From positions 28,372 to 92,371 of the forward strand of contig CAYTEO010000004.1 of NCBI GenBank assembly GCA_964436825.1: a stretch of DNA of 64,000 nucleotides. The letters run 5' to 3'. Within the stretch, counting starts at the first letter, position 1, and the number at the start of each line of letters is the position of its first letter. The notes beneath the pieces were generated by a model. The model did not search any database. It was not told the origin of the DNA and saw nothing but the letters and a program-made list of their open reading frames with translations. A program made the position numbers and the translations under genes. Shown in pieces: positions 1 through 64,000 of this stretch. The stretch comes from an uncultured Fibrobacteraceae bacterium. GTDB taxonomy: Bacteria > Krumholzibacteriota > Krumholzibacteriia > LZORAL124-64-63.

Positions 1-815
1 CAGAGCAGCCAGACCGACAGGCCGGCAAGCCCGATGGCGAAGGTGAACCGCGTCGTCAGCACCGGTCCCGGCGAGGCGAGCCACCAGCCGTGCTGGGCCA
101 GGTTGACCGGCACCGCCGCGAGCGACAGCGCGAACTCGCCGCTCGGGCCGTGGTCGAAGCCGCGCCAGAGGAGCCACCCTTCCGCGATCGCCACCGGCAG
201 CAGCAGCAGCCCGGCCAGCCGGGCCCGGCGCGCCGCCGCGCCGTCGGCCAGGCGCGACGTCGCCAGCAGGCCCGCCGGCAGCAGCAGGGCACTCTCCTTC
301 GAGAGGATGGCCGCCCCCCCGGCCAGGATCGCCGCGGCCACGGCGAGGCGGCCACCGGCGAGCAGCCGCTCGACCGCGACCAGCAGCAGGGCCAGCCCCA
401 GCAGTTCCTGCACCCCCGCCGCCCAGCGCAACGGCGTGAAGGCCAGCGGCGAGGCGGCCACCAGCAGGCCGGCCGCCAGGGCCGCCGCCGCCGGCAGCCG
501 CAGCAGTCGACCGATGCGCACGGTCAGTCCGGCGCAGAGGGCGAACAGCAGCAGGCGGGTCCAGGCCCAGGGATGGGGATCGAGACCCGCCACCGGCCAC
601 ATGAGGTCCCAGTAGAGGTGGCGGCTCAGCCAGCGGGCGGGCGGGCCTGCGACGTGGCGCAGGCCGGCCGCGCCGGCCAGCAGCTCCCAGTCGTCGGCGT
701 TCCACCAGGCGCCGAGGGCCGGCAGACGCCCCAGCAGCGCGGCCGCTGCCGCGGCCAGCGGCAGCCAGCGGTCGGCCGGGTCGGTCCGGTGTCTGGTCTC
801 CCACGTCGTCGCCAT
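1..815 (-). CDS. integral membrane protein, N-terminal 271 aa only (3' end lies beyond window start); possibly polyprenyl-dependent glycosyltransferase-like
   Basis: Manual translation of minus strand from ATG at 815-813: MATTWETRHRTDPADRWLPLAAAAAALLGRLPALGAWWNADDWELL...HLYWDLMWPVAGLDPHPWAWTRLLLFALCAGL... The frame stays open to position 3, has high GC3 and repeated W/L/A-rich hydrophobic segments. Plus-strand ORFs 34..615 and 90..905 over the same DNA are low-complexity R/A/Q/S shadow frames. Confidence 0.55.
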   Translation of the reverse strand, partial: MATTWETRHRTDPADRWLPLAAAAAALLGRLPALGAWWNADDWELLAGAAGLRHVAGPPARWLSRHLYWDLMWPVAGLDPHPWAWTRLLLFALCAGLTVRIGRLLRLPAAAALAAGLLVAASPLAFTPLRWAAGVQELLGLALLLVAVERLLAGGRLAVAAAILAGGAAILSKESALLLPAGLLATSRLADGAAARRARLAGLLLLPVAIAEGWLLWRGFDHGPSGEFALSLAAVPVNLAQHGWWLASPGPVLTTRFTFAIGLAGLSVWLL

Positions 816-905
816 GAGCCTCGTTCCGGAAACTTGAAGGACGGGACGGTGTTGTCGTATCCTGTCTCCCCGCCGCCGCGCCGGCGGCGGGTGCGCCGAA
901 CATAG

Positions 906-1622
906 ATGCTGCAGGAGGCGGGAGCAACCGTCGGCCCGCCGCCAACCGAGGAGATCGACGTGACCCGAACGGCCAGGTACCTCATCCTCCTGTCGCTAGC
1001 CGCGCTGCTGCCGGCGTCCCTGCTGCTGCCCGGCTGCGGCGCCGATGCCCCCGGCCCGGTCCAGATGAGCGCCACCGAGCGCGACGACTGGGAGATCCGG
1101 CTGGTGGAGATGCGCATCGACAAGAACGAGCGGTTCCGTGACCCCAAGCAGTCGCCCCTGCCGCCGGACCAGATCCCCGTCTTCCGCGGGCTGAACTACT
1201 TCTACCCCGCCCCCGGGTTCCGCTGGCGCGTCCGGTTCGAGCCCGAGGCCAGTCCCGACACCGTCCTGCTCGAGAAGGCCAAGGGCCGCCGCGTCCCCTA
1301 CGTCCGCCGGGGCAGGGTCCGCTTCAAGCACGAGGGGAAGGTCTACTCGCTCCGGGTCTACGGACCGGCCGACACCACGGAAGGCGACTACCTCTGGCTG
1401 CCGTTCTACGACAAGACCAACGGCAAGCTGACCTACGCCGGCGGTCGCTACCTGGACCTGACCGTCGACGAGGACGGGCTGGTCGATCTGGACTTCAACT
1501 TCGCCTACAACCCGTTGTGCGACTACAACCACCAGCGGTACGACTGCACCCTGCCCCCCGAGGAGAACCGCCTGCCTTTCGAGGTCCTGGCGGGGGAGAA
1601 GGAGTACAGTCTCGTTGAGTGA
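906..1622 (+). CDS. DUF1684 domain lipoprotein
   Basis: Lipobox LLPGCG after a hydrophobic leader. C-terminal motifs FNFAYNPLCDYN and RYDCTLPP are typical of DUF1684. The true start may be the internal GTG near 957. Confidence 0.7.
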   Translation: MLQEAGATVGPPPTEEIDVTRTARYLILLSLAALLPASLLLPGCGADAPGPVQMSATERDDWEIRLVEMRIDKNERFRDPKQSPLPPDQIPVFRGLNYFYPAPGFRWRVRFEPEASPDTVLLEKAKGRRVPYVRRGRVRFKHEGKVYSLRVYGPADTTEGDYLWLPFYDKTNGKLTYAGGRYLDLTVDEDGLVDLDFNFAYNPLCDYNHQRYDCTLPPEENRLPFEVLAGEKEYSLVE

Positions 1623-1640
1623 TCCCTCCCGGAGAAGGCG

Positions 1641-2204
1641 ATGTTGACGGCCGCGGGCCACGCGCTCGCGGCCGTCGGCCACGCCCTGGCCGCCGCCCTG
1701 CCCTGGATCCTCTACTTCCTGTGGGCCGCCGCCCTGCTGGCCGCGCCGCTGCTGACCTGGCTCGGCCTGGGCGGCAACTTCGCCATCGTCGGCCTGGGGC
1801 TGCTGCACGGCCTGGTGACCGGCTTCGATCCCGTCGGCTGGCGCCTGCTGCTGTTCCTGCTGGGGCTGGTCGTCCTGGGCGAGGTCGTCGAGTCGCTGCT
1901 GGGGACCTTGTACGTGGCCCGCAGGGGGGCGTCGCGGTGGGGCGTCCTCGGCGCCTTCGCGGGCGGGCTGCTCGGGGCGGCGGTCGGCAGCTCGGTTGCG
2001 CCGCTGGTGGGGACGATCCTCGGCTCGATCGTCGGCTCCTGGGCCGGGGCGGTCCTGGGCGAGTACTGGCGGCAGCGGCGCCTGGCCCCGAGCCTGCGCG
2101 TGGGCGGCCATGCCTTCGTCGGGAAGATGGCGGCCCTGCTGGTCAAGCAGGGGATCGGGGTGGGGATGATCGTGGTGCTGCTGCGCAGGGGGTGGCCGGT
2201 GTAG
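1641..2204 (+). CDS. DUF456 family membrane protein
   Basis: Gly/Ala/Leu-rich multi-TM protein (…GNFAIVGLGLLHGLVTGFDP…GAFAGGLLGAAVGS…). Consistent GC3, no overlap conflicts. Confidence 0.65.
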   Translation: MLTAAGHALAAVGHALAAALPWILYFLWAAALLAAPLLTWLGLGGNFAIVGLGLLHGLVTGFDPVGWRLLLFLLGLVVLGEVVESLLGTLYVARRGASRWGVLGAFAGGLLGAAVGSSVAPLVGTILGSIVGSWAGAVLGEYWRQRRLAPSLRVGGHAFVGKMAALLVKQGIGVGMIVVLLRRGWPV

Positions 2205-2385
2205 CCAGGGCCCCTGTCCGGTCGGGCCTGGACTCATACCAGATCAGTATGGTATAGTATAGGCCTCTCTCGATACTGCACGATAGCGGGGCCCAGAGGC
2301 CGAACGCTCCGGTGGCACGGAACGGACGTGCGGGTGCCGGGGATCGTCGCTCCCGCGGCCCCCGAACGCCCGGAGGCCTCGCCCA

Positions 2386-2576
2386 TGGCTGATCGTTATC
2401 CATCCCGTCTCCTGATCCAACGGACGCTCATCGCCGCTGTCGCCCTTCTGCTGACCGTCCCGGCGGGCAGGGCGACGGCACAGGACTGCCTCGACTACGC
2501 CGCGGCCGGCGTCTACTTGCTGCGGCTGGAGGCCGGGCCGGCACGGGCGACCGGCAGTGTGGTGCTGGTCAGGTAG
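2386..2576 (+). CDS. small secreted peptide (63 aa precursor) whose mature part resembles the terminal beta-strands of a T9SS/Por-type C-terminal sorting domain
   Basis: GGAGG Shine-Dalgarno 8 nt upstream of ATG 2386. Signal peptide RTLIAAVALLLTVPAGRATA/QD. Mature tail DCLDYAAAGVYLLRLEAGPARATGSVVLVR parallels the end of the S8 protease CTD in this window (GVYFYRVEAGDHVFTDRMALIK). Lies in an otherwise convergent spacer. Confidence 0.35.
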
Positions 2577-2609
2577 GTTCGCCGGCCGACACGGCGCAGG
2601 GGCGGCCGG

Positions 2610-3665
2610 CTACATCCCGTCCCGCTGCCCCCACGCCATCTCCCGGTTCGCCGCCACCCCCCAGCCGTCCCGTCCCACGGCGATCAGTCCCAGCGAGTAC
2701 TCCGCCGGGAACTCCGCGCAGGCCTGCCTGACCGCGTCGCGGGCCGAGAGCCCGGCCTCCATCAACGCGTAGACGGTGCGGGCCATCTGGTGGCGGATGA
2801 TCTCCTCGCCGAAGCCGGTGCAGGCCACCGCGCCGGCCGGTCCCGCGTAGCAGCCGCAACCGTAGACCGGCACGTCGCCCACCCGGCCGTCGAGGGTGAT
2901 GGAGGTGCCGCCGGTACTGATGGTCGCGGCGAATCGACCGTCGGCGTCGCGTACCACGGTGGCCACGGTGTCGCCCGTCTCGGGGTCGTCGGACCAGGCA
3001 AGCGTGTCGGCGGGCGTGGGGGGCGGGCCGGGGAAGTTCCACGCGGCGCGCCAGTCGAACGTGTCGTAGCCGCCGCCGGCCTCCCCGCGCAGCAGCCGCG
3101 CGATGCGGCGGCGGTACTTGGCCACCGCCTCGGGGCAGGTCGGCACCACGTCCGCGAAGCCCATCCGGTGGGCGAAGCGGGTCGCACCGTCGCCGGCCAG
3201 CAGCCGGTGCGGGGTGTCCAGGACGGCCCTGGCCACCAGGATGGGGTTGCGGACCCGCTCGATGACCGCCACCGCCGCGTACTCGCCGTCGCCGGTCATC
3301 AGGGCGGCGTCCATCTGGATCGTCTCGCCGTCCAGGCGGATGTTGGCGCCGGTGCCGGCGTTGAACAGGGGGTCGTTCTCCAGGGCGACCGTCCCCGCCA
3401 GGGCGGCGTCCAGGGCCGTCGCGCCTCCCTGCAAGGCGGCCGCGGCGCTGTCGGCGGCGGCCTGGGCGTGGGGCGTCCAGGAGGCCGGCGAACCGACCCC
3501 GCCGTGGGTGACGACGATCCCGCCGTCGGGCACCGCTCCGCCGGCCAGGGTCGGCAGGTGGGTACCGGGCAGGGGGGCCTGGTCGGGGAGCTTCTGGCAG
3601 CCGGCCAGCGGGAGGACGGCCAGCAGGACGACGAGCACGGCACGCGAAGGCGCACGACGGGACAT
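2610..3665 (-). CDS. isoaspartyl peptidase / L-asparaginase (Ntn-hydrolase, plant-type asparaginase family) lipoprotein
   Basis: Lipoprotein signal VLLAVLPLAGC. Motifs GTVGAVALD-like (GTVALENDPLFNAGTGANIRLDG) and the autoproteolytic nucleophile region ISTGGTSITLDGRVGDVPVYGCGCYA are typical of the family. Confidence 0.8.
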   Translation of the reverse strand: MSRRAPSRAVLVVLLAVLPLAGCQKLPDQAPLPGTHLPTLAGGAVPDGGIVVTHGGVGSPASWTPHAQAAADSAAAALQGGATALDAALAGTVALENDPLFNAGTGANIRLDGETIQMDAALMTGDGEYAAVAVIERVRNPILVARAVLDTPHRLLAGDGATRFAHRMGFADVVPTCPEAVAKYRRRIARLLRGEAGGGYDTFDWRAAWNFPGPPPTPADTLAWSDDPETGDTVATVVRDADGRFAATISTGGTSITLDGRVGDVPVYGCGCYAGPAGAVACTGFGEEIIRHQMARTVYALMEAGLSARDAVRQACAEFPAEYSLGLIAVGRDGWGVAANREMAWGQRDGM

Positions 3666-3682
3666 GGATCGACCTCCGGGGC

Positions 3683-4297
3683 TCAGAAACGGCGTGACAC
3701 GGTCCAGGTGACCGCCAGCAGCGAGGCCCAGACGTCCAGGTCGCCGCCGGCGAAGCCACTGTAGCCGCAGCGGGGCGTGACGGTCCAGCGGTCGTTCAGC
3801 GGCACGTCCCAGCCCAGACCCAGCAGGACGGTCGGTCCGTCGTCGGTGCCGCCGTGCACCGTGCCGCGCTCCTGGTAGACGACCCGCGCGATCCCCAGCC
3901 CGTAGCCCAGGCGCAGGAACAGGCCGCGCCCGCCGGGATGCCAGCTCAGCGCCGGGACCAGCAGCAGCATGTCCAGGTGGGCGTCGCCGAGCGCGTCGTC
4001 GGCGCCGCGGGACCAGGCCGTGACCTCCAGGCCGGCCCCCAGCGTCGGCAGCAGGCGGTTCTCCACGACCAGCCGCAGCAGCAGACCGTTCTCCCGGTCG
4101 TAGAGCCGGGGCAGCCGGTCCTGGTCCTCGAAGACGCGCAGGGTGTTGTCAGACAGCCGGCCACCGCCCCAGCCCAGGCCCAGGCCCAGGGACCAGTCGC
4201 CGGGGACGGCGGCGATGGCAGGCCGCGGCAGCGCGGCCGACGCCAGCAGGACGACCAGCGGCAGGAGAGCGACGGCGCGGCCAAGTCGCGTTGACAT
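3683..4297 (-). CDS. small outer-membrane beta-barrel protein
   Basis: Signal peptide MSTRLGRAVALLPLVVLLASAALP…AIAA. Alternating amphipathic strands rich in G/L/W, and a C-terminal aromatic residue (…WTVSRRF) typical of OMP beta-barrels. Confidence 0.55.
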   Translation of the reverse strand: MSTRLGRAVALLPLVVLLASAALPRPAIAAVPGDWSLGLGLGWGGGRLSDNTLRVFEDQDRLPRLYDRENGLLLRLVVENRLLPTLGAGLEVTAWSRGADDALGDAHLDMLLLVPALSWHPGGRGLFLRLGYGLGIARVVYQERGTVHGGTDDGPTVLLGLGWDVPLNDRWTVTPRCGYSGFAGGDLDVWASLLAVTWTVSRRF

Positions 4298-4393
4298 CAC
4301 GATCGCTTTCCGGGCAGGATGAAAGCGGTTTCGCATCAGTATCGCTTTTCCAGGTCGACATCATGTGACGTATCGATCGTCACGGAGACTGTA

Positions 4394-6300
4394 ATGAATC
4401 GCCCTCATCGCCGATTCTGGCACACCGTCGTGGCGGTGTCCACGGCCCTGCTGGTCGTGGTCGCCGTCGTGGCGATGGCGATCCGCGGACGGCACGACGA
4501 CGGGCCCAGGACCATCGACCTCTCCCGCCTGCCCCGGCACCTGCCCTACGCGTTCCGTCTTCCGAGAACCACCTACCGTTACACCTTTCGACAAGGCTAC
4601 AATTACCTGTTCACGCGGGACGAGTCCGGCACGGTCAGGTCGTACTCGTTCAACGATGTGGGCCTGGTGGCGGACCGCTGGCGGGGCAAGCGATTCGAGG
4701 ATCTCTGGCAGCACAATCCGCCACCCGCTTCGGACCGGTCTCGCAGGCGCGTCTCTCCCTCGCCCACGACGTGGACGGAGACGGCCGCACGGATGTCCTG
4801 CTGGCGCTCTCCACACCCGACGGCAGCGAGTGACTGGTGGAGGGGCTGGACCGGGACAGCAGCACCGTCCTGTCCCGCGTGACGTTGACCGGTGGGCCTG
4901 ACCTGCGCGAGGACGGCCGCTGGGACGGACTGTATCACGTGGTGGGACTGGACGAGGTGCCGGCAGGGGGTGAGACGGTTCGCGCCTGCATCATGATCGT
5001 CCTGGCCGGTCACGATCGGGTTCCCCGCGGTGCCCTGGCGGTGGCGGTGGATGACGGCCGTGTTCTCTGGGAGTACAGGATGGGCGCGAAGCCCGCCCTG
5101 GAGTACACCTTCCTCGCCGACCTGGACGGCGACGGCCGTCGTGAGCTGCTGGTGGCGATCAAGGACAGGGTCCGCGACCACGGCGCCCTGCTGGTCCTGG
5201 ACCCCGCTTCCGGACGGCAGAGGACCGCACTGGTGTGGCCCCAGGGTCTGGTCGGGCCTGTCCTGGTGCCGGGAGGGGACGGACCCGCAGAGCTGCTGGT
5301 CTCCTCCTGGGACGGTGATCTGCATCTGTTCCGCTGGGACGGCGGCCCACCGCCCTGGCTGCCGCTCCCGCCCGCCCTGCTGGTCGCGATCGGCGCCTGG
5401 TGGTATCTGCGTCGACGCCGCCGCAGCAGCAGCGTGGCGCGCATGGCGCGACGCCAGCTGCTGGCGTCGCTACGCCTGGCCAACCATGGCGCCACGGGAC
5501 AGGCCCACGCGCTGCAGGCCTATGTGGGTCTGCTGCGGATCGCCGCCTCCGGGAGGGGGGACGAGGAGCGGCTCCGCCGGCGCCTCGCCGACCGCGCGGC
5601 GGACCTGCTGGACGGGACGCTGCCCGAGCTGCGCGAGCAGCTGGACATGGCCCGGCTGGCCGGCCTGGACGAGCACGAGATCGCCCTGGCGGAGGCCTGC
5701 GCGGCGCGGATCGAGGAGCTTGTACAGGAGACGGAGGCGGCGCCGACGGTTGCGCGCTGCCGTGCCGTCGCCGACGAGCTGGCGGGACAGGCGGATCGCC
5801 TGGCGGGGCACCTGCGTGCCCTGCGGCGGGAGATCCTGCGCGGCTTCCGTACCGACCCCGCGGCGGTACAGCGGCGGGTCCTGGACGCGCACGCCGCCAT
5901 GATCGAGAAGGACGGCGTGACGCTGGATGCCCCCGATCCCCGGGTTCCGCCGGTGGCGGTGGCGCCGGAGGACCTGACCTTCATCCTGGATAACCTGGTG
6001 GCCAACGCCCTGCAGGCCATGGCCGGCGGCGCGACGCGGCGGTTGTCGTTGACGTGGGAGGCCGCTGGGGAGAGGGTGGTCTGCCGCGTGGCGGACACCG
6101 GCTGCGGCCTGCCGCGTGATCTGTGGGAGCGTGCCCTGGACACCACTTTCTCCACGCGCGAGGGCGGCGGGACGGGCCTGCCGGCCTCGCGGGAGAAGCT
6201 GCGGGCCTGTGGGGGCAGCCTGGAGATCGAGAGCAGCGAGGTGGGTCGGGGGACGGTCTTCGTCCTGACCCTGCCGGTCGTGGAGGAGGGGGCGGCGTAA
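4394..6300 (+). pseudogene. sensor histidine kinase (TM - periplasmic FG-GAP/beta-propeller-like sensor - TM - HATPase_c), reading frame disrupted by one frameshift (~4715-4745) and an in-frame TGA (4831-4833)
   Basis: Frame 2 from ATG 4394 gives TM1 (WHTVVAVSTALLVVVAVVAMAI) and a plausible periplasmic sequence up to …FEDLWQHNPP. Frame 1 then reads …RFGPVSQARLSLAHDVDGDGRTDVLLALSTPDGSE, stops at TGA 4831, and continues as LVEGLDRD…FLADLDGDGRRELLV…TM2 (LLVAIGAWWYL)…N-box LDNLVANALQA, G1 DTGCGLP, G2 GGGTGLPASR. The DxDGDGRxxLL repeats continue across both breaks, so this is one gene. Confidence 0.6.
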
Positions 6301-6330
6301 CCGTGCCGCGGCAGAAGGGGGGAGAACGCG

Positions 6331-7506
6331 ATGACGAACGGGACGTCCCGCCCGCGCGTCCTGCTGGTGGACGACGACCGGGCCTTCTGGGAGGACCTGG
6401 CCCTCTACCTGGAGGCGGACCACGAGCTGTTCTTCGCACCGGACCCGCTCGCCCAGCGGCGCGACGGGCGCCGCTCCCGCGGCGACCTGGTCCACGCCGA
6501 CCCAGCCATGGCCCGCCTCCTGGACCACCTGGCCGCGGTGGCCGCCACCGACACCACCGTCCTGCTGACCGGCGAGAGCGGCACCGGCAAGGAGATGGTG
6601 GCCCGCTGGATCCACGAGCGCAGCGGGCGTGCCGACGGTCCCTTCTGGGCGGTCCACTGCGCGGCCCTGCCGGAGAACCTGATCGAGAGCGAGCTGTTCG
6701 GCCACGTCCGCGGTGCGTTCACCGGCGCGGACCGCGACCACGCCGGCGCCTTCGACCTGGCCCGGGGCGGCACGCTGCTGCTGGACGAGATCGGCGAGGC
6801 GCCCATGGCCGTGCAGGTGAAGCTGCTGCGGGTGCTGGAGAACCGGGAGTACAAGCGGGTGGGCGGGGAACGGATGCTGCGGACCGACGTCCGCCTGGTC
6901 TGCGCCACGCGCCGGGACCTGCGCCGGGAGGTGGCCGCCGGCCGTTTCCGCGACGACCTCTTCTACCGCATCAGCGTGGTGCAGGTGGAACTGCCGCCGT
7001 TGCGCGTGCGCCGCGGGGACATCCCGCGGCTGGCCGAGCACTTCGTCCGCCTCTACGCCGCACAGCTCGGCAAGCCGCTGGTGGGCCTGACAGAGGCGGC
7101 CCTGCAGGACCTGGCGGGCCGCTCCTGGCCCGGCAACGTGCGCGAGTTGCGCAACGTCATCGAGCGGGCCGTCATCGTGGCGCGCGGCGACCGGGTGACC
7201 CTGGCCGACCTGGCCGTCCCCTCCACCCTGACCGCCGCCGCGGACTTTCCGCACTACGAGTCCCTCAAGCAGGCCACGCAGCTCGAGTTCGACACGGGCT
7301 ACATGCTGGAACTGATGATCCGCGCCCGGGGCAACGTCATCCGCGCCTCGGAGCTGAGCGGCCTGTCGCGGACCTCCATCTACCGGCTGCTGGACCGCAC
7401 CGGCTTGCGCGAGAAGTTCGAGACCGGATATTTCAAGCGCCGGCCCGTCGAGGGAGACGCCTGCGAGGAGGAAAACGATGAAGGACAGGGTGTCGCGGTT
7501 TCGTGA
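6331..7506 (+). CDS. sigma-54-dependent transcriptional activator (NtrC/Fis family) with a truncated, non-functional-looking receiver N-terminus
   Basis: AAA+ sigma-54 interaction domain: Walker A GESGTGKE, ESELFGH, GAFTGA, arginine finger region, and a C-terminal Fis-type HTH (TSIYRLLDRTGL). N-terminus RVLLVDDDRAFWEDLALYL looks like receiver beta1-alpha1, but only ~55 aa precede the AAA+ domain. Confidence 0.85.
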   Translation: MTNGTSRPRVLLVDDDRAFWEDLALYLEADHELFFAPDPLAQRRDGRRSRGDLVHADPAMARLLDHLAAVAATDTTVLLTGESGTGKEMVARWIHERSGRADGPFWAVHCAALPENLIESELFGHVRGAFTGADRDHAGAFDLARGGTLLLDEIGEAPMAVQVKLLRVLENREYKRVGGERMLRTDVRLVCATRRDLRREVAAGRFRDDLFYRISVVQVELPPLRVRRGDIPRLAEHFVRLYAAQLGKPLVGLTEAALQDLAGRSWPGNVRELRNVIERAVIVARGDRVTLADLAVPSTLTAAADFPHYESLKQATQLEFDTGYMLELMIRARGNVIRASELSGLSRTSIYRLLDRTGLREKFETGYFKRRPVEGDACEEENDEGQGVAVS

Positions 7507-7825
7507 GTATCGCCAGCGCATGAACGAGCGCATCCTGGCACGTGGCACCCTGACCACGCGCCGCTTCTTCAACCTGGACACGCGCTGCTACGAGGACGGC
7601 GCCCTGGACGCCCGGACCAAGGAGATGCTGGGCCTGGTCGCCTCGCTGGTCCTGCGGTGCGACGACTGTGTGGCCTACCACCTGATTCGCTGCGTCGAGG
7701 AGGGCGTGACGGAATCGGAGCTGATGGAAGTCCTCGACGTCGGTCTGATCGTCGGTGGCTCCATCGTCATTCCCCACCTCCGCCGTGCCCACGAGCTCCT
7801 CACGGAACTCACCGGCGGCGACTGA
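7478..7825 (+). CDS. carboxymuconolactone decarboxylase (CMD) / AhpD-like family protein
   Basis: GAGGAGGAAAACG RBS before ATG 7478. Core CMD motif with CxxC…H (VLRCDDCVAYHLIRC). 115 aa. Overlaps the 3' end of the activator gene by 29 nt. Confidence 0.7.
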   Translation: MKDRVSRFREYRQRMNERILARGTLTTRRFFNLDTRCYEDGALDARTKEMLGLVASLVLRCDDCVAYHLIRCVEEGVTESELMEVLDVGLIVGGSIVIPHLRRAHELLTELTGGD

Positions 7826-7862
7826 ACTCATCCCCAGGTGAAAGAGATGACGACGGGGAAGG

Positions 7863-7885
7863 CGGGGTGTCCGGCCCCGTTCCCG
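7863..7885. terminator. candidate bidirectional hairpin terminator between convergent CMD-family gene and mltF
   Basis: CGGGG-tgtccgg-CCCCG hairpin followed by TTCCC, in an 86-nt convergent spacer. Confidence 0.25.
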
Positions 7886-7911
7886 ATAGCCGTCCCGCCC
7901 GTGCGACCGGG

Positions 7912-9414
7912 TCAGTCGTCGCCGTGGTAGAGGGAGAGGAAGCGCCGGTAGAGGCGCCAGCGGTAGAGGATCGTCTCCGTGTAGCGGACCGTCTCGTCGC
8001 CGCGGTAGTAGCCGTAGCGGGTGCTGCGGTAGCTGGCGCGGTCGCGCTTGCGGCGCAGGCCGACGACGACGTTGCCCTCCCACCGGTTGGGATCCAGCCC
8101 CAGGTCCATGGCCAGCCGCCGGGCGTCGTTCATGTGGCCGCGCCCGGCGTGGTAGGTGGCGATGGTGAAGGCGAGCCGGTCCGTGGAGTCCAGGTAGGCG
8201 TAGCCCCGGTACAGGGAGGTCAGCTGGCGGACGCCCTCGCGGATGTTGACCTCGGGATCGAGCAGGGCGGTCGTGTCGGCATCGGCGAAGCGGGGCAGGA
8301 CCTGCATCAGGCCGACGGCGCCGGCGTCGCTGCGGGCGGTGGGATCGAAGTGGGATTCCTGCTGGATGAGGGCGGCCACCAGCAGCCAGTCCAGTTCCGT
8401 CCCGAGGCACTCCCGGCGGATGATGTCGTCCCATGGCGAGATCCGCCCGCAGCGGTCCGGCCGCAGGGAGGCCTGGCGGTAGTAGCGGACCTGGGCCGGA
8501 TCCTCGAAGTAGCGGGCCATCAGCGTTCCCAGGGATTGGCTGCGGCGCGGTCCCTCCACGCCCATGCGGTAGTGGCGGCGGAGGAAACGGTCGACGGCGT
8601 CGCGCAGTTGCGGGGCGTTGGCGCGCAGCAGCCAGCCCACCGGCATGATGTCGGTCAGCACCGCGCCGACGGTGACACGGCCGGTGACGGCGCGGGCGGC
8701 CCGCAGCGACAGGTCGGTCGTCGCCACGGCCGGGATCTCGCCCCGGGCCAGGCGCAGCAGCAGGAGCTCCTCGGTGACGTCAGGCGGTTCCTTGACCAGC
8801 AGCAGGTCGGTCCCGCCGTCGCGCAGCCGGCGCAGGGCCGGCAGCAGGGGGGACCAGGCAGGGACGTGGACGGTCACCCCGTCCAGCGAGGTGATGGTCG
8901 GGGCGCCGGCCGGGTCCGCCTGTACGGCCACCACGCCGCGCGTGTGGGCGTAGTTGTAGCTCCAGGCGCCGTAGCGTTTCCAGGAGTTGACGGCGGGCCG
9001 GCCGCCGGCCACCAGGTCGCCGGCGCCCTCGGCCAGCAGGGTCAGGGGGTCCTCCCCCGGCCCCGGCAGGACGACCTCGAGGCGCAGGTTCAGGTTCCCG
9101 GCGAAGGCGCGGGCCAGTTCCACCTCGAAGCCGGTATCCTCGCCCCGGAAGATCATGCAGCGGGTGGGGCCGGGGCAGGTGATGAGCCGCAGGATCCCCT
9201 CGCGCTGGATGTCCGGCAGGTCGCGGACGACCGGCATCGTCGGCTCGGGCAGGTCGATCGCGCCGCCCGGCGGCGGGAGCGTGCCGGCGTCGTCCACGCG
9301 CTCGGCACAGCCGCCCAGGACCAGCAGGACTGCCAGCAGGAGCGCTCCCCTGCCGGAGGCGGACCGGGAGCGGCGCCCGTGCCTGGAGCCGTGTCGTCGG
9401 GGGAGAGGCGTCAT
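7912..9414 (-). CDS. mltF: membrane-bound lytic murein transglycosylase F (periplasmic solute-binding domain + SLT domain)
   Basis: Start ATG at 9414 (MTPLPRRHG…) with lipoprotein-like leader ALLLAVLLVLGGC. N-terminal SBP_bac_3-like domain. C-terminal SLT motifs ESHFDPTARSDAGAVGLMQVLP and ATYHAGRGH. The 548-aa track ORF starts earlier only by read-through. Confidence 0.8.
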   Translation of the reverse strand: MTPLPRRHGSRHGRRSRSASGRGALLLAVLLVLGGCAERVDDAGTLPPPGGAIDLPEPTMPVVRDLPDIQREGILRLITCPGPTRCMIFRGEDTGFEVELARAFAGNLNLRLEVVLPGPGEDPLTLLAEGAGDLVAGGRPAVNSWKRYGAWSYNYAHTRGVVAVQADPAGAPTITSLDGVTVHVPAWSPLLPALRRLRDGGTDLLLVKEPPDVTEELLLLRLARGEIPAVATTDLSLRAARAVTGRVTVGAVLTDIMPVGWLLRANAPQLRDAVDRFLRRHYRMGVEGPRRSQSLGTLMARYFEDPAQVRYYRQASLRPDRCGRISPWDDIIRRECLGTELDWLLVAALIQQESHFDPTARSDAGAVGLMQVLPRFADADTTALLDPEVNIREGVRQLTSLYRGYAYLDSTDRLAFTIATYHAGRGHMNDARRLAMDLGLDPNRWEGNVVVGLRRKRDRASYRSTRYGYYRGDETVRYTETILYRWRLYRRFLSLYHGDD

Positions 9415-9547
9415 GATGGAGGATGGTCGGGGATGGCCGGGTCGCGTGTCAACGGTTGTGCCCCGGAAAATGTGTCCGGCCTCTTTCCCTTGGCCCCGGC
9501 GGCGTCGCTGCCCTATCGTCGTCCCGCACGCCAGCAAGGAGCCGATC

Positions 9548-9862
9548 ATGGACGACATCCGCGTCTACACCGGGACCCTGATCGCCGACCTGAGGTTGCC
9601 GTGGGCCGAGAGCCTGAAGGAGCGCCGCCAGGCGTTGAGGGGGGTCCTGGACCGGTTGCGCCGCGAGGAGTTCGGGGTGGCCCAGGTGGGACCCGCCGAG
9701 CTGCGCCAGCGGGTCTTCCTTGCCATCACGGCCGTCTCGGGCGATCCTGGCGTGCTCGAGGAGCGGCTCGACGCCGCCGAGCGGATCCTGTTCCGCAGCG
9801 AGTTCGAGGTGGGCTCGGTCCGGCGTGAGACGAGTGCCTGGACCGGGTCCTCCCTGGCGTGA
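9548..9862 (+). CDS. DUF503 family protein
   Basis: AGGAG RBS, ATG 9548. Sequence MDDIRVYTGTLIADLRLPWAESLKERRQALRGVLDRLRREEFGVAQVGPAELRQRVFLAITAVS… matches the DUF503 pattern (…IxLxIPxxxSLKEKR…). Confidence 0.7.
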   Translation: MDDIRVYTGTLIADLRLPWAESLKERRQALRGVLDRLRREEFGVAQVGPAELRQRVFLAITAVSGDPGVLEERLDAAERILFRSEFEVGSVRRETSAWTGSSLA

Positions 9863-9897
9863 CCCGGATCCACGCTGCAGCGGAGAGGTCTCCTGCA

Positions 9898-10521
9898 ATG
9901 CCCCTGATCGACCTGACCCACACCATCCGGAGCGGCATGCCGGTCTATCCGGGCGATCCCACGTCGCCGGCGATCGTCCGCGAGAGCGAGCACGGGGCCG
10001 GCAGCCATCAGTCGTCGTCGGTGCGGCTGGGCTGTCACACCGGCACCCACATCGATCTGCCTCTGCACTTCCGGGCCGGGGAGCCGTCTCTGGAGGCGTT
10101 CCCGGCGGAGCGCTGCGTCGGCCCGGCCGTGGTGGTCGACGCGCCGGAAGGGGAGATCCCGGCGTCGGTCCTGGACGGGATCGACCTGGCGGGGATCGAC
10201 TTCGTCCTGCTGCGCACCGGCTGGGAGCGGCACTGGGGCGGCGACCGCTACTACGACGGCTGGCCGTTCCTGGCGCCGGCGCTGGCCGAGCGGCTGGCGG
10301 CGGCGCGGCTCAAGGGGGTGGGGCTCGACACGCCCAGCATCGACCCGGGCGATTCCGAGACCTGCCACCGCCTGCTGGCGGCGGCGGGGATGATCAACAT
10401 CGAGAACCTGGCCCACCTGCAGAGGCTGCCGGTGGGCCGGCCGGTGCGACTGTGGGTCCTGCCCCTGCGGCTCGACGGTGCGGAGGCCTCGCCGGTGCGG
10501 GCCGTGGCGGAGGTCGGATGA
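9898..10521 (+). CDS. cyclase family protein (kynurenine formamidase-like, PF04199)
   Basis: Signature HTGTHIDLPLHF (HxGTHxDxPxH metal site). 207 aa from ATG 9898 (MPLIDLTHTI…). Confidence 0.75.
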   Translation: MPLIDLTHTIRSGMPVYPGDPTSPAIVRESEHGAGSHQSSSVRLGCHTGTHIDLPLHFRAGEPSLEAFPAERCVGPAVVVDAPEGEIPASVLDGIDLAGIDFVLLRTGWERHWGGDRYYDGWPFLAPALAERLAAARLKGVGLDTPSIDPGDSETCHRLLAAAGMINIENLAHLQRLPVGRPVRLWVLPLRLDGAEASPVRAVAEVG

Positions 10522-10534
10522 ACGGTCCTTGGGC

Positions 10535-11491
10535 ATGGAGGGAGCGGTGCTGACCCAGCTGCTGCTGTTCGCGGTGGGCATCGTCGTCCTGCTGGCCGGC
10601 GCCTGGGCGCTGGTCCGGGGCGGGTCGCGCCTGGCCACCCTGCTGGGAGTGCCGCCGGTGGTGATCGGCCTGACGATCGTCGCCTGGGGAACCTCCGCGC
10701 CGGAGCTGGTCGTCTCGCTGGCGGCGGCGCTGCGCGGCAACGGACAGATCATGCTGGGCAACGTCATCGGCTCGAACCAGGCAAACATCGGCCTGATCCT
10801 GGGCGCGGCGGCGCTGCTGATGCGCCCCGGCATCGACCGGCGGCTCCTGCGGTTCGACCTGCCGTTCCTGCTGGCGTCCACGCTCGTCTTCTCGCTGATG
10901 CTCCTGGACGGGGCGCTCGGCCGGTGGGAGGGGCTGGTCCTGCTGGCCGGGTTCGCCGCGATCACCGTCCACACCCTGGGTGCGGCCCGGCGCGGGGAGA
11001 TCGAGGTGCCGGCCGATGAGGTGCCCAGTGCCGGGATGGGGGTACCGCTCAGCGGCCTGATGGTCCTGGCGGGCGGCGGGCTGCTCGGGCTGGGGGGACA
11101 CCTGATCGTCGCCAACGCCGAGCAGATCGCCCGTGGCCTGGGCGTCAGCGAGATGGTCATCGGCCTGACCCTGGTGGCCATCGGGACGAGCCTGCCCGAG
11201 ATGGCGGCCACCCTGGTGGCGGTCTGGCACGGCGAGAGCGGGATCGCCATGGGCAACGTGGTCGGCTCCAACCTGTTCAACCTGCTGGCGGTAGGCGGGC
11301 TGGTGCCGGTCGTCCAGCCGATCCTGACGCCGGGGACCGTGGTCCACCGCGAGGTCCCGGCGATGCTGGCCATGACGCTGGTCATGGCGCTGCTGATGAA
11401 CCGGCGCCGGACCTTCCCGCGTGCCGGAGGTGTCCTGCTGCTGCTGTTGTATGCTATCCTGATGACCTGGCAGGCACGCCTCTGGCCCTGA
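10535..11491 (+). CDS. sodium/calcium exchanger (CaCA family, YrbG-like) membrane protein
   Basis: Two alpha-repeat motifs GTSAPELVVSL and GTSLPEMAATL with GNVIGSN / GNVVGSNLFN, on a ~10-TM hydrophobic profile. Confidence 0.8.
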   Translation: MEGAVLTQLLLFAVGIVVLLAGAWALVRGGSRLATLLGVPPVVIGLTIVAWGTSAPELVVSLAAALRGNGQIMLGNVIGSNQANIGLILGAAALLMRPGIDRRLLRFDLPFLLASTLVFSLMLLDGALGRWEGLVLLAGFAAITVHTLGAARRGEIEVPADEVPSAGMGVPLSGLMVLAGGGLLGLGGHLIVANAEQIARGLGVSEMVIGLTLVAIGTSLPEMAATLVAVWHGESGIAMGNVVGSNLFNLLAVGGLVPVVQPILTPGTVVHREVPAMLAMTLVMALLMNRRRTFPRAGGVLLLLLYAILMTWQARLWP

Positions 11492-11508
11492 CGACGAGGA
11501 GTCGCGCG

Positions 11509-12279
11509 TTGGTGGATGCCCGGTCGAACGACGGACGTGTTCCGACCCAGGAGGAACGCCGCGGCCTGATGGGCCTGGCGCGCCGGATCGCCAAGGCCGG
11601 CTACGCCTCCCGCCGCGTCGCCGAGGAGATCGTGCGCGCCGGCAGGGTCCAGGTGGACGGCCAGCGCATCCTGGATCCCTACCTGGGGGTCCCCGAGGAC
11701 GTGGAGATCGCCGTCGACGGCCAGGTGCTGCAGGAGGTGGCCCGGGTCTACTTCGCCTTCTACAAGCCGCTGGGAGTGACGACGAATCCCACCGTCGGCC
11801 AGCGCGGTCGTCTGGTCTCCGAGTTCCTGCCCTCCGACATCACCGGCCTGCGCCCGGCCGGCCGGCTGGACCTGGGCACGACGGGCCTGCTGCTGATCTC
11901 CAACGACAACCGCTGGAACGGCCTGGCCGCCGCCGGCAACGGGCACGAGAAGGAGTTCCTGTTGCGGGTGGCCGGCGAGATCAGCGACCTGCAGCTCGAC
12001 CTGATCGCCTCCGGCGTCCAGATCCACAAGGTGGGGACGGTCCAGCCGACGCTGGTCAAGCTGGAGGCCCGCAACGTCCACAACTCTGTCATCAAGATAG
12101 CCCTGCGGGAGGGGAAGGTGCGCCAGCTCCGCGCCCTCTGCCAGGCCCTCCGCCTGGAACTGAAGGGGTTGCACCGTATCCGCATCGGACCGATCCATCT
12201 GGGCTCGCTGCGGCCCGGCAAGATGCGCCCGCTGACCGACGAGGAGATCGAGGCCATCCGGCGGGGGGCGGGCCAGTGA
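11509..12279 (+). CDS. pseudouridine synthase, RsuA/RluB family (S4 domain + catalytic domain)
   Basis: S4 RNA-binding N-terminus (RIAKAGYASRRVAEEIVRAGRVQVDG) and catalytic-Asp motif AGRLDLGTTGLLLISND. The real start may be the internal ATG at 11569. Confidence 0.8.
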   Translation: MVDARSNDGRVPTQEERRGLMGLARRIAKAGYASRRVAEEIVRAGRVQVDGQRILDPYLGVPEDVEIAVDGQVLQEVARVYFAFYKPLGVTTNPTVGQRGRLVSEFLPSDITGLRPAGRLDLGTTGLLLISNDNRWNGLAAAGNGHEKEFLLRVAGEISDLQLDLIASGVQIHKVGTVQPTLVKLEARNVHNSVIKIALREGKVRQLRALCQALRLELKGLHRIRIGPIHLGSLRPGKMRPLTDEEIEAIRRGAGQ

Positions 12280-13007
12280 GTCGGCAACATCCCTTCGCCT
12301 CCGGCAAGCCGGCGGGGAAGGGGCAGTTCCTGCTGGCGCGACGTTCCCGGGTCGTTGCGCCATGGTTGCCGCGACAGGGCGTCCTGCTCGACCTCGGCTG
12401 TGGCAACGGCGCCCAGACCGTTCATCTCGCGGCCGGGTTCTCGCGGGTGATCGGTGTCGACATCGTACCGGACTTCCTGCGGCTGTTCTCAGAGACGCTG
12501 GCACCCGTGGCCGGCGGTGTCGAGGTCCTGGGGATGGTCTCCGACGGTTCCCGGCTCCCGCTGCGTTCGGCATCCGTCGACTGCGTCGTCAGTTTCGAGG
12601 TCCTCGAACACGTGGCCGACGAGCGGGAGACGTTGCAGGAAATCAGGCGGGTCCTCAAGCCGGGAGGACGGTTGGTCGTCTCGGTCCCCAACAAGTGGTG
12701 GATCTTCGAGACGCACGGCGCGGACCTGCCGCTGCTCCGGTGGAATCGCGTGCCGTTTTTCAGCTGGTTGCCCCGCCGGATCCACGAGCGCTATGCCCGC
12801 GCGCGGATCTACACGCGCCGGCGCATCAGGCACCTCTTGACGATGCACGGCTTCGCCGTCAGGCACGAGACCTATCTGACGGCCCCGATGGACATGGCGC
12901 CGTCGGCCGCTCTGCGCTCGTTCCTCAGGTCGACGGTCTTCTCCCGGGACACGACGGCATGCCCGTTCCTCTCCACGTCGATCGTCTGCGTGGCGGACCG
13001 GTCGTGA
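12276..13007 (+). CDS. class I SAM-dependent methyltransferase
   Basis: Motif I VLLDLGCGNG, motif post-I VIGVDI, and LKPGGRLVVSVPN. Start overlaps the previous stop (ATGA). Confidence 0.75.
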   Translation: MSRQHPFASGKPAGKGQFLLARRSRVVAPWLPRQGVLLDLGCGNGAQTVHLAAGFSRVIGVDIVPDFLRLFSETLAPVAGGVEVLGMVSDGSRLPLRSASVDCVVSFEVLEHVADERETLQEIRRVLKPGGRLVVSVPNKWWIFETHGADLPLLRWNRVPFFSWLPRRIHERYARARIYTRRRIRHLLTMHGFAVRHETYLTAPMDMAPSAALRSFLRSTVFSRDTTACPFLSTSIVCVADRS

Positions 13008-14074
13008 CGTCGCTCGTCATGGTATCCGGAATCGCCCCGGCGGCGACGATCGTCGTCGACCAGTCCGGTGCGGGAGACTATCTGACCATCGCCGGCGCCG
13101 TGGCCGCTGCCGCGGACGGTGACGAGATCGTGATCAACCCCGGCACGTACGACGAGTACATCAATCTCACCAGGAGTGTCGATTTCTCGGCGACAGGTGG
13201 TCCGGGGACGGTCACCTGGACCGGTTCGGGGATCCACCAGCTCCTGAACATCGAGCAGCCCGTGACCTGCCACTGCACGGGAATCGTCTTCGCGGGCGGT
13301 CGCGTCACGGGGGTCGAGGGTGTCGGGGCGGCCGTCCACGTGGGGGTCGGCGCCGTGGTGACCTTCGACCGGTGCCGGTTCGAGAACAACTGGGCCGGTT
13401 GGGACTGCGCCCGCTCCGCCCAGGGGAGCGGCACGGACGTCAAGGTCACCGGCTGCGAGTTCAGGGGCAACTACGCGTACCACAACGCGCCCGCCGCCGG
13501 CGTGCTGTTGTCGGCGACGATGCGCCTGGAATCCTGCCTGTTCGTCGACAACACCTGTGACGCTCTTGCCGGCGCCGTGGGAGCCTACCAGGACGCGACC
13601 CTGGACGTCGGCCAGTGCGTGTTCCTCCACAATCAGGGTGTCGAGTCGGGGGCGCTGCGCTACTATGACGCCTCCGGCACCGCCACCAACAACACCTTCC
13701 ACGACAACACGGGCGACGCGGTCGTCGTGGTCCGCTACTCGACGGCCGTCCAGTTCACCCACAACATCGTGACGACGAATGCCGCGGGAGCCGGTCTGGC
13801 GTTCGACTACCCCCTCGACCACGACTGCAACATCTTCTTCGACATCGCCGGTCCCGCCGTTGCCGGCGGGGACCTGGCACCCGGCGAACAGGTCACCGAT
13901 CCGCTCTATTGCAACCACGAGCTCGGCGAGCTGACCCTCTGTTCGCTGTCGCCCGCCCTGCCCGCCAACAGCGGCTGCGGCCTGATCGGTGCGCTGGGGG
14001 AGGGGTGTTCCGACTGCGGCCCCATCGCCAACGAGTCCGTGACGTGGGGCGGCCTCAAGGCGATGTTCCGGTAG
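13004..14074 (+). CDS. right-handed parallel beta-helix repeat protein (pectate-lyase-like fold) ending in a short conserved C-terminal tail
   Basis: GTG 13004 overlaps the upstream stop (GTGA). Pectin-lyase-fold N-terminus TIVVDQSGAGDYLTIAGAVAAAADGDEIVINPGTYDE. Repeated NN/HN/DN beta-helix rungs. CGLIGALGEGC mirrors CGQIGALGQGC of the S8 protease. Ends …ESVTWGGLKAMFR. No N-terminal signal peptide. Confidence 0.65.
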   Translation: MTSLVMVSGIAPAATIVVDQSGAGDYLTIAGAVAAAADGDEIVINPGTYDEYINLTRSVDFSATGGPGTVTWTGSGIHQLLNIEQPVTCHCTGIVFAGGRVTGVEGVGAAVHVGVGAVVTFDRCRFENNWAGWDCARSAQGSGTDVKVTGCEFRGNYAYHNAPAAGVLLSATMRLESCLFVDNTCDALAGAVGAYQDATLDVGQCVFLHNQGVESGALRYYDASGTATNNTFHDNTGDAVVVVRYSTAVQFTHNIVTTNAAGAGLAFDYPLDHDCNIFFDIAGPAVAGGDLAPGEQVTDPLYCNHELGELTLCSLSPALPANSGCGLIGALGEGCSDCGPIANESVTWGGLKAMFR

Positions 14075-14093
14075 GTCCCGGCGGCGGGCGGCC

Positions 14094-15554
14094 CTACAGC
14101 AGCCCCACCCGCTCGTTGAAGGCCCGGATCAGGGCGTCCCACTGCTCGGCCTCGGCGAACATCTCGGGCCAGAAGTCGGGATCCCACAGCCGGCGCAGAT
14201 CGTCCACGTCCTTCTGCTGCTGCTCGACCCAGGTGTAGTACTTGAAGTTGTGGAGCTGCTTGCGGTCCTGGTAGCCCAGCTCGCGCACGTAGTCGGGGGT
14301 GATCCCGCGCAGCCAGCGCTCCAGGTGCCGCAGGCCCAGGTCACGGGTGTAGGGGCCCTCGCTCCCGTTCAGCTCGCGCAGGCGGGAGGTGTACATCTCG
14401 CTGGAGTCGGTCAGGCAGGTGAACAGGACGTCCCGGCCGTCCAGGTCGTAGTAGCGGGCCGTCTTGATGGCCGCGGCCAGGTTGCCGATGCTGGAGATCC
14501 CCAGCAGCGGGAGCTGCCCGATCAGCTCCTGCGGCACCCCGGCGTCGGCCAGGGCGGCGTGGCCCTCCGGCTCGTTGAACAGCCGCAGCAGGTCCATGCA
14601 CTGCTGGTCGTCGATGGCCACGACGAAGTCCGTGTTGCGGACGTTGTGGATCCAGGGGACGTGCTTGTCGCCGATCCCCTCGATGCGGTGCCCGCCGAAA
14701 CCGCAGCGCAGCAGGGTGGGGCACTGGAGCGCCTCGGCCGCGGCGACGAGCATCCCGGGGTGGCGCGTCTTGAGGAAGTCGCCGGCGGCGATCGTCCCGG
14801 CCGAGCCGGTGGCCGAGACGTAGGCGGAGAGCCGCTGCCCGGGCGCCGCCAGGCGCTGGAACAGCTCGTCGATGATCGAGCCGGTCATGTGGTAGTGCCA
14901 CTGGGCGTTGCCGAACTCGTCGAACTGGTTGAAGATGACGCAGTCGGGCCGGGTGCGCCGGATCTCCCAGCACTTGTCGTAGATCTCCTTGACGTTCGAC
15001 TCGCAGCCGGGCGTGGCGATGACCTCGGTGGCCACCCCCTTGAGCCACTCGAACCGCTCGCGGCTCATCTCCTCGGGCAGGATCGCCACCGAGTCGCAGG
15101 CCAGCAGCTTGCTGTCGAAGGCCCCGCCGCGGCAGTAGTTGCCGGTGCTGGGCCAGACGGCCTTCTGGGTCGTGGGATCGAAGGCGCCGGTGACGAGCCT
15201 CGGGACCAGGCAGCCGAACGCCGCCCCCACCTTGTGGGCCCCGGTGGGGAACCACTTGCCCACCAGGCCGATGATCCGGGCCTGGACCCCGGTCAGCTCC
15301 GGCGGGAATTCCAGCCAGTTGCCGTCGTTGTAGAGGCCCGTCTCCGGGTCGTTCTTCCAGGTGATCCGGAAGAGGTTGACCGGGTCGATGTCCCACAGCC
15401 CCACGTCCTTCAGGCGCGCCTTGATCTTCTCTGGGACCAGGCGGGCCGGGTCCTTCATCTCGGCCAGGGTGGGGATGATGATGTTCCGCTCCCGGCAGCG
15501 GGCGGCGGCCTTCTCCAGGACTTCCTCGTTCACGACGGTCAGGCGGGTGATCAT
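14094..15554 (-). CDS. PLP-dependent enzyme, tryptophan-synthase-beta/threonine-synthase-like fold (fold type II), 'PLP-dependent lyase/thiolase'-like with ~130-aa C-terminal extension
   Basis: ATG at 15554 preceded by GGGAGT RBS ([12 protein letters not shown]…). Lysine motif region [13 protein letters not shown] resembles PTGSFKDRG of fold-II PLP enzymes. Glycine-rich loop [12 protein letters not shown]. 486 aa. Confidence 0.65.
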
Positions 15555-15754
15555 GTTCGACTCCCATCGGCTGTTATTCTCCAGCAGTCTGCGGAAACGA
15601 TGGGCTCCGGCCGCGGTCCGGTCAACAGATTCCGGCCGGGAGCCGGACTTGCCCTCGCCGTCCCCAGGCTCCATTATCCTGGCGTCACCGTGAACAGCGA
15701 CCAACGAGCACCCCATCCCGGGGCACCATGACCTCACCCGAGGAAGGTATCGCC

Positions 15755-18028
15755 ATGCAGATCGAGACGACTCCCCAGATGGTCCAGGACGTCTATCGCC
15801 GCAGCCGCGAGCACCTGGCCGTGGTGCGCGAGCGGCTGGGCCGTCCCCTGACCCTCGCCGAGAAGGTCCTGTTCGGCCACCTCGACGATCCGGCCGGCCA
15901 GCAGCTGGAGCGGGGCAAGGCGACCCTGCGCCTGCGTCCCGACCGGGTGGCCATGCAGGACGCCACCGCCCAGATGGCCATCCTCCAGTTCATGATGGCG
16001 GGCCGGGACGAGACGGCCGTCCCGACGACCGTCCACTGCGACCACCTCCTGCTGGCCTACAAGGGGGCGGAGGAGGACCGCAGGACGGCCCTGGACGTCA
16101 ACCGCGAGGTCTACGAGTTCCTCGAGAGCGCCGCGGCGCGCTACGGGATGGGCTTCTGGAAGCCGGGCTCGGGGATCATCCACCAGATCGTCCTGGAGAA
16201 CTACGCCTTCCCCGGCGGGATGATCATCGGCACCGACAGCCACACCCCCAACGGCGGCGGGCTGGGCATGGTGGCCGTGGGCGTGGGGGGCGCCGACGCC
16301 GTCGACGTCATGGTCGGCATGCCGTGGGAGGTGCTCCACCCGAAGCTGATCGGCGTGCGGCTGACCGGCGCTCCCAGCGGCTGGACGGCGCCCAAGGACG
16401 TCATCCTGAAGCTGCTGGACATCCTGACGGTCAAGGGCGGCACCAACGCCATCGTCGAGTACTTCGGGCCGGGCACCGCGGCGCTGAGCTGCACCGGCAA
16501 GGCGACGATCACGAACATGGGCGCCGAGCTGGGGGCCACCACCAGCATCTTCCCCTACGACGAGCGGATGGCCGCCTACCTGCGCGGCACCCGCCGCGCC
16601 GAGCTGGCCGACCTGGCCGACGCCAACACCGACCTGCTGACCGCCGATCCCGAGGTCCAAGCCGATCCGGGGCGGTTCTACGACCAGCTCATCGAGATCG
16701 ACCTGTCGACCCTCGAGCCGCACCTGGTCGGTCCGCACACCCCCGACCTGGCCCACCCGGTGGGCCGGATGGCCGAGGACACCGAGCGCGAGGGCTACCC
16801 CGAGCGGCTCACCGCCGCCCTGATCGGCAGCTGCACCAACAGCAGCTACGAGGACATCTGCCGCGCCGCCGACGTCGCCCGCCAGGCCCTGGACAAGGGG
16901 CTGCGGATGAAGGCCCGGCTGCTGGTCTCCCCGGGCTCGGACCAGATCTACGAGACGATCAAGCGCGACGGCCAGCTGGCGGTCCTGGAGCAGGTCGGCG
17001 CGACCGTCCTGACCAACGCCTGCGGGCCGTGCATCGGCCAGTGGAAGCGCGACGACATCCAGCCGGGCGAGCCGAACAGCATCGTCACCTCGTTCAACCG
17101 CAACTTCCGCAAGCGCAACGACGGCAATCCGGAGACCCACGCCTTCATCGGCAGCCCCGAGATCGTCATGGCCTACGGTCTGGCCGGGACGCTGAAGTTC
17201 AACCCGCTGACCGACACCCTGACGGCGGTGGACGGCAGCCAGGTCAAGCTCGATCCTCCCGCCCCGGCGCCGGAGCTGCCGCCGGAGGGCTTCGTGTCGG
17301 CCACCGCGGGCTACCAGGCGCCTCCCGCGGACCGCGGCGGCGTGGCCGTCAAGGTCGATCCCGACAGCGAGCGCCTGGCCCTGCTGGAACCGTTCCCGGC
17401 CTGGGACGGCGAGGACTACCGGGACCTGGTCCTGCTGATCAAGGCCCGGGGCAAGTGCACGACCGACCACATCTCCATGGCCGGCCCCTGGCTGAAGTAC
17501 CGCGGCCACCTGGACAACATCAGCAACAACATGCTGATCGGCGCCGTCAACGCCTTCAACGGCGAGACGAACAGGGTCAAGGACCAGCTCGCCGGCGAGT
17601 ACGGCGAGGTCCCGCAGGTGGCGCGCCACTACAAGGCCGAGGGGGTGCGCTGGATCGTCGTCGGCGACGAGAACTACGGCGAGGGTTCCAGCCGCGAGCA
17701 CGCCGCCATGGAGCCCCGGCACCTGGGCGGGGTGGCCGTCATCGCGCGCAGCTTCGCCCGCATCCACGAGACGAACCTCAAGAAGCAGGGCCTGCTGCCG
17801 CTGACCTTCGTCGACCCGGCCGACTACGACAAGGTCCAGGAGGACGACCGGATCGACATCCTGGGCCTGAAGGAGCTGGCGCCGGGCAAGCCGCTGACCG
17901 TCGTCCTGCACCACGCCGACGGGAGCGAGGAGAGCTTCCCGGTGGCCCACACGCTGACCGACGAGCAGATCGAGTGGTTCCGCCACGGCTCGGCCCTCAA
18001 CAAGATCCGGGCCGAGAGCGGCAGCTAG
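15755..18028 (+). CDS. acn: aconitate hydratase (mitochondrial/AcnA-type, ~757 aa)
   Basis: RBS GAGGAAGG before ATG 15755. Aconitase motifs [53 protein letters not shown], and the swivel domain with SREHAA. Confidence 0.85.
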
Positions 18029-18055
18029 CCGGGACCGGCACCGGTGGACGCGGGC

Positions 18056-18090
18056 GGGGGCGCCGAAAGGCGCCCCCGTCCCATTTCCCC
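18056..18090 (+). terminator. rho-independent terminator candidate after aconitase
   Basis: Perfect hairpin GGGGGCGCC-gaaa-GGCGCCCCC 28 nt after the TAG stop, followed by GTCCCATTTCCCC. Confidence 0.5.
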
Positions 18091-18152
18091 GGTGAAGTCG
18101 GCGGCGTCGGGTGCGATAATACCCCGTGTCACCCACGACGGGGGGAGGGATC

Positions 18153-19232
18153 ATGAAGCGCTGCACCCGCTGCATCCTGCCGGAGACGGTTCCCGGCATC
18201 ACGTTCGACGCCGACGGTGTCTGCCGCTTCTGCCGCGAGCGCCTGCCCATCAGCTACCACGGCGAGGAGCCGCTGCTGGAACTGTTCGCCGCCGCGCGGG
18301 AGCAGGGGCGACCGTACGATGCCGTCGTGCCCCTCAGCGGCGGGCGGGACAGCTCGTTCATCCTCCACTACGCCGTCACCCACGGCCTGAAGGTGCTGGC
18401 CGTCAACTACGACAACGAGTTCGTCACCGACCTCGCCGTGGCGAACATGCAGCGGGTGTGCCGGAAACTGGGGACCGACCTGGTCCGTTACCGCTCCCGG
18501 CACGGCCTGGCCCGGCGGATCGTCCGCGACAGCATCCTCAACGCCTCGCGCCACGACCTGCCGACCCTGGCCCAGTGCTTCTGCGGGGCGTGCAGCTACG
18601 GGTTCCGGGCCGTCGTCTACGAGACGGCGCGACGGCACGGGATCCCGCTGATCCTGTGGGGGGGCTCGCGGATCGAGGAGACGACGCACATGACCCGCCA
18701 GGGGCTGGCCACCGGGCGCAGGACGGTCGCCGGCCTGGTCGGCAAGCTGCGGCCGGTCAACGTCCGCAGCCGGGTCAACATGTATCGACTGCGCTGGGAG
18801 TTCCCGTCGGGCCGGTCGTTCGTGGAGGACCTGCGCCTGGAACGGCCGCTGCCGGCCTCGCCGGGGATCACCGAGGTGAGCGTCTTCGACTATATCGGTT
18901 GGGACCGGCAGCTCCTGAAACGGACGATCCTCGACGAGCTGGGCTGGCGGAAGCCCGAGGGCGCCGCCACCACCTGGCGCTCGGACTGCAAGCTGGAACC
19001 GCTGGTCACCTACTGCTTCAAGAACATCTTCGGCTGCGACAAGAGCGCCTTCGGCTTCCACAACATGATCAACGAGGGACAGATGACGCGCGCGGAGGCC
19101 CTGCAGCGGGAGGAGGCGACGACCGGCGCGTACACGCCCGAGCTGGATCGCCTGTTGCGGGAGGAGATCGGCCTGCCGGAGAAGCCGATCGCGCGCATCC
19201 GCTCGTTCGCGCGGCCGGAGCTCTGGAGCTGA
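18153..19232 (+). CDS. N-acetyl sugar amidotransferase (PP-loop ATPase, WbuX/WbpG-like, LPS/O-antigen biosynthesis)
   Basis: N-terminal zinc-ribbon CTRCILPETVPGITFDADGVCRFC followed by PP-loop SGGRDSSF, the architecture of TIGR03573-type amidotransferases. Confidence 0.7.
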   Translation: MKRCTRCILPETVPGITFDADGVCRFCRERLPISYHGEEPLLELFAAAREQGRPYDAVVPLSGGRDSSFILHYAVTHGLKVLAVNYDNEFVTDLAVANMQRVCRKLGTDLVRYRSRHGLARRIVRDSILNASRHDLPTLAQCFCGACSYGFRAVVYETARRHGIPLILWGGSRIEETTHMTRQGLATGRRTVAGLVGKLRPVNVRSRVNMYRLRWEFPSGRSFVEDLRLERPLPASPGITEVSVFDYIGWDRQLLKRTILDELGWRKPEGAATTWRSDCKLEPLVTYCFKNIFGCDKSAFGFHNMINEGQMTRAEALQREEATTGAYTPELDRLLREEIGLPEKPIARIRSFARPELWS

Positions 19233-19286
19233 GGTGGTACTGCCGTCCGCTCCCCGGCGCACCGGAAAGACCCTGCACGGAGGAGG

Positions 19287-20171
19287 ATGACCCTGCAGCA
19301 GCAACCTCTCGTCTCGGTGGTCACGGCCACCTACAACATGGCCCGGCACCTGCCCGAGGCCATCGCCTCGGTCCTGCAGCAGGACTACCCCGCCATCGAG
19401 CACATCATCGTCGACGACGGCTCCACCGACGACACCCGGGCCGTCTTGCAGCGGTGGCGCGACGACCCGCGCGTCCGCGTGGTCCACCAGGCCAACGCCG
19501 GCCAGACCGTGGCCAAGAACCGGGGGATCGCCGAGGCCCGCGGCGAGCTGATCGCCTTCCTGGACGCCGACGACGCCTGGCTGCCCGGCAAGCTGAGCAG
19601 GCAGGTGCCCCACTTCGCCGATCCGGAGGTGGGGGTCGTCTTCGGCAACATGATCTACGTCGACGACGCCGGTCGTCCCCTGCCCATCGCCCCGATGCGG
19701 GCCCATGGCGGCTGGATCACCGACAAGCTGCTGATCGACAACTTCGTCGCCTTCCCCACCGTCGTCGTCCGGCGCAGCGTCCTGGACGAGCTGGGCGGGT
19801 TCGACGAGAGCCTGTCGATGTCCATCGACTACGAGCTGTGGCTGCGCGTCTCGGTCCGCTACCGCTTCGTCCACATCGACGAGCCGCTGGCCCGCTACCG
19901 CATCTGGGAGGGACAGATGTCGCACCGCAAGGGGGAGCGGTTCGACAACTTCTTCCGCATGCTGGAACGCTTCCTGGCCGAGCACCCCGGTGTGGTCTCC
20001 GGCGCGGCGATCCGGCACGGCTACGCCCACTCCTACACCTCGCGCGCCTGGTGGCACCTGAGCGAGGGTCGCCGCGGCGCCGCGTTGCGCGACCTGGGCC
20101 GCGCCCTGCGGCTGCGTCCCTGGGACCTGCGCGCCTGGCGGACGGTGGCGAAGGCCGTCACGGGGGTCTGA
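19287..20171 (+). CDS. glycosyltransferase family 2
   Basis: VSVVTATYNMARHLPEAIASVLQQDYPAIEHIIVDDGSTDDT…FLDADD…: classic GT-A fold GT2 N-terminus with DxD. Confidence 0.8.
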   Translation: MTLQQQPLVSVVTATYNMARHLPEAIASVLQQDYPAIEHIIVDDGSTDDTRAVLQRWRDDPRVRVVHQANAGQTVAKNRGIAEARGELIAFLDADDAWLPGKLSRQVPHFADPEVGVVFGNMIYVDDAGRPLPIAPMRAHGGWITDKLLIDNFVAFPTVVVRRSVLDELGGFDESLSMSIDYELWLRVSVRYRFVHIDEPLARYRIWEGQMSHRKGERFDNFFRMLERFLAEHPGVVSGAAIRHGYAHSYTSRAWWHLSEGRRGAALRDLGRALRLRPWDLRAWRTVAKAVTGV

Positions 20172-20208
20172 CCCGGGGCCGGGCGCACCCGCCCGCGCCG
20201 CCGCTGTG

Positions 20209-20640
20209 CTAGTCCTCCTCGCCGCCTGGCCGCCTCCTCTCCCGCTTGATCCGGCTGCGTCGGCGCTTCTGTTGCAGGCGTCGCTCCCGCGACGCCGTCG
20301 TGGGACGGGTCGCCCGGCGCGGTTTCGGGCGCCGGAGGGCCTGTTCCAGCAGTGCCGTCAGGCGGGCGACGGCGTCGTCGAGGTTCCGCTCCCGGGAGCG
20401 GAAGCGCCGCGCGTCGATGACGACGACGCCGTCGGCCGTGGCCCGCCGCCCGGCCAGCCGCAGCAGCCTGGCGCGGACGTCGTCGGGCAGCGAGGGGGAG
20501 CCGGCCGCGTCGAAGCGGAGCTGGCAGGCGGTGGCCACCTTGTTGACGTGCTGGCCGCCGGGGCCGGAGGCGTGGACGAAGCGCACCTCCAGCTCCGAAT
20601 CGGGGATGACGATCCGTGGCGGGCCGGGCAGCTCGATCAT
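20209..20640 (-). CDS. arfB: alternative ribosome-rescue factor ArfB (peptidyl-tRNA hydrolase, GGQ family)
   Basis: GGQ motif ASGPGGQHVNKV and a basic C-terminal tail RRLQQKRRRSRIKRERR typical of ArfB/YaeJ. 143 aa. Confidence 0.85.
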   Translation of the reverse strand: MIELPGPPRIVIPDSELEVRFVHASGPGGQHVNKVATACQLRFDAAGSPSLPDDVRARLLRLAGRRATADGVVVIDARRFRSRERNLDDAVARLTALLEQALRRPKPRRATRPTTASRERRLQQKRRRSRIKRERRRPGGEED

Positions 20641-20974
20641 CGGCGCGCTCCTGGCTGACGGTCAACGGACGTCGACGGCCCCGCCCGGGGGCGGGACCGC
20701 CAGGATCGCACAGGTGGTCGCTCCTGTCATCCGACCAGCGGCACCCGCCGGGCGACCGGGACGGCGGGTGCCGGCAGGAGGGTCCAGGATCGCAGCGGGA
20801 TGCCCGTGGGCTGTTCCCCTGGTCGGGCGCCGCATGACCGGTGGCGGGTCGTGGCGTCGATTCGTGTGGCCGCTCGCGCCGGGGGTCGATCCGTTTCTTG
20901 AAAACAGGGGACGTTTCCGTGCCGGGGAGGTATTCTCCCGGAGGTCCAGGCGAACATCATCCGGGAGCGCGACG

Positions 20975-22366
20975 ATGAAACTCTCCTTCCACGGCGCCGC
21001 CGGCGGCGTCACCGGTTCCTGTCACCTGCTCGAGGTCGGCGGCCGGCGGATCCTGATCGATTGCGGCCTGTTCCAGGGCCGGCGCGAGATCGAGGAGGAG
21101 AACCGCGAACCGTTCGGTTTCGCGCCGGCCTCGCTCGACGCCGTCCTGTTGACCCACGCCCACCTGGACCACTGCGGAAGGTTGCCGCTGCTGGTCCAGG
21201 AGGGGTTCGCCGGCCCGGTGATCACCACGGCCGCCAGCCTGGAGCTGGTGCGCCTGGTGCTTCTGGATGCCGCCCACCTGCAGGAGGAGGAGGCCGAACG
21301 GAACCGCCGCAGGGCGCAGCGCCGCGGCCGGGACACCCGCGGGATCGAACCCCTCTACACGGTCGTCGACGCCATGGCCAGCTTCGACGCCTTCGCCCGG
21401 CCGGTGGGGTACAAGCAGCCGTTCGAGCTGGTGCCGGGGGTGACGGCCACCTTCTTCGACGCGGGCCACATCCTGGGCTCGGCGTCGATCCTGCTGGAGA
21501 TCGTCGAGAACGGCAGGAAGCGGCGGCTGGTCTTCTCCGGCGACATCGGCAACCTCGGCCGGCCCATCCTGCGTCCGCCCGAGGCGCCGCCGGCGGCGGA
21601 CGTCGTCGTCATGGAGACGACCTACGGCGGCCGCCTCCACAAGACGGTCGAGGCGTCGCGTCACGAGCTCTACGACGCCGTCAGGCGGATCCACCGGCGC
21701 GGAGGCAACGTCGTCATCCCGACCTTCGCCCTGGAACGTGCCCAGGAGGTCCTCTACTTCCTGCGCCAGGGACTGGCCGAGGGGGAGCTGCGGCAGCCGC
21801 TGCAGGTCTTCCTGGACTCGCCGATGGCCATCTCGGCCACCAACGTCTTTCGCCGCCACCCCGAGGCGTTCGACAACGAGGCGGCCCGGCTCTTCGCCGA
21901 CGGCGAGGATCCGTTCGTCTTCGAGGGGTTGAAGATGACCCGGGAGGCGGCCGACTCGCGCCTGATCAACGAGGTGCGCCACGGGGCGGTCGTCATGGCC
22001 GGCTCGGGGATGTGCGTCGGCGGGCGCGTCCGCCATCACCTGCGCCGCAACCTGTGGCGCCCCGAGAGCGGCGTCGTCTTCGTCGGGTACGCCTCCCACG
22101 AGACCCTGGCGGGACGGATCATCGACGGTGCGCGCGAGGTGACGCTGTTCGGCGAGACGATCCCGGTGGCGGCGGAGATCGTCACCATCGGCGGGTTCTC
22201 CGCCCACGCCGACCAGGCCGAGCTGCTCGCCTGGCGCGAGCAGGCGGGCCGGCCGGAGCTGACGATCCTCGTGCACGGCGATCCCGATGCCAGCGAGGCC
22301 TTCGCCGCCGAGCTCGCCGGCGCCGAGACGATCATCCCGCAGCTGCACGATACGCTGGAGCTGTGA
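20975..22366 (+). CDS. MBL-fold metallo-hydrolase with beta-CASP domain (RNase J / CPSF-like RNA-metabolising enzyme)
   Basis: HxHxDH motif LTHAHLDHCGRLP, beta-CASP motifs (FDAGHILGS, SGDIG, GGFSAHAD). 463 aa from ATG 20975. Confidence 0.8.
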   Translation: MKLSFHGAAGGVTGSCHLLEVGGRRILIDCGLFQGRREIEEENREPFGFAPASLDAVLLTHAHLDHCGRLPLLVQEGFAGPVITTAASLELVRLVLLDAAHLQEEEAERNRRRAQRRGRDTRGIEPLYTVVDAMASFDAFARPVGYKQPFELVPGVTATFFDAGHILGSASILLEIVENGRKRRLVFSGDIGNLGRPILRPPEAPPAADVVVMETTYGGRLHKTVEASRHELYDAVRRIHRRGGNVVIPTFALERAQEVLYFLRQGLAEGELRQPLQVFLDSPMAISATNVFRRHPEAFDNEAARLFADGEDPFVFEGLKMTREAADSRLINEVRHGAVVMAGSGMCVGGRVRHHLRRNLWRPESGVVFVGYASHETLAGRIIDGAREVTLFGETIPVAAEIVTIGGFSAHADQAELLAWREQAGRPELTILVHGDPDASEAFAAELAGAETIIPQLHDTLEL

Positions 22367-22372
22367 GCGCGG

Positions 22373-23389
22373 TCAGTCCCCGGCGAGGACGAGCTCGGTG
22401 ATCGTCGGCCTGTCCGGAAGGGCCAGCAACCGCCGGCGCGCGACGGAGACGGCCCGCCCGCTCGCGTCGCAGCCCAGCCAGCGGCGCCCCAGCCGCGCCG
22501 CCGCCACGAGCGTCGTTCCCGAGCCGCAGAAGAAGTCGGCCACCAGGTCGCCCGGCCGCGAGTGGGCGGCGACGATCCTCTCCAGCAGGGCCAGCGGCTT
22601 CTGCGTGGGGTAGCCGGTCCGCTCGCGGGCCATGTTGTTCAGGCTGGGGATGTCGGTCCAGACGTCGGGGCACTTCTTCAGCTGCCCGCGCAACCGCTGC
22701 GAGGTGGCCGGCACCAGCGGGGGCGTGAAGGTCCAGTCGTCTCCCTTGCTGTACCAGAGCAGCGTGTCGTGCTTGCGGGGATAGGCCCGCCGGCTCGAGC
22801 CGCCCAGGCCGTAGGTCCAGACGATCTCGCCGCGGAAACCGGGCGCGCCGCGCCGGCCGCCGCGCTCGCCGGGCCCGAAGACCTCGTCGCAGAGCAGCGC
22901 CAGCGCCGGTGCCAGGCGCCAGTCGCAGTGCAGGACGAGGCTGCCGGCTGGGGAGAGCAGCTCGCGGATCAGCAGCAGGCGCGGGTGGATCATCGCCAGG
23001 TAGCCGGCCGGGCCGCCGTCCCAGCGGTCGCGGTAGGCGAGGCCGCCCTCGTCGTCGACCGTTCCCCGCGGGCGATGCCGGAACGCGTCGCCGGTCCCGA
23101 AGGGCGGATCGGTGACGACCAGGTCGATCTGCCCGGCCAGCTCCCGGTGCAGGGCGGCCATGACCGGCAGGTTGTCACCTTGGATCAGCCTGCCCGGCGG
23201 GGCGTCGCCACCGCCGTCCGCGGCGGGGTGGGTCGCGCGGACCGACAGCGCCGGCGGCGTCGCCAGCAGGCGGTCGACGATCGCGTCCGCCTGCCCCTTG
23301 CCGGGCCAGCAGAGGTGCGGGGCGCGGACCGCGTCGGGAGGCGATGCCGCGCGTCTTCGGGTGCCGGGGCCGGTGTCGTCTCTCATCAT
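22373..23389 (-). CDS. site-specific DNA methyltransferase (N6-adenine/N4-cytosine, beta-class, N6_N4_Mtase family); no cognate restriction gene nearby
   Basis: Motif IV VVTDPPFGTG precedes motif I DFFCGSGTT (beta-class order). Also YPTQKPLALLERIV. Start ATGATG at 23389. The 958-aa track ORF is a shadow-frame read-through. Confidence 0.8.
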   Translation of the reverse strand: MMRDDTGPGTRRRAASPPDAVRAPHLCWPGKGQADAIVDRLLATPPALSVRATHPAADGGGDAPPGRLIQGDNLPVMAALHRELAGQIDLVVTDPPFGTGDAFRHRPRGTVDDEGGLAYRDRWDGGPAGYLAMIHPRLLLIRELLSPAGSLVLHCDWRLAPALALLCDEVFGPGERGGRRGAPGFRGEIVWTYGLGGSSRRAYPRKHDTLLWYSKGDDWTFTPPLVPATSQRLRGQLKKCPDVWTDIPSLNNMARERTGYPTQKPLALLERIVAAHSRPGDLVADFFCGSGTTLVAAARLGRRWLGCDASGRAVSVARRRLLALPDRPTITELVLAGD

Positions 23390-23394
23390 CGGCC

Positions 23395-23979
23395 TCAGTG
23401 CGGATACGCCGCCAGCCCGTCCAGGAAGAGCTGGACCGACAGGGCCACCAGGATCATCCCCATCAGCCGCTCGATCGCCACCAGGCCGCGCCGGGTCAGG
23501 ATCCGCCGCAGGAAGGTGGAGCTGACCAGGACGACGAAGGTGGCCGCCCAGGCCAGGCCGGTGGCCAGCAGCAGGTCGGTCAGCCGTCCCGGCGCGGCGG
23601 TGGAGAACATCAGCAGGACCGCCAGCAGCGACGGGCCGGCGATCAGCGGCACGGCCATGGGGACCAGCAGCGGCTCGCCGTCGGACTCGGCCCCGGCCAG
23701 GGACTGCCCGGTGGGAAAGACCATCCGGACGGCGATCAGGAAGAGGATGATTCCCCCGGCGATGCTGACCGACTCGCGGCGCAGGCCCATGGCGTCCATG
23801 ACGTGCCGGCCGCCGAAGAGGAACGCGGCGATGACCACCAGGGCCAGCAGCAGCTCCCGGACCAGGACCCGGCGCCGCCGGTGCTCGGGGACCCGCTCGA
23901 GGATCGGCAGGAAGACCGGGATGTTCCCGAACGGGTCCATGATCAGGAACAGGGTGATGGCCATCGACAGGACGGACAT
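23395..23979 (-). CDS. MarC family (UPF0056) inner-membrane protein
   Basis: MSVLSMAITLFLIMDPFGNIPVFL… is a typical MarC N-terminus (DPxGNxPxF). Six hydrophobic segments. Stop lies 3 nt before the MTase start. Confidence 0.75.
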   Translation of the reverse strand: MSVLSMAITLFLIMDPFGNIPVFLPILERVPEHRRRRVLVRELLLALVVIAAFLFGGRHVMDAMGLRRESVSIAGGIILFLIAVRMVFPTGQSLAGAESDGEPLLVPMAVPLIAGPSLLAVLLMFSTAAPGRLTDLLLATGLAWAATFVVLVSSTFLRRILTRRGLVAIERLMGMILVALSVQLFLDGLAAYPH

Positions 23980-24145
23980 GGCGGCGACCTCGGTTGGACA
24001 GAGGGGGTGGTCGGATCGTTCGCCGGGATGATCGGTCCCCGGCGGCCACGGGGCAAGGGAGATCCCGGGCAACGCCCTGCAGGGCGGGCGACCGCTCCGT
24101 CCTTGCGCCGCCGCCGCGGGGTGACGATCTTTCGAGGAGAGCCTC

Positions 24146-24170
24146 TATCCTATTGAAATAGTGGGGGATA
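24146..24170. promoter_or_regulatory. AT-rich nested inverted repeat (candidate operator) upstream of the NifX/MinD operon
   Basis: TATCC-TATTGAAATAG-TGGG-GGATA: outer IR TATCC/GGATA enclosing CTATT-ga-AATAG, 41 nt upstream of ATG 24211, in the divergent marC/nifX-like spacer. A conspicuous AT island in a ~70 % GC context. Confidence 0.3.
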
Positions 24171-24210
24171 TACCGACGGCGGCAGCGTCGGGCCGCCGGG
24201 GAGGAGCCGA

Positions 24211-24571
24211 GATGAAGGTCGTCGTCACAGCGCTGGGACAGGACCTGGACAGCGAGGTCGATCCCCGCTTCGGCCGGGCCCACTGGATGATCCTGGCCGA
24301 TACCGGTTCGGACGCGGTCGAGGTGCTGGACAACCGCGACCAGGCGTCCGCCGGCCAGGGTGCCGGGGTCCAGGCGGCGCAGCTGGTCATCGCGGCGGGG
24401 GCCGAGGCCCTGCTGACCGGCCACTGCGGTCCCAAGGCGTTCCAGGTCCTCGAGGCCGGCGGGGTGGCCGTCTACTCGGGCGTGACCGGCACCGTCCGCG
24501 AGGCGCTGCGGAAGCTGCGCGACGGCGAGCTGGAGCCCAGCGGCGGGCCCGACACGGCCGGCCACTGGTAG
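24211..24571 (+). CDS. NifX/NifB-C-terminal-like (dinitrogenase FeMo-cofactor-binding family, PF02579) protein
   Basis: GGAGGAG RBS before ATG 24211. MKVVVTALGQDLDSEVDPRFGRAHWMIL…AQLVIAAGAEALLTGHCGPKAFQVLEAGGVAVY fits the family pattern (GRAxxF, GxCGxxA). Confidence 0.7.
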
Positions 24572-24593
24572 GAACGGACCGGGGAGGGTTGCC

Positions 24594-25448
24594 ATGCGGA
24601 TCGCGGTCGCCAGCGGCAAGGGCGGGACCGGCAAGACGACCGTCGCGGTCGGACTGGCCGTCCTGGCGTCCCGTGCGGGCCTGCCGGTCCGCCTGGGCGA
24701 CTGCGACGTCGAGGAGCCCAACGCCCACCTCTTCCTCCAGCCCAGCTTCGGCGAGTCCGTGCCGGTGAAGGCGGAGATCCCCGTCGTCGACCAGGACCGC
24801 TGCGACCACTGCGGTGCCTGCGGCGAGATCTGCCAGTTCAACGCCATCGCCTGCCTGCCCGACAGGACGATCGTCTTCCCCGACCTCTGCCACAGCTGCG
24901 CCGGCTGCTGGCTGGTCTGTCCCCGCGGGGCCATCGCCACCACGGACCGTGTCCTGGGCGAGGTGAGCAGCGGCCCGGCCGACGGGATCGCGTGCGTCAG
25001 GGGCAGGCTGCGCGTCGGCGAGACGGTCGTTCCGCCCCTGGTCCGGGAGGTCAAGCGACGGGCGGCGGGCGACGGGGGGTGGGTCATCCTGGACGCGCCG
25101 CCGGGGGCGTCGTGTCCCGTCGTCGAGACCCTCCGCGACGCCGACTTCGTCCTGCTGGTCACCGAGCCGACACCGTTCGGACTGCACGACCTGGCCGTGG
25201 CCGTCGAGCTGGTCCGCTCGCTGGGGCGGCCGTGCGGGGTCGTCGTCAACCGGGCCGGCAGCGGGGACGACCGGGTGGAACGGTTCTGCGCCGAGCAGGG
25301 GATCGAGATCGCGGCCAGGCTGCCGTTCAGCAGGGCCGTGGCCGAGGCCTACGCCCACGGCAGGCTGGCCGTCGACGCCGACCCGGCCGTCGGCGATGCC
25401 ATGGCCGGCCTGGTGGCATGGCTGCGCGAGAGGGAGGTGCGGTCGTGA
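24594..25448 (+). CDS. MinD/ParA/CooC-like P-loop ATPase with embedded 4Fe-4S ferredoxin domain
   Basis: Deviant Walker A ASGKGGTGKTTV. Two CxxCxxC clusters (CDHCGACGEIC, CHSCAGCWLVCP). Confidence 0.8.
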   Translation: MRIAVASGKGGTGKTTVAVGLAVLASRAGLPVRLGDCDVEEPNAHLFLQPSFGESVPVKAEIPVVDQDRCDHCGACGEICQFNAIACLPDRTIVFPDLCHSCAGCWLVCPRGAIATTDRVLGEVSSGPADGIACVRGRLRVGETVVPPLVREVKRRAAGDGGWVILDAPPGASCPVVETLRDADFVLLVTEPTPFGLHDLAVAVELVRSLGRPCGVVVNRAGSGDDRVERFCAEQGIEIAARLPFSRAVAEAYAHGRLAVDADPAVGDAMAGLVAWLREREVRS

Positions 25449-26338
25449 CCGAGCTCGTCGTCTGCAGCGGCAAGGGGGGGACGGGCAAGACGAGCGTGCT
25501 GGCCTCGTTCGCCGCGCTGTCGGCCGGCGGCGCCGTGCTGGCCGACGCCGACGTCGACGCCGCCAACCTCCACCTCGTCCTCGCGCCGCGGCGGTGCCAC
25601 GCCGAGCCGTTCATCAGCGGGCACGTGGCCGTCATCCGGCAGCAGGACTGCACGGGCTGCGGGACCTGCCACGATCTCTGTCGCTTCGATGCCATCGTCC
25701 GGGAGCCGGGCGACGACGGCTGGCGCTTCCGGGTCGACCCGGCGGCCTGCGAGGGCTGCGGTGTCTGCGTCCACTTCTGTCCCACCGGCGCCATCGACTT
25801 CCCCGACGCCCGCTGCGGCGAGTGGTACCTGTCGGAGACGCCCTACGGGCCGCTGGTCCACGCCCGTCTCGAGCCTGGCGCCGAGAACTCGGGCAAGCTG
25901 GTCACCCTGGTGCGCGAGAAGGCGCGCCAGGAGGCCGAGCGGGCGGGCCGGGAGTTGATCCTGGTGGACGGACCACCTGGGATCGGCTGCCCGGTGACCG
26001 CCGCGCTGACCGGCGCCGACGTCGTCCTGCTGGTGGCCGAGCCGAGCCTCTCCGGTCTGCACGACCTGGAGCGGGTCGTCGAGCTGGCGGCCCATTTCGG
26101 CGTGCGGGCGCTGGCCTGCGTCAACAAGGCGGACCTGAGCGAAGAGCTGACCGGCCGGATCGAGCAGTGGTGCGCCGAGCGCGGCGTGCCGGTGGCGGGG
26201 CGGATCCCGTTCGATCCCGCCGTGACGCGGGCCCAGCTCGAGGGTCGCAGCCTCGTCGAGGCGGCACCCGGGTCGGCGGCCGGCCGGGCCGTCCGCGCGC
26301 TCTGGGAACGGGTTCGTCGCGAGCTGACAGGAGGATGA
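25445..26338 (+). CDS. second MinD/ParA-like P-loop ATPase with 4Fe-4S ferredoxin domain (paralogue of previous gene)
   Basis: GTG 25445 overlaps the upstream stop (GTGA). Walker A CSGKGGTGKTSV. Cys clusters CTGCGTCHDLC and CEGCGVCVHFCP. Confidence 0.8.
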   Translation: MTELVVCSGKGGTGKTSVLASFAALSAGGAVLADADVDAANLHLVLAPRRCHAEPFISGHVAVIRQQDCTGCGTCHDLCRFDAIVREPGDDGWRFRVDPAACEGCGVCVHFCPTGAIDFPDARCGEWYLSETPYGPLVHARLEPGAENSGKLVTLVREKARQEAERAGRELILVDGPPGIGCPVTAALTGADVVLLVAEPSLSGLHDLERVVELAAHFGVRALACVNKADLSEELTGRIEQWCAERGVPVAGRIPFDPAVTRAQLEGRSLVEAAPGSAAGRAVRALWERVRRELTGG

Positions 26339-26343
26339 CGCGG

Positions 26344-26682
26344 ATGATCATCGCCGTGCCCACGGCCGGGGGCCTGCTGACGCCCCACTTCGGCCACTGC
26401 GAGCAGTTCGCCCTGGTGGAGGTGGATCCCGACGCCGGGAGCGTCGGCGAGGTCCGCCTGGTGACCCCGCCCCCGCACGCACCGGGCATCCTGCCGGTCT
26501 GGCTGGCGGAGCAGGGGGTCGACCTGGTCCTGGCCGGCGGCATGGGCGGCCGCGCCAGGCAGCTGCTGGAAGGGGCGGGTGTCGAGGTGATCCTGGGGGT
26601 GGCCTCCGCCGCGCCGGACGAGCTGGCCCGCGCCTGGCTCGACGGTTCCCTCCCGACCGGGGAGAACGCCTGCGATCACTGA
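26344..26682 (+). CDS. NifX/NifB-like FeMo-cofactor-binding family protein (second copy)
   Basis: RBS AGGAGG before ATG 26344. MIIAVPTAGGLLTPHFGHCEQFALVEV…LVLAGGMGGRARQLL… has the same family signature as 24211..24571. Confidence 0.7.
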   Translation: MIIAVPTAGGLLTPHFGHCEQFALVEVDPDAGSVGEVRLVTPPPHAPGILPVWLAEQGVDLVLAGGMGGRARQLLEGAGVEVILGVASAAPDELARAWLDGSLPTGENACDH

Positions 26683-26688
26683 CTCGGC

Positions 26689-27519
26689 TCAGTGGCTGTC
26701 CGACACGCCCCGCTGCCGCCGCGCCTCGTAGGCCAGCAGCGCCGCCGCCACGCTGACGTTCAGGGAGTCGGCCGCTCCCAGCATGGGGATCCGGCAGCGC
26801 ACGTCGGCCGCCCCCAGCAGCCCTGCCGACAGGCCCGTGTCCTCCGCGCCCAGCAGGATGGCCACCGGCCCGGTCAGGTCGATCTCGGTGTGCAGCATGT
26901 CGGCGTCGGGGGTCGTCGCCACCAGCGCCAGGCCGCGCCCGCGCAGCCAGGGCACCAGCTCCGCGGACGGCAGCTCGAGGACGGGCACGCTGAAGACGGC
27001 GCCGGTGGAGGCGCGCAGGGCGTTGGGGTTCCAGGGATCGGCCCCCGCGCCGCAGGCGATGACGGCGTCGACCCCCGCCCCGCTGGCCGTGCGGACGATC
27101 GCCCCCAGGTTGCCGGGCTTCTCGACCTCCTCCAGGACCAGGACCAGCGGCGACGGTGGCAGCGCGAGGTCGGCGGGTGACCAGGCCGGCGGCGTCGCGA
27201 CGACGACCAGCCCCGCCGGGTGCTTCCGGTAGGCGATCTTCTCCAGGACGGGAGGGGAGACCTCGACGACCAGGGCGTCGCCGGCGGTCAGCGGCGGCAG
27301 CAGGGCCGCCGCCTCGGGGTGGGCGGCCACGACCTCGGGGCAGTGGTAGACCTCGCGGACGGCGACACCGGCGGCCAGGGCCCGCGCCACCACCCGCGGC
27401 TCCTCCATCACGAAGACCCCCTCCTCGCGGCGGTGGCGGCGCTCCCGCAGGCGGACCAGCCGCTTGACGCGGGGATTCTGCAGGCTGGTCAGCCGCAATG
27501 GCTCGCGCGGCGCGCTCAC
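26689..27519 (-). CDS. TrmH/SpoU-family RNA 2'-O-methyltransferase (RlmB-like)
   Basis: SPOUT motifs LVLVLEEVEKPGNLGAIVRTA, ILLGAEDTGLS and LNVSVAAALLAYE. GTG start at 27519 overlaps the thioesterase stop (GTGA). Confidence 0.8.
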   Translation of the reverse strand: MSAPREPLRLTSLQNPRVKRLVRLRERRHRREEGVFVMEEPRVVARALAAGVAVREVYHCPEVVAAHPEAAALLPPLTAGDALVVEVSPPVLEKIAYRKHPAGLVVVATPPAWSPADLALPPSPLVLVLEEVEKPGNLGAIVRTASGAGVDAVIACGAGADPWNPNALRASTGAVFSVPVLELPSAELVPWLRGRGLALVATTPDADMLHTEIDLTGPVAILLGAEDTGLSAGLLGAADVRCRIPMLGAADSLNVSVAAALLAYEARRQRGVSDSH

Positions 27520-27950
27520 CGGGACAGCTCCCGCAGGCGGCGCTCGACGGCCCGGGGCAGGGCGCGGACGCCGCGGCTGTCGTAGTCGAAGCAGACCATG
27601 CCCGTCTCGGCCAGCGCGACGACCGCCCCGTCGCGGGGCCGGGTCACCCGGTAGGAGAGCCGGAATCCGGCCCGGCCGATCTCGGCGATCCCGACCTCGA
27701 TCGCCAGCTCGTCTCCGGCGAAGGCCTCGCCCCGGTAGACGATCCCCGCGTCGCCCATGATCAGGGCCACGCCGCCCAGGTCCAGCTCGCTCCACCCCTC
27801 GGCGGCCAGGAAGGCCACGCGCGCCTCGTGCAGCAGGGCCAGCAGCCGGTCGTTGCCCAGGTGGCCGCCGTAGTTCAGGTCGGTCACCCGGACGGTCTGG
27901 GTCGTCCGGAAGGGGTAGCGATCCAGGGGGGCGATCTGCAGGCGGGGCAT
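27516..27950 (-). CDS. acyl-CoA thioesterase, hotdog fold (4HBT/YbgC-like)
   Basis: 144 aa from ATG 27950. RVTDLNYGGHLGNDRLLALLHEARVAFL matches the 4HBT active-site region. It is the only genuine part of the 1298-aa shadow ORF 27516..31412. Confidence 0.7.
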   Translation of the reverse strand: MPRLQIAPLDRYPFRTTQTVRVTDLNYGGHLGNDRLLALLHEARVAFLAAEGWSELDLGGVALIMGDAGIVYRGEAFAGDELAIEVGIAEIGRAGFRLSYRVTRPRDGAVVALAETGMVCFDYDSRGVRALPRAVERRLRELSR

Positions 27951-27952
27951 CG

Positions 27953-29248
27953 TCAGCCTCCGATGAGGATCCCGGCGATCGTCGCCGTCAGCCACGAGGC
28001 CAGCGCGCCGCCGAACATGGCCTTCAGGCCGAGCCGGGCCAGGTCGCTGCGCCGCTCCGGGGCGATCCCGCCGATCCCGCCGATCTGGATGGCGATGCTG
28101 CCGAAGTTGGCGAACCCGCACAGGGCGTAGGTGGCGATCACCACGCTGCGGGGTGACAGGGCGCCCGCGCGGACGGCGTCCTCCAGCTGGATGTAGGCCA
28201 GGAACTCGTTGACCGAGATCTTGGTCCCCAGCAACCCGCCGACGATGGGGGCATCGTGCCACGGCACCCCCATGCACCAGGCCAGGGGCGAGAAGAGCCA
28301 GCCGAAGATCTTCTGCAGCGACAGGTCGACCAGGCCCAGCCCGGCGTCGACCATGGCCACCAGCGCGACGAAGGCCAGCAGCATGGCTCCCACGTTGGCC
28401 GCCAGCTTCAGGCCCACACCGGCGCCCCCGGCGGCGGCGTCGATGAGGTTGGCGTGCTCGCGGGGGATCTCCAGCCGCGCCTCGCCCGCGGTGACCGACT
28501 CCTCCGTCTCGGGATAGACGATCTTGGCGATGACCAGGGCCGCCGGCGCCGACATGATGCTGGCCGCCAGCAGGTGCCCCGCGTCGACACCGAAGCGGAC
28601 GTAGGCCGCCAGCACCCCGCCGGCGACCGTGGCGAACCCGCCGACCATGACGGCCATCAGCTCGGACATGGTCATCGTCTTGACGTAGGGGCGGACCACC
28701 AGCGGCGCCTCGGTCTGGCCCACGAAGATGTTGGCGGCGCAGGAGAGGGTCTCCGAGCCGCTGGTCCCCATCGTCCGCCGCATCAGCAGGGCCATGGCGG
28801 CGATGAGACGCTGCATGATCCCCAGGTGGTAGAGGATGGCCATCAGGCTGGAGAAGAAGATGATCGTCGGCAGGACGTGGATGACGAAGATCGTCCCCAG
28901 GGCGATCGGCTGGCCCGTCGACGAGTCCAGGACCTGGAAGTAGCCGGGGCCCATGGGCCCCGGCCCGATGTACTGGATGACGTCCGGCCCGGTCCGGAAC
29001 AGGTTGCCGAACAGGAAGGCCGTGCCGGCGTCGGTGAAGCCGAGGATGCGGGCGATCAGCAGGCGCGCCCCGCTGAAGACCTTTTCTCCCCACGGCGTGC
29101 GCAGCAGCAGCAGGGCGAAGACGACCTGCAGCAGCAGGCCCCAGGCAACGGTCCGCCACGGGAAGAGGCGGCGGTTGCTGCTCATCAGCCAGGCCAGGGC
29201 CAGGATGACGACCAGGCCCAGGACGGAGACGAGGTTTTCCGGTGTCAC
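27953..29248 (-). CDS. nupC: concentrative nucleoside transporter (NupC/CNT family)
   Basis: 431 aa multi-TM protein with conserved CNT regions GTIFVIHVLPTIIFFSSL, ANIFVGQTEAPL and TYALCGFANFGSIAIQIGG. Confidence 0.85.
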   Translation of the reverse strand: MTPENLVSVLGLVVILALAWLMSSNRRLFPWRTVAWGLLLQVVFALLLLRTPWGEKVFSGARLLIARILGFTDAGTAFLFGNLFRTGPDVIQYIGPGPMGPGYFQVLDSSTGQPIALGTIFVIHVLPTIIFFSSLMAILYHLGIMQRLIAAMALLMRRTMGTSGSETLSCAANIFVGQTEAPLVVRPYVKTMTMSELMAVMVGGFATVAGGVLAAYVRFGVDAGHLLAASIMSAPAALVIAKIVYPETEESVTAGEARLEIPREHANLIDAAAGGAGVGLKLAANVGAMLLAFVALVAMVDAGLGLVDLSLQKIFGWLFSPLAWCMGVPWHDAPIVGGLLGTKISVNEFLAYIQLEDAVRAGALSPRSVVIATYALCGFANFGSIAIQIGGIGGIAPERRSDLARLGLKAMFGGALASWLTATIAGILIGG

Positions 29249-29317
29249 GACGGCCTCCTGGTTCGGGGTCGACCGATTCTAGGGGCCGGCACCGGCGGTC
29301 GCAAGGTCGGGGTGGGG

Positions 29318-29371
29318 TTGACAACCGGAAGCAGGGGATTAAAGTGTAGATCATGCTTGAACACTTGCTCA
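29318..29371 (+). promoter_or_regulatory. sigma-70-like promoter with ArsR/SmtB-type operator (imperfect 6-2-6 inverted repeat) for the arsR-P1B-ATPase operon
   Basis: TTGACA (29318-23), 16-nt spacer, TAAAGT. Inverted repeats AAGTGT…ACACTT (29342-66) and TGAACAcTTGcTCA (29358-71) resemble SmtB/CzrA operators (TGAACA…TGTTCA) and overlap the -10/+1 region, 13 nt before ATG 29384. Confidence 0.4.
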
Positions 29372-29383
29372 AATGAGGTTGAT

Positions 29384-29749
29384 ATGTTGGTTGACGTCTG
29401 CCAGCAGCACCAGGAACACGACGCGCTGATCGCCGCGGGCCGGCAGCGCCTGCCCGATCCCGACGCCATGCGCGAGGTGGCCGACTACTTCGACGCCCTG
29501 GGCAACCCGACCCGCCTGACGATCCTCTACGCCCTGGCCGGCGGAGAGCTGTGCACCTGCGACCTGGCGCGGATCGCCGAGCTGTCGGTCTCGGCCATCT
29601 CCCACCAGCTGCGGATCCTGCGGGACCGCCGGCTCCTCGTCTCCCGCAAGGAGGGCAAGAACGTCTTCTACCGTCTGCGTGACGAGCACGTGGCGGATCT
29701 GCTGCGGGTGGCCCTGGACCACCAGCGGGAGGACCGTCGCCATGGCTGA
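29384..29749 (+). CDS. ArsR/SmtB-family metal-sensing transcriptional repressor
   Basis: wHTH with metal-binding ELCTCDLA (alpha3 CxC), DNA-recognition helix SVSAISHQLRILRDRRLL, plus N-terminal Cys/His. Stop overlaps the ATPase start by 8 nt. Confidence 0.85.
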   Translation: MLVDVCQQHQEHDALIAAGRQRLPDPDAMREVADYFDALGNPTRLTILYALAGGELCTCDLARIAELSVSAISHQLRILRDRRLLVSRKEGKNVFYRLRDEHVADLLRVALDHQREDRRHG

Positions 29750-31850
29750 GCCGCTGCGGCTGCGCCTGAAGGGGCTGGACTGTGCCAGCTGCGCCGCCAG
29801 GATCGAGCAGGCCCTCCAGCAGGAGGGGTTCGCCGACGCCGCGGTGAACTTCGTGCGCCGGGAGGCCGTCCTGACCGGCGACGCCGACCGGGCGGGGGCG
29901 ATCATCCGGCGGATCGAGCCGGGGGTGCGGGTCGTGCCGGTCGTCGCCGGCGAAAAGGACGATCCGGACCGGCCACACCGCATCCCGGCGGCGATGCTCG
30001 CCGCCGTCGCCCTGTTCGCGGCAGCCCTGGCGGCGCGTTACGGCCCGTGGGGTGTGGGTCGGGCGGCCGACCCGCTGTTCGTCGCTGCCTACCTGCTGGC
30101 CGGCAGGAAGGTCCTGCGCCTGGGCCTGCTCGGCCCGCTGCGGGGCAAGCTGCTGGACGAGAACTTCCTGATGACCGTCGCCACCGCCGGCGCGTTCGCC
30201 ATCGGCGAGTTCCCCGAGGCGGCGGGCGTCATGGTCTTCTTCATGGTCGGCGAGTTCTTCCAGGACCTGGCCGTGGACCGGTCGCGTCGCAGCATCCGTT
30301 CCCTGCTGTCCCTCAAGGCCGACGTGGCCCACCGGCTGGACGGCCTGCGGATGCAGGACGTCGATCCCGCCGGCCTGGTCCCCGGCGACCGGATCGTCGT
30401 CCGGCCGGGGGAACGGGTCCCGGTCGACGGTGTCGTCGCGAGCGGGTCGGCGAGCGTCGACCTGTCGGCCCTGACCGGTGAGAGCATGCCCAGGAGCGTG
30501 GCAGAGGGGGACGAGATCCTCTCCGGCGCCCTCTGCCGGGACGGGTTGTTGACGATCCGGGTGGCACGGCCCCTGGAGGAGTCGACCGTCGCGCGGATCC
30601 TCTCCCTGGTCGAGGACGCCACGGCCCGCAAGGCGCGCACGGAGCGGTTCATCACCCGCTTTGCCAGGGTCTACACGCCGGTCGTCGTCGGCCTGGCACT
30701 GTTGGTGGCCGTGGTACCGCCGCTGGTCTACGGGGCCCCCTTCTCCCGCTGGCTCTACCGGGCGCTGGTCCTGCTGGTCATCTCCTGCCCCTGCGCGCTG
30801 GTCCTGTCCATCCCCCTGGGCTACTTCGCCGGGCTCGGCCGGGCGGCCGCGCGGGGGATCCTGGTCAAGGGCTCCAGTTTCCTGGACGCCCTGGCGCGAC
30901 CGGCCGTCGTCGCCTTCGACAAGACCGGGACGCTGACCCGGGGCGAGCCGCGGGTCGTCGAGACGGTGACGCGCAACGGCTTCAGCGAGTCGGAGCTGGT
31001 GGCCTTGGCCGCGCTGGCCGAGGCCCATTCGTCGCACCCGGTGGCCGTCGCGGTCCGCGAGGCCCACGGGGCGCCCGTCGATCCGGCCGCCGTCAGCGCC
31101 GTGGAGGAGGTCGCCGGGGCCGGGGTCGTGGCACATGCCGGTGGCCGGGAGATCCTGGTCGGCAACGACCGCCTGCTGCACCGGCACGACATCGACCACG
31201 ACACCTGCGACGTCGCCGGGACGGTCGTCCACGTGGCCGTCGACGGTCTCTACGCCGGCTACCTGGTCCTGGCCGACGAGCTGAAGGAGGACGCCGCGGC
31301 CGCGGTCCGGGCGTTGAAGCGCCTGGGCGTGGGCAAGGTCGTCATGGTGACCGGCGACGACCGTGGCGTGGCCGAGGCCGTGGCCCGCCAGGCCGGTGTC
31401 GACGAGGTTCACGCCGAGCTGCTGCCCGCGGACAAGGTGGCGGTCATCGAGCGGCTCGCCCGGGAGGTCGACGGGGCGGGGACGGTCGTCTTCGTCGGTG
31501 ACGGGATCAACGACGCGCCTGTGCTGGCGCGGGCGGACGTCGGCATTGCCATGGGGGCGCTGGGCAGCGACGCCGCCGTCGAGACGGCCGACGTCGTCCT
31601 GATGGACGACCGCCCCATGCAGGTGGCCGAGGGGATCGGCCTGGCGCGGGCCACCGGCCGGATCGTCCGCCAGAACATCGCCCTGGCCCTGGGGGTCAAG
31701 GTCCTGTTCATCGGCCTGGGGATCTCCGGGGAGGCCACGATGTGGGAGGCTGTCTTCGCCGACGTGGGGGTGGCCCTGCTGGCCGTGGGCAACGCGTTGC
31801 GGATCATGCGGGTCGGCCCGCGTGGCGGGGGCGGAACTCGGAGGGATTGA
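29742..31850 (+). CDS. heavy-metal-translocating P1B-type ATPase (Cd2+/Zn2+/Pb2+ exporter, CadA/ZntA-like)
   Basis: N-terminal HMA domain GLDCASCAARIE, transmembrane CPC motif VISCPCALVLS, DKTGTLT phosphorylation site, GDGINDAP hinge and VGIAMG. Confidence 0.85.
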   Translation: MAEPLRLRLKGLDCASCAARIEQALQQEGFADAAVNFVRREAVLTGDADRAGAIIRRIEPGVRVVPVVAGEKDDPDRPHRIPAAMLAAVALFAAALAARYGPWGVGRAADPLFVAAYLLAGRKVLRLGLLGPLRGKLLDENFLMTVATAGAFAIGEFPEAAGVMVFFMVGEFFQDLAVDRSRRSIRSLLSLKADVAHRLDGLRMQDVDPAGLVPGDRIVVRPGERVPVDGVVASGSASVDLSALTGESMPRSVAEGDEILSGALCRDGLLTIRVARPLEESTVARILSLVEDATARKARTERFITRFARVYTPVVVGLALLVAVVPPLVYGAPFSRWLYRALVLLVISCPCALVLSIPLGYFAGLGRAAARGILVKGSSFLDALARPAVVAFDKTGTLTRGEPRVVETVTRNGFSESELVALAALAEAHSSHPVAVAVREAHGAPVDPAAVSAVEEVAGAGVVAHAGGREILVGNDRLLHRHDIDHDTCDVAGTVVHVAVDGLYAGYLVLADELKEDAAAAVRALKRLGVGKVVMVTGDDRGVAEAVARQAGVDEVHAELLPADKVAVIERLAREVDGAGTVVFVGDGINDAPVLARADVGIAMGALGSDAAVETADVVLMDDRPMQVAEGIGLARATGRIVRQNIALALGVKVLFIGLGISGEATMWEAVFADVGVALLAVGNALRIMRVGPRGGGGTRRD

Positions 31851-31882
31851 CTCTCGCGCCGGGTGTGGTATCTTGCAGCCCC

Positions 31883-32542
31883 ATGAACTCTGCCGCCCCC
31901 ATCCAGCACCCTCCCGTCATCATCGGGATCGCCGGCGGCTCCGGCTCCGGCAAGACGACCGTGGCGTTGAAGGTGCAGGAGGCGGCACCGGGCAAGACCG
32001 TCCAGATCATCCATCACGATTCCTACTACCGGGATAACTCGCACCTGACTTTCGAGGACCGCGCCAAGATCAACTACGACCACCCCAACGCCTTCGAGAC
32101 CGAGTTGCTGGTCGAGCACCTGCAGGCCCTGAAGCGGGGGGAGGCCGTCGACGTTCCCATCTACGACTACGCGACCCACAGCCGTCTGCCCGAGACCCGG
32201 CGCGTCGAGCCGGCCGACATCATCTTCGTCGAGGGGATCCTGGTGCTGGAGTCGCCGGTCCTGCGGGAGCTGATGGACATCCGGCTCTACGTGGGCGTCG
32301 ACGCCGACGAGCGGTTCATCCGCCGCCTGCGTCGGGACATCGTCGAGCGGGGCCGCTCCGTCGACTCGGTCATCGAGCAGTACCTCACCGTCGTGCGGCC
32401 CATGCACGAGCAGTTCGTCAGCCCGACCAAGAAGTACGCCCACCTGATCATCCCCGAGGGTGGGCACAACCAGGTGGCCATCGACCTGATCGTCGCCAAG
32501 ATCAACAGCATCCTGCGGGAACGGAACCGCGGGAACGAGTAG
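31883..32542 (+). CDS. udk: uridine kinase
   Basis: P-loop VIIGIAGGSGSGKTTV, HHDSYY, and FVEGILVL motifs. 219 aa. Confidence 0.85.
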   Translation: MNSAAPIQHPPVIIGIAGGSGSGKTTVALKVQEAAPGKTVQIIHHDSYYRDNSHLTFEDRAKINYDHPNAFETELLVEHLQALKRGEAVDVPIYDYATHSRLPETRRVEPADIIFVEGILVLESPVLRELMDIRLYVGVDADERFIRRLRRDIVERGRSVDSVIEQYLTVVRPMHEQFVSPTKKYAHLIIPEGGHNQVAIDLIVAKINSILRERNRGNE

Positions 32543-32556
32543 AGGGGAAAGGTCAC

Positions 32557-33111
32557 ATGTCCTACGACGACGCCGAGCTGGTGCGCAGGGATCCGCTGAT
32601 CGAGAAGATCCTGATCGGATCGGACGAGCTGCAGAAACGGGTCACCCAGCTGGGGATCGAGATCAGCCGCGACTACGGCGACTCGCTGCCCATCCTGGTC
32701 AACATCCTCAAGGGCGGCTACATGTTCCTGGCCGACCTGACCCGCGCCATGTCGATCCACCACGAGATCGACTTCATGGCCATCAGCAGCTACAACGGCG
32801 GCACCGAGAGCACCGGCGTGGTCAAGATCGAGAAGGACCTCAAGAGCGTCATCACCGGACGCGACGTGCTGATCGTCGAGGACATCATCGATACCGGCCT
32901 GACCCTCAGCCACCTGCTCGAGCTGCTCGGCACCCGCAATCCCCGCAGCCTGCGCATCTGCGCCCTGCTGGACAAGACCTCGCGGCGGATCAAGGATGTG
33001 CCGGTGGACTACCGCGGCTTCGAGATCCCGGACGAGTTCGTCATCGGCTACGGCCTTGATTACGACGAGAAGTACCGCAACCTTCCGTTCATTGGGGTGC
33101 TGCGTCCCTGA
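32557..33111 (+). CDS. hpt: hypoxanthine phosphoribosyltransferase
   Basis: PRPP-binding motif VLIVEDIIDTGLTL. 184 aa, typical HPRT length and start (…LIEKILI…ELQKRV). Confidence 0.85.
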   Translation: MSYDDAELVRRDPLIEKILIGSDELQKRVTQLGIEISRDYGDSLPILVNILKGGYMFLADLTRAMSIHHEIDFMAISSYNGGTESTGVVKIEKDLKSVITGRDVLIVEDIIDTGLTLSHLLELLGTRNPRSLRICALLDKTSRRIKDVPVDYRGFEIPDEFVIGYGLDYDEKYRNLPFIGVLRP

Positions 33112-34635
<1,524 letters not shown>

Positions 34636-35846
34636 TGACCGGCCGGGTGCTGGCGCGCTGGCGCGCCCTGGATCCCGACTTCCGCCGCCTGCTGCTGGCG
34701 ACCCTCTGTTTCGGGGCCGCCAGCGGGATCTTCACCTCGACCCTGAACAACTACCTCTCCGACGTCCACGGCCTGGGGGCCGAGGCCCGCGGCTGGCTGG
34801 AACTGCCGCGCGAGCTGCCCGGCTTCGCCATGATCTTCGTCGCGGGGGCCCTGCTGGGATTCCTGCGCGAGGCGCGGATGGCCGCGGTGGCGATGCTGCT
34901 GACCGCCGCCGGCGCCCTGGGTCTGGGCCTGGTGGCCCGCCAGATGGTGCCGCTGGTCGTGTTCGTCATCATCTGGTCCCTGGGCGACCACATCATCTTC
35001 ACCGTCGAGGGGCCCATCGGCCTGCGCCTGGCCCGCCGCGGCGGGGAGGGCCGGCGCCTGGGACAGCTGGGCGGCGCCCGCAACCTGGGCACGATCCTGG
35101 GCGTGTCGGCCGTCTTCGCCATCGCCCACGGGATCGGGGAGCGGTACGACCTGTTCTACGGCGTTGCCGCCGGTTGCGCCCTGCTGGCGTGTGTCTTCTA
35201 CCTGCAGCTCCGCGTCGGCAGGGGCGAGCCGCCATCGCGCCGGTTCGTCCTGAAGCGCAAGTACACGATCTTCTACGCCATCAGTGCCCTGTTCGGCGTG
35301 CGCAAGCAGATCTTCCTGGCCTTCGGCGGGTGGGTCCTGGTGCGGATCCACGGCGTGCCGGTGGCGACGATCGCGCTGCTCTACTTCGTCGCCGCCACCC
35401 TGGGGGTCATCCTGCGGCCGCTGCTGGGCGACGTCATCGACTGGGTGGGCGAGCGGATCGTCCTGGCCACGGACGAGGTCCTGCTGCTGCTGATCTGCCT
35501 CGCCTACGCCTTCGCCTCGGACCTGCTGCCGGCGCCGTGGGACCTGCGGCTCCTCTACGGGGCCTACATCCTGGACAGCGTCCTGTTCGCCCTGCGCATC
35601 GCCCGGACGACCTACCTGAAGAAGATCGTCGATGATCCGGCGGAGATCACGCCGACGATCTCGGTGGGGATCACCATCGATCACGCCGTCGCCATGAGCC
35701 TGCCGGTCCTGTCGGGCTACATCTGGGAGGCGTACGGTTTCCGGTGGGTCTTCCTGCTGGCCGGGGCCATCGCCGTGGCCGGGTTCTTCATCTGCCTGCG
35801 GATCCGCGTGCCGCCGCTGTCGCGGCAGGAGGTGAGTGCCACATGA
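34636..35846 (+). CDS. MFS transporter
   Basis: ATG 34636 immediately after the guaB stop. 12 hydrophobic segments. Loop motif GDHIIFTVEGPIGLRLARRG between TM2 and TM3. Confidence 0.65.
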
Positions 35847-36304
35847 CCGCCATCACCGGAACCGGCTGGGAGGCCGTCGCCGCCATGGTGACGGCCAACG
35901 CGACCGCCCAGCTCATCAAGTTCGTCCGCGGCTGGCTCGCCCGGGGCGAGCCGGACTTCCCGCTCCTGGTCTCGACCGGCGGCATGCCGTCGAGCCACAG
36001 CTCGACGGTGGCGGCCCTGAGCACGTCGATCGGCATGATCGCCGGCTGGGACTCGCCCCTGTTCGCGGTGACGCTCTGCTTCTCGGGGATCACCATGTAC
36101 GACGCCGCCGGACTGCGCCGCTCGGCCAGCCTCCAGGCCCAGGCCCTGAACGAGATCGTCCGCGAGCTGCTGGCGCCCGACCACCGCCTCAACATCCACA
36201 AGCTGAAGGAACTGCTGGGACACACCCCCCTGGAGGTCATGGCCGGGGCGGTGCTGGGGATCGTCGTGGCACTGGGGTGGCACTGGTTGCTGCGGCTCTC
36301 CTGA
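35843..36304 (+). CDS. divergent PAP2 family protein (PF02681, acid-phosphatase-like membrane protein)
   Basis: AGGAGGTGAG RBS, ATGA overlap with the MFS stop. Motif STGGMPSSHSSTVAALST corresponds to the PAP2 PSGH signature. Confidence 0.7.
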   Translation: MTAITGTGWEAVAAMVTANATAQLIKFVRGWLARGEPDFPLLVSTGGMPSSHSSTVAALSTSIGMIAGWDSPLFAVTLCFSGITMYDAAGLRRSASLQAQALNEIVRELLAPDHRLNIHKLKELLGHTPLEVMAGAVLGIVVALGWHWLLRLS

Positions 36305-36398
36305 CGGTCGGTTCCCCCACCGTCGCGCGACGACGCCCACCAAGACGAAGGCCCCGTCCCGGGGACGGGGCCTCGCCGTGACGTTCCTTGCCGGAGAA

Positions 36399-37319
36399 CT
36401 ACTTGTACTGGGCCTTGACGGCGCCCCAGCTGGCGTTCTCGTTGGCCACCGGCGCGTCGATGGTGATGACGACCGGGCAGCCGCTGCCGGTGTAGGCATC
36501 GACGATCAGGTAGTACCAGCCTTCGGCCTCGGCGACGTAGCTGATGACCTCGTCGGCACCGCTGCAGCAGTTGTCCGAGCAGGCGACGCTGCTGCCGTAG
36601 GTGTCGGCGCAGTCGGTGACCAGGTACATGGCCATGTCGCAGCTGCCGCTCTCGGTGGCCGTGAAGGTCTCGCCCGCCTGCAGGTAGATCTTGTAGACGG
36701 CGTCAGGGCCGTTGAAGCTCCACGAGAAGCTGCCGCACTCGAAGTAGTCGTTGGCGTAGGTGGTCAGGTCGACGCTGAAGCGGTTCAGGCTGGCCTGCTG
36801 CAGGTCGACGGCGTCGGCGCAGGTCTCGCCGCCGGGCAGCTCGGTGGGCGGAGGCAGGATCGGGTTGCACTCCAGGGCCAGGTCGAAGGTCGACTCGGCA
36901 CCGTTGTAGCCGTCGACGACGACGTAGTAGGTCCCGGCGGCCAGGTCGGCGGTGAAGGAGGTGTTGCCGTAGGCCAGGCAGTCGCTCTCGTCGCAGGAAC
37001 CCAGCAGCCAGATGTCCAGGTCGGCGCCCATGTTGCTGAGGGTTCCGGTGACGCTGTAGTCGCCGTCCAGGGTGAACGTGTAGACGACCTCGCCGCCCGA
37101 TTCGGTCCAGCCGGTACAGCTGTAGGTCTCGACGTTGTTGGGCATGCCGGTGTTGTCGCCGCTGACGAGGTCGCCGCAGGCCAGGGGGATGGCGCCCGAG
37201 CAGTCCAGCGCGCCCCGGCTGGTCAGCACCGGGTCGGTCTTGATCTTGCCGGCCAGGGCCGGACCCACCGCAAGGGTCAGGACGACGGTCAGGACGAGCA
37301 GCGTTCTCCAGATACGCAT
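36399..37319 (-). CDS. secreted Cys-rich protein with two tandem PPC-like (pre-peptidase C-terminal-like) domains and a conserved C-terminal tail
   Basis: Signal peptide MRIWRTLLVLTVVLTLAVGPALAG. Two ~115-aa repeats: CGDLVSGDNTG…YTFTLDGDYSVTG…DLDIWLLG…YYVVVDGYNG and CADAVDLQQ…YKIYLQAGETFTA…MAMYLVTDC…YYLIVDAYTG. Ends …ENASWGAVKAQYK. Confidence 0.65.
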   Translation of the reverse strand: MRIWRTLLVLTVVLTLAVGPALAGKIKTDPVLTSRGALDCSGAIPLACGDLVSGDNTGMPNNVETYSCTGWTESGGEVVYTFTLDGDYSVTGTLSNMGADLDIWLLGSCDESDCLAYGNTSFTADLAAGTYYVVVDGYNGAESTFDLALECNPILPPPTELPGGETCADAVDLQQASLNRFSVDLTTYANDYFECGSFSWSFNGPDAVYKIYLQAGETFTATESGSCDMAMYLVTDCADTYGSSVACSDNCCSGADEVISYVAEAEGWYYLIVDAYTGSGCPVVITIDAPVANENASWGAVKAQYK

Positions 37320-37592
37320 GATTCCCTCCATTGGTGCCGGGTGGCACCGGATCGAGATGGAACAGATCGTGCACCGACGCCGTTCGCCCGCTGCGGGTTG
37401 CGGGTGACAGCGACGACCTCGGCGAGTGGTCAGTCGGTGCGATACCTAGGCGGGGGAACATCACTCTAGCATTTTTTCTCTCCATATTGCAAGAGCGTCT
37501 TCAGGTCGGAGGGTCCCGCGATCCTGCCAGCCGGGCGACCCTGTTCCGGGGATCGCCGTTCGCTCCGCTTGTCCGGCCGCGACCGGTGACCT

Positions 37593-39362
37593 ATGATGGA
37601 ACCGGCAGATGCAGGATCGGCATGGCAGCGTCGCCCCGTCGCCGGAGGTCATCGCGTGGAAGCCGGGACCGCTCTTCTGATCGAGCACATCCGCGAGAGC
37701 GTCATCGGTCGCGACCGGGCCCTGCACGGCCCCTGGGGGCCGCGGCGGATCACCTACGCCGACTACACCGCCTCGGGGCGCAGCCTGGCCTTCATCGAGC
37801 GGTTCATCGACCAGGAGGTCCGACCCCTCTACGCCAACACCCACACCGAGACCTCGACGACCGGCCTGCAGACGACCCGCTTCCGCGAGGACGCCCGGCG
37901 GATCATCCTCGAGGCGGTGGGGGGGACGGACGAGGACGTGGTCATCTTCACGGGCTCGGGGGCGACCGGAGCCATCAACAAGCTGGTGGAGATCCTGAAC
38001 CTGCGCCTGCCGGCCGACCTGGACGCCCGCTACGGTCTGTCCCGGCACATCCCCGCCGACGAGCGGCCGGTCGTCTTCATCGGGCCCTACGAGCACCACT
38101 CCAACGAGCTGCCGTGGCGGGAGTCCATTGCCGACGTCGTGCTGATCGACGAGGACGCCGACGGGCGGATCGACGCCGGCCACCTGGAGCGGGAGCTGGA
38201 GCGCTACGCCGACCGGCCGCTGAAGATCGGCAGCTTCTCCGCGGCCAGCAACGTGACCGGCATCGTCTCGGACACCTACGGCATCTCGGCCCTGCTGCAC
38301 CGGCACGGGGCGCTGGCCTTCTGGGACTTCGCGGCGGCGGCACCCTACGTGCGGATCGACATGAATCCCCCTGCCGGGCGGGGCCTGGCCCCGGAGAGCT
38401 ACAAGGATGCCGTCTTCATCTCCCCCCACAAGTTCGTCGGCGGACCGGGGACGCCGGGCGTCCTGGTCGTCAAGCGGCGGCTGGTGACGAACACGGTGCC
38501 CACCGTGCCGGGCGGCGGGACGGTCAGCTACGTCAACCGCTTCCACCACGACTACCTGACCGATCCGGCACACCGGGAGGAGGGCGGCACGCCGGCCATC
38601 ATCGAGTCGATCCGCGCCGGACTGGTCTTCGCCCTCAAGCGGGCCGTGGGCGAGGACAACATCGAGGCCCTCGAGAGGACCTTCGTCGACCGCGCCATCG
38701 CCGCCTGGTCCGCCGAGCCGAACATCGAGATCCTGGGCAACGTCCGGGCCCACCGCCTGTCGATCGTCTCGTTCGTCATCCGCTGCGGCGAGCGACTGCT
38801 CCACCACAACTTCGTCGTCGCCCTGCTGAACGACCTGTTCGGCATCCAGGCCCGCGGCGGCTGCTCCTGCGCCGGGCCGTACGGTCACCGGCTGCTGGGG
38901 ATCGACCTGCAGCGCTCCATGCGCTACCACGATGCCATCGAGCACGGCTGCGAGGGGATCAAGCCGGGCTGGGTGCGGGTCAACTTCAACTACTTCCTCA
39001 GCGACCGGGTCGTCGACTTCATCATCGAGGCCGTGCGGCTGATTGCCCGCGACGGCTGGCGCCTGCTGCCGTGGTACCGCTTCGACCACGAGACCGGTAT
39101 CTGGCGCCACCGCGACCATCCCGCCGGCGAGGAGCTGTCGCTGCGCGACGTCCGTTTCGACGAACGGGGGCGGCTGGCCTACGCCGCCGAGCACGTCACC
39201 GAGCCGGAGTCGGCCCTGTCCGGCTACCTGGAGCAGGCGAGGCGGATCATCGCCGAGGCGGCGGCCGGTCCGCCGCCCGTCCCCCAGGCGCCGCCGCTGC
39301 CCGGGGACGTCGAGCGTCTGCGCTGGTTTCCCCTGCCGGGGGAAGGAGCGCCGGTGGGCTGA
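37593..39362 (+). CDS. aminotransferase class V-fold PLP-dependent enzyme (cysteine-desulfurase-like) with long C-terminal extension
   Basis: Class-V motifs VIFTGSGATGAINKL, FIGPYEHHSNELPW, SFSAASNVTGIV and PLP-Lys region FISPHKFVGGPGTPGVLV. 589 aa if ATG 37593; the alternative GTG 37656 is possible. Confidence 0.75.
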   Translation: MMEPADAGSAWQRRPVAGGHRVEAGTALLIEHIRESVIGRDRALHGPWGPRRITYADYTASGRSLAFIERFIDQEVRPLYANTHTETSTTGLQTTRFREDARRIILEAVGGTDEDVVIFTGSGATGAINKLVEILNLRLPADLDARYGLSRHIPADERPVVFIGPYEHHSNELPWRESIADVVLIDEDADGRIDAGHLERELERYADRPLKIGSFSAASNVTGIVSDTYGISALLHRHGALAFWDFAAAAPYVRIDMNPPAGRGLAPESYKDAVFISPHKFVGGPGTPGVLVVKRRLVTNTVPTVPGGGTVSYVNRFHHDYLTDPAHREEGGTPAIIESIRAGLVFALKRAVGEDNIEALERTFVDRAIAAWSAEPNIEILGNVRAHRLSIVSFVIRCGERLLHHNFVVALLNDLFGIQARGGCSCAGPYGHRLLGIDLQRSMRYHDAIEHGCEGIKPGWVRVNFNYFLSDRVVDFIIEAVRLIARDGWRLLPWYRFDHETGIWRHRDHPAGEELSLRDVRFDERGRLAYAAEHVTEPESALSGYLEQARRIIAEAAAGPPPVPQAPPLPGDVERLRWFPLPGEGAPVG

Positions 39363-39400
39363 GCGGAGTCCGGCCGGTACCGGGAGCGAAAGGACACGTC

Positions 39401-39739
39401 ATGAGGCTGGAGGACGATGGCAAGCTGCTGCGGATCTTCGTCGACGAGAATGCCCGCCACGACGGCAAGCCGCTCTACGAGCAGATCGTCCGGCGCTGCC
39501 TGGACGCGGGACTGGCCGGTGCGACGGTCCTGCGCGGAATCCAGGGCTACGGCGCCCGCCACCGGCTCCACACCGCCTCGATCCTGCGGCTGAGCACCGA
39601 CCTGCCGGTCGTCGTGGAGATCGCCGACACGCCCGAGAGGATCGACGCCTTCCTGCCGACCGTGGAGGCGATGATCGACGACGGGCTGATCACCGTCGAG
39701 CGGATCCGGATGATCCGCATCGTGCCGGAGGGGGACTGA
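39401..39739 (+). CDS. DUF190 (PF02641, PII-like fold) domain protein
   Basis: RBS AAAGGA, ATG 39401. …GKPLYEQIVRRCLDAGLAGATVLRGIQGYGARHRLHT… fits the DUF190 signature. 112 aa. Confidence 0.7.
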   Translation: MRLEDDGKLLRIFVDENARHDGKPLYEQIVRRCLDAGLAGATVLRGIQGYGARHRLHTASILRLSTDLPVVVEIADTPERIDAFLPTVEAMIDDGLITVERIRMIRIVPEGD

Positions 39740-39841
39740 GACGGCCCGCGGCGGTGCGCGGAATCCGGCGGGTCGGCCTCCCCGGAGGCGGGAACGCCCC
39801 CGGGTGGCGCGAGGTCTGGTAACCTGTCGAGGGAGGAATCC

Positions 39842-40789
39842 ATGACCCCGGACTGGAGGGACAATCCCGTCTGCCGGTTGCTGGGGATCGAACACCCCAT
39901 CATCCAGGCCGGCATGGTCTACAACAGCGGCGCCGAGCTGGCGGCGGCGGCGGCCGAGGCGGGCTGCCTGGGGCTGATCGCCGCGGGCTGGTTCCGGCCC
40001 GACGACCTGCGCGCCGAGATCCGCCGCTGCCGCGAGCTGACCGCGCGGCCCTTCGGGGTCAACCTGCCGCTGATCCACGACCACGCCGCCGACTGCCTGC
40101 GGGTGGCCCTGGAGGAGGGAGTGCGGATCTTCGTCACCTCGGCCGGCTCGCCGCGGCGGGTGGCCGGTCCGCTGCGCGAGGCAGGGGCGATCTTCATCCA
40201 CGTGGCCGCCTCGCCGTCCCTGGCGCGCAAGTGCGAGGAGGCCGGCTGCGACGCCGTGGTCGTCGAGGGGTTCGAGGCCGGCGGTCACAACGGCCGCGAG
40301 GAGCTGACGACGATGGTCCTGGTCCCGGCCGCCCGCCGGGTCGTCTCGATCCCCCTGATCGCCGCCGGCGGCATCGCCACCGGCGAGCAGATGGCCGCCG
40401 CCCTCGCCCTGGGTGCCGATGCCGTCCAGGTGGGGTCGCGGTTCGCCGTCACGCGCGAGTCGGTGGCCCATGCGGCGTACAAGCGGGCTGTCGTCGAGGG
40501 GGAAGACACCCGGCTGGTCCTGAAGCAGCACCTGCCGGTCCGGTTGCTGCGCAACCGCTTCCGGGAGATGGTCGAGGAGCTGGAGGCCCGCGGCGCCTCG
40601 CGCGAGGAACTGGTCGCACTGCTGGGCCGGGGCCGCGCCCGCCGCGGGATGCTCGAGGGCGACCTGGAGGAGGGCGAGCTGGAGATCGGCCAGGTGGCGG
40701 CCCTGATCGACGACATCCCCACCGTGGCCGAGGTCGTCCGGCGGCTGCTGGACGGCTACGCGGTCGCCGTCGCCCGCCTGAGGGGATGA
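39842..40789 (+). CDS. NAD(P)H-dependent flavin oxidoreductase, nitronate monooxygenase family (2-nitropropane dioxygenase/FabK-like)
   Basis: Motifs HPIIQAGMVYNSGAELAAAAAEAGCLGLIAAG, VVVEGFEAGGHNG and LIAAGGIATGEQMAAALALGADAVQVGSRF. Confidence 0.8.
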   Translation: MTPDWRDNPVCRLLGIEHPIIQAGMVYNSGAELAAAAAEAGCLGLIAAGWFRPDDLRAEIRRCRELTARPFGVNLPLIHDHAADCLRVALEEGVRIFVTSAGSPRRVAGPLREAGAIFIHVAASPSLARKCEEAGCDAVVVEGFEAGGHNGREELTTMVLVPAARRVVSIPLIAAGGIATGEQMAAALALGADAVQVGSRFAVTRESVAHAAYKRAVVEGEDTRLVLKQHLPVRLLRNRFREMVEELEARGASREELVALLGRGRARRGMLEGDLEEGELEIGQVAALIDDIPTVAEVVRRLLDGYAVAVARLRG

Positions 40790-40796
40790 AACCGGG

Positions 40797-41987
40797 ATGG
40801 GCGCACCCTCCGTCTCCGCCGTCCAGCTGCGGGAGATCCTCCGTCCGGTCCGGGAGGCGCACCGTCTCGACCTGGTCGGCGTCGTCGCGCTGCCCCGGGC
40901 GCTGCCGCACACGGCGGCGTGGCTGAACTGGCTGCTCGAGGGTCGCCACGGCGACCTGGCGTACCTGCTGCGGGATCCCCACGCCAGGGCGGACCCCACG
41001 CGGGAGCGGCCCTGGGCCCGCTCGCTGATCGTGGTCGCCCAGCGCTACGTCAACGGGTGGGAGCGCGACGACCCCGAGGCCGTGGCCGGCGTGGCGGCCG
41101 GTGGCTCGTGGCTGGCCGGCGTCTCCCGCTACGCCCGCGGCCGTGACTACCACGATGTCCTGCGGCGCGCCCTGCGACGACTGGTCCAGGTGCTGCGCGA
41201 GGAGCTGATCGCGCGGGGGATCATCGCCCGCTACGACGACCTGCGGGCCGAGACCGCCGTCGACGCCGGGCCGTTCCTGGAGCGCGAGTGGGCCTGGCTG
41301 GCGGGGCTCGGTTTCATCGGCAAGAACACCATGCTGATCCACCCCCGGCTGGGATCGGGGCTGTTCCTGGGGGTGGCGGTCCTGGGCCTGGAGGTCGAGG
41401 CGCTGGCCGACGCTCCCCGCCCCCTGCTCGGCCCGCCGGCCCAGCGGCTGCCCGAACCGGAGGGGATGGCCTCGCTCTGCGGCCACTGCACCGCCTGCCT
41501 GGACGCCTGCCCCACCGGAGCGCTGGTGGCGCCGCTGCGACTGGACGCCGGCCGCTGCCTGTCGACCTGGTCCATCGAGTGGCGGGGCGGGGCGCCGCCG
41601 GGGGAGAGGCCGGCCCAGGGCGGCCTGCTGTTCGGCTGCGACGTCTGCCAGCAGGTCTGTCCCTGGAACCACAAGGCGGCCCGGCTGTTGACCGATCCGC
41701 CGGCGGCCGCCTACGCCGAACTGCCCGGGCACGGCGAGCTTTCGCTGGCGGACCTGATGACGATCGACGCGCAGACGTTCCGGCGGCGGTTCCGCCACAC
41801 TCCCCTGTGGCGCTGTCACCCCGAGGGGATGCGCCGCAACGCCCTGATCGTGGCGGCCAACACGGGGAGGCGGGACCTGCGGCGGGTCATCGAGGCCGTC
41901 GCCGCCGGCGATCCCGACCCCGGCGTGCGCGAGACGGCCGGCTGGGCCCTGTCGCGGCTCGACCCCGGCGGAGGGGAGGAGGAGTGA
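40797..41987 (+). CDS. queG: epoxyqueuosine reductase
   Basis: Two 4Fe-4S motifs CGHCTACLDACPTGA and CDVCQQVCPWN. B12-binding/tRNA-binding N-terminal region (…GFIGKNTMLIHPRLGS…). C-terminal HEAT-like repeat (DPDPGVRETAGWAL). Confidence 0.85.
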   Translation: MGAPSVSAVQLREILRPVREAHRLDLVGVVALPRALPHTAAWLNWLLEGRHGDLAYLLRDPHARADPTRERPWARSLIVVAQRYVNGWERDDPEAVAGVAAGGSWLAGVSRYARGRDYHDVLRRALRRLVQVLREELIARGIIARYDDLRAETAVDAGPFLEREWAWLAGLGFIGKNTMLIHPRLGSGLFLGVAVLGLEVEALADAPRPLLGPPAQRLPEPEGMASLCGHCTACLDACPTGALVAPLRLDAGRCLSTWSIEWRGGAPPGERPAQGGLLFGCDVCQQVCPWNHKAARLLTDPPAAAYAELPGHGELSLADLMTIDAQTFRRRFRHTPLWRCHPEGMRRNALIVAANTGRRDLRRVIEAVAAGDPDPGVRETAGWALSRLDPGGGEEE

Positions 41988-42997
41988 TGGGCACGAAGAC
42001 TTGGCCCGAGGCCGCCTGGTGGCACCCCCTGTCCGACGGGCGGGTCGCCTGCGACCTCTGTCCCATCGGCTGCAGGCTGCGCGAGGGGCAGGACGGTCCC
42101 TGCGGCACCCGCGGCGTCCGCGACGGGCGGATGGTCGCCCTGCAGTACGGCAGGGTCGTCGCGGCCGGGATCGACCCCATCGAGAAGAAGCCCCTCTACC
42201 ACTTCCATCCCGGCCGCCCGATCCTGTCGCTCGCCGCCCCGGGGTGCAACCTCCACTGCGCCTTCTGCCAGAACTGGACCATCAGCCAGCAGCACGACGG
42301 CCTCCCGACCGAGGACCTGCCGCCCGCGGCGGCGGTCTCCCAGGCCGACCGCGACGGCTCGATCGGCGTCGCCTACACCTACACCGAGCCGCTGGTCTGG
42401 TACGAGTACGTCCGCGACACGGCGCGGCTCGTCCGCGAGCGCGGCCTGGTGAACGTCCTGGTGACCAACGGCTACCTCGAACCCGGTCCCCTGGCCGAGC
42501 TGCTGCCGCTGATCGACGCCGCCAACGTCGATCTCAAGAGCATGGACGACGACTTCTACCGCCGGGTCTGCAAGGCGCGGCTCGACCCGGTCCTGGCGGC
42601 CATCCGGCGGATCCGCGCCGCCGGGGTCCACCTGGAGATCACCAACCTCGTCATCCCCGGACACAACGACAGCGACGAGCAGCTGGCGGCCCTGGTCGAC
42701 TTCGTGGCCGACGAGCTGGGTCGCGAGGTGCCGCTGCACTTCTCGGCCTACCATCCGGCCTGGCAGTTCGACGCCCCGGCCACGCCGCCCCGGACGCTGC
42801 TGCGCGCCGCGGAGATCGCGCGCCGCAGGCTGGACTTCGTCTATCTGGGGAATGTTAATCTCGCGGGAGAGAGTGACACCCGCTGCCCCGGCTGCGGGAC
42901 CGTCGTCGTCCGTCGCGGCGGCTTCAGCGCGCGGGTCGCGCTGGGGCCGGGAGCCACCTGCCCCGGCTGCGGCCGCCGGCTGCCGATCGTCGTCTAG
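41987..42997 (+). CDS. AmmeMemoRadiSam-system-type radical SAM enzyme (PFL-activase-like)
   Basis: ATG overlaps the queG stop (TGATG). N-terminal auxiliary cluster VACDLCPIGCRLREGQDGPCGTR, radical SAM CNLHCAFCQNW, and C-terminal zinc-ribbon CPGCGTVV…CPGCGRRL. Confidence 0.75.
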   Translation: MGTKTWPEAAWWHPLSDGRVACDLCPIGCRLREGQDGPCGTRGVRDGRMVALQYGRVVAAGIDPIEKKPLYHFHPGRPILSLAAPGCNLHCAFCQNWTISQQHDGLPTEDLPPAAAVSQADRDGSIGVAYTYTEPLVWYEYVRDTARLVRERGLVNVLVTNGYLEPGPLAELLPLIDAANVDLKSMDDDFYRRVCKARLDPVLAAIRRIRAAGVHLEITNLVIPGHNDSDEQLAALVDFVADELGREVPLHFSAYHPAWQFDAPATPPRTLLRAAEIARRRLDFVYLGNVNLAGESDTRCPGCGTVVVRRGGFSARVALGPGATCPGCGRRLPIVV

Positions 42998-43006
42998 GAG
43001 GCCGTC

Positions 43007-43663
43007 TTGTCGTTCCAGCGTTCCCAACCCGAGTTTTCCACGGGCGAGGAGATCGCCCACAGCGTCACCCACGGCCTGGGGGCCGTCCTGGGGATCGTCG
43101 GCCTGGTCCTGCTGGTCCGCCGCGCCTTGGTCCTGGGCGATCCCCGCGTCCTGGCGGCCGATGTCGTCTTCGGCGCCAGCATGATCGTCCTCTACGCGGC
43201 CTCGACCCTCTACCACGCCCTCACCCCGCCTCGGGTCAAGCGGGTGTTCGAGATCCTCGACCACGGGGCCATCTACCTGCTGATCGCCGGCACCTACACG
43301 CCGTTCCTGGTCCTGGGGATCGGTGGCACCCTGGGGCGGACGCTGCTGATCGTCGTCTGGTTCCTGGCGGTGGCGGGGATCGTCTTCAAGGTCTTCTTCA
43401 CCGGCCGTTTCCGGCTCGTCTCGACCCTGCTCTACATCGGGATGGGCTGGTTGATCGTGGTGGCCGTGCGGCCGCTGGTGGCAGCGGTGCCGACGCCGGC
43501 GCTGGTGTGGCTGCTGGCGGGCGGGATCTGCTACACGGGGGGGACGGTCTTCTACCTGTGGCGCGGCCTGCGGTTCGGCCATGCCCTGTGGCACCTGTGC
43601 GTGCTGGCGGGGACGGCCTGCCACTTCGTGGCCGTCTACCGCTACCTGCCGCCGGTCGGGTGA
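43007..43663 (+). CDS. hemolysin III / PAQR family channel protein
   Basis: Seven-TM protein with the conserved HSVTHGLGAVLGI and LDHGAIYLLIAGTYTPF motifs of the HlyIII/YqfA family. Confidence 0.8.
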   Translation: MSFQRSQPEFSTGEEIAHSVTHGLGAVLGIVGLVLLVRRALVLGDPRVLAADVVFGASMIVLYAASTLYHALTPPRVKRVFEILDHGAIYLLIAGTYTPFLVLGIGGTLGRTLLIVVWFLAVAGIVFKVFFTGRFRLVSTLLYIGMGWLIVVAVRPLVAAVPTPALVWLLAGGICYTGGTVFYLWRGLRFGHALWHLCVLAGTACHFVAVYRYLPPVG

Positions 43664-43681
43664 CCCGGCCGCCGGTCCGTC

Positions 43682-44077
43682 TCACCACGGCTGCCGCCAC
43701 GCCGGCGGTTCGCCCAGCCAGCCCTCGCGCCGGTGGGCGACGCGGACGTAGGTCGTGATCCCGCCGCGGACGAACCACTTGGCGTCGATCTCCAGGAACC
43801 ACGGATCGAGCAGCCGGACCAGGTCGGCCAGGATCTCGCCGGTCACCCTCTCGTGGAAGGCACCCACGTCGCGGTAGGTCCACAGGTAGAGTTTCAGGGA
43901 CTTCAGCTCGACGCACAGCTCCCGCGGGATGTAGCGGATCTTGAAGTGGGCGAAGTCCGGCTGCCCGGTCAGGGGGCAGAGGCAGGTGAACTCCGGGCAG
44001 TCGAACAGGATCTCGTACTCCCGGTCCGGGTGGGGGTTCGGGAACGTCTCCAGGTCGCGGGACGGCTGGGTCGGCAT
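43682..44077 (-). CDS. queF: NADPH-dependent 7-cyano-7-deazaguanine (preQ0) reductase
   Basis: Start ATG 44077 (MPTQPSRD…). QueF motifs ILFDCPEFTCLCPLTGQPDFAHFKIRY (Cys nucleophile) and ELKSLKLYLWTYR. 131 aa, unimodular type. Confidence 0.85.
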   Translation of the reverse strand: MPTQPSRDLETFPNPHPDREYEILFDCPEFTCLCPLTGQPDFAHFKIRYIPRELCVELKSLKLYLWTYRDVGAFHERVTGEILADLVRLLDPWFLEIDAKWFVRGGITTYVRVAHRREGWLGEPPAWRQPW

Positions 44078-44296
44078 GCTGTGACCTCCGTTGGGGTTGG
44101 GTCCAGGATAGTGATCGCCGCCGCGGCGGGCAAGCCGACATCCGTTGGTGCGCCCCCGATCCCTAGGGGTTAGCATGGCCGACCGGAGGGGCCACCGGCC
44201 GGCGGGAGGTCAAGCCGCCCCCGCGCCGACCGATGGAACGGGGGTACCGCTGCGACAGGCGGCACGCGGGCCATGACCGAGCGACACGGGAGAGAG

Positions 44297-45853
44297 ATGT
44301 CGACGATCCGCTCGACATTCCGCCACGCCTCCGTCTACACCATGGCGGCGGTCCTGGGGAAGCTGATCAGCTTCTTCATGCTGCCGTTCTACGCCCATAT
44401 CCTGCAGGACGTCGGCTACGGCGTCATCGGGATGATCGACACGACGCTGGCCTTCCTCATGGGCCTGCTGGCCTACGGGGCCCGCGGGGGGATCGTCCGC
44501 CTCTACCACGAACATCCCGAGGGGAGGAAGAACGAGGTCGTCAGCACCGGCTTTCTGCTGGTGGGAATGACGGTCTTCGCCCTCGTGGGGCTGCTGTTGC
44601 CGTTCAGCGGGCTGATCAGCAGGGGGTTGCTGGGCGACAGCAAGTACGCCATCCTGCTGGTGATGGCGCTGGTCGGCTTCGCCCTGGAGCTGACCGGGCA
44701 GGCCGCGTCCTCCATCCTGCTGATCCAGCGGCGCTCCCTGTTCTATTCCGGCGTGGGCATGCTGCGCCTGTTCGTCGGGCTGGGGCTGAACATCTGGCTC
44801 GTCGTCATCCTGCGCTGGGACCTGTACGGCTATTTCCTGAGTTCCCTGCTGACCTCGCTGATCTCCAACGTCATCTTCATCGTCGCGGCGTTGCGGATCT
44901 GCGGCCGGCGCTTCGACCACGGGACGGCCCGGGAGCTGATCCGCTTCCAGCTGCCGCTGATCCCGGGCAACCTGGCCTCGTTCGTCTCGCGGCAGGTGGA
45001 GCGGATCCTCGTCCGCTACCAGATCGACCTGGCCAGCCTGGGCGTGCTGGAGATGGGCTACAAGTTCCCCGTCCTGATCAGCCTGCTGGTCACCCAGCCG
45101 TTCATGCGCTCCTGGAACACGACGCGCACCGAGATCGCCGACGAGCCGGGCGCCCCCCGGCAGATCGGCCAGATGTTCAGCTTCTTCCTGGCCCTGGTCG
45201 TCTTCGGCGGGCTGCTGATCGCCGTCAACATCAAGACGGTCCTGCACCTGCTGACCCCGCCCGAGTTCTGGCCGGCCTACCGGATCGCCCGGATCGACGT
45301 GCTGGCCCTCATTCTCACCGGCTGCTACTACCACGTCTCGTTCGGCCTCTACTACGCCAAGGACACCGCCACGATGTCCAAGCTGCGGGCCGCCACCTCG
45401 GTCGTGAAGGTCCTGCTCTCCTACCTGTTCATCCGCTTCTGGGGGCTGTACGGCGCCGCCTGGTCGGCGTTCATCACGGCCCTGATCCTGGCCACCGCCG
45501 GCGGGGTGCTGGCCCAGCGGCGCTACCGGATCGAGCTGGAGTGGCGCAAGATCGCCGCCGTCGTCGGCTGGGCAGTGGTCCTCTTCCTGCTGTTGACCCG
45601 GACCGACCTGCGGGTCCTGGGCGCCTGGCGATGGCTGGACGGCACGGCCCTCCCGCAGCTGGTCGACATTCTCTCCCGGACCCCCGTGGGGAGCTGGAAG
45701 GACGGCAAGGTCATGGCTCTCCTGTCGGAGCGGTCGGCCCTGACGGCCGATCTGGTCCTGCAGGTCCTGTTCTGCTTCGGCTACCTGGCCATCGTGCCCG
45801 CCCTCCATTCCGAGACCCGCCGCAGGCTCCTGCGCCGGATCGGTCTCGGCTGA
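44297..45853 (+). CDS. polysaccharide biosynthesis protein / oligosaccharide flippase (Wzx-like, MOP superfamily)
   Basis: ~14 TM segments. Conserved MOP-flippase N-terminus ASVYTMAAVLGKLISFFMLPFYAHIL and internal …FQLPLIPGNLASFVSRQVERILV. Confidence 0.7.
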   Translation: MSTIRSTFRHASVYTMAAVLGKLISFFMLPFYAHILQDVGYGVIGMIDTTLAFLMGLLAYGARGGIVRLYHEHPEGRKNEVVSTGFLLVGMTVFALVGLLLPFSGLISRGLLGDSKYAILLVMALVGFALELTGQAASSILLIQRRSLFYSGVGMLRLFVGLGLNIWLVVILRWDLYGYFLSSLLTSLISNVIFIVAALRICGRRFDHGTARELIRFQLPLIPGNLASFVSRQVERILVRYQIDLASLGVLEMGYKFPVLISLLVTQPFMRSWNTTRTEIADEPGAPRQIGQMFSFFLALVVFGGLLIAVNIKTVLHLLTPPEFWPAYRIARIDVLALILTGCYYHVSFGLYYAKDTATMSKLRAATSVVKVLLSYLFIRFWGLYGAAWSAFITALILATAGGVLAQRRYRIELEWRKIAAVVGWAVVLFLLLTRTDLRVLGAWRWLDGTALPQLVDILSRTPVGSWKDGKVMALLSERSALTADLVLQVLFCFGYLAIVPALHSETRRRLLRRIGLG

Positions 45854-45949
45854 TCCCGGCGACCGGCGCCGGTCGTGGACGAATGCGCACGACGAGGAAC
45901 CGCCCCGCTCCCGGGGGAGCGGGGCGGCTGCGCGGTGGACGGCGACCCG

Positions 45950-48900
45950 TTACTTGATCAGGGCCATGCGGTCGGTGAAGACGTGGTCTCCCGCCTCGAC
46001 GCGGTAGAAGTAGACGCCGGTCGGCATCTCCCGGCCCGCCTCGTCGCGGCCGTCCCACTGGACCGTGTGGACGGCCGCGGGCAGGCGCGCGTCCAGCAGG
46101 GTCCGGACCAGGTGCCCGGCCACGTCGTAGACCGCCACGCGCGTGCGGCTCTCCGCCGGCAGGGCGAAGCGGATCGTCGTCGTCGGGTTGAACGGGTTGG
46201 GGAAGTTGGGCTCGACGGCGAAGGCGCGCGGCACGCCGGGCAGCTCGCCGTCGTCGACACCCGTGCCCGCGCTGCAGCCCTGGCCCAGGGCGCCGATCTG
46301 GCCGCACCCGCCGCTGTTGCCGGCCAGGCACGGCGAGGTGTCGAACAGGGTGTAGTCGCCGGCGCCGGCGTCACAGAACTCGGGGTCGACCGACACGTTG
46401 CCCGCGGTGCCGGTGGGATCGGTGACGCCGTCGTAGTCGGCGGTCTGGTTCCCGTAGACGTCGTTGCAGTCGAAGGTGGGGCTGGCCGACGAGACGTGGA
46501 TCCCGTTGGCCACCGATGCCGACCCGGTGTTGAAGGCCACGATGTTGTGCGAGACGGCCGCGTCGGTACCCTGCAGGTACATCCCCCCGCCGCCGCCGCT
46601 GGAGAAGTTGTCGGCGAACGTGTTGCCGCTGACATCGGCGACCGGCACGCTGATCAGGTAGAGGCCGCCGCCCACGTAGTTGCCCGAGTTGCCGGCGACC
46701 AGGGAGGCGGTCAGGCTGAACGAGGCGGTGGCGTTGGCCACGATGCCGCCGCCGAACAGGCCCGTGTTGCCGGTGACGGTCAGGCTGTCCAGCTGGACCG
46801 TTCCCGAGGTGGCCAGCAGGGCGCCGCCGTACATGAACGTGCCGTCGGGGGTGACGGAGTTGCCGGTCAGGGCCACGGCCGTCAGCCGGAGCAGGTCCCC
46901 CTGGAACAGCAGTCCGCTCCCGTCGCCCTTGCTGGAGTTGCCGCTGATGCTGCCGCCGTGGGCGGTCAGCTGCATCCCGCCAGCCGAGTTGACGGCGTAG
47001 ATGCCGCCGCCGCTCTCCAGACCGGTATGGCCGGAGACGGTGCAGTCCTCAAGGGTCAGATCGGCGTCGACGGCATAGATGCCGCCGCCGAGGGGAGGTG
47101 TCGTGTTGGCGGCCAGGCCGGTGTTGTCCTCGATGACGCAGCCGCTGAGCGTCGGGGCGCCGCGGTAGACGTGGATCCCCCAGCCGTGGACGGCGCTGTT
47201 GCCGTGGACGTGGACGTTCTCCAGCACGGCGTTGGAGTCCTTCAGCAGGATCCCGCCCCCGCTGCCCAGCTGGCTGGCGCTGCCGCAGGCGTTGCCCGTC
47301 ACTTCCAGGTTGCGCAGGGTGGGCGAGGCGTTGGACACGATGATCCCGCCGCCGAAACGGCCGCTGAACGGGATGTTCGTGAAATAGTTCCCGCCTCCGC
47401 CGGTGCAGCGGAAGCCATCGACCACGACATCCGGACCGGCGGCGGCGTCGAACTGCAGGGTAGTCCCGGTGGCGATCCCCTGGATGATCGTCGGGTTGCC
47501 GAGCGGATCGCGGCTCCCGTACCCGCCGTCCCAGCCGCCCAGGTAGAGGAGCGCCTTGTCCGGCAGGGTCAGCGGACCGGCGACGACCGTCCCGCCGGTG
47601 AAGGCGATCGTGTCGCCGGGTGCCGACTCGTTGACGGCGTCGAACCAGTCCTCGAACTCGTCGGGCACCTGCTGGAAGTTGTCGCCCAGGGCCCGCAACA
47701 GGTTGATGCGGCCGGACCCGAGCAGGCCGACGTAGGAGGGATTGGCGTCGTCGACGGAGTCGCAGGTGCTCAGCAGCAGGTCCTGGACCTGGGTCGCCGT
47801 CCAGTCGGGATGGGCGGACCAGATCAGGGCCAGGGCCCCGCAGGTGATCGGCGAGGCGAAGGAGGTCCCGTTGACACTGGCGTAGGTGTGGGCTCCCGTC
47901 GTGTGGTCGTACCAGGTCGACTTGATCCCCTCGCCGGGCGCGCACAGCTCGATCCAGCTACCGTAGTTGGAGAAGCTGGATTTCTGGTCGCTGGCGTTGA
48001 CGGACGCCACCGACAGGACGTAGGGATGGGTGCCGTAGTACTCGGCGACGTCCGAGTCGTCGTTCCCGGCGGCGTTGACGATGATGGCGCCCTGGTTGTG
48101 GGCGTAGTCGGTGGCGTTGGCCAGGTAGCTGCTGGTCCCCCAGCTGCAGTTGAGGATCCGGGCACCCTTCTGGACGGCGTACATGATTCCCTGGGAGGCG
48201 TAGAGCATGGAGACGACGCCCAGGCTGGAGCCGTCGGGCAGCCAGCCCACGCGCACGGCCATGATCTTGACGCCGCCGGCGACACTGGCGATGCCCAGCC
48301 CGTTGTCCATGACCGCCCCGACGGTCCCGGCGCAGGCCGTGCCGTGGCTCTCGTAGTCCATGGGGTCGTTGTCCGGATCGAAGACGTCCTCGTCGGGGTA
48401 TCCGTCGCCGGAGTTGACGAAGTCCCACCCGCGGATGTCGTCCACCTTGCCGTTGCCGTCGTCGTCGAAGTTGGGCAGGCCGTTGTATTCCGGCCAGTTG
48501 ATCCAGATGGCGTCGGCCAGGTCGGGATGGTGCCAGTCGACGCCGGAGTCGATGATGGCCACGATGACGTTGCTGTCGCCCAGCGCCTCGGCCCAGCCGC
48601 CCACGGCGCGGATGTCCTTGCCGCCCATCGTCGTGTTGCGCAGGTACCACTGGTAGGGCAGCTCCGGGTCGTTGGGCAGGGGACGGTCGACGTAGTAGAG
48701 TTCGTCCTTGAGGACCTGGCTGACCTCGGGCAGCCTGGCGAAGTCGGCCATGGCGGCGTCGAGATCGGCATCCGGGGCCAGGGAGACGACCCACTCCCGG
48801 CTCATGTCGAAGCCGCCGGTCTTGTCAGGGGTCGGCGCGGTGGGGTAGGCCTGTTCCAGGCCGCGGACCCGGTGCGTCTCCATCAGGGTGCGCAGGCGGG

Positions 48901-49078
48901 GATCGTCGGGCACGAGGCCGCCGGCGCTCTTGACGCCGCTGGGCGCGTACCCGGGTTCGAAGCGGACGATGAAGTGATGTTTGGCGTAACCGGCAAAGCC
49001 GCCGGCGCCGGCCGTGACGGCCAGGGTGAGCGACATCAGGGCGGCCGCCAGGGCGAGACAGCGGGAGAGACGGTTCAT
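45950..49078 (-). CDS. S8 family subtilisin-like serine peptidase with beta-helix repeat region and T9SS/Por-type (FlgD-Ig-like) C-terminal sorting domain
   Basis: Signal peptide MNRLSRCLALAAALMSLTLAVTAGA. I9-like propeptide. Catalytic triad motifs VAIIDSGVD, HGTACAGTV, GTSFASPITCG. Long Gly/Asn-rich parallel beta-helix. CTD NPFNPTTTIRFALPAESRTRVAVYDVAGHLVRTLLD…GVYFYRVEAGDHVFTDRMALIK. Confidence 0.85.
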   Translation of the reverse strand: MNRLSRCLALAAALMSLTLAVTAGAGGFAGYAKHHFIVRFEPGYAPSGVKSAGGLVPDDPRLRTLMETHRVRGLEQAYPTAPTPDKTGGFDMSREWVVSLAPDADLDAAMADFARLPEVSQVLKDELYYVDRPLPNDPELPYQWYLRNTTMGGKDIRAVGGWAEALGDSNVIVAIIDSGVDWHHPDLADAIWINWPEYNGLPNFDDDGNGKVDDIRGWDFVNSGDGYPDEDVFDPDNDPMDYESHGTACAGTVGAVMDNGLGIASVAGGVKIMAVRVGWLPDGSSLGVVSMLYASQGIMYAVQKGARILNCSWGTSSYLANATDYAHNQGAIIVNAAGNDDSDVAEYYGTHPYVLSVASVNASDQKSSFSNYGSWIELCAPGEGIKSTWYDHTTGAHTYASVNGTSFASPITCGALALIWSAHPDWTATQVQDLLLSTCDSVDDANPSYVGLLGSGRINLLRALGDNFQQVPDEFEDWFDAVNESAPGDTIAFTGGTVVAGPLTLPDKALLYLGGWDGGYGSRDPLGNPTIIQGIATGTTLQFDAAAGPDVVVDGFRCTGGGGNYFTNIPFSGRFGGGIIVSNASPTLRNLEVTGNACGSASQLGSGGGILLKDSNAVLENVHVHGNSAVHGWGIHVYRGAPTLSGCVIEDNTGLAANTTPPLGGGIYAVDADLTLEDCTVSGHTGLESGGGIYAVNSAGGMQLTAHGGSISGNSSKGDGSGLLFQGDLLRLTAVALTGNSVTPDGTFMYGGALLATSGTVQLDSLTVTGNTGLFGGGIVANATASFSLTASLVAGNSGNYVGGGLYLISVPVADVSGNTFADNFSSGGGGGMYLQGTDAAVSHNIVAFNTGSASVANGIHVSSASPTFDCNDVYGNQTADYDGVTDPTGTAGNVSVDPEFCDAGAGDYTLFDTSPCLAGNSGGCGQIGALGQGCSAGTGVDDGELPGVPRAFAVEPNFPNPFNPTTTIRFALPAESRTRVAVYDVAGHLVRTLLDARLPAAVHTVQWDGRDEAGREMPTGVYFYRVEAGDHVFTDRMALIK

Positions 49079-49080
49079 GG

Positions 49081-49114
49081 CACGGACCTCACTCGTGTGG
49101 CACGGACCTCGACG
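49081..49114. repeat. 12-bp tandem direct repeat (GGCACGGACCTC x2, 10-bp spacer) abutting the S8 peptidase start codon
   Basis: On the minus strand it reads GAGGTCCGTGCC-acacgagt-GAGGTCCGTGCC-ATG. The proximal copy supplies the GAGGT Shine-Dalgarno. Confidence 0.5.
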
Positions 49115-49197
49115 GTTGGCGGGGGCGTACTAGATCGATGTTATTATAGCTCAATTCCCGAGGGGCTACAACGGGCGTGAGCCGGAGGTGGCGACGG

Positions 49198-50334
49198 ATG
49201 CGGGTGTTGCTGCTGGAACCCTACGACGGCGGATCTCACCGAGCCTTCCGGCTGGGGCTGGCCCGGCATTCCCGGCACCGGATCGAGGCGCTGACCCTCC
49301 CGGCCCGTTTCTGGAAGTGGCGGATGCGGGGCGCCGCCGTCTGGTTTGCCGACCGGATCGCCGGGCTGGCCGAGCCCGCCGACCTGCTGCTGGTGACCGA
49401 CTATCTCAACGTGGCCGATCTCAAGGGGTTGCTCCCGCCGTCCTGGCACCGGGTGCCGATCCTGCTCTACATGCACGAGAACCAGCTGACCTATCCCCTG
49501 TCGCCGGAGGAGGAGTTCGATTTCCACTTCGGCTTCACGAACATCGTCAGCTGCCTGGCCGCCGACCGGGTCGTCTTCAACTCCGGGTACCACCGCGACC
49601 TGTTCCTGGAATCACTGCCCGAATACCTGGGCCGGATGCCGGAGGCCGTTCCCCGCGACGTCCGCCCCCGCCTGGAGGCCAAATCGACGGTCCTGCCGGT
49701 GGGAATCGAGCGGCGACCGCACCCGTCGGACAGTTTCGCCCCCTACCTGGGCGGACGGTGCGAGCCGGGGCTGGGGCCGGACTGGCCCCGCGGCGGACGT
49801 CGGCACCTGGTGCTGTGGAACCACCGCTGGGAGTTCGACAAGCGTCCCGAACGGTTCCGGCGGGCGATCCTCCGGCTGGCCGACGCCGGTCTGGAGTTCG
49901 ACCTCGCCCTGCTGGGGGACCCCCGCGGGCACGAGGAGGTCTTCCAGCCCTTGCGCGATCGGCTCGGCGAGCGCATCGTGGCGTGGGGACATCAGCCCGA
50001 CCGCGGCGTGTACGAGCGGTGGCTCGAACGCGCCGACATCGTCGTCAGCACGGCGGCCCAGGAGTACTTCGGGATCGCCGTGGCCGAGGCGGTCCATGCC
50101 GGCGCCTATCCCGTCCTGCCGCGGGAGCAGGTCTATCCTTCCCTGTACGGTCGCCGCTGCCGCGGGCGACACCTCTACCGGGACGAGGACGAGCTGGTCG
50201 GATTGCTGACCGACCTGCTGACCGGCGACGGGTGCGGGCACGTCTGTTCCCTGCCCCTGGACGTGGACGAGGCCTGCTGGGAGCGGCTGGCCCCCCGGTA
50301 CGACGAGCTGTGCGAGGAGATGTGCCGCCGATGA
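49198..50334 (+). CDS. DUF3524-domain glycosyltransferase (GT4-like; homologous in architecture to eukaryotic GTDC1/QTMAN tRNA-queuosine mannosyltransferase)
   Basis: GGAGGTG RBS 7 nt before ATG 49198. Hallmark DUF3524 N-terminus MRVLLLEPYDGGSHRAF. C-terminal GT1/GT4-type region …VSTAAQEYFGIAVAEAVHAGAYPVLP… (EX7E-like). Confidence 0.75.
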   Translation: MRVLLLEPYDGGSHRAFRLGLARHSRHRIEALTLPARFWKWRMRGAAVWFADRIAGLAEPADLLLVTDYLNVADLKGLLPPSWHRVPILLYMHENQLTYPLSPEEEFDFHFGFTNIVSCLAADRVVFNSGYHRDLFLESLPEYLGRMPEAVPRDVRPRLEAKSTVLPVGIERRPHPSDSFAPYLGGRCEPGLGPDWPRGGRRHLVLWNHRWEFDKRPERFRRAILRLADAGLEFDLALLGDPRGHEEVFQPLRDRLGERIVAWGHQPDRGVYERWLERADIVVSTAAQEYFGIAVAEAVHAGAYPVLPREQVYPSLYGRRCRGRHLYRDEDELVGLLTDLLTGDGCGHVCSLPLDVDEACWERLAPRYDELCEEMCRR

Positions 50335-51176
50335 GAGAGCGACCCGCCGAACGCCTGGGCGCCTGCCTGCTCGACATCGAGGGGGTCCTGGTACGCGACA
50401 AGCGCTACCGACCCGTCGACGGCGCCGTGGACTGGGTCCGTGGCCTGGTCGACTGCGGCGTCCCCTTCGCCCTGGTCAGCAACAACACGACCCACCCGCC
50501 GCGGGAGCTGGCGGCCGCCCTGGCCGGGGTCGGTTTCCCGGTGACCGCCGATCACGTCGTCTCCGCGCTGGCGGTCGGCGCCCGCCTGCTGGCTGGCTGG
50601 GGCAAGACGCGCCTGCTCTGGCTGGGAAGGCCCGAACTGGCACCGTGGTGGCGGGAGCAGGGATTCGTGACCGACGCCGTCACCGACTGCCAGGCCGTCG
50701 TCCTGGGCCTGAACGAGCAGCTCTCGGTGGCCGACCTGGACCGGGCGCTGTCGCCCCTGGTCGACCAGGAGGCGGAACTGGTCGCCCTGCACCGCAACCT
50801 GTTCTACCTGGACAGCCGGGGCGAGCGTCGCTTCGGTCCGGGCTTCTACTGCGCCGCCCTGGCCGAGGCCGCGGCCAGGGACCCCGTCGTCATCGGCAAG
50901 CCCCACGAGCGGATCTACCGGGAGGGGCTCGAACGGGTGGGGCTCCCCGCCGACGAGGTCCTGTTCGTCTCCGACGACCCGGCGGCCGACCTGGTGACGG
51001 CCGGCCGGCTGGGAATGACGACGGCCTTCGTCCTGTCCGGCAAGCACCCCGATCATGCCGTCCTGGGTCGCCTCGACCAGCAGGAGTGGCCCGACATCAT
51101 CGCCGCGTCGCTGGCGGACGTCACGCCGCCGGAAGGGCCGGCGGGGATCACAGAAGGGAACGGAACGGATGAGTGA
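50331..51176 (+). CDS. HAD-superfamily subfamily IIA hydrolase (NagD-like phosphatase)
   Basis: ATGA overlap with the upstream stop. HAD motif I LLDIEGVL, motif II LVSNNT, and motif III/IV …KPHERIY…LFVSDD. Confidence 0.75.
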   Translation: MRERPAERLGACLLDIEGVLVRDKRYRPVDGAVDWVRGLVDCGVPFALVSNNTTHPPRELAAALAGVGFPVTADHVVSALAVGARLLAGWGKTRLLWLGRPELAPWWREQGFVTDAVTDCQAVVLGLNEQLSVADLDRALSPLVDQEAELVALHRNLFYLDSRGERRFGPGFYCAALAEAAARDPVVIGKPHERIYREGLERVGLPADEVLFVSDDPAADLVTAGRLGMTTAFVLSGKHPDHAVLGRLDQQEWPDIIAASLADVTPPEGPAGITEGNGTDE

Positions 51177-52038
51177 GAGCGCCGCAGTCTCGACCAGGGA
51201 CCAGACCCGCCTGCAACAGCTCTCCCTGGCCGTCTGGGAGATGGAGCAGCTGCCCCGCGAGCAGCTGCGCGAGCCCCTCGTCCGCCGCCAGTACCTGCGC
51301 GCCCAGCAACAGCTGCTGGCCGAGCAGGAGGCGGTCGCCGACATCGCCCCGGAGGCGCGGTCCCGCCTGCTGCTCCGCGAGGAGTCCCCGTCGGCGGCCC
51401 TGCTCGTCCACGGATCCACCGGCGTGCCGTCGGACCTGCAGGGGCTGGCCGACTCGCTCCACGCCTCCGGCCTGACGGTCTGGAACCTGCGCCTGCCGGG
51501 CCACGGCCTGCCCGGCGTGGAGCGCCCGCCCGTCACCTGGCGCGCCTGCGCCAATGCCGTGCGCAGGGCCTTCGGCATCCTGGACCGCTGCCACGAGCGG
51601 GTCCACCTGGTCGGTTTCAGCTTCGGGGCGGCCCTGGCCGTCGTCCTGACCCGCAAGGTCCGACCGGCCTCCCTGGCGCTGCTGTCGCCGGCGCTGCTGC
51701 CCCGCGTGCCGTGGCGGTTCCGGATCCTGCTCTGGCTGCGGATGCACCGGTTGCCGTGGCTGCGTCGCCGCTTCGGCTGGGACCTGGAGGTCCTGGAGGC
51801 CATGCAGCAGGCCCGCGCCCAGATCGGCCGGCTGCGACTGCCCGTCTACGCGGCCCATTGCGACGACGACGAGCGGATCGATCCCGGCTCGCTGCGCCTG
51901 TTGCAGCGGCGGGTCAAGGACCGGGTCTCCCGCTTCCGGCTCTACCCCCAGGGCGGTCACATGATCCTGCGCGCCCACGGCCCGGCGGGACTCTACCGGG
52001 AGATCCAGGATTTCCTGGAGGCCGACCGGGCCCGCTAG
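51169..52038 (+). CDS. alpha/beta-fold hydrolase (esterase/lipase family)
   Basis: Overlaps the HAD stop by 8 nt. Nucleophile elbow HLVGFSFGAALAV (GxSxG). HGSTG oxyanion-type motif. Catalytic Asp/His region …DDDERIDP…GGHMIL. Confidence 0.65.
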   Translation: MSESAAVSTRDQTRLQQLSLAVWEMEQLPREQLREPLVRRQYLRAQQQLLAEQEAVADIAPEARSRLLLREESPSAALLVHGSTGVPSDLQGLADSLHASGLTVWNLRLPGHGLPGVERPPVTWRACANAVRRAFGILDRCHERVHLVGFSFGAALAVVLTRKVRPASLALLSPALLPRVPWRFRILLWLRMHRLPWLRRRFGWDLEVLEAMQQARAQIGRLRLPVYAAHCDDDERIDPGSLRLLQRRVKDRVSRFRLYPQGGHMILRAHGPAGLYREIQDFLEADRAR

Positions 52039-52188
52039 CCTCCCCGTGGCCCGTGTTGCCCGACGCCCGTCGGGGATTGCAAGGTGCCGTCTTGCCCTGC
52101 TGTGGCCCAGGAGGCCCCATCGTTTCCCCGGTTCATGTAACATGGCTCATTGCAACGAGTTGTAGCGATCGTGGCCCGGTCCTGGACG

Positions 52189-52215
52189 GTGCCCGTCGCG
52201 GGCACGTCCATTGCA
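52189..52215 (+). promoter_or_regulatory. sigma-54 (-24/-12) promoter candidate upstream of the HTH / STAS-GAF gene pair, overlapped by a 7-bp GC-rich inverted repeat
   Basis: gGGCACG-tcca-TTGCA (52201-52215) fits the TGGCACG-N4-TTGCW consensus with exact GG-N10-GC spacing. Predicted +1 ~52226, 40 nt before ATG 52266. IR GTGCCCG-tcg-CGGGCAC (52189-52205) overlaps the -24 element. Further upstream lie palindrome CATGTaACATG (52134-44) and repeats CATTGCAAC / CATTGCAGC. Confidence 0.5.
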
Positions 52216-52265
52216 GCGTCCGGCGCGCGAGACAGATCCCCAGCCTCCGGGAGGATACAGACACC

Positions 52266-52484
52266 ATGATCGACACCCAGACGCGCGCCCCGATCTACAT
52301 CGGCGGCGAGGAGAACACGCACCAGGTGATGACCTCCGTCGAGGCGGCCGAGTACCTGCAGATGCACGTCAAGACCATCTGTCGGCTGGCGAAGGAAGGG
52401 AAGATCCCGGCCCGCAAGGTGGGTAGCGAGTGGCGGTTCCTGCGCAAGGTCCTGGATCGCTGGCTCGCCGACGAGATGGAGTGA
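52266..52484 (+). CDS. excisionase-family helix-turn-helix DNA-binding protein (MerR-like HTH_17)
   Basis: GGGAGGAT RBS before ATG 52266. MTSVEAAEYLQMHVKTICRLAKEGKIPARKVGSEWRF matches the excisionase/HTH_17 consensus (LTVxEAAxxLGVSxxTIYRLxxxGxIPAxKVGxxWRF). 72 aa. Confidence 0.7.
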   Translation: MIDTQTRAPIYIGGEENTHQVMTSVEAAEYLQMHVKTICRLAKEGKIPARKVGSEWRFLRKVLDRWLADEME

Positions 52485-52485
52485 G

Positions 52486-53466
52486 ATGCCTCTGACGATC
52501 GAGCCGCAGCGGACTGCCGGGGAGCGCATCGCCGCGTTCCGCGTGACGGGGACACCGGTCCCGGACGAGGGCCGGGACCTGGTGTCCCATCTTCGCGACG
52601 GCATCCCGGACCGGGCGGAGGAGATCCATCTCGACCTGGCCGGCGTCACGGCGATGCCCGACGATCTGGCCAGGGCCCTGGTCTCTCTCTGGCGCGATCT
52701 GCAGGACCGGGGCACCGGTCTGCGGATCACCGGCACCACCGTCGTCGTCGGCTGGGTGCTGGCCCGCCACCTGGGGCCGGTGGCGGCGGAGGTCCTGGGC
52801 GACGAGCGCTGGGCGGTGCTGGCCGGCGGCCGGAAGCGGGCGGGGATCCCTGTCGACAGGCAGGAGCGTCCCGAGCGCGACGTGGCCGTCCGCCTGCAGT
52901 TCCGCCTGCGGGAGGCCGCCGATCCTGTCGCCGTGGAGCGGGAGATCGCCGCCACCCTGACCCGGTGCGGACTGGCGGCAGGGGTCGTGCTGGCGATAAG
53001 CAGCGGCGGCCGCCTCCTCGTGCCCGGAAGCGGGGAGGTCCATCCCGTCCCCGCCTCCGGCTGGCTCGGTTCCCTGCTGGCGAGTGCCGACTGTCCGCTG
53101 GCCACCGACGAGATCGACCTCGCCGGACTGACCCTGGAGGAGCGTGCCCTGCTGAAGTGGTCCGGCGCGGACCTGCTGGTCCCCCTGCTCCACGGGGGCG
53201 AGCTGCGGGGGCTCCTGCTGCTGCGCAGTGGTCGCGAGGCCGGCCTGGCCGGCTACCGGTCGGGAGAGGTGCTGGCCCTGGACCTGCTGGGACGTTCCCT
53301 GGCCGGGCATCTGGCGGCCGTCGCCGGACGCCTGGACGGAACCCTCGTCCCGGGCTCGAAGGTGGAGACCCGGACCTGGGGCGGCACTACCCGCGAGGAC
53401 GGAGCGAGTACCGTCGTCGGGCAGCACGTGGCCGTGGCCGATCCCACACCGGTTGCAGTCTGCTGA
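52486..53466 (+). CDS. STAS-like (anti-sigma-antagonist-like) domain + GAF-like domain protein, function unknown
   Basis: ATG 2 nt after the HTH gene stop. N-terminal …IHLDLAGVTAMPDDLARALVSLWRDLQDRGTGLRITG resembles STAS. Residues ~150-290 (…LAAGVVLAISSGGRLLVPGSGEV…LLVPLLHGGELRGLLLLRSGRE…LALDLLGRSLAGHLA) resemble a GAF fold. High GC3 throughout. Confidence 0.5.
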   Translation: MPLTIEPQRTAGERIAAFRVTGTPVPDEGRDLVSHLRDGIPDRAEEIHLDLAGVTAMPDDLARALVSLWRDLQDRGTGLRITGTTVVVGWVLARHLGPVAAEVLGDERWAVLAGGRKRAGIPVDRQERPERDVAVRLQFRLREAADPVAVEREIAATLTRCGLAAGVVLAISSGGRLLVPGSGEVHPVPASGWLGSLLASADCPLATDEIDLAGLTLEERALLKWSGADLLVPLLHGGELRGLLLLRSGREAGLAGYRSGEVLALDLLGRSLAGHLAAVAGRLDGTLVPGSKVETRTWGGTTREDGASTVVGQHVAVADPTPVAVC

Positions 53467-54044
53467 TCCGTTCCTGGCGTTCCATCGCTCCCTGTCCCGT
53501 TCCTGCGACACACTGCTATCACCATGTCCCTTCCTCGGTTGGGGGCCGTCATCGGTGTGCGGCCACCGGGCTCGTCCGTATGCGGGACAGGTGCGGGCGA
53601 CGGCCGGAGCCTGTCCGGATGGGGGACACCCACGTAACTGTCTGCTGGCGAATACGATAGGGCGACGACGTTGCCGGTCCCGTTCCCTCTGGCCCGTGGA
53701 CGGTCCCTTGCACTCGCGGGGTGGGGGTGACGGTCCCGGGAATGGGAGGCTCGAGGCCGTCACAGGGCAACGCCGGTGCGAGGGGAGGGCGCCTGCCCCC
53801 TCGTACCGGCCACCCACCCCGGCGGATGCTTCCTCACGGGACGGAGACACGGCGGGTCGCTCGCTGCGGCTGAACATCGACCAGCGGGTGGTGCGTCGGC
53901 AGGAGGGATGGGAGCCGCCGGACCATTTCCCCCCGGTCCGGGGACCGCTTCGGCGAAGGAGATCATGATCCCGTGGTGGCGGTCCGGGCGTTCGGCAGCA
54001 CGACCGGCAACTGTCGAACGCCCCGGCTCGCACCGTCGTGTCGC

Positions 54045-54824
54045 TCAGGTCGCGACGCTCTTCTTCGCTTCCCGGGCCAGGATCCGGTTGAGCATGGCCG
54101 TCAGGTCGTCGGTCGAGAGCCCTCTTTCGATCCGGCCCTGGTAGGCCAGGGAGATGGCCCGGGTCTCCTCGGAGACGACGATGACGACCGCGTCGGAGAC
54201 CTCGGTCAGGCCGATGGCGGCCCGATGGCGGGTGCCGAGCTGGTAACTCAGCTCGGTCTGCTCCGAGTTGGGCAGGATGCAGGCGGCCGCGGCGATCCGG
54301 TCCTCGCTGATGATGATGGCGCCGTCGTGCAGGGGCCCAGGGACGGTGAAGATGGACTCGATGAGCTCGCTGGAGATCTTGGCGTCCAGCTCCGTTCCCG
54401 TCTTGATCCAGCGTCCCAGGCCGATCTCCCGCTCCAGGACGATCAGGGCACCCAGGCCACGCCGGCTGAGTCGCTCGGTGGCCTTGATGATGTCGTTCTG
54501 GGCCGGGATCTCGTTGGTCGTGGAGAAGAACTTCAGCAGGCGCCGGCGCCCCAGGTAGGTCAGGGCCGTCCGCAGCTCGGGCTGGAAGATGATCAGGAAG
54601 GCGACGACCCAGACCGTCTGCAGCGAGGAGATGATCTGCCGCAGGACGATCATCCCGGTGCGGTCGGCCACCCAGGCCATCAGCACCAGGATTCCCAGAC
54701 CCGCCAGCATCTGGATGGCGCGAGTGCCGTAGACCAGCAGCAGGAGCCGGTAGATCAGCAGCGCCACCAGCAGGATGTCGAGCAGGTCGATCAGCAGGGA
54801 ATCGTGCAGGAACGAGCTCATGAT
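54045..54824 (-). CDS. cdaA: diadenylate cyclase CdaA (c-di-AMP synthase, membrane-anchored DAC domain)
   Basis: Start ATG 54824 (MSSFLHD…). Three N-terminal TM helices. DAC motifs PLHDGAIII (DGA) and GTRHRAAIG (RHR). Confidence 0.85.
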   Translation of the reverse strand: MMSSFLHDSLLIDLLDILLVALLIYRLLLLVYGTRAIQMLAGLGILVLMAWVADRTGMIVLRQIISSLQTVWVVAFLIIFQPELRTALTYLGRRRLLKFFSTTNEIPAQNDIIKATERLSRRGLGALIVLEREIGLGRWIKTGTELDAKISSELIESIFTVPGPLHDGAIIISEDRIAAAACILPNSEQTELSYQLGTRHRAAIGLTEVSDAVVIVVSEETRAISLAYQGRIERGLSTDDLTAMLNRILAREAKKSVAT

Positions 54825-54939
54825 CTCCCGCCGGGTCTGGTGAACGGACGACGTCGCGGCGAAGGGTAGCACCCGTCACCGGGTGCGGCAACAGCGGCCT
54901 CGCCGTCCGTCGGCACCGGTCCGGGATGGACGACCGGCG

Positions 54940-55799
54940 TCACCGCGCTGCGGCGACGGCCTCCAGGACAGCCAGCGTCTGGACGGTGGCCGCCACGTCG
55001 TGGACCCGGACCACCGCCACCCCCTGGGTGAACGCCGCCGCCACGGCGGCCAGGCTGCCGGGCAGGCGGTCCTCGACGCCGGCCCCGGTCAGCATCCCGA
55101 TGAACGACTTGCGCGAGGCGCCCAGCAGGACGGGCCGGCCGCCGCCGAGCGTCTCCAGGTGCGCCAGCAGTGCCAGGTTGTGGGCGAGGGTCTTGCCGAA
55201 CCCGATGCCCGGGTCGACGACGATCGCCTCGCGGACGACGCCGGCCGCCTCCGCCGCCGCGGCCCGCTCGGCCAGGAAGGCCGACACCTCGGCCACGACG
55301 TCGTCGTAGCGGGGATCGATCTGCATCGTCCGGGGCGAGCCGGCCATGTGCATCAGGACCAGTCCCGCTTCCCGCTCGGCGACCAGCGGCAGCATCCGGG
55401 GATCGCCACGGCCGGCGGTGATGTCGTTGATGCCGTCGGCGCCGGCCTCCAGGGCCGCGGCGGCGGTCTCGGCGCGGTAGGTGTCGACGGTCAGCGGTAG
55501 GTCGCAGGCGTCGCGGACGGCCGCGAGGGCGGGCAGCAGGCGGTGACGCTCCTCGTCCGGGGAGACGGGATCGGCGCCGGGACGGGACGACTCGGCGCCC
55601 AGGTCCAGCAGGTCCGCCCCGGCGGCCGCCATGGCCCGGGCCTGGTCGGCCACGGCACCGGGAGCGACGCGCGAGCCGGGATAGAAGCTGTCGGGGGTCA
55701 GGTTGAGGATCCCCATCACCAGGGGGCGCCCGCCCAGCGGCAGGCGCCTGCGGCCCAACCGCCAGACGGCGGCCGGGTGGCCGGCGTCCCCGGCGGTGG

Positions 55800-55803
<4 letters not shown>
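54940..55803 (-). CDS. folP: dihydropteroate synthase
   Basis: MGILNLTPDSFYPGS, DLLDLGAESSRPGA, VDTYRAETAAAALEAGADGINDI and VDPGIGFGK motifs. GTG 55803 overlaps the ftsH stop (GTGA); the alternative ATG is 55716. Confidence 0.85.
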
Positions 55804-57836
<2,033 letters not shown>

Positions 57837-57857
57837 AGATCTCCTAGAGGATGGCGG

Positions 57858-59258
57858 TCACACGGGATCGAGACGGAGTGTAACGTTCCGCCGCTCACCC
57901 GGCAAGATACGCGTCCGCGCGGCCGCCGCCAAGCCGACGACCCACAGGACGCCGCCCCGGTCCGCGACGACGAGCACCCCCTCGCGGCGGAACCAGGGGA
58001 TCCTCCGCTCCTGGAGCAGGTCGCCCACCAGGACGGGGTGCCTCCCCGCGACGGGGACCAGCCGGTCGCCGGCCTCCCACCGGCGCAGGTGCGGATCGCC
58101 GCGCAGGGCGTCTTCCGGGACGGTCAGCCGGTACGGCAGGGGCCGGGGCGGGCAGCCGTGCTGGATGGGGTCGACGACCGGCTCCCCGTCGGTGGGCGCG
58201 ACGGTGAGGGCCAGGCGCACCGCCGGGGCGTGCGGTGGTTCCGGGGGCAGCAGGGCGATTCCGTCGAAGGCCCGGGCCGCGCGCCAGCCGCCGCAGAGGT
58301 CGATCGCCGAGCCGCTGCGGCTGCGCGGCAGCCAGGCCAGGAGCCGTCGCCAGTGGCGCTCCTCCAGCAGCGGGGCGCCGATCCCGGCGCCCTGGGCGGC
58401 GTAGGCCAGCGCGAGCATGACGACCCGCCGGGCCAGCGGGGCCGGCAGGGCGGTCAGCCCGGCCGCGGGCAGCAGGCCGTCGTCGCGGCCGGCGGCCAGC
58501 CGCTCCAGCGCCTGCGCGGCCAGCCGGTGCAGGGTGTCGCTCTCGGCAGCGGCCAGCCGGGCCAGCCGCAGCGGCGCCTCCCTGGCGGCGGGGCCGAAGA
58601 TCGCCTCGGCCAGCGGCACCAGCTCGTGGCGAACCCGGCTGCGGCGGTTCTGCCCGTCGGCGTTGGTGCTGTCGTCCCGCCAGGGTTGTTCCTGGCGCCG
58701 GAGAAAGGCGAGGATCTCCCGGCGGTCCGTCTCCAGCAGGGGGCGGACGAGCCGGCCGATGACCGGCCGCATGACGGCCAGGCCGTCCAGGCCGGTCCCG
58801 CGGAACAGGCGCAGCAGGATCGTCTCGAGCTGGTCGTCCCGCTGGTGACCCAGGGCGCAGGCGGTCAGCTCCGCCGACCCGTCCAGCACCGCTGTGATGG
58901 CCTGGAGGCGCAGGTGGCGGGCCGCCTCCTCCAGCCCGGCGCCCCGGGCGGCGGCCGTCTCGGTCGTGGCGACCCGGCGGACGGTCAGCGGGACGTCGTG
59001 GCGGGCGCAGAGGTCGCGGCAGAACGCCTCGTCCCCGTCGCTCTCGGCGCCGCGCAGCCCGTGGTTGAGGTGCAGGGCGGCCACGGGCCGGCCGGTCCGC
59101 CCTCTCCAGGCGACGGCGGTCAGCAGCAGGGCCGTCGAGTCGGGACCGCCGGACAGCGCGACCAGCAGGCCGGGTTCGCTGCCGGGACCGGAAGCGCGGT
59201 GCACCAGCTCGTCGAGCCGGGGGACGTGGCGCTGCAGGAAGGGATCGCTCGCTGTCAT
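57858..59258 (-). CDS. tilS: tRNA(Ile)-lysidine synthetase
   Basis: PP-loop LLVALSGGPDSTALL at the N-terminus of a 466-aa protein, upstream of ftsH in the conserved tilS-…-ftsH arrangement. Start ATG 59258. Confidence 0.8.
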   Translation of the reverse strand: MTASDPFLQRHVPRLDELVHRASGPGSEPGLLVALSGGPDSTALLLTAVAWRGRTGRPVAALHLNHGLRGAESDGDEAFCRDLCARHDVPLTVRRVATTETAAARGAGLEEAARHLRLQAITAVLDGSAELTACALGHQRDDQLETILLRLFRGTGLDGLAVMRPVIGRLVRPLLETDRREILAFLRRQEQPWRDDSTNADGQNRRSRVRHELVPLAEAIFGPAAREAPLRLARLAAAESDTLHRLAAQALERLAAGRDDGLLPAAGLTALPAPLARRVVMLALAYAAQGAGIGAPLLEERHWRRLLAWLPRSRSGSAIDLCGGWRAARAFDGIALLPPEPPHAPAVRLALTVAPTDGEPVVDPIQHGCPPRPLPYRLTVPEDALRGDPHLRRWEAGDRLVPVAGRHPVLVGDLLQERRIPWFRREGVLVVADRGGVLWVVGLAAAARTRILPGERRNVTLRLDPV

Positions 59259-59289
59259 GGAATCCGCCCGGAGGGGGCAAAAAAGGAAA

Positions 59290-59366
59290 TGGTAGCGGCT
59301 CAGGGACTCGAACCCCGGACACGTGGATTATGATTCCACTGCTCTAACCAACTGAGCTAAGCCGCC
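59290..59366 (-). tRNA. tRNA with anticodon CAT (elongator Met or Ile2/lysidine substrate), 77 nt with encoded CCA
   Basis: Minus-strand sequence GGCGGCTTAGCTCAGTTGGTTAGAGCAGTGGAATCATAATCCACGTGTCCGGGGTTCGAGTCCCTGAGCCGCTACCA folds as a cloverleaf: 7-bp acceptor (G1·U72 wobble), D-arm GCTC/GAGC, anticodon stem GTGGA/TCCAC with loop ATCATAA, T-arm CGGGG-TTCGAGT-CCCTG. Confidence 0.85.
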
Positions 59367-59431
59367 ACCATATTCCGTTTTCAGGAGCCGCCAAGGAGCG
59401 GCTGATCAGAATCTAGACCAGCCCGCATCCC

Positions 59432-59460
59432 TTGTCAAGGGGGAGCGGCACCCCTATTGT
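59432..59460 (+). promoter_or_regulatory. sigma-70-like promoter candidate for ilvC
   Basis: TTGTCA-N17-TATTGT, 40 nt upstream of ATG 59500. GGAGAGG RBS at 59487-93. Confidence 0.3.
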
Positions 59461-59499
59461 CGGCACGTCACGCGGTGGCCTGAACCGGAGAGGCGTTCC

Positions 59500-60543
59500 A
59501 TGGCAGACGATCGGACGGTGTTCCCGCCGGAGGTCTTCGAGGAGGCGGATGTCGATCTCGCGCCCCTGGCCGACCGGACCGTGGCCGTGGTCGGCTACGG
59601 CAACCAGGGGCACGCCCACGCCCTGAACCTGCGCGACAGCGGGATCGAGGTCCTGGTCGGCGCCCGGCCGGGAGGTCGGGGCGCAGCGGCGGCCCGCGAC
59701 GCCGGCTTCCCGGTCCTGGCACCGGCGGCGGCCGCGGCCGCCGCCGACGTCGTCATGCTCCTGCTGCCCGACGAGGTCCAGCAGGCGGTCTGGGAGCGGG
59801 AGGTCGCCCCGCACCTGCGGCCCGGCGCGGCGGTGGGATTCGCCCACGGCTTCGCCGTCGCCTTCGGGCTGATCACCCCGCCACCGGGGGTGCCGTGTTT
59901 CCTGGTGGCGCCCAAGGGACAGGGACACATGCTGCGCCGGGCCTACCGCGCCGGCGGCGGGCTGCCGTCCCTGCTGGCGGTGGTCCCGCCGGCCGACGAC
60001 GCAACCTGGCGCCTGGCGGCTGCGTATGCCAAGGCGATCGGCTGCCTGCGCGGGGGCGGTTTCACGACGACCTTCCGCGAGGAATGCGTGGCCGACCAGT
60101 TCGGGGAGCAGGCCGTCCTGTGCGGCGGGTTGCCGGAGCTGATCGTCGCCGCCTTCGAGACCCTCGTCGCTCGCGGCTACGACGAGCGGAACGCCTACTT
60201 CGAATGCGTCCACGAGGTGAAACTCATCGCCGACCTGCTCCACGCCGAGGGGATCGACGGCATGCGGCGCCTCATCAGCCCCACGGCGGCCTACGGCGGG
60301 CTGACCCGGGGGCCGCGCCTGATCGACCAGGAGGTCCGCCGCCGGCTGGTGGCGATCCTGGACGAGATCGAGAGCGGCGCCTTCGCGCGCGAGTTCCTGG
60401 AAGACGCCGCCTCCAGCAAGCCCCGCCTGGAGGAGTTGCGCCGGCGGGAGGCCGCAGGGCAACTGGCCGCCTCCGGGCGGCGCCTGCGGGAGCGACTGGC
60501 CGCGCTCGGCCTGCACAAAGACGAGGAGGACGACGATGCATGA
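59500..60543 (+). CDS. ilvC: ketol-acid reductoisomerase (class I)
   Basis: Rossmann motif VAVVGYGNQGHAHALNLRDSG, and LPDEVQ…, GFAHGFAV, FREECVADQFGEQAVLCGG motifs. 347 aa. Confidence 0.85.
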   Translation: MADDRTVFPPEVFEEADVDLAPLADRTVAVVGYGNQGHAHALNLRDSGIEVLVGARPGGRGAAAARDAGFPVLAPAAAAAAADVVMLLLPDEVQQAVWEREVAPHLRPGAAVGFAHGFAVAFGLITPPPGVPCFLVAPKGQGHMLRRAYRAGGGLPSLLAVVPPADDATWRLAAAYAKAIGCLRGGGFTTTFREECVADQFGEQAVLCGGLPELIVAAFETLVARGYDERNAYFECVHEVKLIADLLHAEGIDGMRRLISPTAAYGGLTRGPRLIDQEVRRRLVAILDEIESGAFAREFLEDAASSKPRLEELRRREAAGQLAASGRRLRERLAALGLHKDEEDDDA

Positions 60544-61231
60544 CGGTGTCCTGACCCGCCTCCGACTCATCCTGACCGACCCGGCCCGCGCCATGGCGAT
60601 GGTGCGCGAGCGCCCCCGGTGGGCCGTGGGAGCGCTGATCTGCCTGCTGGCCGTCGGCCTGATGAGCGCGACGACGATCCAGATCACCGGGCCCGAGCAG
60701 ATCGACCTGATGAAGGATACCAAGCTGGGTCAGGCGATGAGCGACGAGCAGCTGGACGAGCAGTACGCCCGTTTCGAGGAGATCTCGACGGGGCGGCGCA
60801 TCGCGGCGGGCGTCCAGGCCGGCCTGGGGATCCTGGTCACCCTGCTGTTCCTGTCGGCCCTCTACCACCTGGCGGCCAAGATCACCGGTGGCCAGGGCGG
60901 GTTCCGGCACACCCTGGGGATCGTCTGCTGGGCCAACATCGTCGGGCTCGCACTGGCCTCGCTGGTGAAGATCCCCCTGGTCCTGGCCCGCGGCTCGTCC
61001 ATGGACCTGTCGTTCGGGCCGGCCCTGCTGGTGGCCGACCGTGGTCCCCTCGATGCCCTGTTCCAGGTGCTCTCCCTGTTCGACCTGTTCACCGTCTGGA
61101 CGGTCGTGCTCGTGGTCGTCGGCTTCGAGCAGGTCCACGGGCTGGCCCGCGGCAGGGCCGCCGCGGCGGTGGTGACGATCTGGCTGCTGGTCTCGCTGGT
61201 CATGATCGGCATCGGGCGCCTGTTCATCTGA
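60536..61231 (+). CDS. Yip1-domain family membrane protein
   Basis: ATG overlaps the ilvC stop. Soluble N-terminus then 5 TM helices (…GLGILVTLLFLSALYHLAAKITGG…CWANIVGLALASLV…). Confidence 0.55.
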   Translation: MHDGVLTRLRLILTDPARAMAMVRERPRWAVGALICLLAVGLMSATTIQITGPEQIDLMKDTKLGQAMSDEQLDEQYARFEEISTGRRIAAGVQAGLGILVTLLFLSALYHLAAKITGGQGGFRHTLGIVCWANIVGLALASLVKIPLVLARGSSMDLSFGPALLVADRGPLDALFQVLSLFDLFTVWTVVLVVVGFEQVHGLARGRAAAAVVTIWLLVSLVMIGIGRLFI

Positions 61232-61257
61232 GCGGGTGACGCGGAAAGGACGACGAC

Positions 61258-62511
61258 GTGAGGAAATGGCTCCTGCTGGCCGCCGCCGTGCTGGTGGTGG
61301 CGCTCATCGCGGTCAACCTGGTCCGCCGCAACGGACGGGCCGTGCAGGTGGAGACGGCCGAGGTCGCCCGCAAGAACCTGACGGAGACGGTCGCCGCCTC
61401 GGGCAAGCTGACGCCCAAGCGCAAGGTGAACGTCAGCGCCAACACGATGGGGCGCATCACCAGGCTGGCCGTCGATGAGGGGGACACCGTCCGGGCCGGC
61501 GACTTCCTGCTGGAGATCGATCCCACCGAGTACTCCACGGCCCTGCGGGGCCTGGAGGCGGCCCTGGCCAGCGCCCGGGCCGGCCTGGCCAGCGCCCGGG
61601 CCGCCGCCGCCAAGGCGGACGAGGACCTCGCCCGCGTCGAGCAGCTCTACGGCGAGGGGCTGGCCAGCGAGCAGCAGCTGGCCGACGCCCGCACCAGCGC
61701 CAGCGTCCAGCGGGCCGAAGCCGATGCCGCCGCGGCGCGTGTCCGCCAGGCCGAGGCCAACCTGGACCGGGCCCGCTACGACCTCTCCAAGGTGACGATC
61801 ACCGCGCCCATGGGCGGTGTCATCACCCGCCTCAACGTGGAGGAGGGGGAGAACGCGGTGGTCGGGACCCTGAACGTGCCCGGGACGGTCCTGCTGGAGA
61901 TCGCCGACCTGGCGACGATGGAGGCCGAGGTCGACGTCGACGAGACCGAGGTGGTCAAGGTGGCCCTGGGCCAGCCGGTCGCGGTGGAGGTGGACGCCTT
62001 CCCCGACACGAGCTTCGCCGGCACGGTCACCGAGATCGGCAACAGCCCCATCTTCTCCGGCGGCGACCGGCAGCAGGCCGTGGACTTCAAGGTGATCGTC
62101 ACCCTGCGGGACCGGATCGAGAGGGTCCGGCCGGGTCTGTCGGCCAAGGCCAAGATCACCGTCGGGACGGCCGACAGCGTCGTGGCCGTGCCCATCGGGG
62201 CGGTCGTCGTCCGCAAGTGGCCGCCGGTGCCGCCGGCCCACGGGCGCCGCCGCGCCCACCGTCGCGCCGACGCCGACACGACCGGGGTCGAGCGGAAGGA
62301 GCGCGAGGGTGTCTTCGTCGTCGAGGACGGCGTGGCCCGCTTCCGTCCCCTGGAGCTGGGCCTGACCGGCGAGGAGGACTTCCAGGTCCTGTCCGGCCTG
62401 GAGGCGGGCGAGACGATCGTCACCGGCCCGTTCCGCGTCCTGCGCGACCTGCGCGACGGCGACGCGGTCAAACCGGCCCGGGACAAGGGACGCCGCGGCG
62501 GGAAGCGATGA
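61258..62511 (+). CDS. efflux transporter periplasmic adaptor subunit (HlyD/MacA family)
   Basis: N-terminal TM anchor, long Ala/Glu/Arg-rich coiled-coil (…LEAALASARAGLASARAAAAKADEDLARVEQLY…), lipoyl/beta-barrel motifs ITAPMGGVITRLNVEEGE. Confidence 0.8.
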   Translation: MRKWLLLAAAVLVVALIAVNLVRRNGRAVQVETAEVARKNLTETVAASGKLTPKRKVNVSANTMGRITRLAVDEGDTVRAGDFLLEIDPTEYSTALRGLEAALASARAGLASARAAAAKADEDLARVEQLYGEGLASEQQLADARTSASVQRAEADAAAARVRQAEANLDRARYDLSKVTITAPMGGVITRLNVEEGENAVVGTLNVPGTVLLEIADLATMEAEVDVDETEVVKVALGQPVAVEVDAFPDTSFAGTVTEIGNSPIFSGGDRQQAVDFKVIVTLRDRIERVRPGLSAKAKITVGTADSVVAVPIGAVVVRKWPPVPPAHGRRRAHRRADADTTGVERKEREGVFVVEDGVARFRPLELGLTGEEDFQVLSGLEAGETIVTGPFRVLRDLRDGDAVKPARDKGRRGGKR

Positions 62512-63739
62512 ACCTGCTGGAGGGTGTCCGCATCGCCCTGGACAGCCTGCGGCGCCACAAGCTGCGGACCCTGCTGACGCTGCTGGGGAACATCGTCGGG
62601 ACGATGAGCGTCATCGCCGTCGTCTCGCTGATCAACGGCGTCGACCTCTACGCCCGCCAGAAGGTCCTGGAGGAGGGGAGCAACGTCTTCACCGTCTCGC
62701 GGGTCAACTTCTTCGAGATCCTGACCGACCTGGACGCCTTCCTCGAGTCCCTGAGCAACCCCCGCCTGACCCTGGACGACCGCGACTGGTTGCGGGAACG
62801 GATGACGACCCCGGCGACGATCGGCGCCTCCGTGGAGGGGTCGGCCGACCTCTGGGCGCCGGGAGGGAAGACCTCGCGCGGCGTCCAGGTCCAGGGCAAG
62901 ACATCCGACTACCCCCTGCTGGACAAGTGGGAGCTGGCCGCCGGCCGGCACTTCAGCCGGCAGGAGGTCCGCGCCAGCCGCACGGTCGTCGTCCTGGGCT
63001 GGGGGATCGCCCGGGACCTGTTCCCCCGGCTGGCCGATCCGGTCGGACGGGAGGTCAAGATCGGGCGGCGGCATTTCACGGTGGTCGGCGTGGCCGCGGA
63101 GCGGCCGCGGATCCTGGGCAACGACCGCAACCGCTTCGTCGTCGTCCCCATCACGACCTACCGCAAGGTCTTCGGCGGCGGCGAGTCGGTGGACATCAAG
63201 GTCGCCGTCACCGACCTGGCGCAGCTGGAGGACGCCAAGGAGGAGGTCCGCCAGCTGATGCGGATCCGCCACCGGCTGCGTCCCACCCAGAAGGACGATT
63301 TCGGGATCGTGACCATGGACGAGCTGCTGGGGATCTGGTCGGGGATCTCCAGGGCCATCTACAGCGCCCTGGTGCCGCTGGTGGGGATCAGCCTCGTCGT
63401 GGGCGGGATCGTCCTGATGAACATCATGCTCGTGGCCGTCACCGAGCGGACCCGCGAGATCGGCATCCGCAAGGCCATCGGCGCGCGCCGGGCGGCCGTC
63501 CTGTGGCAGTTCCTGGTCGAGTCGATCACCCTGTCGGTCAGCGGCGGGCTGCTGGGGATCGGCATCGGGACGGCCCTGGCGGCGCTGATCGCCGCCGTCT
63601 CGCCGGTGCCGTTCTCCTTCGCGCCGTGGTCGGTGGCGCTGGGGCTGTCGGTGACCTTCGTCGTGGGGCTGGTCTTCGGGACCTATCCGGCCTGGAAGGC
63701 GGCCGGCCTGGACCCGGTGGAGGCGCTGCGCCATGAATG
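62508..63739 (+). CDS. ABC transporter permease (MacB/FtsX-like, with periplasmic MacB_PCD domain)
   Basis: ATGA overlap with the adaptor stop. N-terminal TM, large periplasmic domain, and C-terminal FtsX region with ERTREIGIRKAIGA motif. Confidence 0.8.
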
Positions 63740-64000
63740 AGCGGATGCGTTTCGCCGACGTGCTGGACCAGGCGTGGCGGATCGTCACCGGCCACCGGCT
63801 GCGCAGCTTCCTGCTCATCCTGGGGGTGGCCGTCGGGGTGGCCACCCTGCTGGGGATCACGACCATCGTCCGGGGGCTGAGCGGCAAGATCCGCCAGGAC
63901 ATCGTCTCGGCGGCCCGGCCCTACCTCTACGTGGCCCGCTACACCGGCCTGGGCGGGGAAGACGTGGAGGCGAAGATGCGCCGGCCCCAGATCCAGCCCG
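63732..64000 (+). CDS. ABC transporter permease (FtsX-like), N-terminal 89 aa; continues beyond window end
   Basis: ATG 63732 overlaps the previous gene's end. MNERMRFADVLDQAWRIVTGHRLRSFLLILGVAVGVATLLGI parallels the start of the upstream permease. Confidence 0.6.

What the first reader, a model, noticed from the sequence alone, without database searches (positions are those of the whole stretch)
52038..53466. Sigma-54-promoter-driven two-gene module: excisionase-type HTH protein translationally coupled to a STAS+GAF protein
A near-consensus -24/-12 element (GGGCACG-N4-TTGCA, exact GG-N10-GC spacing) lies 40-65 nt upstream of a 72-aa excisionase-like HTH protein. Its stop sits 2 nt before the ATG of a 326-aa protein with an anti-sigma-antagonist-like STAS N-domain and a GAF-like C-domain. 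I know no characterised system that combines an Xis-type HTH (normally mobile-element recombination directionality) with a STAS-GAF partner under sigma-54 control, and there is no integrase nearby. A GC-rich palindrome (GTGCCCG-tcg-CGGGCAC) overlaps the -24 box, and a second palindrome (CATGTaACATG) lies ~60 nt further upstream at UAS distance. The only sigma-54 activator in the window (6331..7506) has a degenerate receiver.
Basis: partly seen in the sequence, partly recalled or inferred. Interest (0 to 1): 0.6.

Follow-up and report, generated by a model that had tools for sequence, protein, structure and literature searches.

The report
Conserved sigma-54 operon: mini-HTH plus STAS-GAF
This is a chromosomal two-gene regulatory unit, conserved across the uncultured phylum Krumholzibacteriota, in which a sigma-54 promoter drives a tiny, almost invariant DNA-binding protein and a sensor-like STAS-GAF protein; it is not a mobile-element excisionase, and nobody has yet described what it does.

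Summary
GGGCACGTCCATTGCA (52200-52215) matches the sigma-54 -24/-12 consensus and lies 50 nt upstream of a 72-aa HTH_17 protein (52266-52484). Its TGA stop is 1 nt, not 2, from the ATG of a 326-aa protein (52486-53466).

Pfam finds no domain in the 326-aa protein itself. Its family profile and an AlphaFold model show an N-terminal STAS fold and a C-terminal GAF fold.

The new evidence is comparative:
- The HTH gene occurs in 174 species-level genomes, almost all Krumholzibacteriota MAGs, usually in the same housekeeping neighbourhood and with no integrase nearby.
- GGCAY-N5-TTGC lies upstream of the HTH gene in 73 of 78 loci, against a background of 0.002 per equivalent stretch.
- A STAS-GAF partner follows in 74 of 78 loci.
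- Most partners are about 750 aa (STAS-GAF-GAF-HD-GYP, with the HD histidine replaced). The window has a truncated form found in one sub-clade.
- A box TGCGGATTGCAA sits about 124-135 nt upstream of -24 in 68 of 73 promoters, window included.
- Relatives also carry WTCC repeats phased every 10 bp. These are mostly lost in the window.

Best reading: a sigma-54/activator-dependent operon for a BldC/Xis-like small regulator and a ligand-sensing adaptor. This is a new variant of known kinds; the biochemical function is inferred, not shown.

The parts
52074..52082 (+). Conserved upstream box GGATTGCAA. The family consensus is TGCGGATTGCAAyG. It is a candidate activator-binding site (UAS), 124 nt upstream of the -24 GG.
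   Evidence: the box is present in 68 of 73 orthologous promoters at fixed distances of -135 (29 loci), -131 (8) and -124 (19) from the GG. Background is 0.03 per equivalent stretch. The window copy has TTGCAA at 52077, which is -124. It aligns with the box in L089 and in the short-form loci. Binding by an activator is inferred, not shown.
52124..52135 (+). Remnant of the phased WTCC repeat array: TTCC at -77 and a degenerate TTCA at -69 relative to the -24 GG.
   Evidence: in relatives TTCC peaks at -79, -69, -59, -50, (-40) and -30, and pair spacings peak at 10, 20, 29-30, 39 and 48-50 nt, all on one strand; triple arrays are concentrated in this promoter within the 12-kb loci (23 of 56 hits), but none is present at the window promoter. 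Function is unknown.
52201..52214 (+). Sigma-54 -24/-12 promoter element GGCACG-TCCA-TTGC (GG 52201-52202, GC 52213-52214).
   Evidence: only exact match in the window. (73 of 78 loci carry it; GGCA and TTGC are invariant; GC content of the loci ranges 44-74%). (14 of 14 positions identical in L089 while the flanks diverge).
52225..52227 (+). Predicted transcription start, about 11-13 nt downstream of the -12 GC, giving a ~40-nt leader.
   Evidence: Inferred from the standard geometry of sigma-54 promoters; not measured. The leader shows no unusual RNA structure (z = -0.02).
52249..52255 (+). Ribosome-binding site GGGAGGA, 10 nt before the ORF1 ATG.
   Evidence: GGAG is conserved at this position in all short-form loci aligned.
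52266..52484 (+). ORF1: a 72-aa single-domain HTH_17 (Xis/MerR-like winged-helix) protein, nearly invariant across the phylum.
   Evidence: HTH_17 E 2.3e-14; 'excise' domain above its cut-off. (closest solved relative by sequence is BldC 6ama, E 0.09). (174 species genomes; 567 clusters at 90% identity; 66-87% identical to the window protein). (36 invariant residues among 33 sequences). (third-position GC 0.90-0.95).
52486..52800 (+). ORF2 residues 1-105: STAS domain. The position of the phosphorylatable Ser of SpoIIAA is occupied by Pro58/Asp59.
   Evidence: STAS_2 and STAS hits in family members; SpoIIAA E 2.5e-4. (model pLDDT 85-91; SpoIIAA TMt 0.69-0.75, RsbS, RsbV). In the model the helix that follows the third strand starts at residue 59.
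52882..53340 (+). ORF2 residues 133-285: GAF domain.
   Evidence: 3trc PtsP GAF E 4.5e-5, 3oov, 5w10 cAMP-binding GAF, 4mcw, 3k2n. In one search GAF_3 (E 1e-7) covers residues 387-498 of the L073 orthologue, and those residues align to profile positions 142-286 of the family.
53341..53466 (+). ORF2 residues 286-326 plus the stop codon: a non-conserved tail that is probably disordered.
   Evidence: pLDDT is below 50. There is no conservation in alignment A1. Third-position GC falls to 0.62-0.75.

Best explanation
This is a chromosomal regulatory operon of Krumholzibacteriota that depends on sigma-54 and an activator. It is not part of a mobile element.

Supported by the evidence here:
- RNA polymerase carrying sigma-54 should recognise GGCACG-N4-TTGC at 52201-52214.
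- The transcript encodes two tightly coupled genes (TGA-g-ATG). The first is a 72-aa, nearly invariant Xis/BldC-like winged-helix protein. The second is a 326-aa STAS-GAF protein.
- The second gene is the shortened version of a STAS-GAF-GAF-HD-GYP signalling protein that most relatives carry in the same position. Even there, the HD-GYP domain lacks the HD histidine.

Inferred, not shown:
- An as yet unidentified AAA+ activator binds the conserved box at about -124 (GGATTGCAA, 52074-52082) and opens the promoter complex in response to a signal. The fixed distances, one helical turn apart (-124 or -135), are what a face-of-helix-dependent activator site would show.
- The small protein acts as a DNA-binding transcription or architectural factor, in the manner of BldC or Xis. 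Those proteins bind direct repeats as head-to-tail multimers and bend DNA. It may feed back on its own promoter through the 10-bp-phased WTCC repeats seen in relatives.
- The STAS-GAF protein senses a small ligand through GAF and passes the signal on by protein-protein contact through its non-phosphorylatable STAS domain. The nearest candidate target is the co-translated HTH protein.
For: Promoter:
- Exact consensus in the window.
- Present in 73 of 78 orthologous loci against 0.0019 expected. GG and GC are invariant while the flanks carry 0.1-0.3 bits of information, across genomes of 44-74% GC.
- Identical in L089 while the flanks diverge.
- A GAFTGA-bearing activator in the same window shows that the organism uses sigma-54.

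Operon:
- A 1-nt gap here and 1-11 nt in the short-form loci.
- A STAS-GAF partner follows the HTH gene in 74 of 78 loci.

Not a mobile element:
- The same neighbourhood recurs: S8 peptidase, QTMAN_N glycosyltransferase, HAD hydrolase, alpha/beta hydrolase, then HTH and STAS-GAF, converging on cdaA-folP-ftsH-tilS.
- No integrase is recorded within 10 kb either side.

HTH identity.

ORF2 domains.

Long-form architecture and the HD-to-RD change.

Upstream architecture: box in 68 of 73 promoters at -135, -131 or -124. WTCC phasing on one strand is concentrated in this promoter within the 12-kb loci.

The BldC mechanism is taken from PMC5859096.
Against: - No transcription data exist. The start site, RpoN dependence and the cognate activator are all unverified, and rpoN is not in the window.
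- No evidence bears on what the small protein binds or whether it touches the STAS-GAF protein.
- The AF2 model of the small protein came out as a helical hairpin with no winged-helix matches, so its fold rests on the profile match only.
- Similarity to BldC is weak (PDB E 0.09; NCBIfam HTH_BldC 17.7 bits against a cut-off of 77).
- The phased repeats are largely lost in the window promoter. They are also absent from the sub-clade that lacks the sigma-54 motif. They may therefore belong to the promoter or activator machinery rather than to the HTH protein.
- Two loci (L018, L035) keep the promoter and HTH but have no partner gene, so the partner is dispensable in some lineages.
Confidence: 0.7

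Rival explanations
1. ORF2 is a decaying relic. After the C-terminal GAF-HD-GYP half of the ancestral protein was lost, the remaining STAS-GAF stub no longer has a function, and only the HTH protein matters.
For: - The ancestral form is about 750 aa in ~57 loci; only 16 are short.
- Two lineages lost the partner completely (L018, L035).
- The window protein falls below every Pfam threshold.
- Its last ~40 codons show weak codon bias and no conservation.
Against: - The short form is kept intact in 16 species-level genomes spanning 44-73% GC, including L005 and L007.
- Those members share conserved motifs (W90, G97, G162-L163, P233, L276), a conserved start and conserved coupling.
- They score 280-380 bits on the short-form profile, against at most 134 bits for long forms. 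This points to one old truncation followed by retention.
- AF2 folds both domains with pLDDT of about 90.
- Third-position GC is 0.85-0.97 over 280 codons.
Confidence: 0.1
2. This is a classical partner-switching module. The STAS protein is an anti-sigma-factor antagonist, like SpoIIAA or RsbV, that controls an anti-sigma kinase and sigma factor encoded elsewhere. The HTH gene is merely co-transcribed.
For: The STAS fold is closest to SpoIIAA, RsbS and RsbV, including structures solved in complex with their anti-sigma factors. The family profile hits SpoIIAA.
Against: - No SpoIIAB/RsbW-type kinase and no PP2C phosphatase is recorded within 10 kb either side or in the orthologous loci.
- The residue at the N-terminus of the helix that carries the phospho-serine in SpoIIAA is Pro58/Asp59 here. 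In the long forms it is Gly (GGGG).
- In most relatives the STAS domain is fused to GAF-GAF-HD-GYP rather than standing alone.
Confidence: 0.08
3. ORF1 is a true excisionase or recombination directionality factor, or part of a defence island such as MADS (MAD1). On this reading the locus is a remnant of a mobile or defence element.
For: - The TIGR01764 'excise' domain scores above its cut-off.
- Best NCBIfam and PADLOC hits are MAD1 (49.7 bits; E 2e-8).
- Source databases label the orthologues 'excisionase family DNA binding protein'.
Against: - The MAD1 score is below its cut-off (49.7 against 80), and no other MADS protein is present. ORF2 has no PADLOC hit.
- No integrase is recorded within 10 kb either side.
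- The gene sits at the same housekeeping position in about 70 species-level genomes and is 66-87% identical across them. That is the pattern of a vertically inherited core gene, not of mobile cargo.
Confidence: 0.02
4. The GGCAY-N5-TTGC motif is not a sigma-54 promoter. It is the operator of another DNA-binding protein, for example the HTH itself, and transcription starts from a different, unrecognised promoter.
For: No sigma-70-like promoter was found in the spacer, but promoter types in this phylum are unknown. No transcription start data exist.
Against: - The invariant positions are exactly the sigma-54 determinants (GG, then 10 nt, then GC, within GGCAY/TTGCW), at a typical distance from the start codon (mode 72-79 nt).
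- The organism encodes a GAFTGA activator.
Confidence: 0.04

Closest known systems
BldC of Streptomyces (BldC family of small MerR/Xis-like regulators; PDB 6ama, 6amk; PMC5859096)
   Same: - A ~70-aa protein made of a single winged helix-turn-helix, with no dimerisation or effector domain.
- Chromosomal and vertically inherited.
- It is the only solved structure reached by the ORF1 family profile.
- BldC binds direct repeats as head-to-tail multimers and bends DNA. Promoters of the orthologous operons carry same-strand repeats phased at 10 bp.
   Different: - Sequence similarity is marginal (E 0.09; NCBIfam HTH_BldC 17.7 bits against a cut-off of 77).
- BldC repeats are AT-rich (AATTnnnnC); here the repeat is WTCC.
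- BldC is not known to be sigma-54-dependent or paired with a STAS-GAF gene.
- DNA binding by ORF1 is untested.
Excisionases / recombination directionality factors (lambda Xis, Tn916 Xis, TorI; TIGR01764, PF12728)
   Same: Same domain family (HTH_17 E 2.3e-14; 'excise' 46.9 bits) and the same size.
   Different: There is no integrase, no att sites and no mobile-element context. Synteny is fixed in a housekeeping region across a phylum.
SpoIIAA / RsbV / RsbS anti-sigma-factor antagonists (STAS partner-switching proteins)
   Same: The fold of ORF2 residues 1-105 (TMt 0.69-0.75).
   Different: - The phospho-acceptor position is Pro/Asp.
- No cognate kinase or phosphatase is nearby.
- The domain is fused to GAF here, and to GAF-GAF-HD-GYP in most relatives.
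GAF-HD-GYP cyclic-dinucleotide phosphodiesterases (PmGH 4mcw, PA4781 4r8z, V-cGAP3 5z7c)
   Same: - Long-form orthologues share the GAF plus HD-GYP arrangement (HD_5 E 1e-24 to 4e-32).
- The window GAF model matches the N-terminal domain of 4mcw.
   Different: - The window protein has no HD-GYP domain and no remnant of one downstream.
- In the long forms the HD histidine is Arg in 40 of 41, so they are probably not enzymes.
- The N-terminal STAS domain and the upstream HTH gene are additions.
Sigma-54 promoters with upstream activator sites (glnAp2, nifH, pspA type)
   Same: - -24 GG and -12 GC at canonical spacing.
- A conserved upstream box more than 100 bp away, held in helical phase.
- An AAA+ GAFTGA activator encoded in the genome.
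   Different: - The activator, its site and any bending factor are unidentified.
- The region where IHF would usually bind is occupied in relatives by a phased direct-repeat array.

Membership tests
Sigma-54-dependent promoter | GG at -24 and GC at -12, separated by exactly 10 nt, within TGGCAC-N5-TTGCW | tested here: met
   GGGCACGTCCATTGCA at 52200-52215 has one mismatch, at the first T.
Sigma-54-dependent promoter | Conservation of the element upstream of orthologous genes | tested here: met
   73 of 78 loci carry it, against 0.0019 expected per stretch. It is identical in L089 while the flanks diverge.
Sigma-54-dependent promoter | The organism has sigma-54 and AAA+ activators | tested here: inconclusive
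   An activator with Sigma54_activat (E 7e-67) and GAFTGA lies at 6331-7506. rpoN itself is not in the window, and the rest of the genome could not be searched.
Sigma-54-dependent promoter | Transcription start about 12 nt downstream of the GC, and dependence on RpoN and an activator | not testable with these tools
   Needs transcription start mapping or reporter assays.
Excisionase / recombination directionality factor | Small winged-helix protein of the HTH_17 / TIGR01764 type | tested here: met
   HTH_17 E 2.3e-14; 'excise' 46.9 bits against a cut-off of 28.8.
Excisionase / recombination directionality factor | Encoded in an integrative element next to its integrase, with att sites | tested here: not met
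   No integrase family is recorded within 10 kb either side. The gene sits at the same housekeeping position in about 70 species-level genomes.
BldC family | ~70-aa MerR/Xis-like winged helix without dimerisation or effector domains | tested here: met
   72 aa, with HTH_17 covering residues 22-69 and no other domain.
BldC family | Sequence membership (NCBIfam NF033787 HTH_BldC) | tested here: not met
   17.7 bits against a cut-off of 77. PDB BldC E 0.09.
BldC family | Head-to-tail multimer binding to direct repeats with DNA bending | not testable with these tools
   Only circumstantial evidence exists: 10-bp-phased WTCC repeats in orthologous promoters, which are largely absent in the window.
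STAS anti-sigma-factor antagonist (SpoIIAA/RsbV) | STAS fold | tested here: met
   Foldseek hits to 1tid, 1til, 1th8, 6jhk and 6m36, with TMt up to 0.75. The family profile hits SpoIIAA at E 2.5e-4.
STAS anti-sigma-factor antagonist (SpoIIAA/RsbV) | Conserved phosphorylatable Ser/Thr at the N-terminus of the helix after strand 3 | tested here: not met
   The window has Pro58-Asp59 at the helix start. Long forms have GGGG. Some short-form relatives have Ser/Thr one position earlier, so the alignment is uncertain by one residue.
STAS anti-sigma-factor antagonist (SpoIIAA/RsbV) | Cognate anti-sigma kinase and/or PP2C phosphatase in the locus | tested here: not met
   None is recorded within 10 kb either side or in the orthologous loci.
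GAF domain protein | GAF fold | tested here: met
   Residues 133-285 match 3trc (E 4.5e-5, TMt 0.62), 3oov, 5w10 and 3ci6. GAF_3 (E 1e-7) covers the equivalent region of L073.
GAF domain protein | Identified ligand (cNMP, tetrapyrrole and so on) | not testable with these tools
   No pocket analysis or binding assay was possible.
HD-GYP phosphodiesterase | HD-GYP (PF13487) catalytic domain | tested here: not met
   It is absent from the 326-aa protein, and no remnant lies in 53200-54300. It is present in long-form orthologues, but with HD changed to RD.
MADS defence system (MAD1) | MAD1 equivalog score plus the other MADS genes | tested here: not met
   49.7 bits against a cut-off of 80. ORF2 has no PADLOC hit, and the neighbours are housekeeping genes.

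The most novel reading that the evidence does not exclude
The 72-aa protein is a dedicated architectural factor for a sigma-54 promoter. Like Xis or BldC, it would polymerise head-to-tail on the 10-bp-phased WTCC repeats that lie between the upstream activator box and the -24/-12 element. That would take over the DNA-bending role IHF plays elsewhere and create a feedback loop on its own promoter. The co-translated STAS-GAF protein (in most relatives STAS-GAF-GAF plus a degenerate HD-GYP, possibly a cyclic-dinucleotide receptor) would bind the small protein and set the loop according to a small-molecule signal. This would be a new way of wiring second-messenger sensing into sigma-54 transcription, conserved across an uncultured phylum.
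Probability: 0.12. Interest if true: 0.75.

Novelty: new variant of a known kind. Interest (0 to 1): 0.55.

Why it matters
Krumholzibacteriota have no cultured representative, and I found no study of their regulation.

This locus gives a concrete, phylum-wide regulatory unit with a readable promoter plan: an activator box held in helical phase, a phased repeat array, and a -24/-12 element. It also gives an exceptionally constrained 72-aa DNA-binding protein, with 36 invariant residues across genomes of 44-74% GC.

Three practical points follow:
- Genes routinely annotated as "excisionase family" can be core chromosomal regulators. Such labels should not be read as evidence of mobile elements in these genomes.
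- The system is small enough to rebuild in E. coli (promoter, RpoN, candidate activators, two small proteins). The questions of what a BldC-like protein does at a sigma-54 promoter, and what a non-phosphorylatable STAS domain fused to GAF signals to, are therefore directly testable.
- The series long form, short form, no partner is a natural deletion series for working out what the partner contributes.

Tried and rejected
- Direct Pfam and NCBIfam scans of ORF2 gave only a spurious sub-threshold DDE_5 hit (21.4 bits against 27) and a faint PrsK hit. The word-indexed homologue search found only ORF2 itself. The exhaustive HMMER search was needed to find the family.
- The search for related loci with the ORF2 alignment failed because no stretch was conserved enough. 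The HTH alignment worked.
- The AF2 model of the 72-aa protein (pLDDT 76.8) is a two-helix hairpin whose best PDB matches are ribosome recycling factor and ESCRT fragments at E > 3. I treat it as an artefact of a shallow alignment (about 75% identity) and did not use it.
- The afdb50 fold library was unavailable.
- A search for a remnant of the lost GAF-HD-GYP half in 53200-54300 found nothing better than E 0.002 inside ORF2 itself. No remnant of the partner gene was found in L018 or L035.
- The 578-nt spacer 53467-54044 and the upstream spacer show no nucleotide similarity to any other locus, no Rfam family and no coding signal.
- The predicted 5' leader has no unusual fold (z = -0.02).
- No sigma-70-like promoter or terminator was found between 51900 and 54030.
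- A metagenome scan with the 15-mer upstream box, meant to find other members of a regulon, returned chance matches in 79 of 80 cases. The pattern is too short for that collection.
- An apparent 14-nt insertion inside the window's upstream box turned out, on alignment with L089, to be simple substitution of the first TTGC half.

Full report
**What is in the window.**
Between the stop of an alpha/beta-hydrolase gene (52038) and ORF1 lies a 227-nt spacer. It contains:
- GGGCACGTCCATTGCA at 52200-52215, with GG at 52201-52202 and GC at 52213-52214;
- a GGGAGGA ribosome-binding site at 52249-52255;
- the ORF1 ATG at 52266.

ORF1 (72 aa) ends with TGA at 52482-52484. One base later, the ORF2 ATG at 52486 opens a 326-codon frame that ends at 53466.

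Codon-position GC shows that both frames are coding. Third-position GC is 0.90-0.95 in ORF1. In ORF2 it is 0.85-0.97 until about 53300 and fades over the last ~40 codons. The 578 nt that follow, up to the convergent cdaA gene (54045), show no coding signal.

**Domain identity.**
ORF1 is a clear HTH_17 protein (E 2.3e-14) and passes the TIGR01764 "excise" domain cut-off. Its hits to MAD1, MamR and BldC are all below their cut-offs.

ORF2 has no significant Pfam or NCBIfam hit of its own, and a word-indexed search found only itself. An exhaustive HMMER search of 1.84 billion representatives found 17 proteins. In an alignment of 13 of them (A1):
- 6 members hit STAS_2, 5 hit STAS, and 2 hit GAF weakly;
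- the family profile hits SpoIIAA in the PDB at E 2.5e-4 over profile positions 7-88.

An AlphaFold model built on A1 (mean pLDDT 77.9; residues 1-105 and 133-285 mostly above 85; linker and tail below 50) matches two kinds of structure:
- GAF domains: 3trc (E 4.5e-5, TMt 0.62), 3oov, 5w10, and the N-terminal domain of the HD-GYP enzyme 4mcw;
- STAS proteins: SpoIIAA (TMt 0.69-0.75), RsbS and RsbV.

The helix that carries the phospho-serine in SpoIIAA begins here at Pro58-Asp59, so this STAS domain is not a canonical phospho-switch.

**Comparative evidence: context.**
The protein's own contigs and those of its homologues show the same gene order. That order is S8 peptidase, QTMAN_N glycosyltransferase, (HAD hydrolase), alpha/beta hydrolase, HTH_17, STAS-GAF, and then the convergent genes cdaA, folP, ftsH and tilS.

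A scan of one genome per species with the HTH alignment found 174 genomes that encode a relative. The 80 loci returned are almost all labelled Krumholzibacteriota or Krumholzibacteriia, with a few evidently mislabelled bins. Synteny with the hydrolase and with cdaA-folP-ftsH holds in most of them. No integrase family is recorded within 10 kb either side.

The HTH protein is extraordinarily constrained. It forms 567 clusters at 90% identity, all 66-87% identical to the window protein. Among 33 sequences there are 36 invariant residues, even though those genomes range from 44% to 74% GC. This is the pattern of a vertically inherited core regulator, not of an excisionase.

**Comparative evidence: promoter.**
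In 73 of 78 non-redundant loci, GGCAY-N5-TTGC lies 30-160 nt upstream of the HTH start codon (mode 72-79 nt). The same motif occurs only 25 other times in 1.76 Mb of both strands, or 0.0019 per equivalent stretch. GGCA and TTGC are invariant, whereas neighbouring positions carry 0.1-0.3 bits.

In the closest relative found (L089, HTH 87% identical) the 14-nt element, spacer included, is identical while the flanks diverge. They are also absent from the other loci.

The window encodes an AAA+ activator with an intact GAFTGA loop (6331-7506), so the organism evidently uses sigma-54. rpoN itself is not in the window.

Within the window alone the motif would not be significant (0.16 expected). Its position and its conservation carry the argument.

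**Promoter architecture found in addition.**
Two further conserved features appear when the promoters are anchored on the GG.

The first is a box, TGCGGATTGCAAyG, present in 68 of 73 promoters at -135 (29 loci), -131 (8) or -124 (19). The two main classes are one helical turn apart. The window has GGATTGCAA at 52074-52082, which is -124.

The second is a set of same-strand WTCC repeats at -79, -69, -59, -50, (-40) and -30, plus ATCCT at -108. Pairwise spacings peak sharply at 10, 20, 29-30, 39 and 48-50 nt. Triple arrays of this kind are concentrated in this promoter within the 12-kb loci. The window retains only TTCC at -77 and TTCA at -69, so this feature is degenerate here.

A five-locus sub-clade lacks the sigma-54 motif, the box and the repeats. 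There the HTH gene follows a receiver-like gene. The repeats therefore travel with the sigma-54 promoter rather than with the HTH gene alone.

**The partner gene is a truncated orthologue.**
A STAS-GAF family member follows the HTH gene in 74 of 78 loci. Only 16 are short (about 275-330 aa), like the window's. About 57 are 680-900 aa, with STAS, GAF, a second GAF and an HD_5/HD-GYP domain.

The short forms score 280-380 bits on the short-form profile, against at most 134 bits for long forms. This fits one old truncation that was then retained, including in 44%-GC genomes. Two loci (L018, L035) have no partner at all.

The window has no remnant of the missing half. Even in the long forms the HD dyad reads RD in 40 of 41. 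This motif aligns residue for residue to LLHDIGK of three solved HD-GYP enzymes, so the output domain is probably not catalytic.

**Mechanism.**
Supported by conservation: a sigma-54 promoter drives a coupled two-gene operon in a stable chromosomal position.

Inferred:
- An AAA+ activator binds the phase-locked upstream box.
- The small protein works as a BldC/Xis-like DNA-binding factor. BldC is the only solved structure its profile reaches (E 0.09). BldC binds direct repeats as head-to-tail multimers and bends DNA (PMC5859096).
- The STAS-GAF protein is a ligand-sensing adaptor that signals by protein contact. The co-translated HTH protein is the obvious candidate partner.

There are no transcription, binding or interaction data. 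The AF2 model of the small protein was uninformative.

**Rivals.**
- A decaying relic ORF2 is unlikely, given intact retention across deep divergence and confident folding.
- Classical partner switching is unlikely, given no acceptor serine and no kinase or phosphatase.
- An excisionase or MADS defence role is contradicted by the context and by sub-threshold scores.
- A non-sigma-54 reading of the motif is contradicted by which positions are invariant.

**Novelty and score.**
I found no paper linking Krumholzibacteriota with sigma-54. The only paper holding the terms STAS domain, GAF and HD-GYP together (PMC8717448, on photoglobins) was not read. The components all belong to known kinds: sigma-54 promoters, BldC/Xis-like mini-regulators, and STAS and GAF signalling domains. 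What is undescribed is the combination, its phylum-wide conservation and the promoter plan.

I rate it a new variant of a known kind, with interest 0.55. The finding is solid and makes several questions directly testable. The biological role is unknown, and the most interesting architectural feature, the phased repeats, is weak in this particular window.

Noticed in passing
L009-L083 long-form partner genes (for example L031 6222-8510): The HD-GYP domain of the long-form orthologues has Arg (40 of 41) or Cys (1 of 41) in place of the HD histidine. The motif LRD[IVL]G aligns to LLHDIGK of 5z7c, 4r8z and 4mcw. The distal D..D motif is E[NS][YF]V. The domain is probably a non-catalytic receptor or adaptor.
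   Followed up: partly
L018 6219-7124 and L035 6219-7176: Two species keep the sigma-54 promoter and the HTH gene but have no STAS-GAF gene before cdaA, and no detectable remnant. Together with the long and short forms this makes a natural deletion series.
   Followed up: partly
L017, L022, L024, L029, L032 (upstream of about 5990): A sub-clade lacks the sigma-54 motif, the upstream box and the WTCC repeats. There the HTH gene follows a receiver-like gene after a ~100-nt spacer. A GGCATATCACTTGCW motif lies about 4.5 kb upstream on the opposite strand.
   Followed up: no
window 53467-54044: A 578-nt spacer lies between the convergent ORF2 and cdaA. It has no codon-position GC signal, no Rfam match and no similarity to other loci. 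Comparable long spacers exist in other short-form relatives (720 nt in L003). It is unexplained.
   Followed up: partly
window 4837-7506: The only sigma-54 activator in the window (6331-7506, GAFTGA at nt 6712) has a ~50-aa N-terminal stub instead of a receiver domain. It directly follows a HATPase_c protein (4837-6300) that has no recognisable HisKA domain. This is an unusual kinase-activator pair. Whether it serves the 52201 promoter is unknown.
   Followed up: partly
window 43682-50334: A QTMAN_N plus glycosyltransferase gene lies close to a QueF-family gene, with tilS further along. QTMAN_N is the N-terminal domain of queuosine-tRNA mannosyltransferase. The arrangement hints at queuosine modification chemistry and is conserved in relatives.
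   Followed up: no
L031 2611-5809; L060 917-5725: In long-form loci about 4 kb of genes with no Pfam family (proteins of 208-719 aa) sit between the alpha/beta hydrolase and the HTH operon. These genes are absent from the window.
   Followed up: partly
window 52149-52155: A second ATTGCAA lies 73 nt downstream of the conserved box, at -52 from the GG, roughly where relatives have the WTCC repeats. Only four ATTGCAA occur on the + strand of the whole 64-kb window, and two of them are in this spacer.
   Followed up: no
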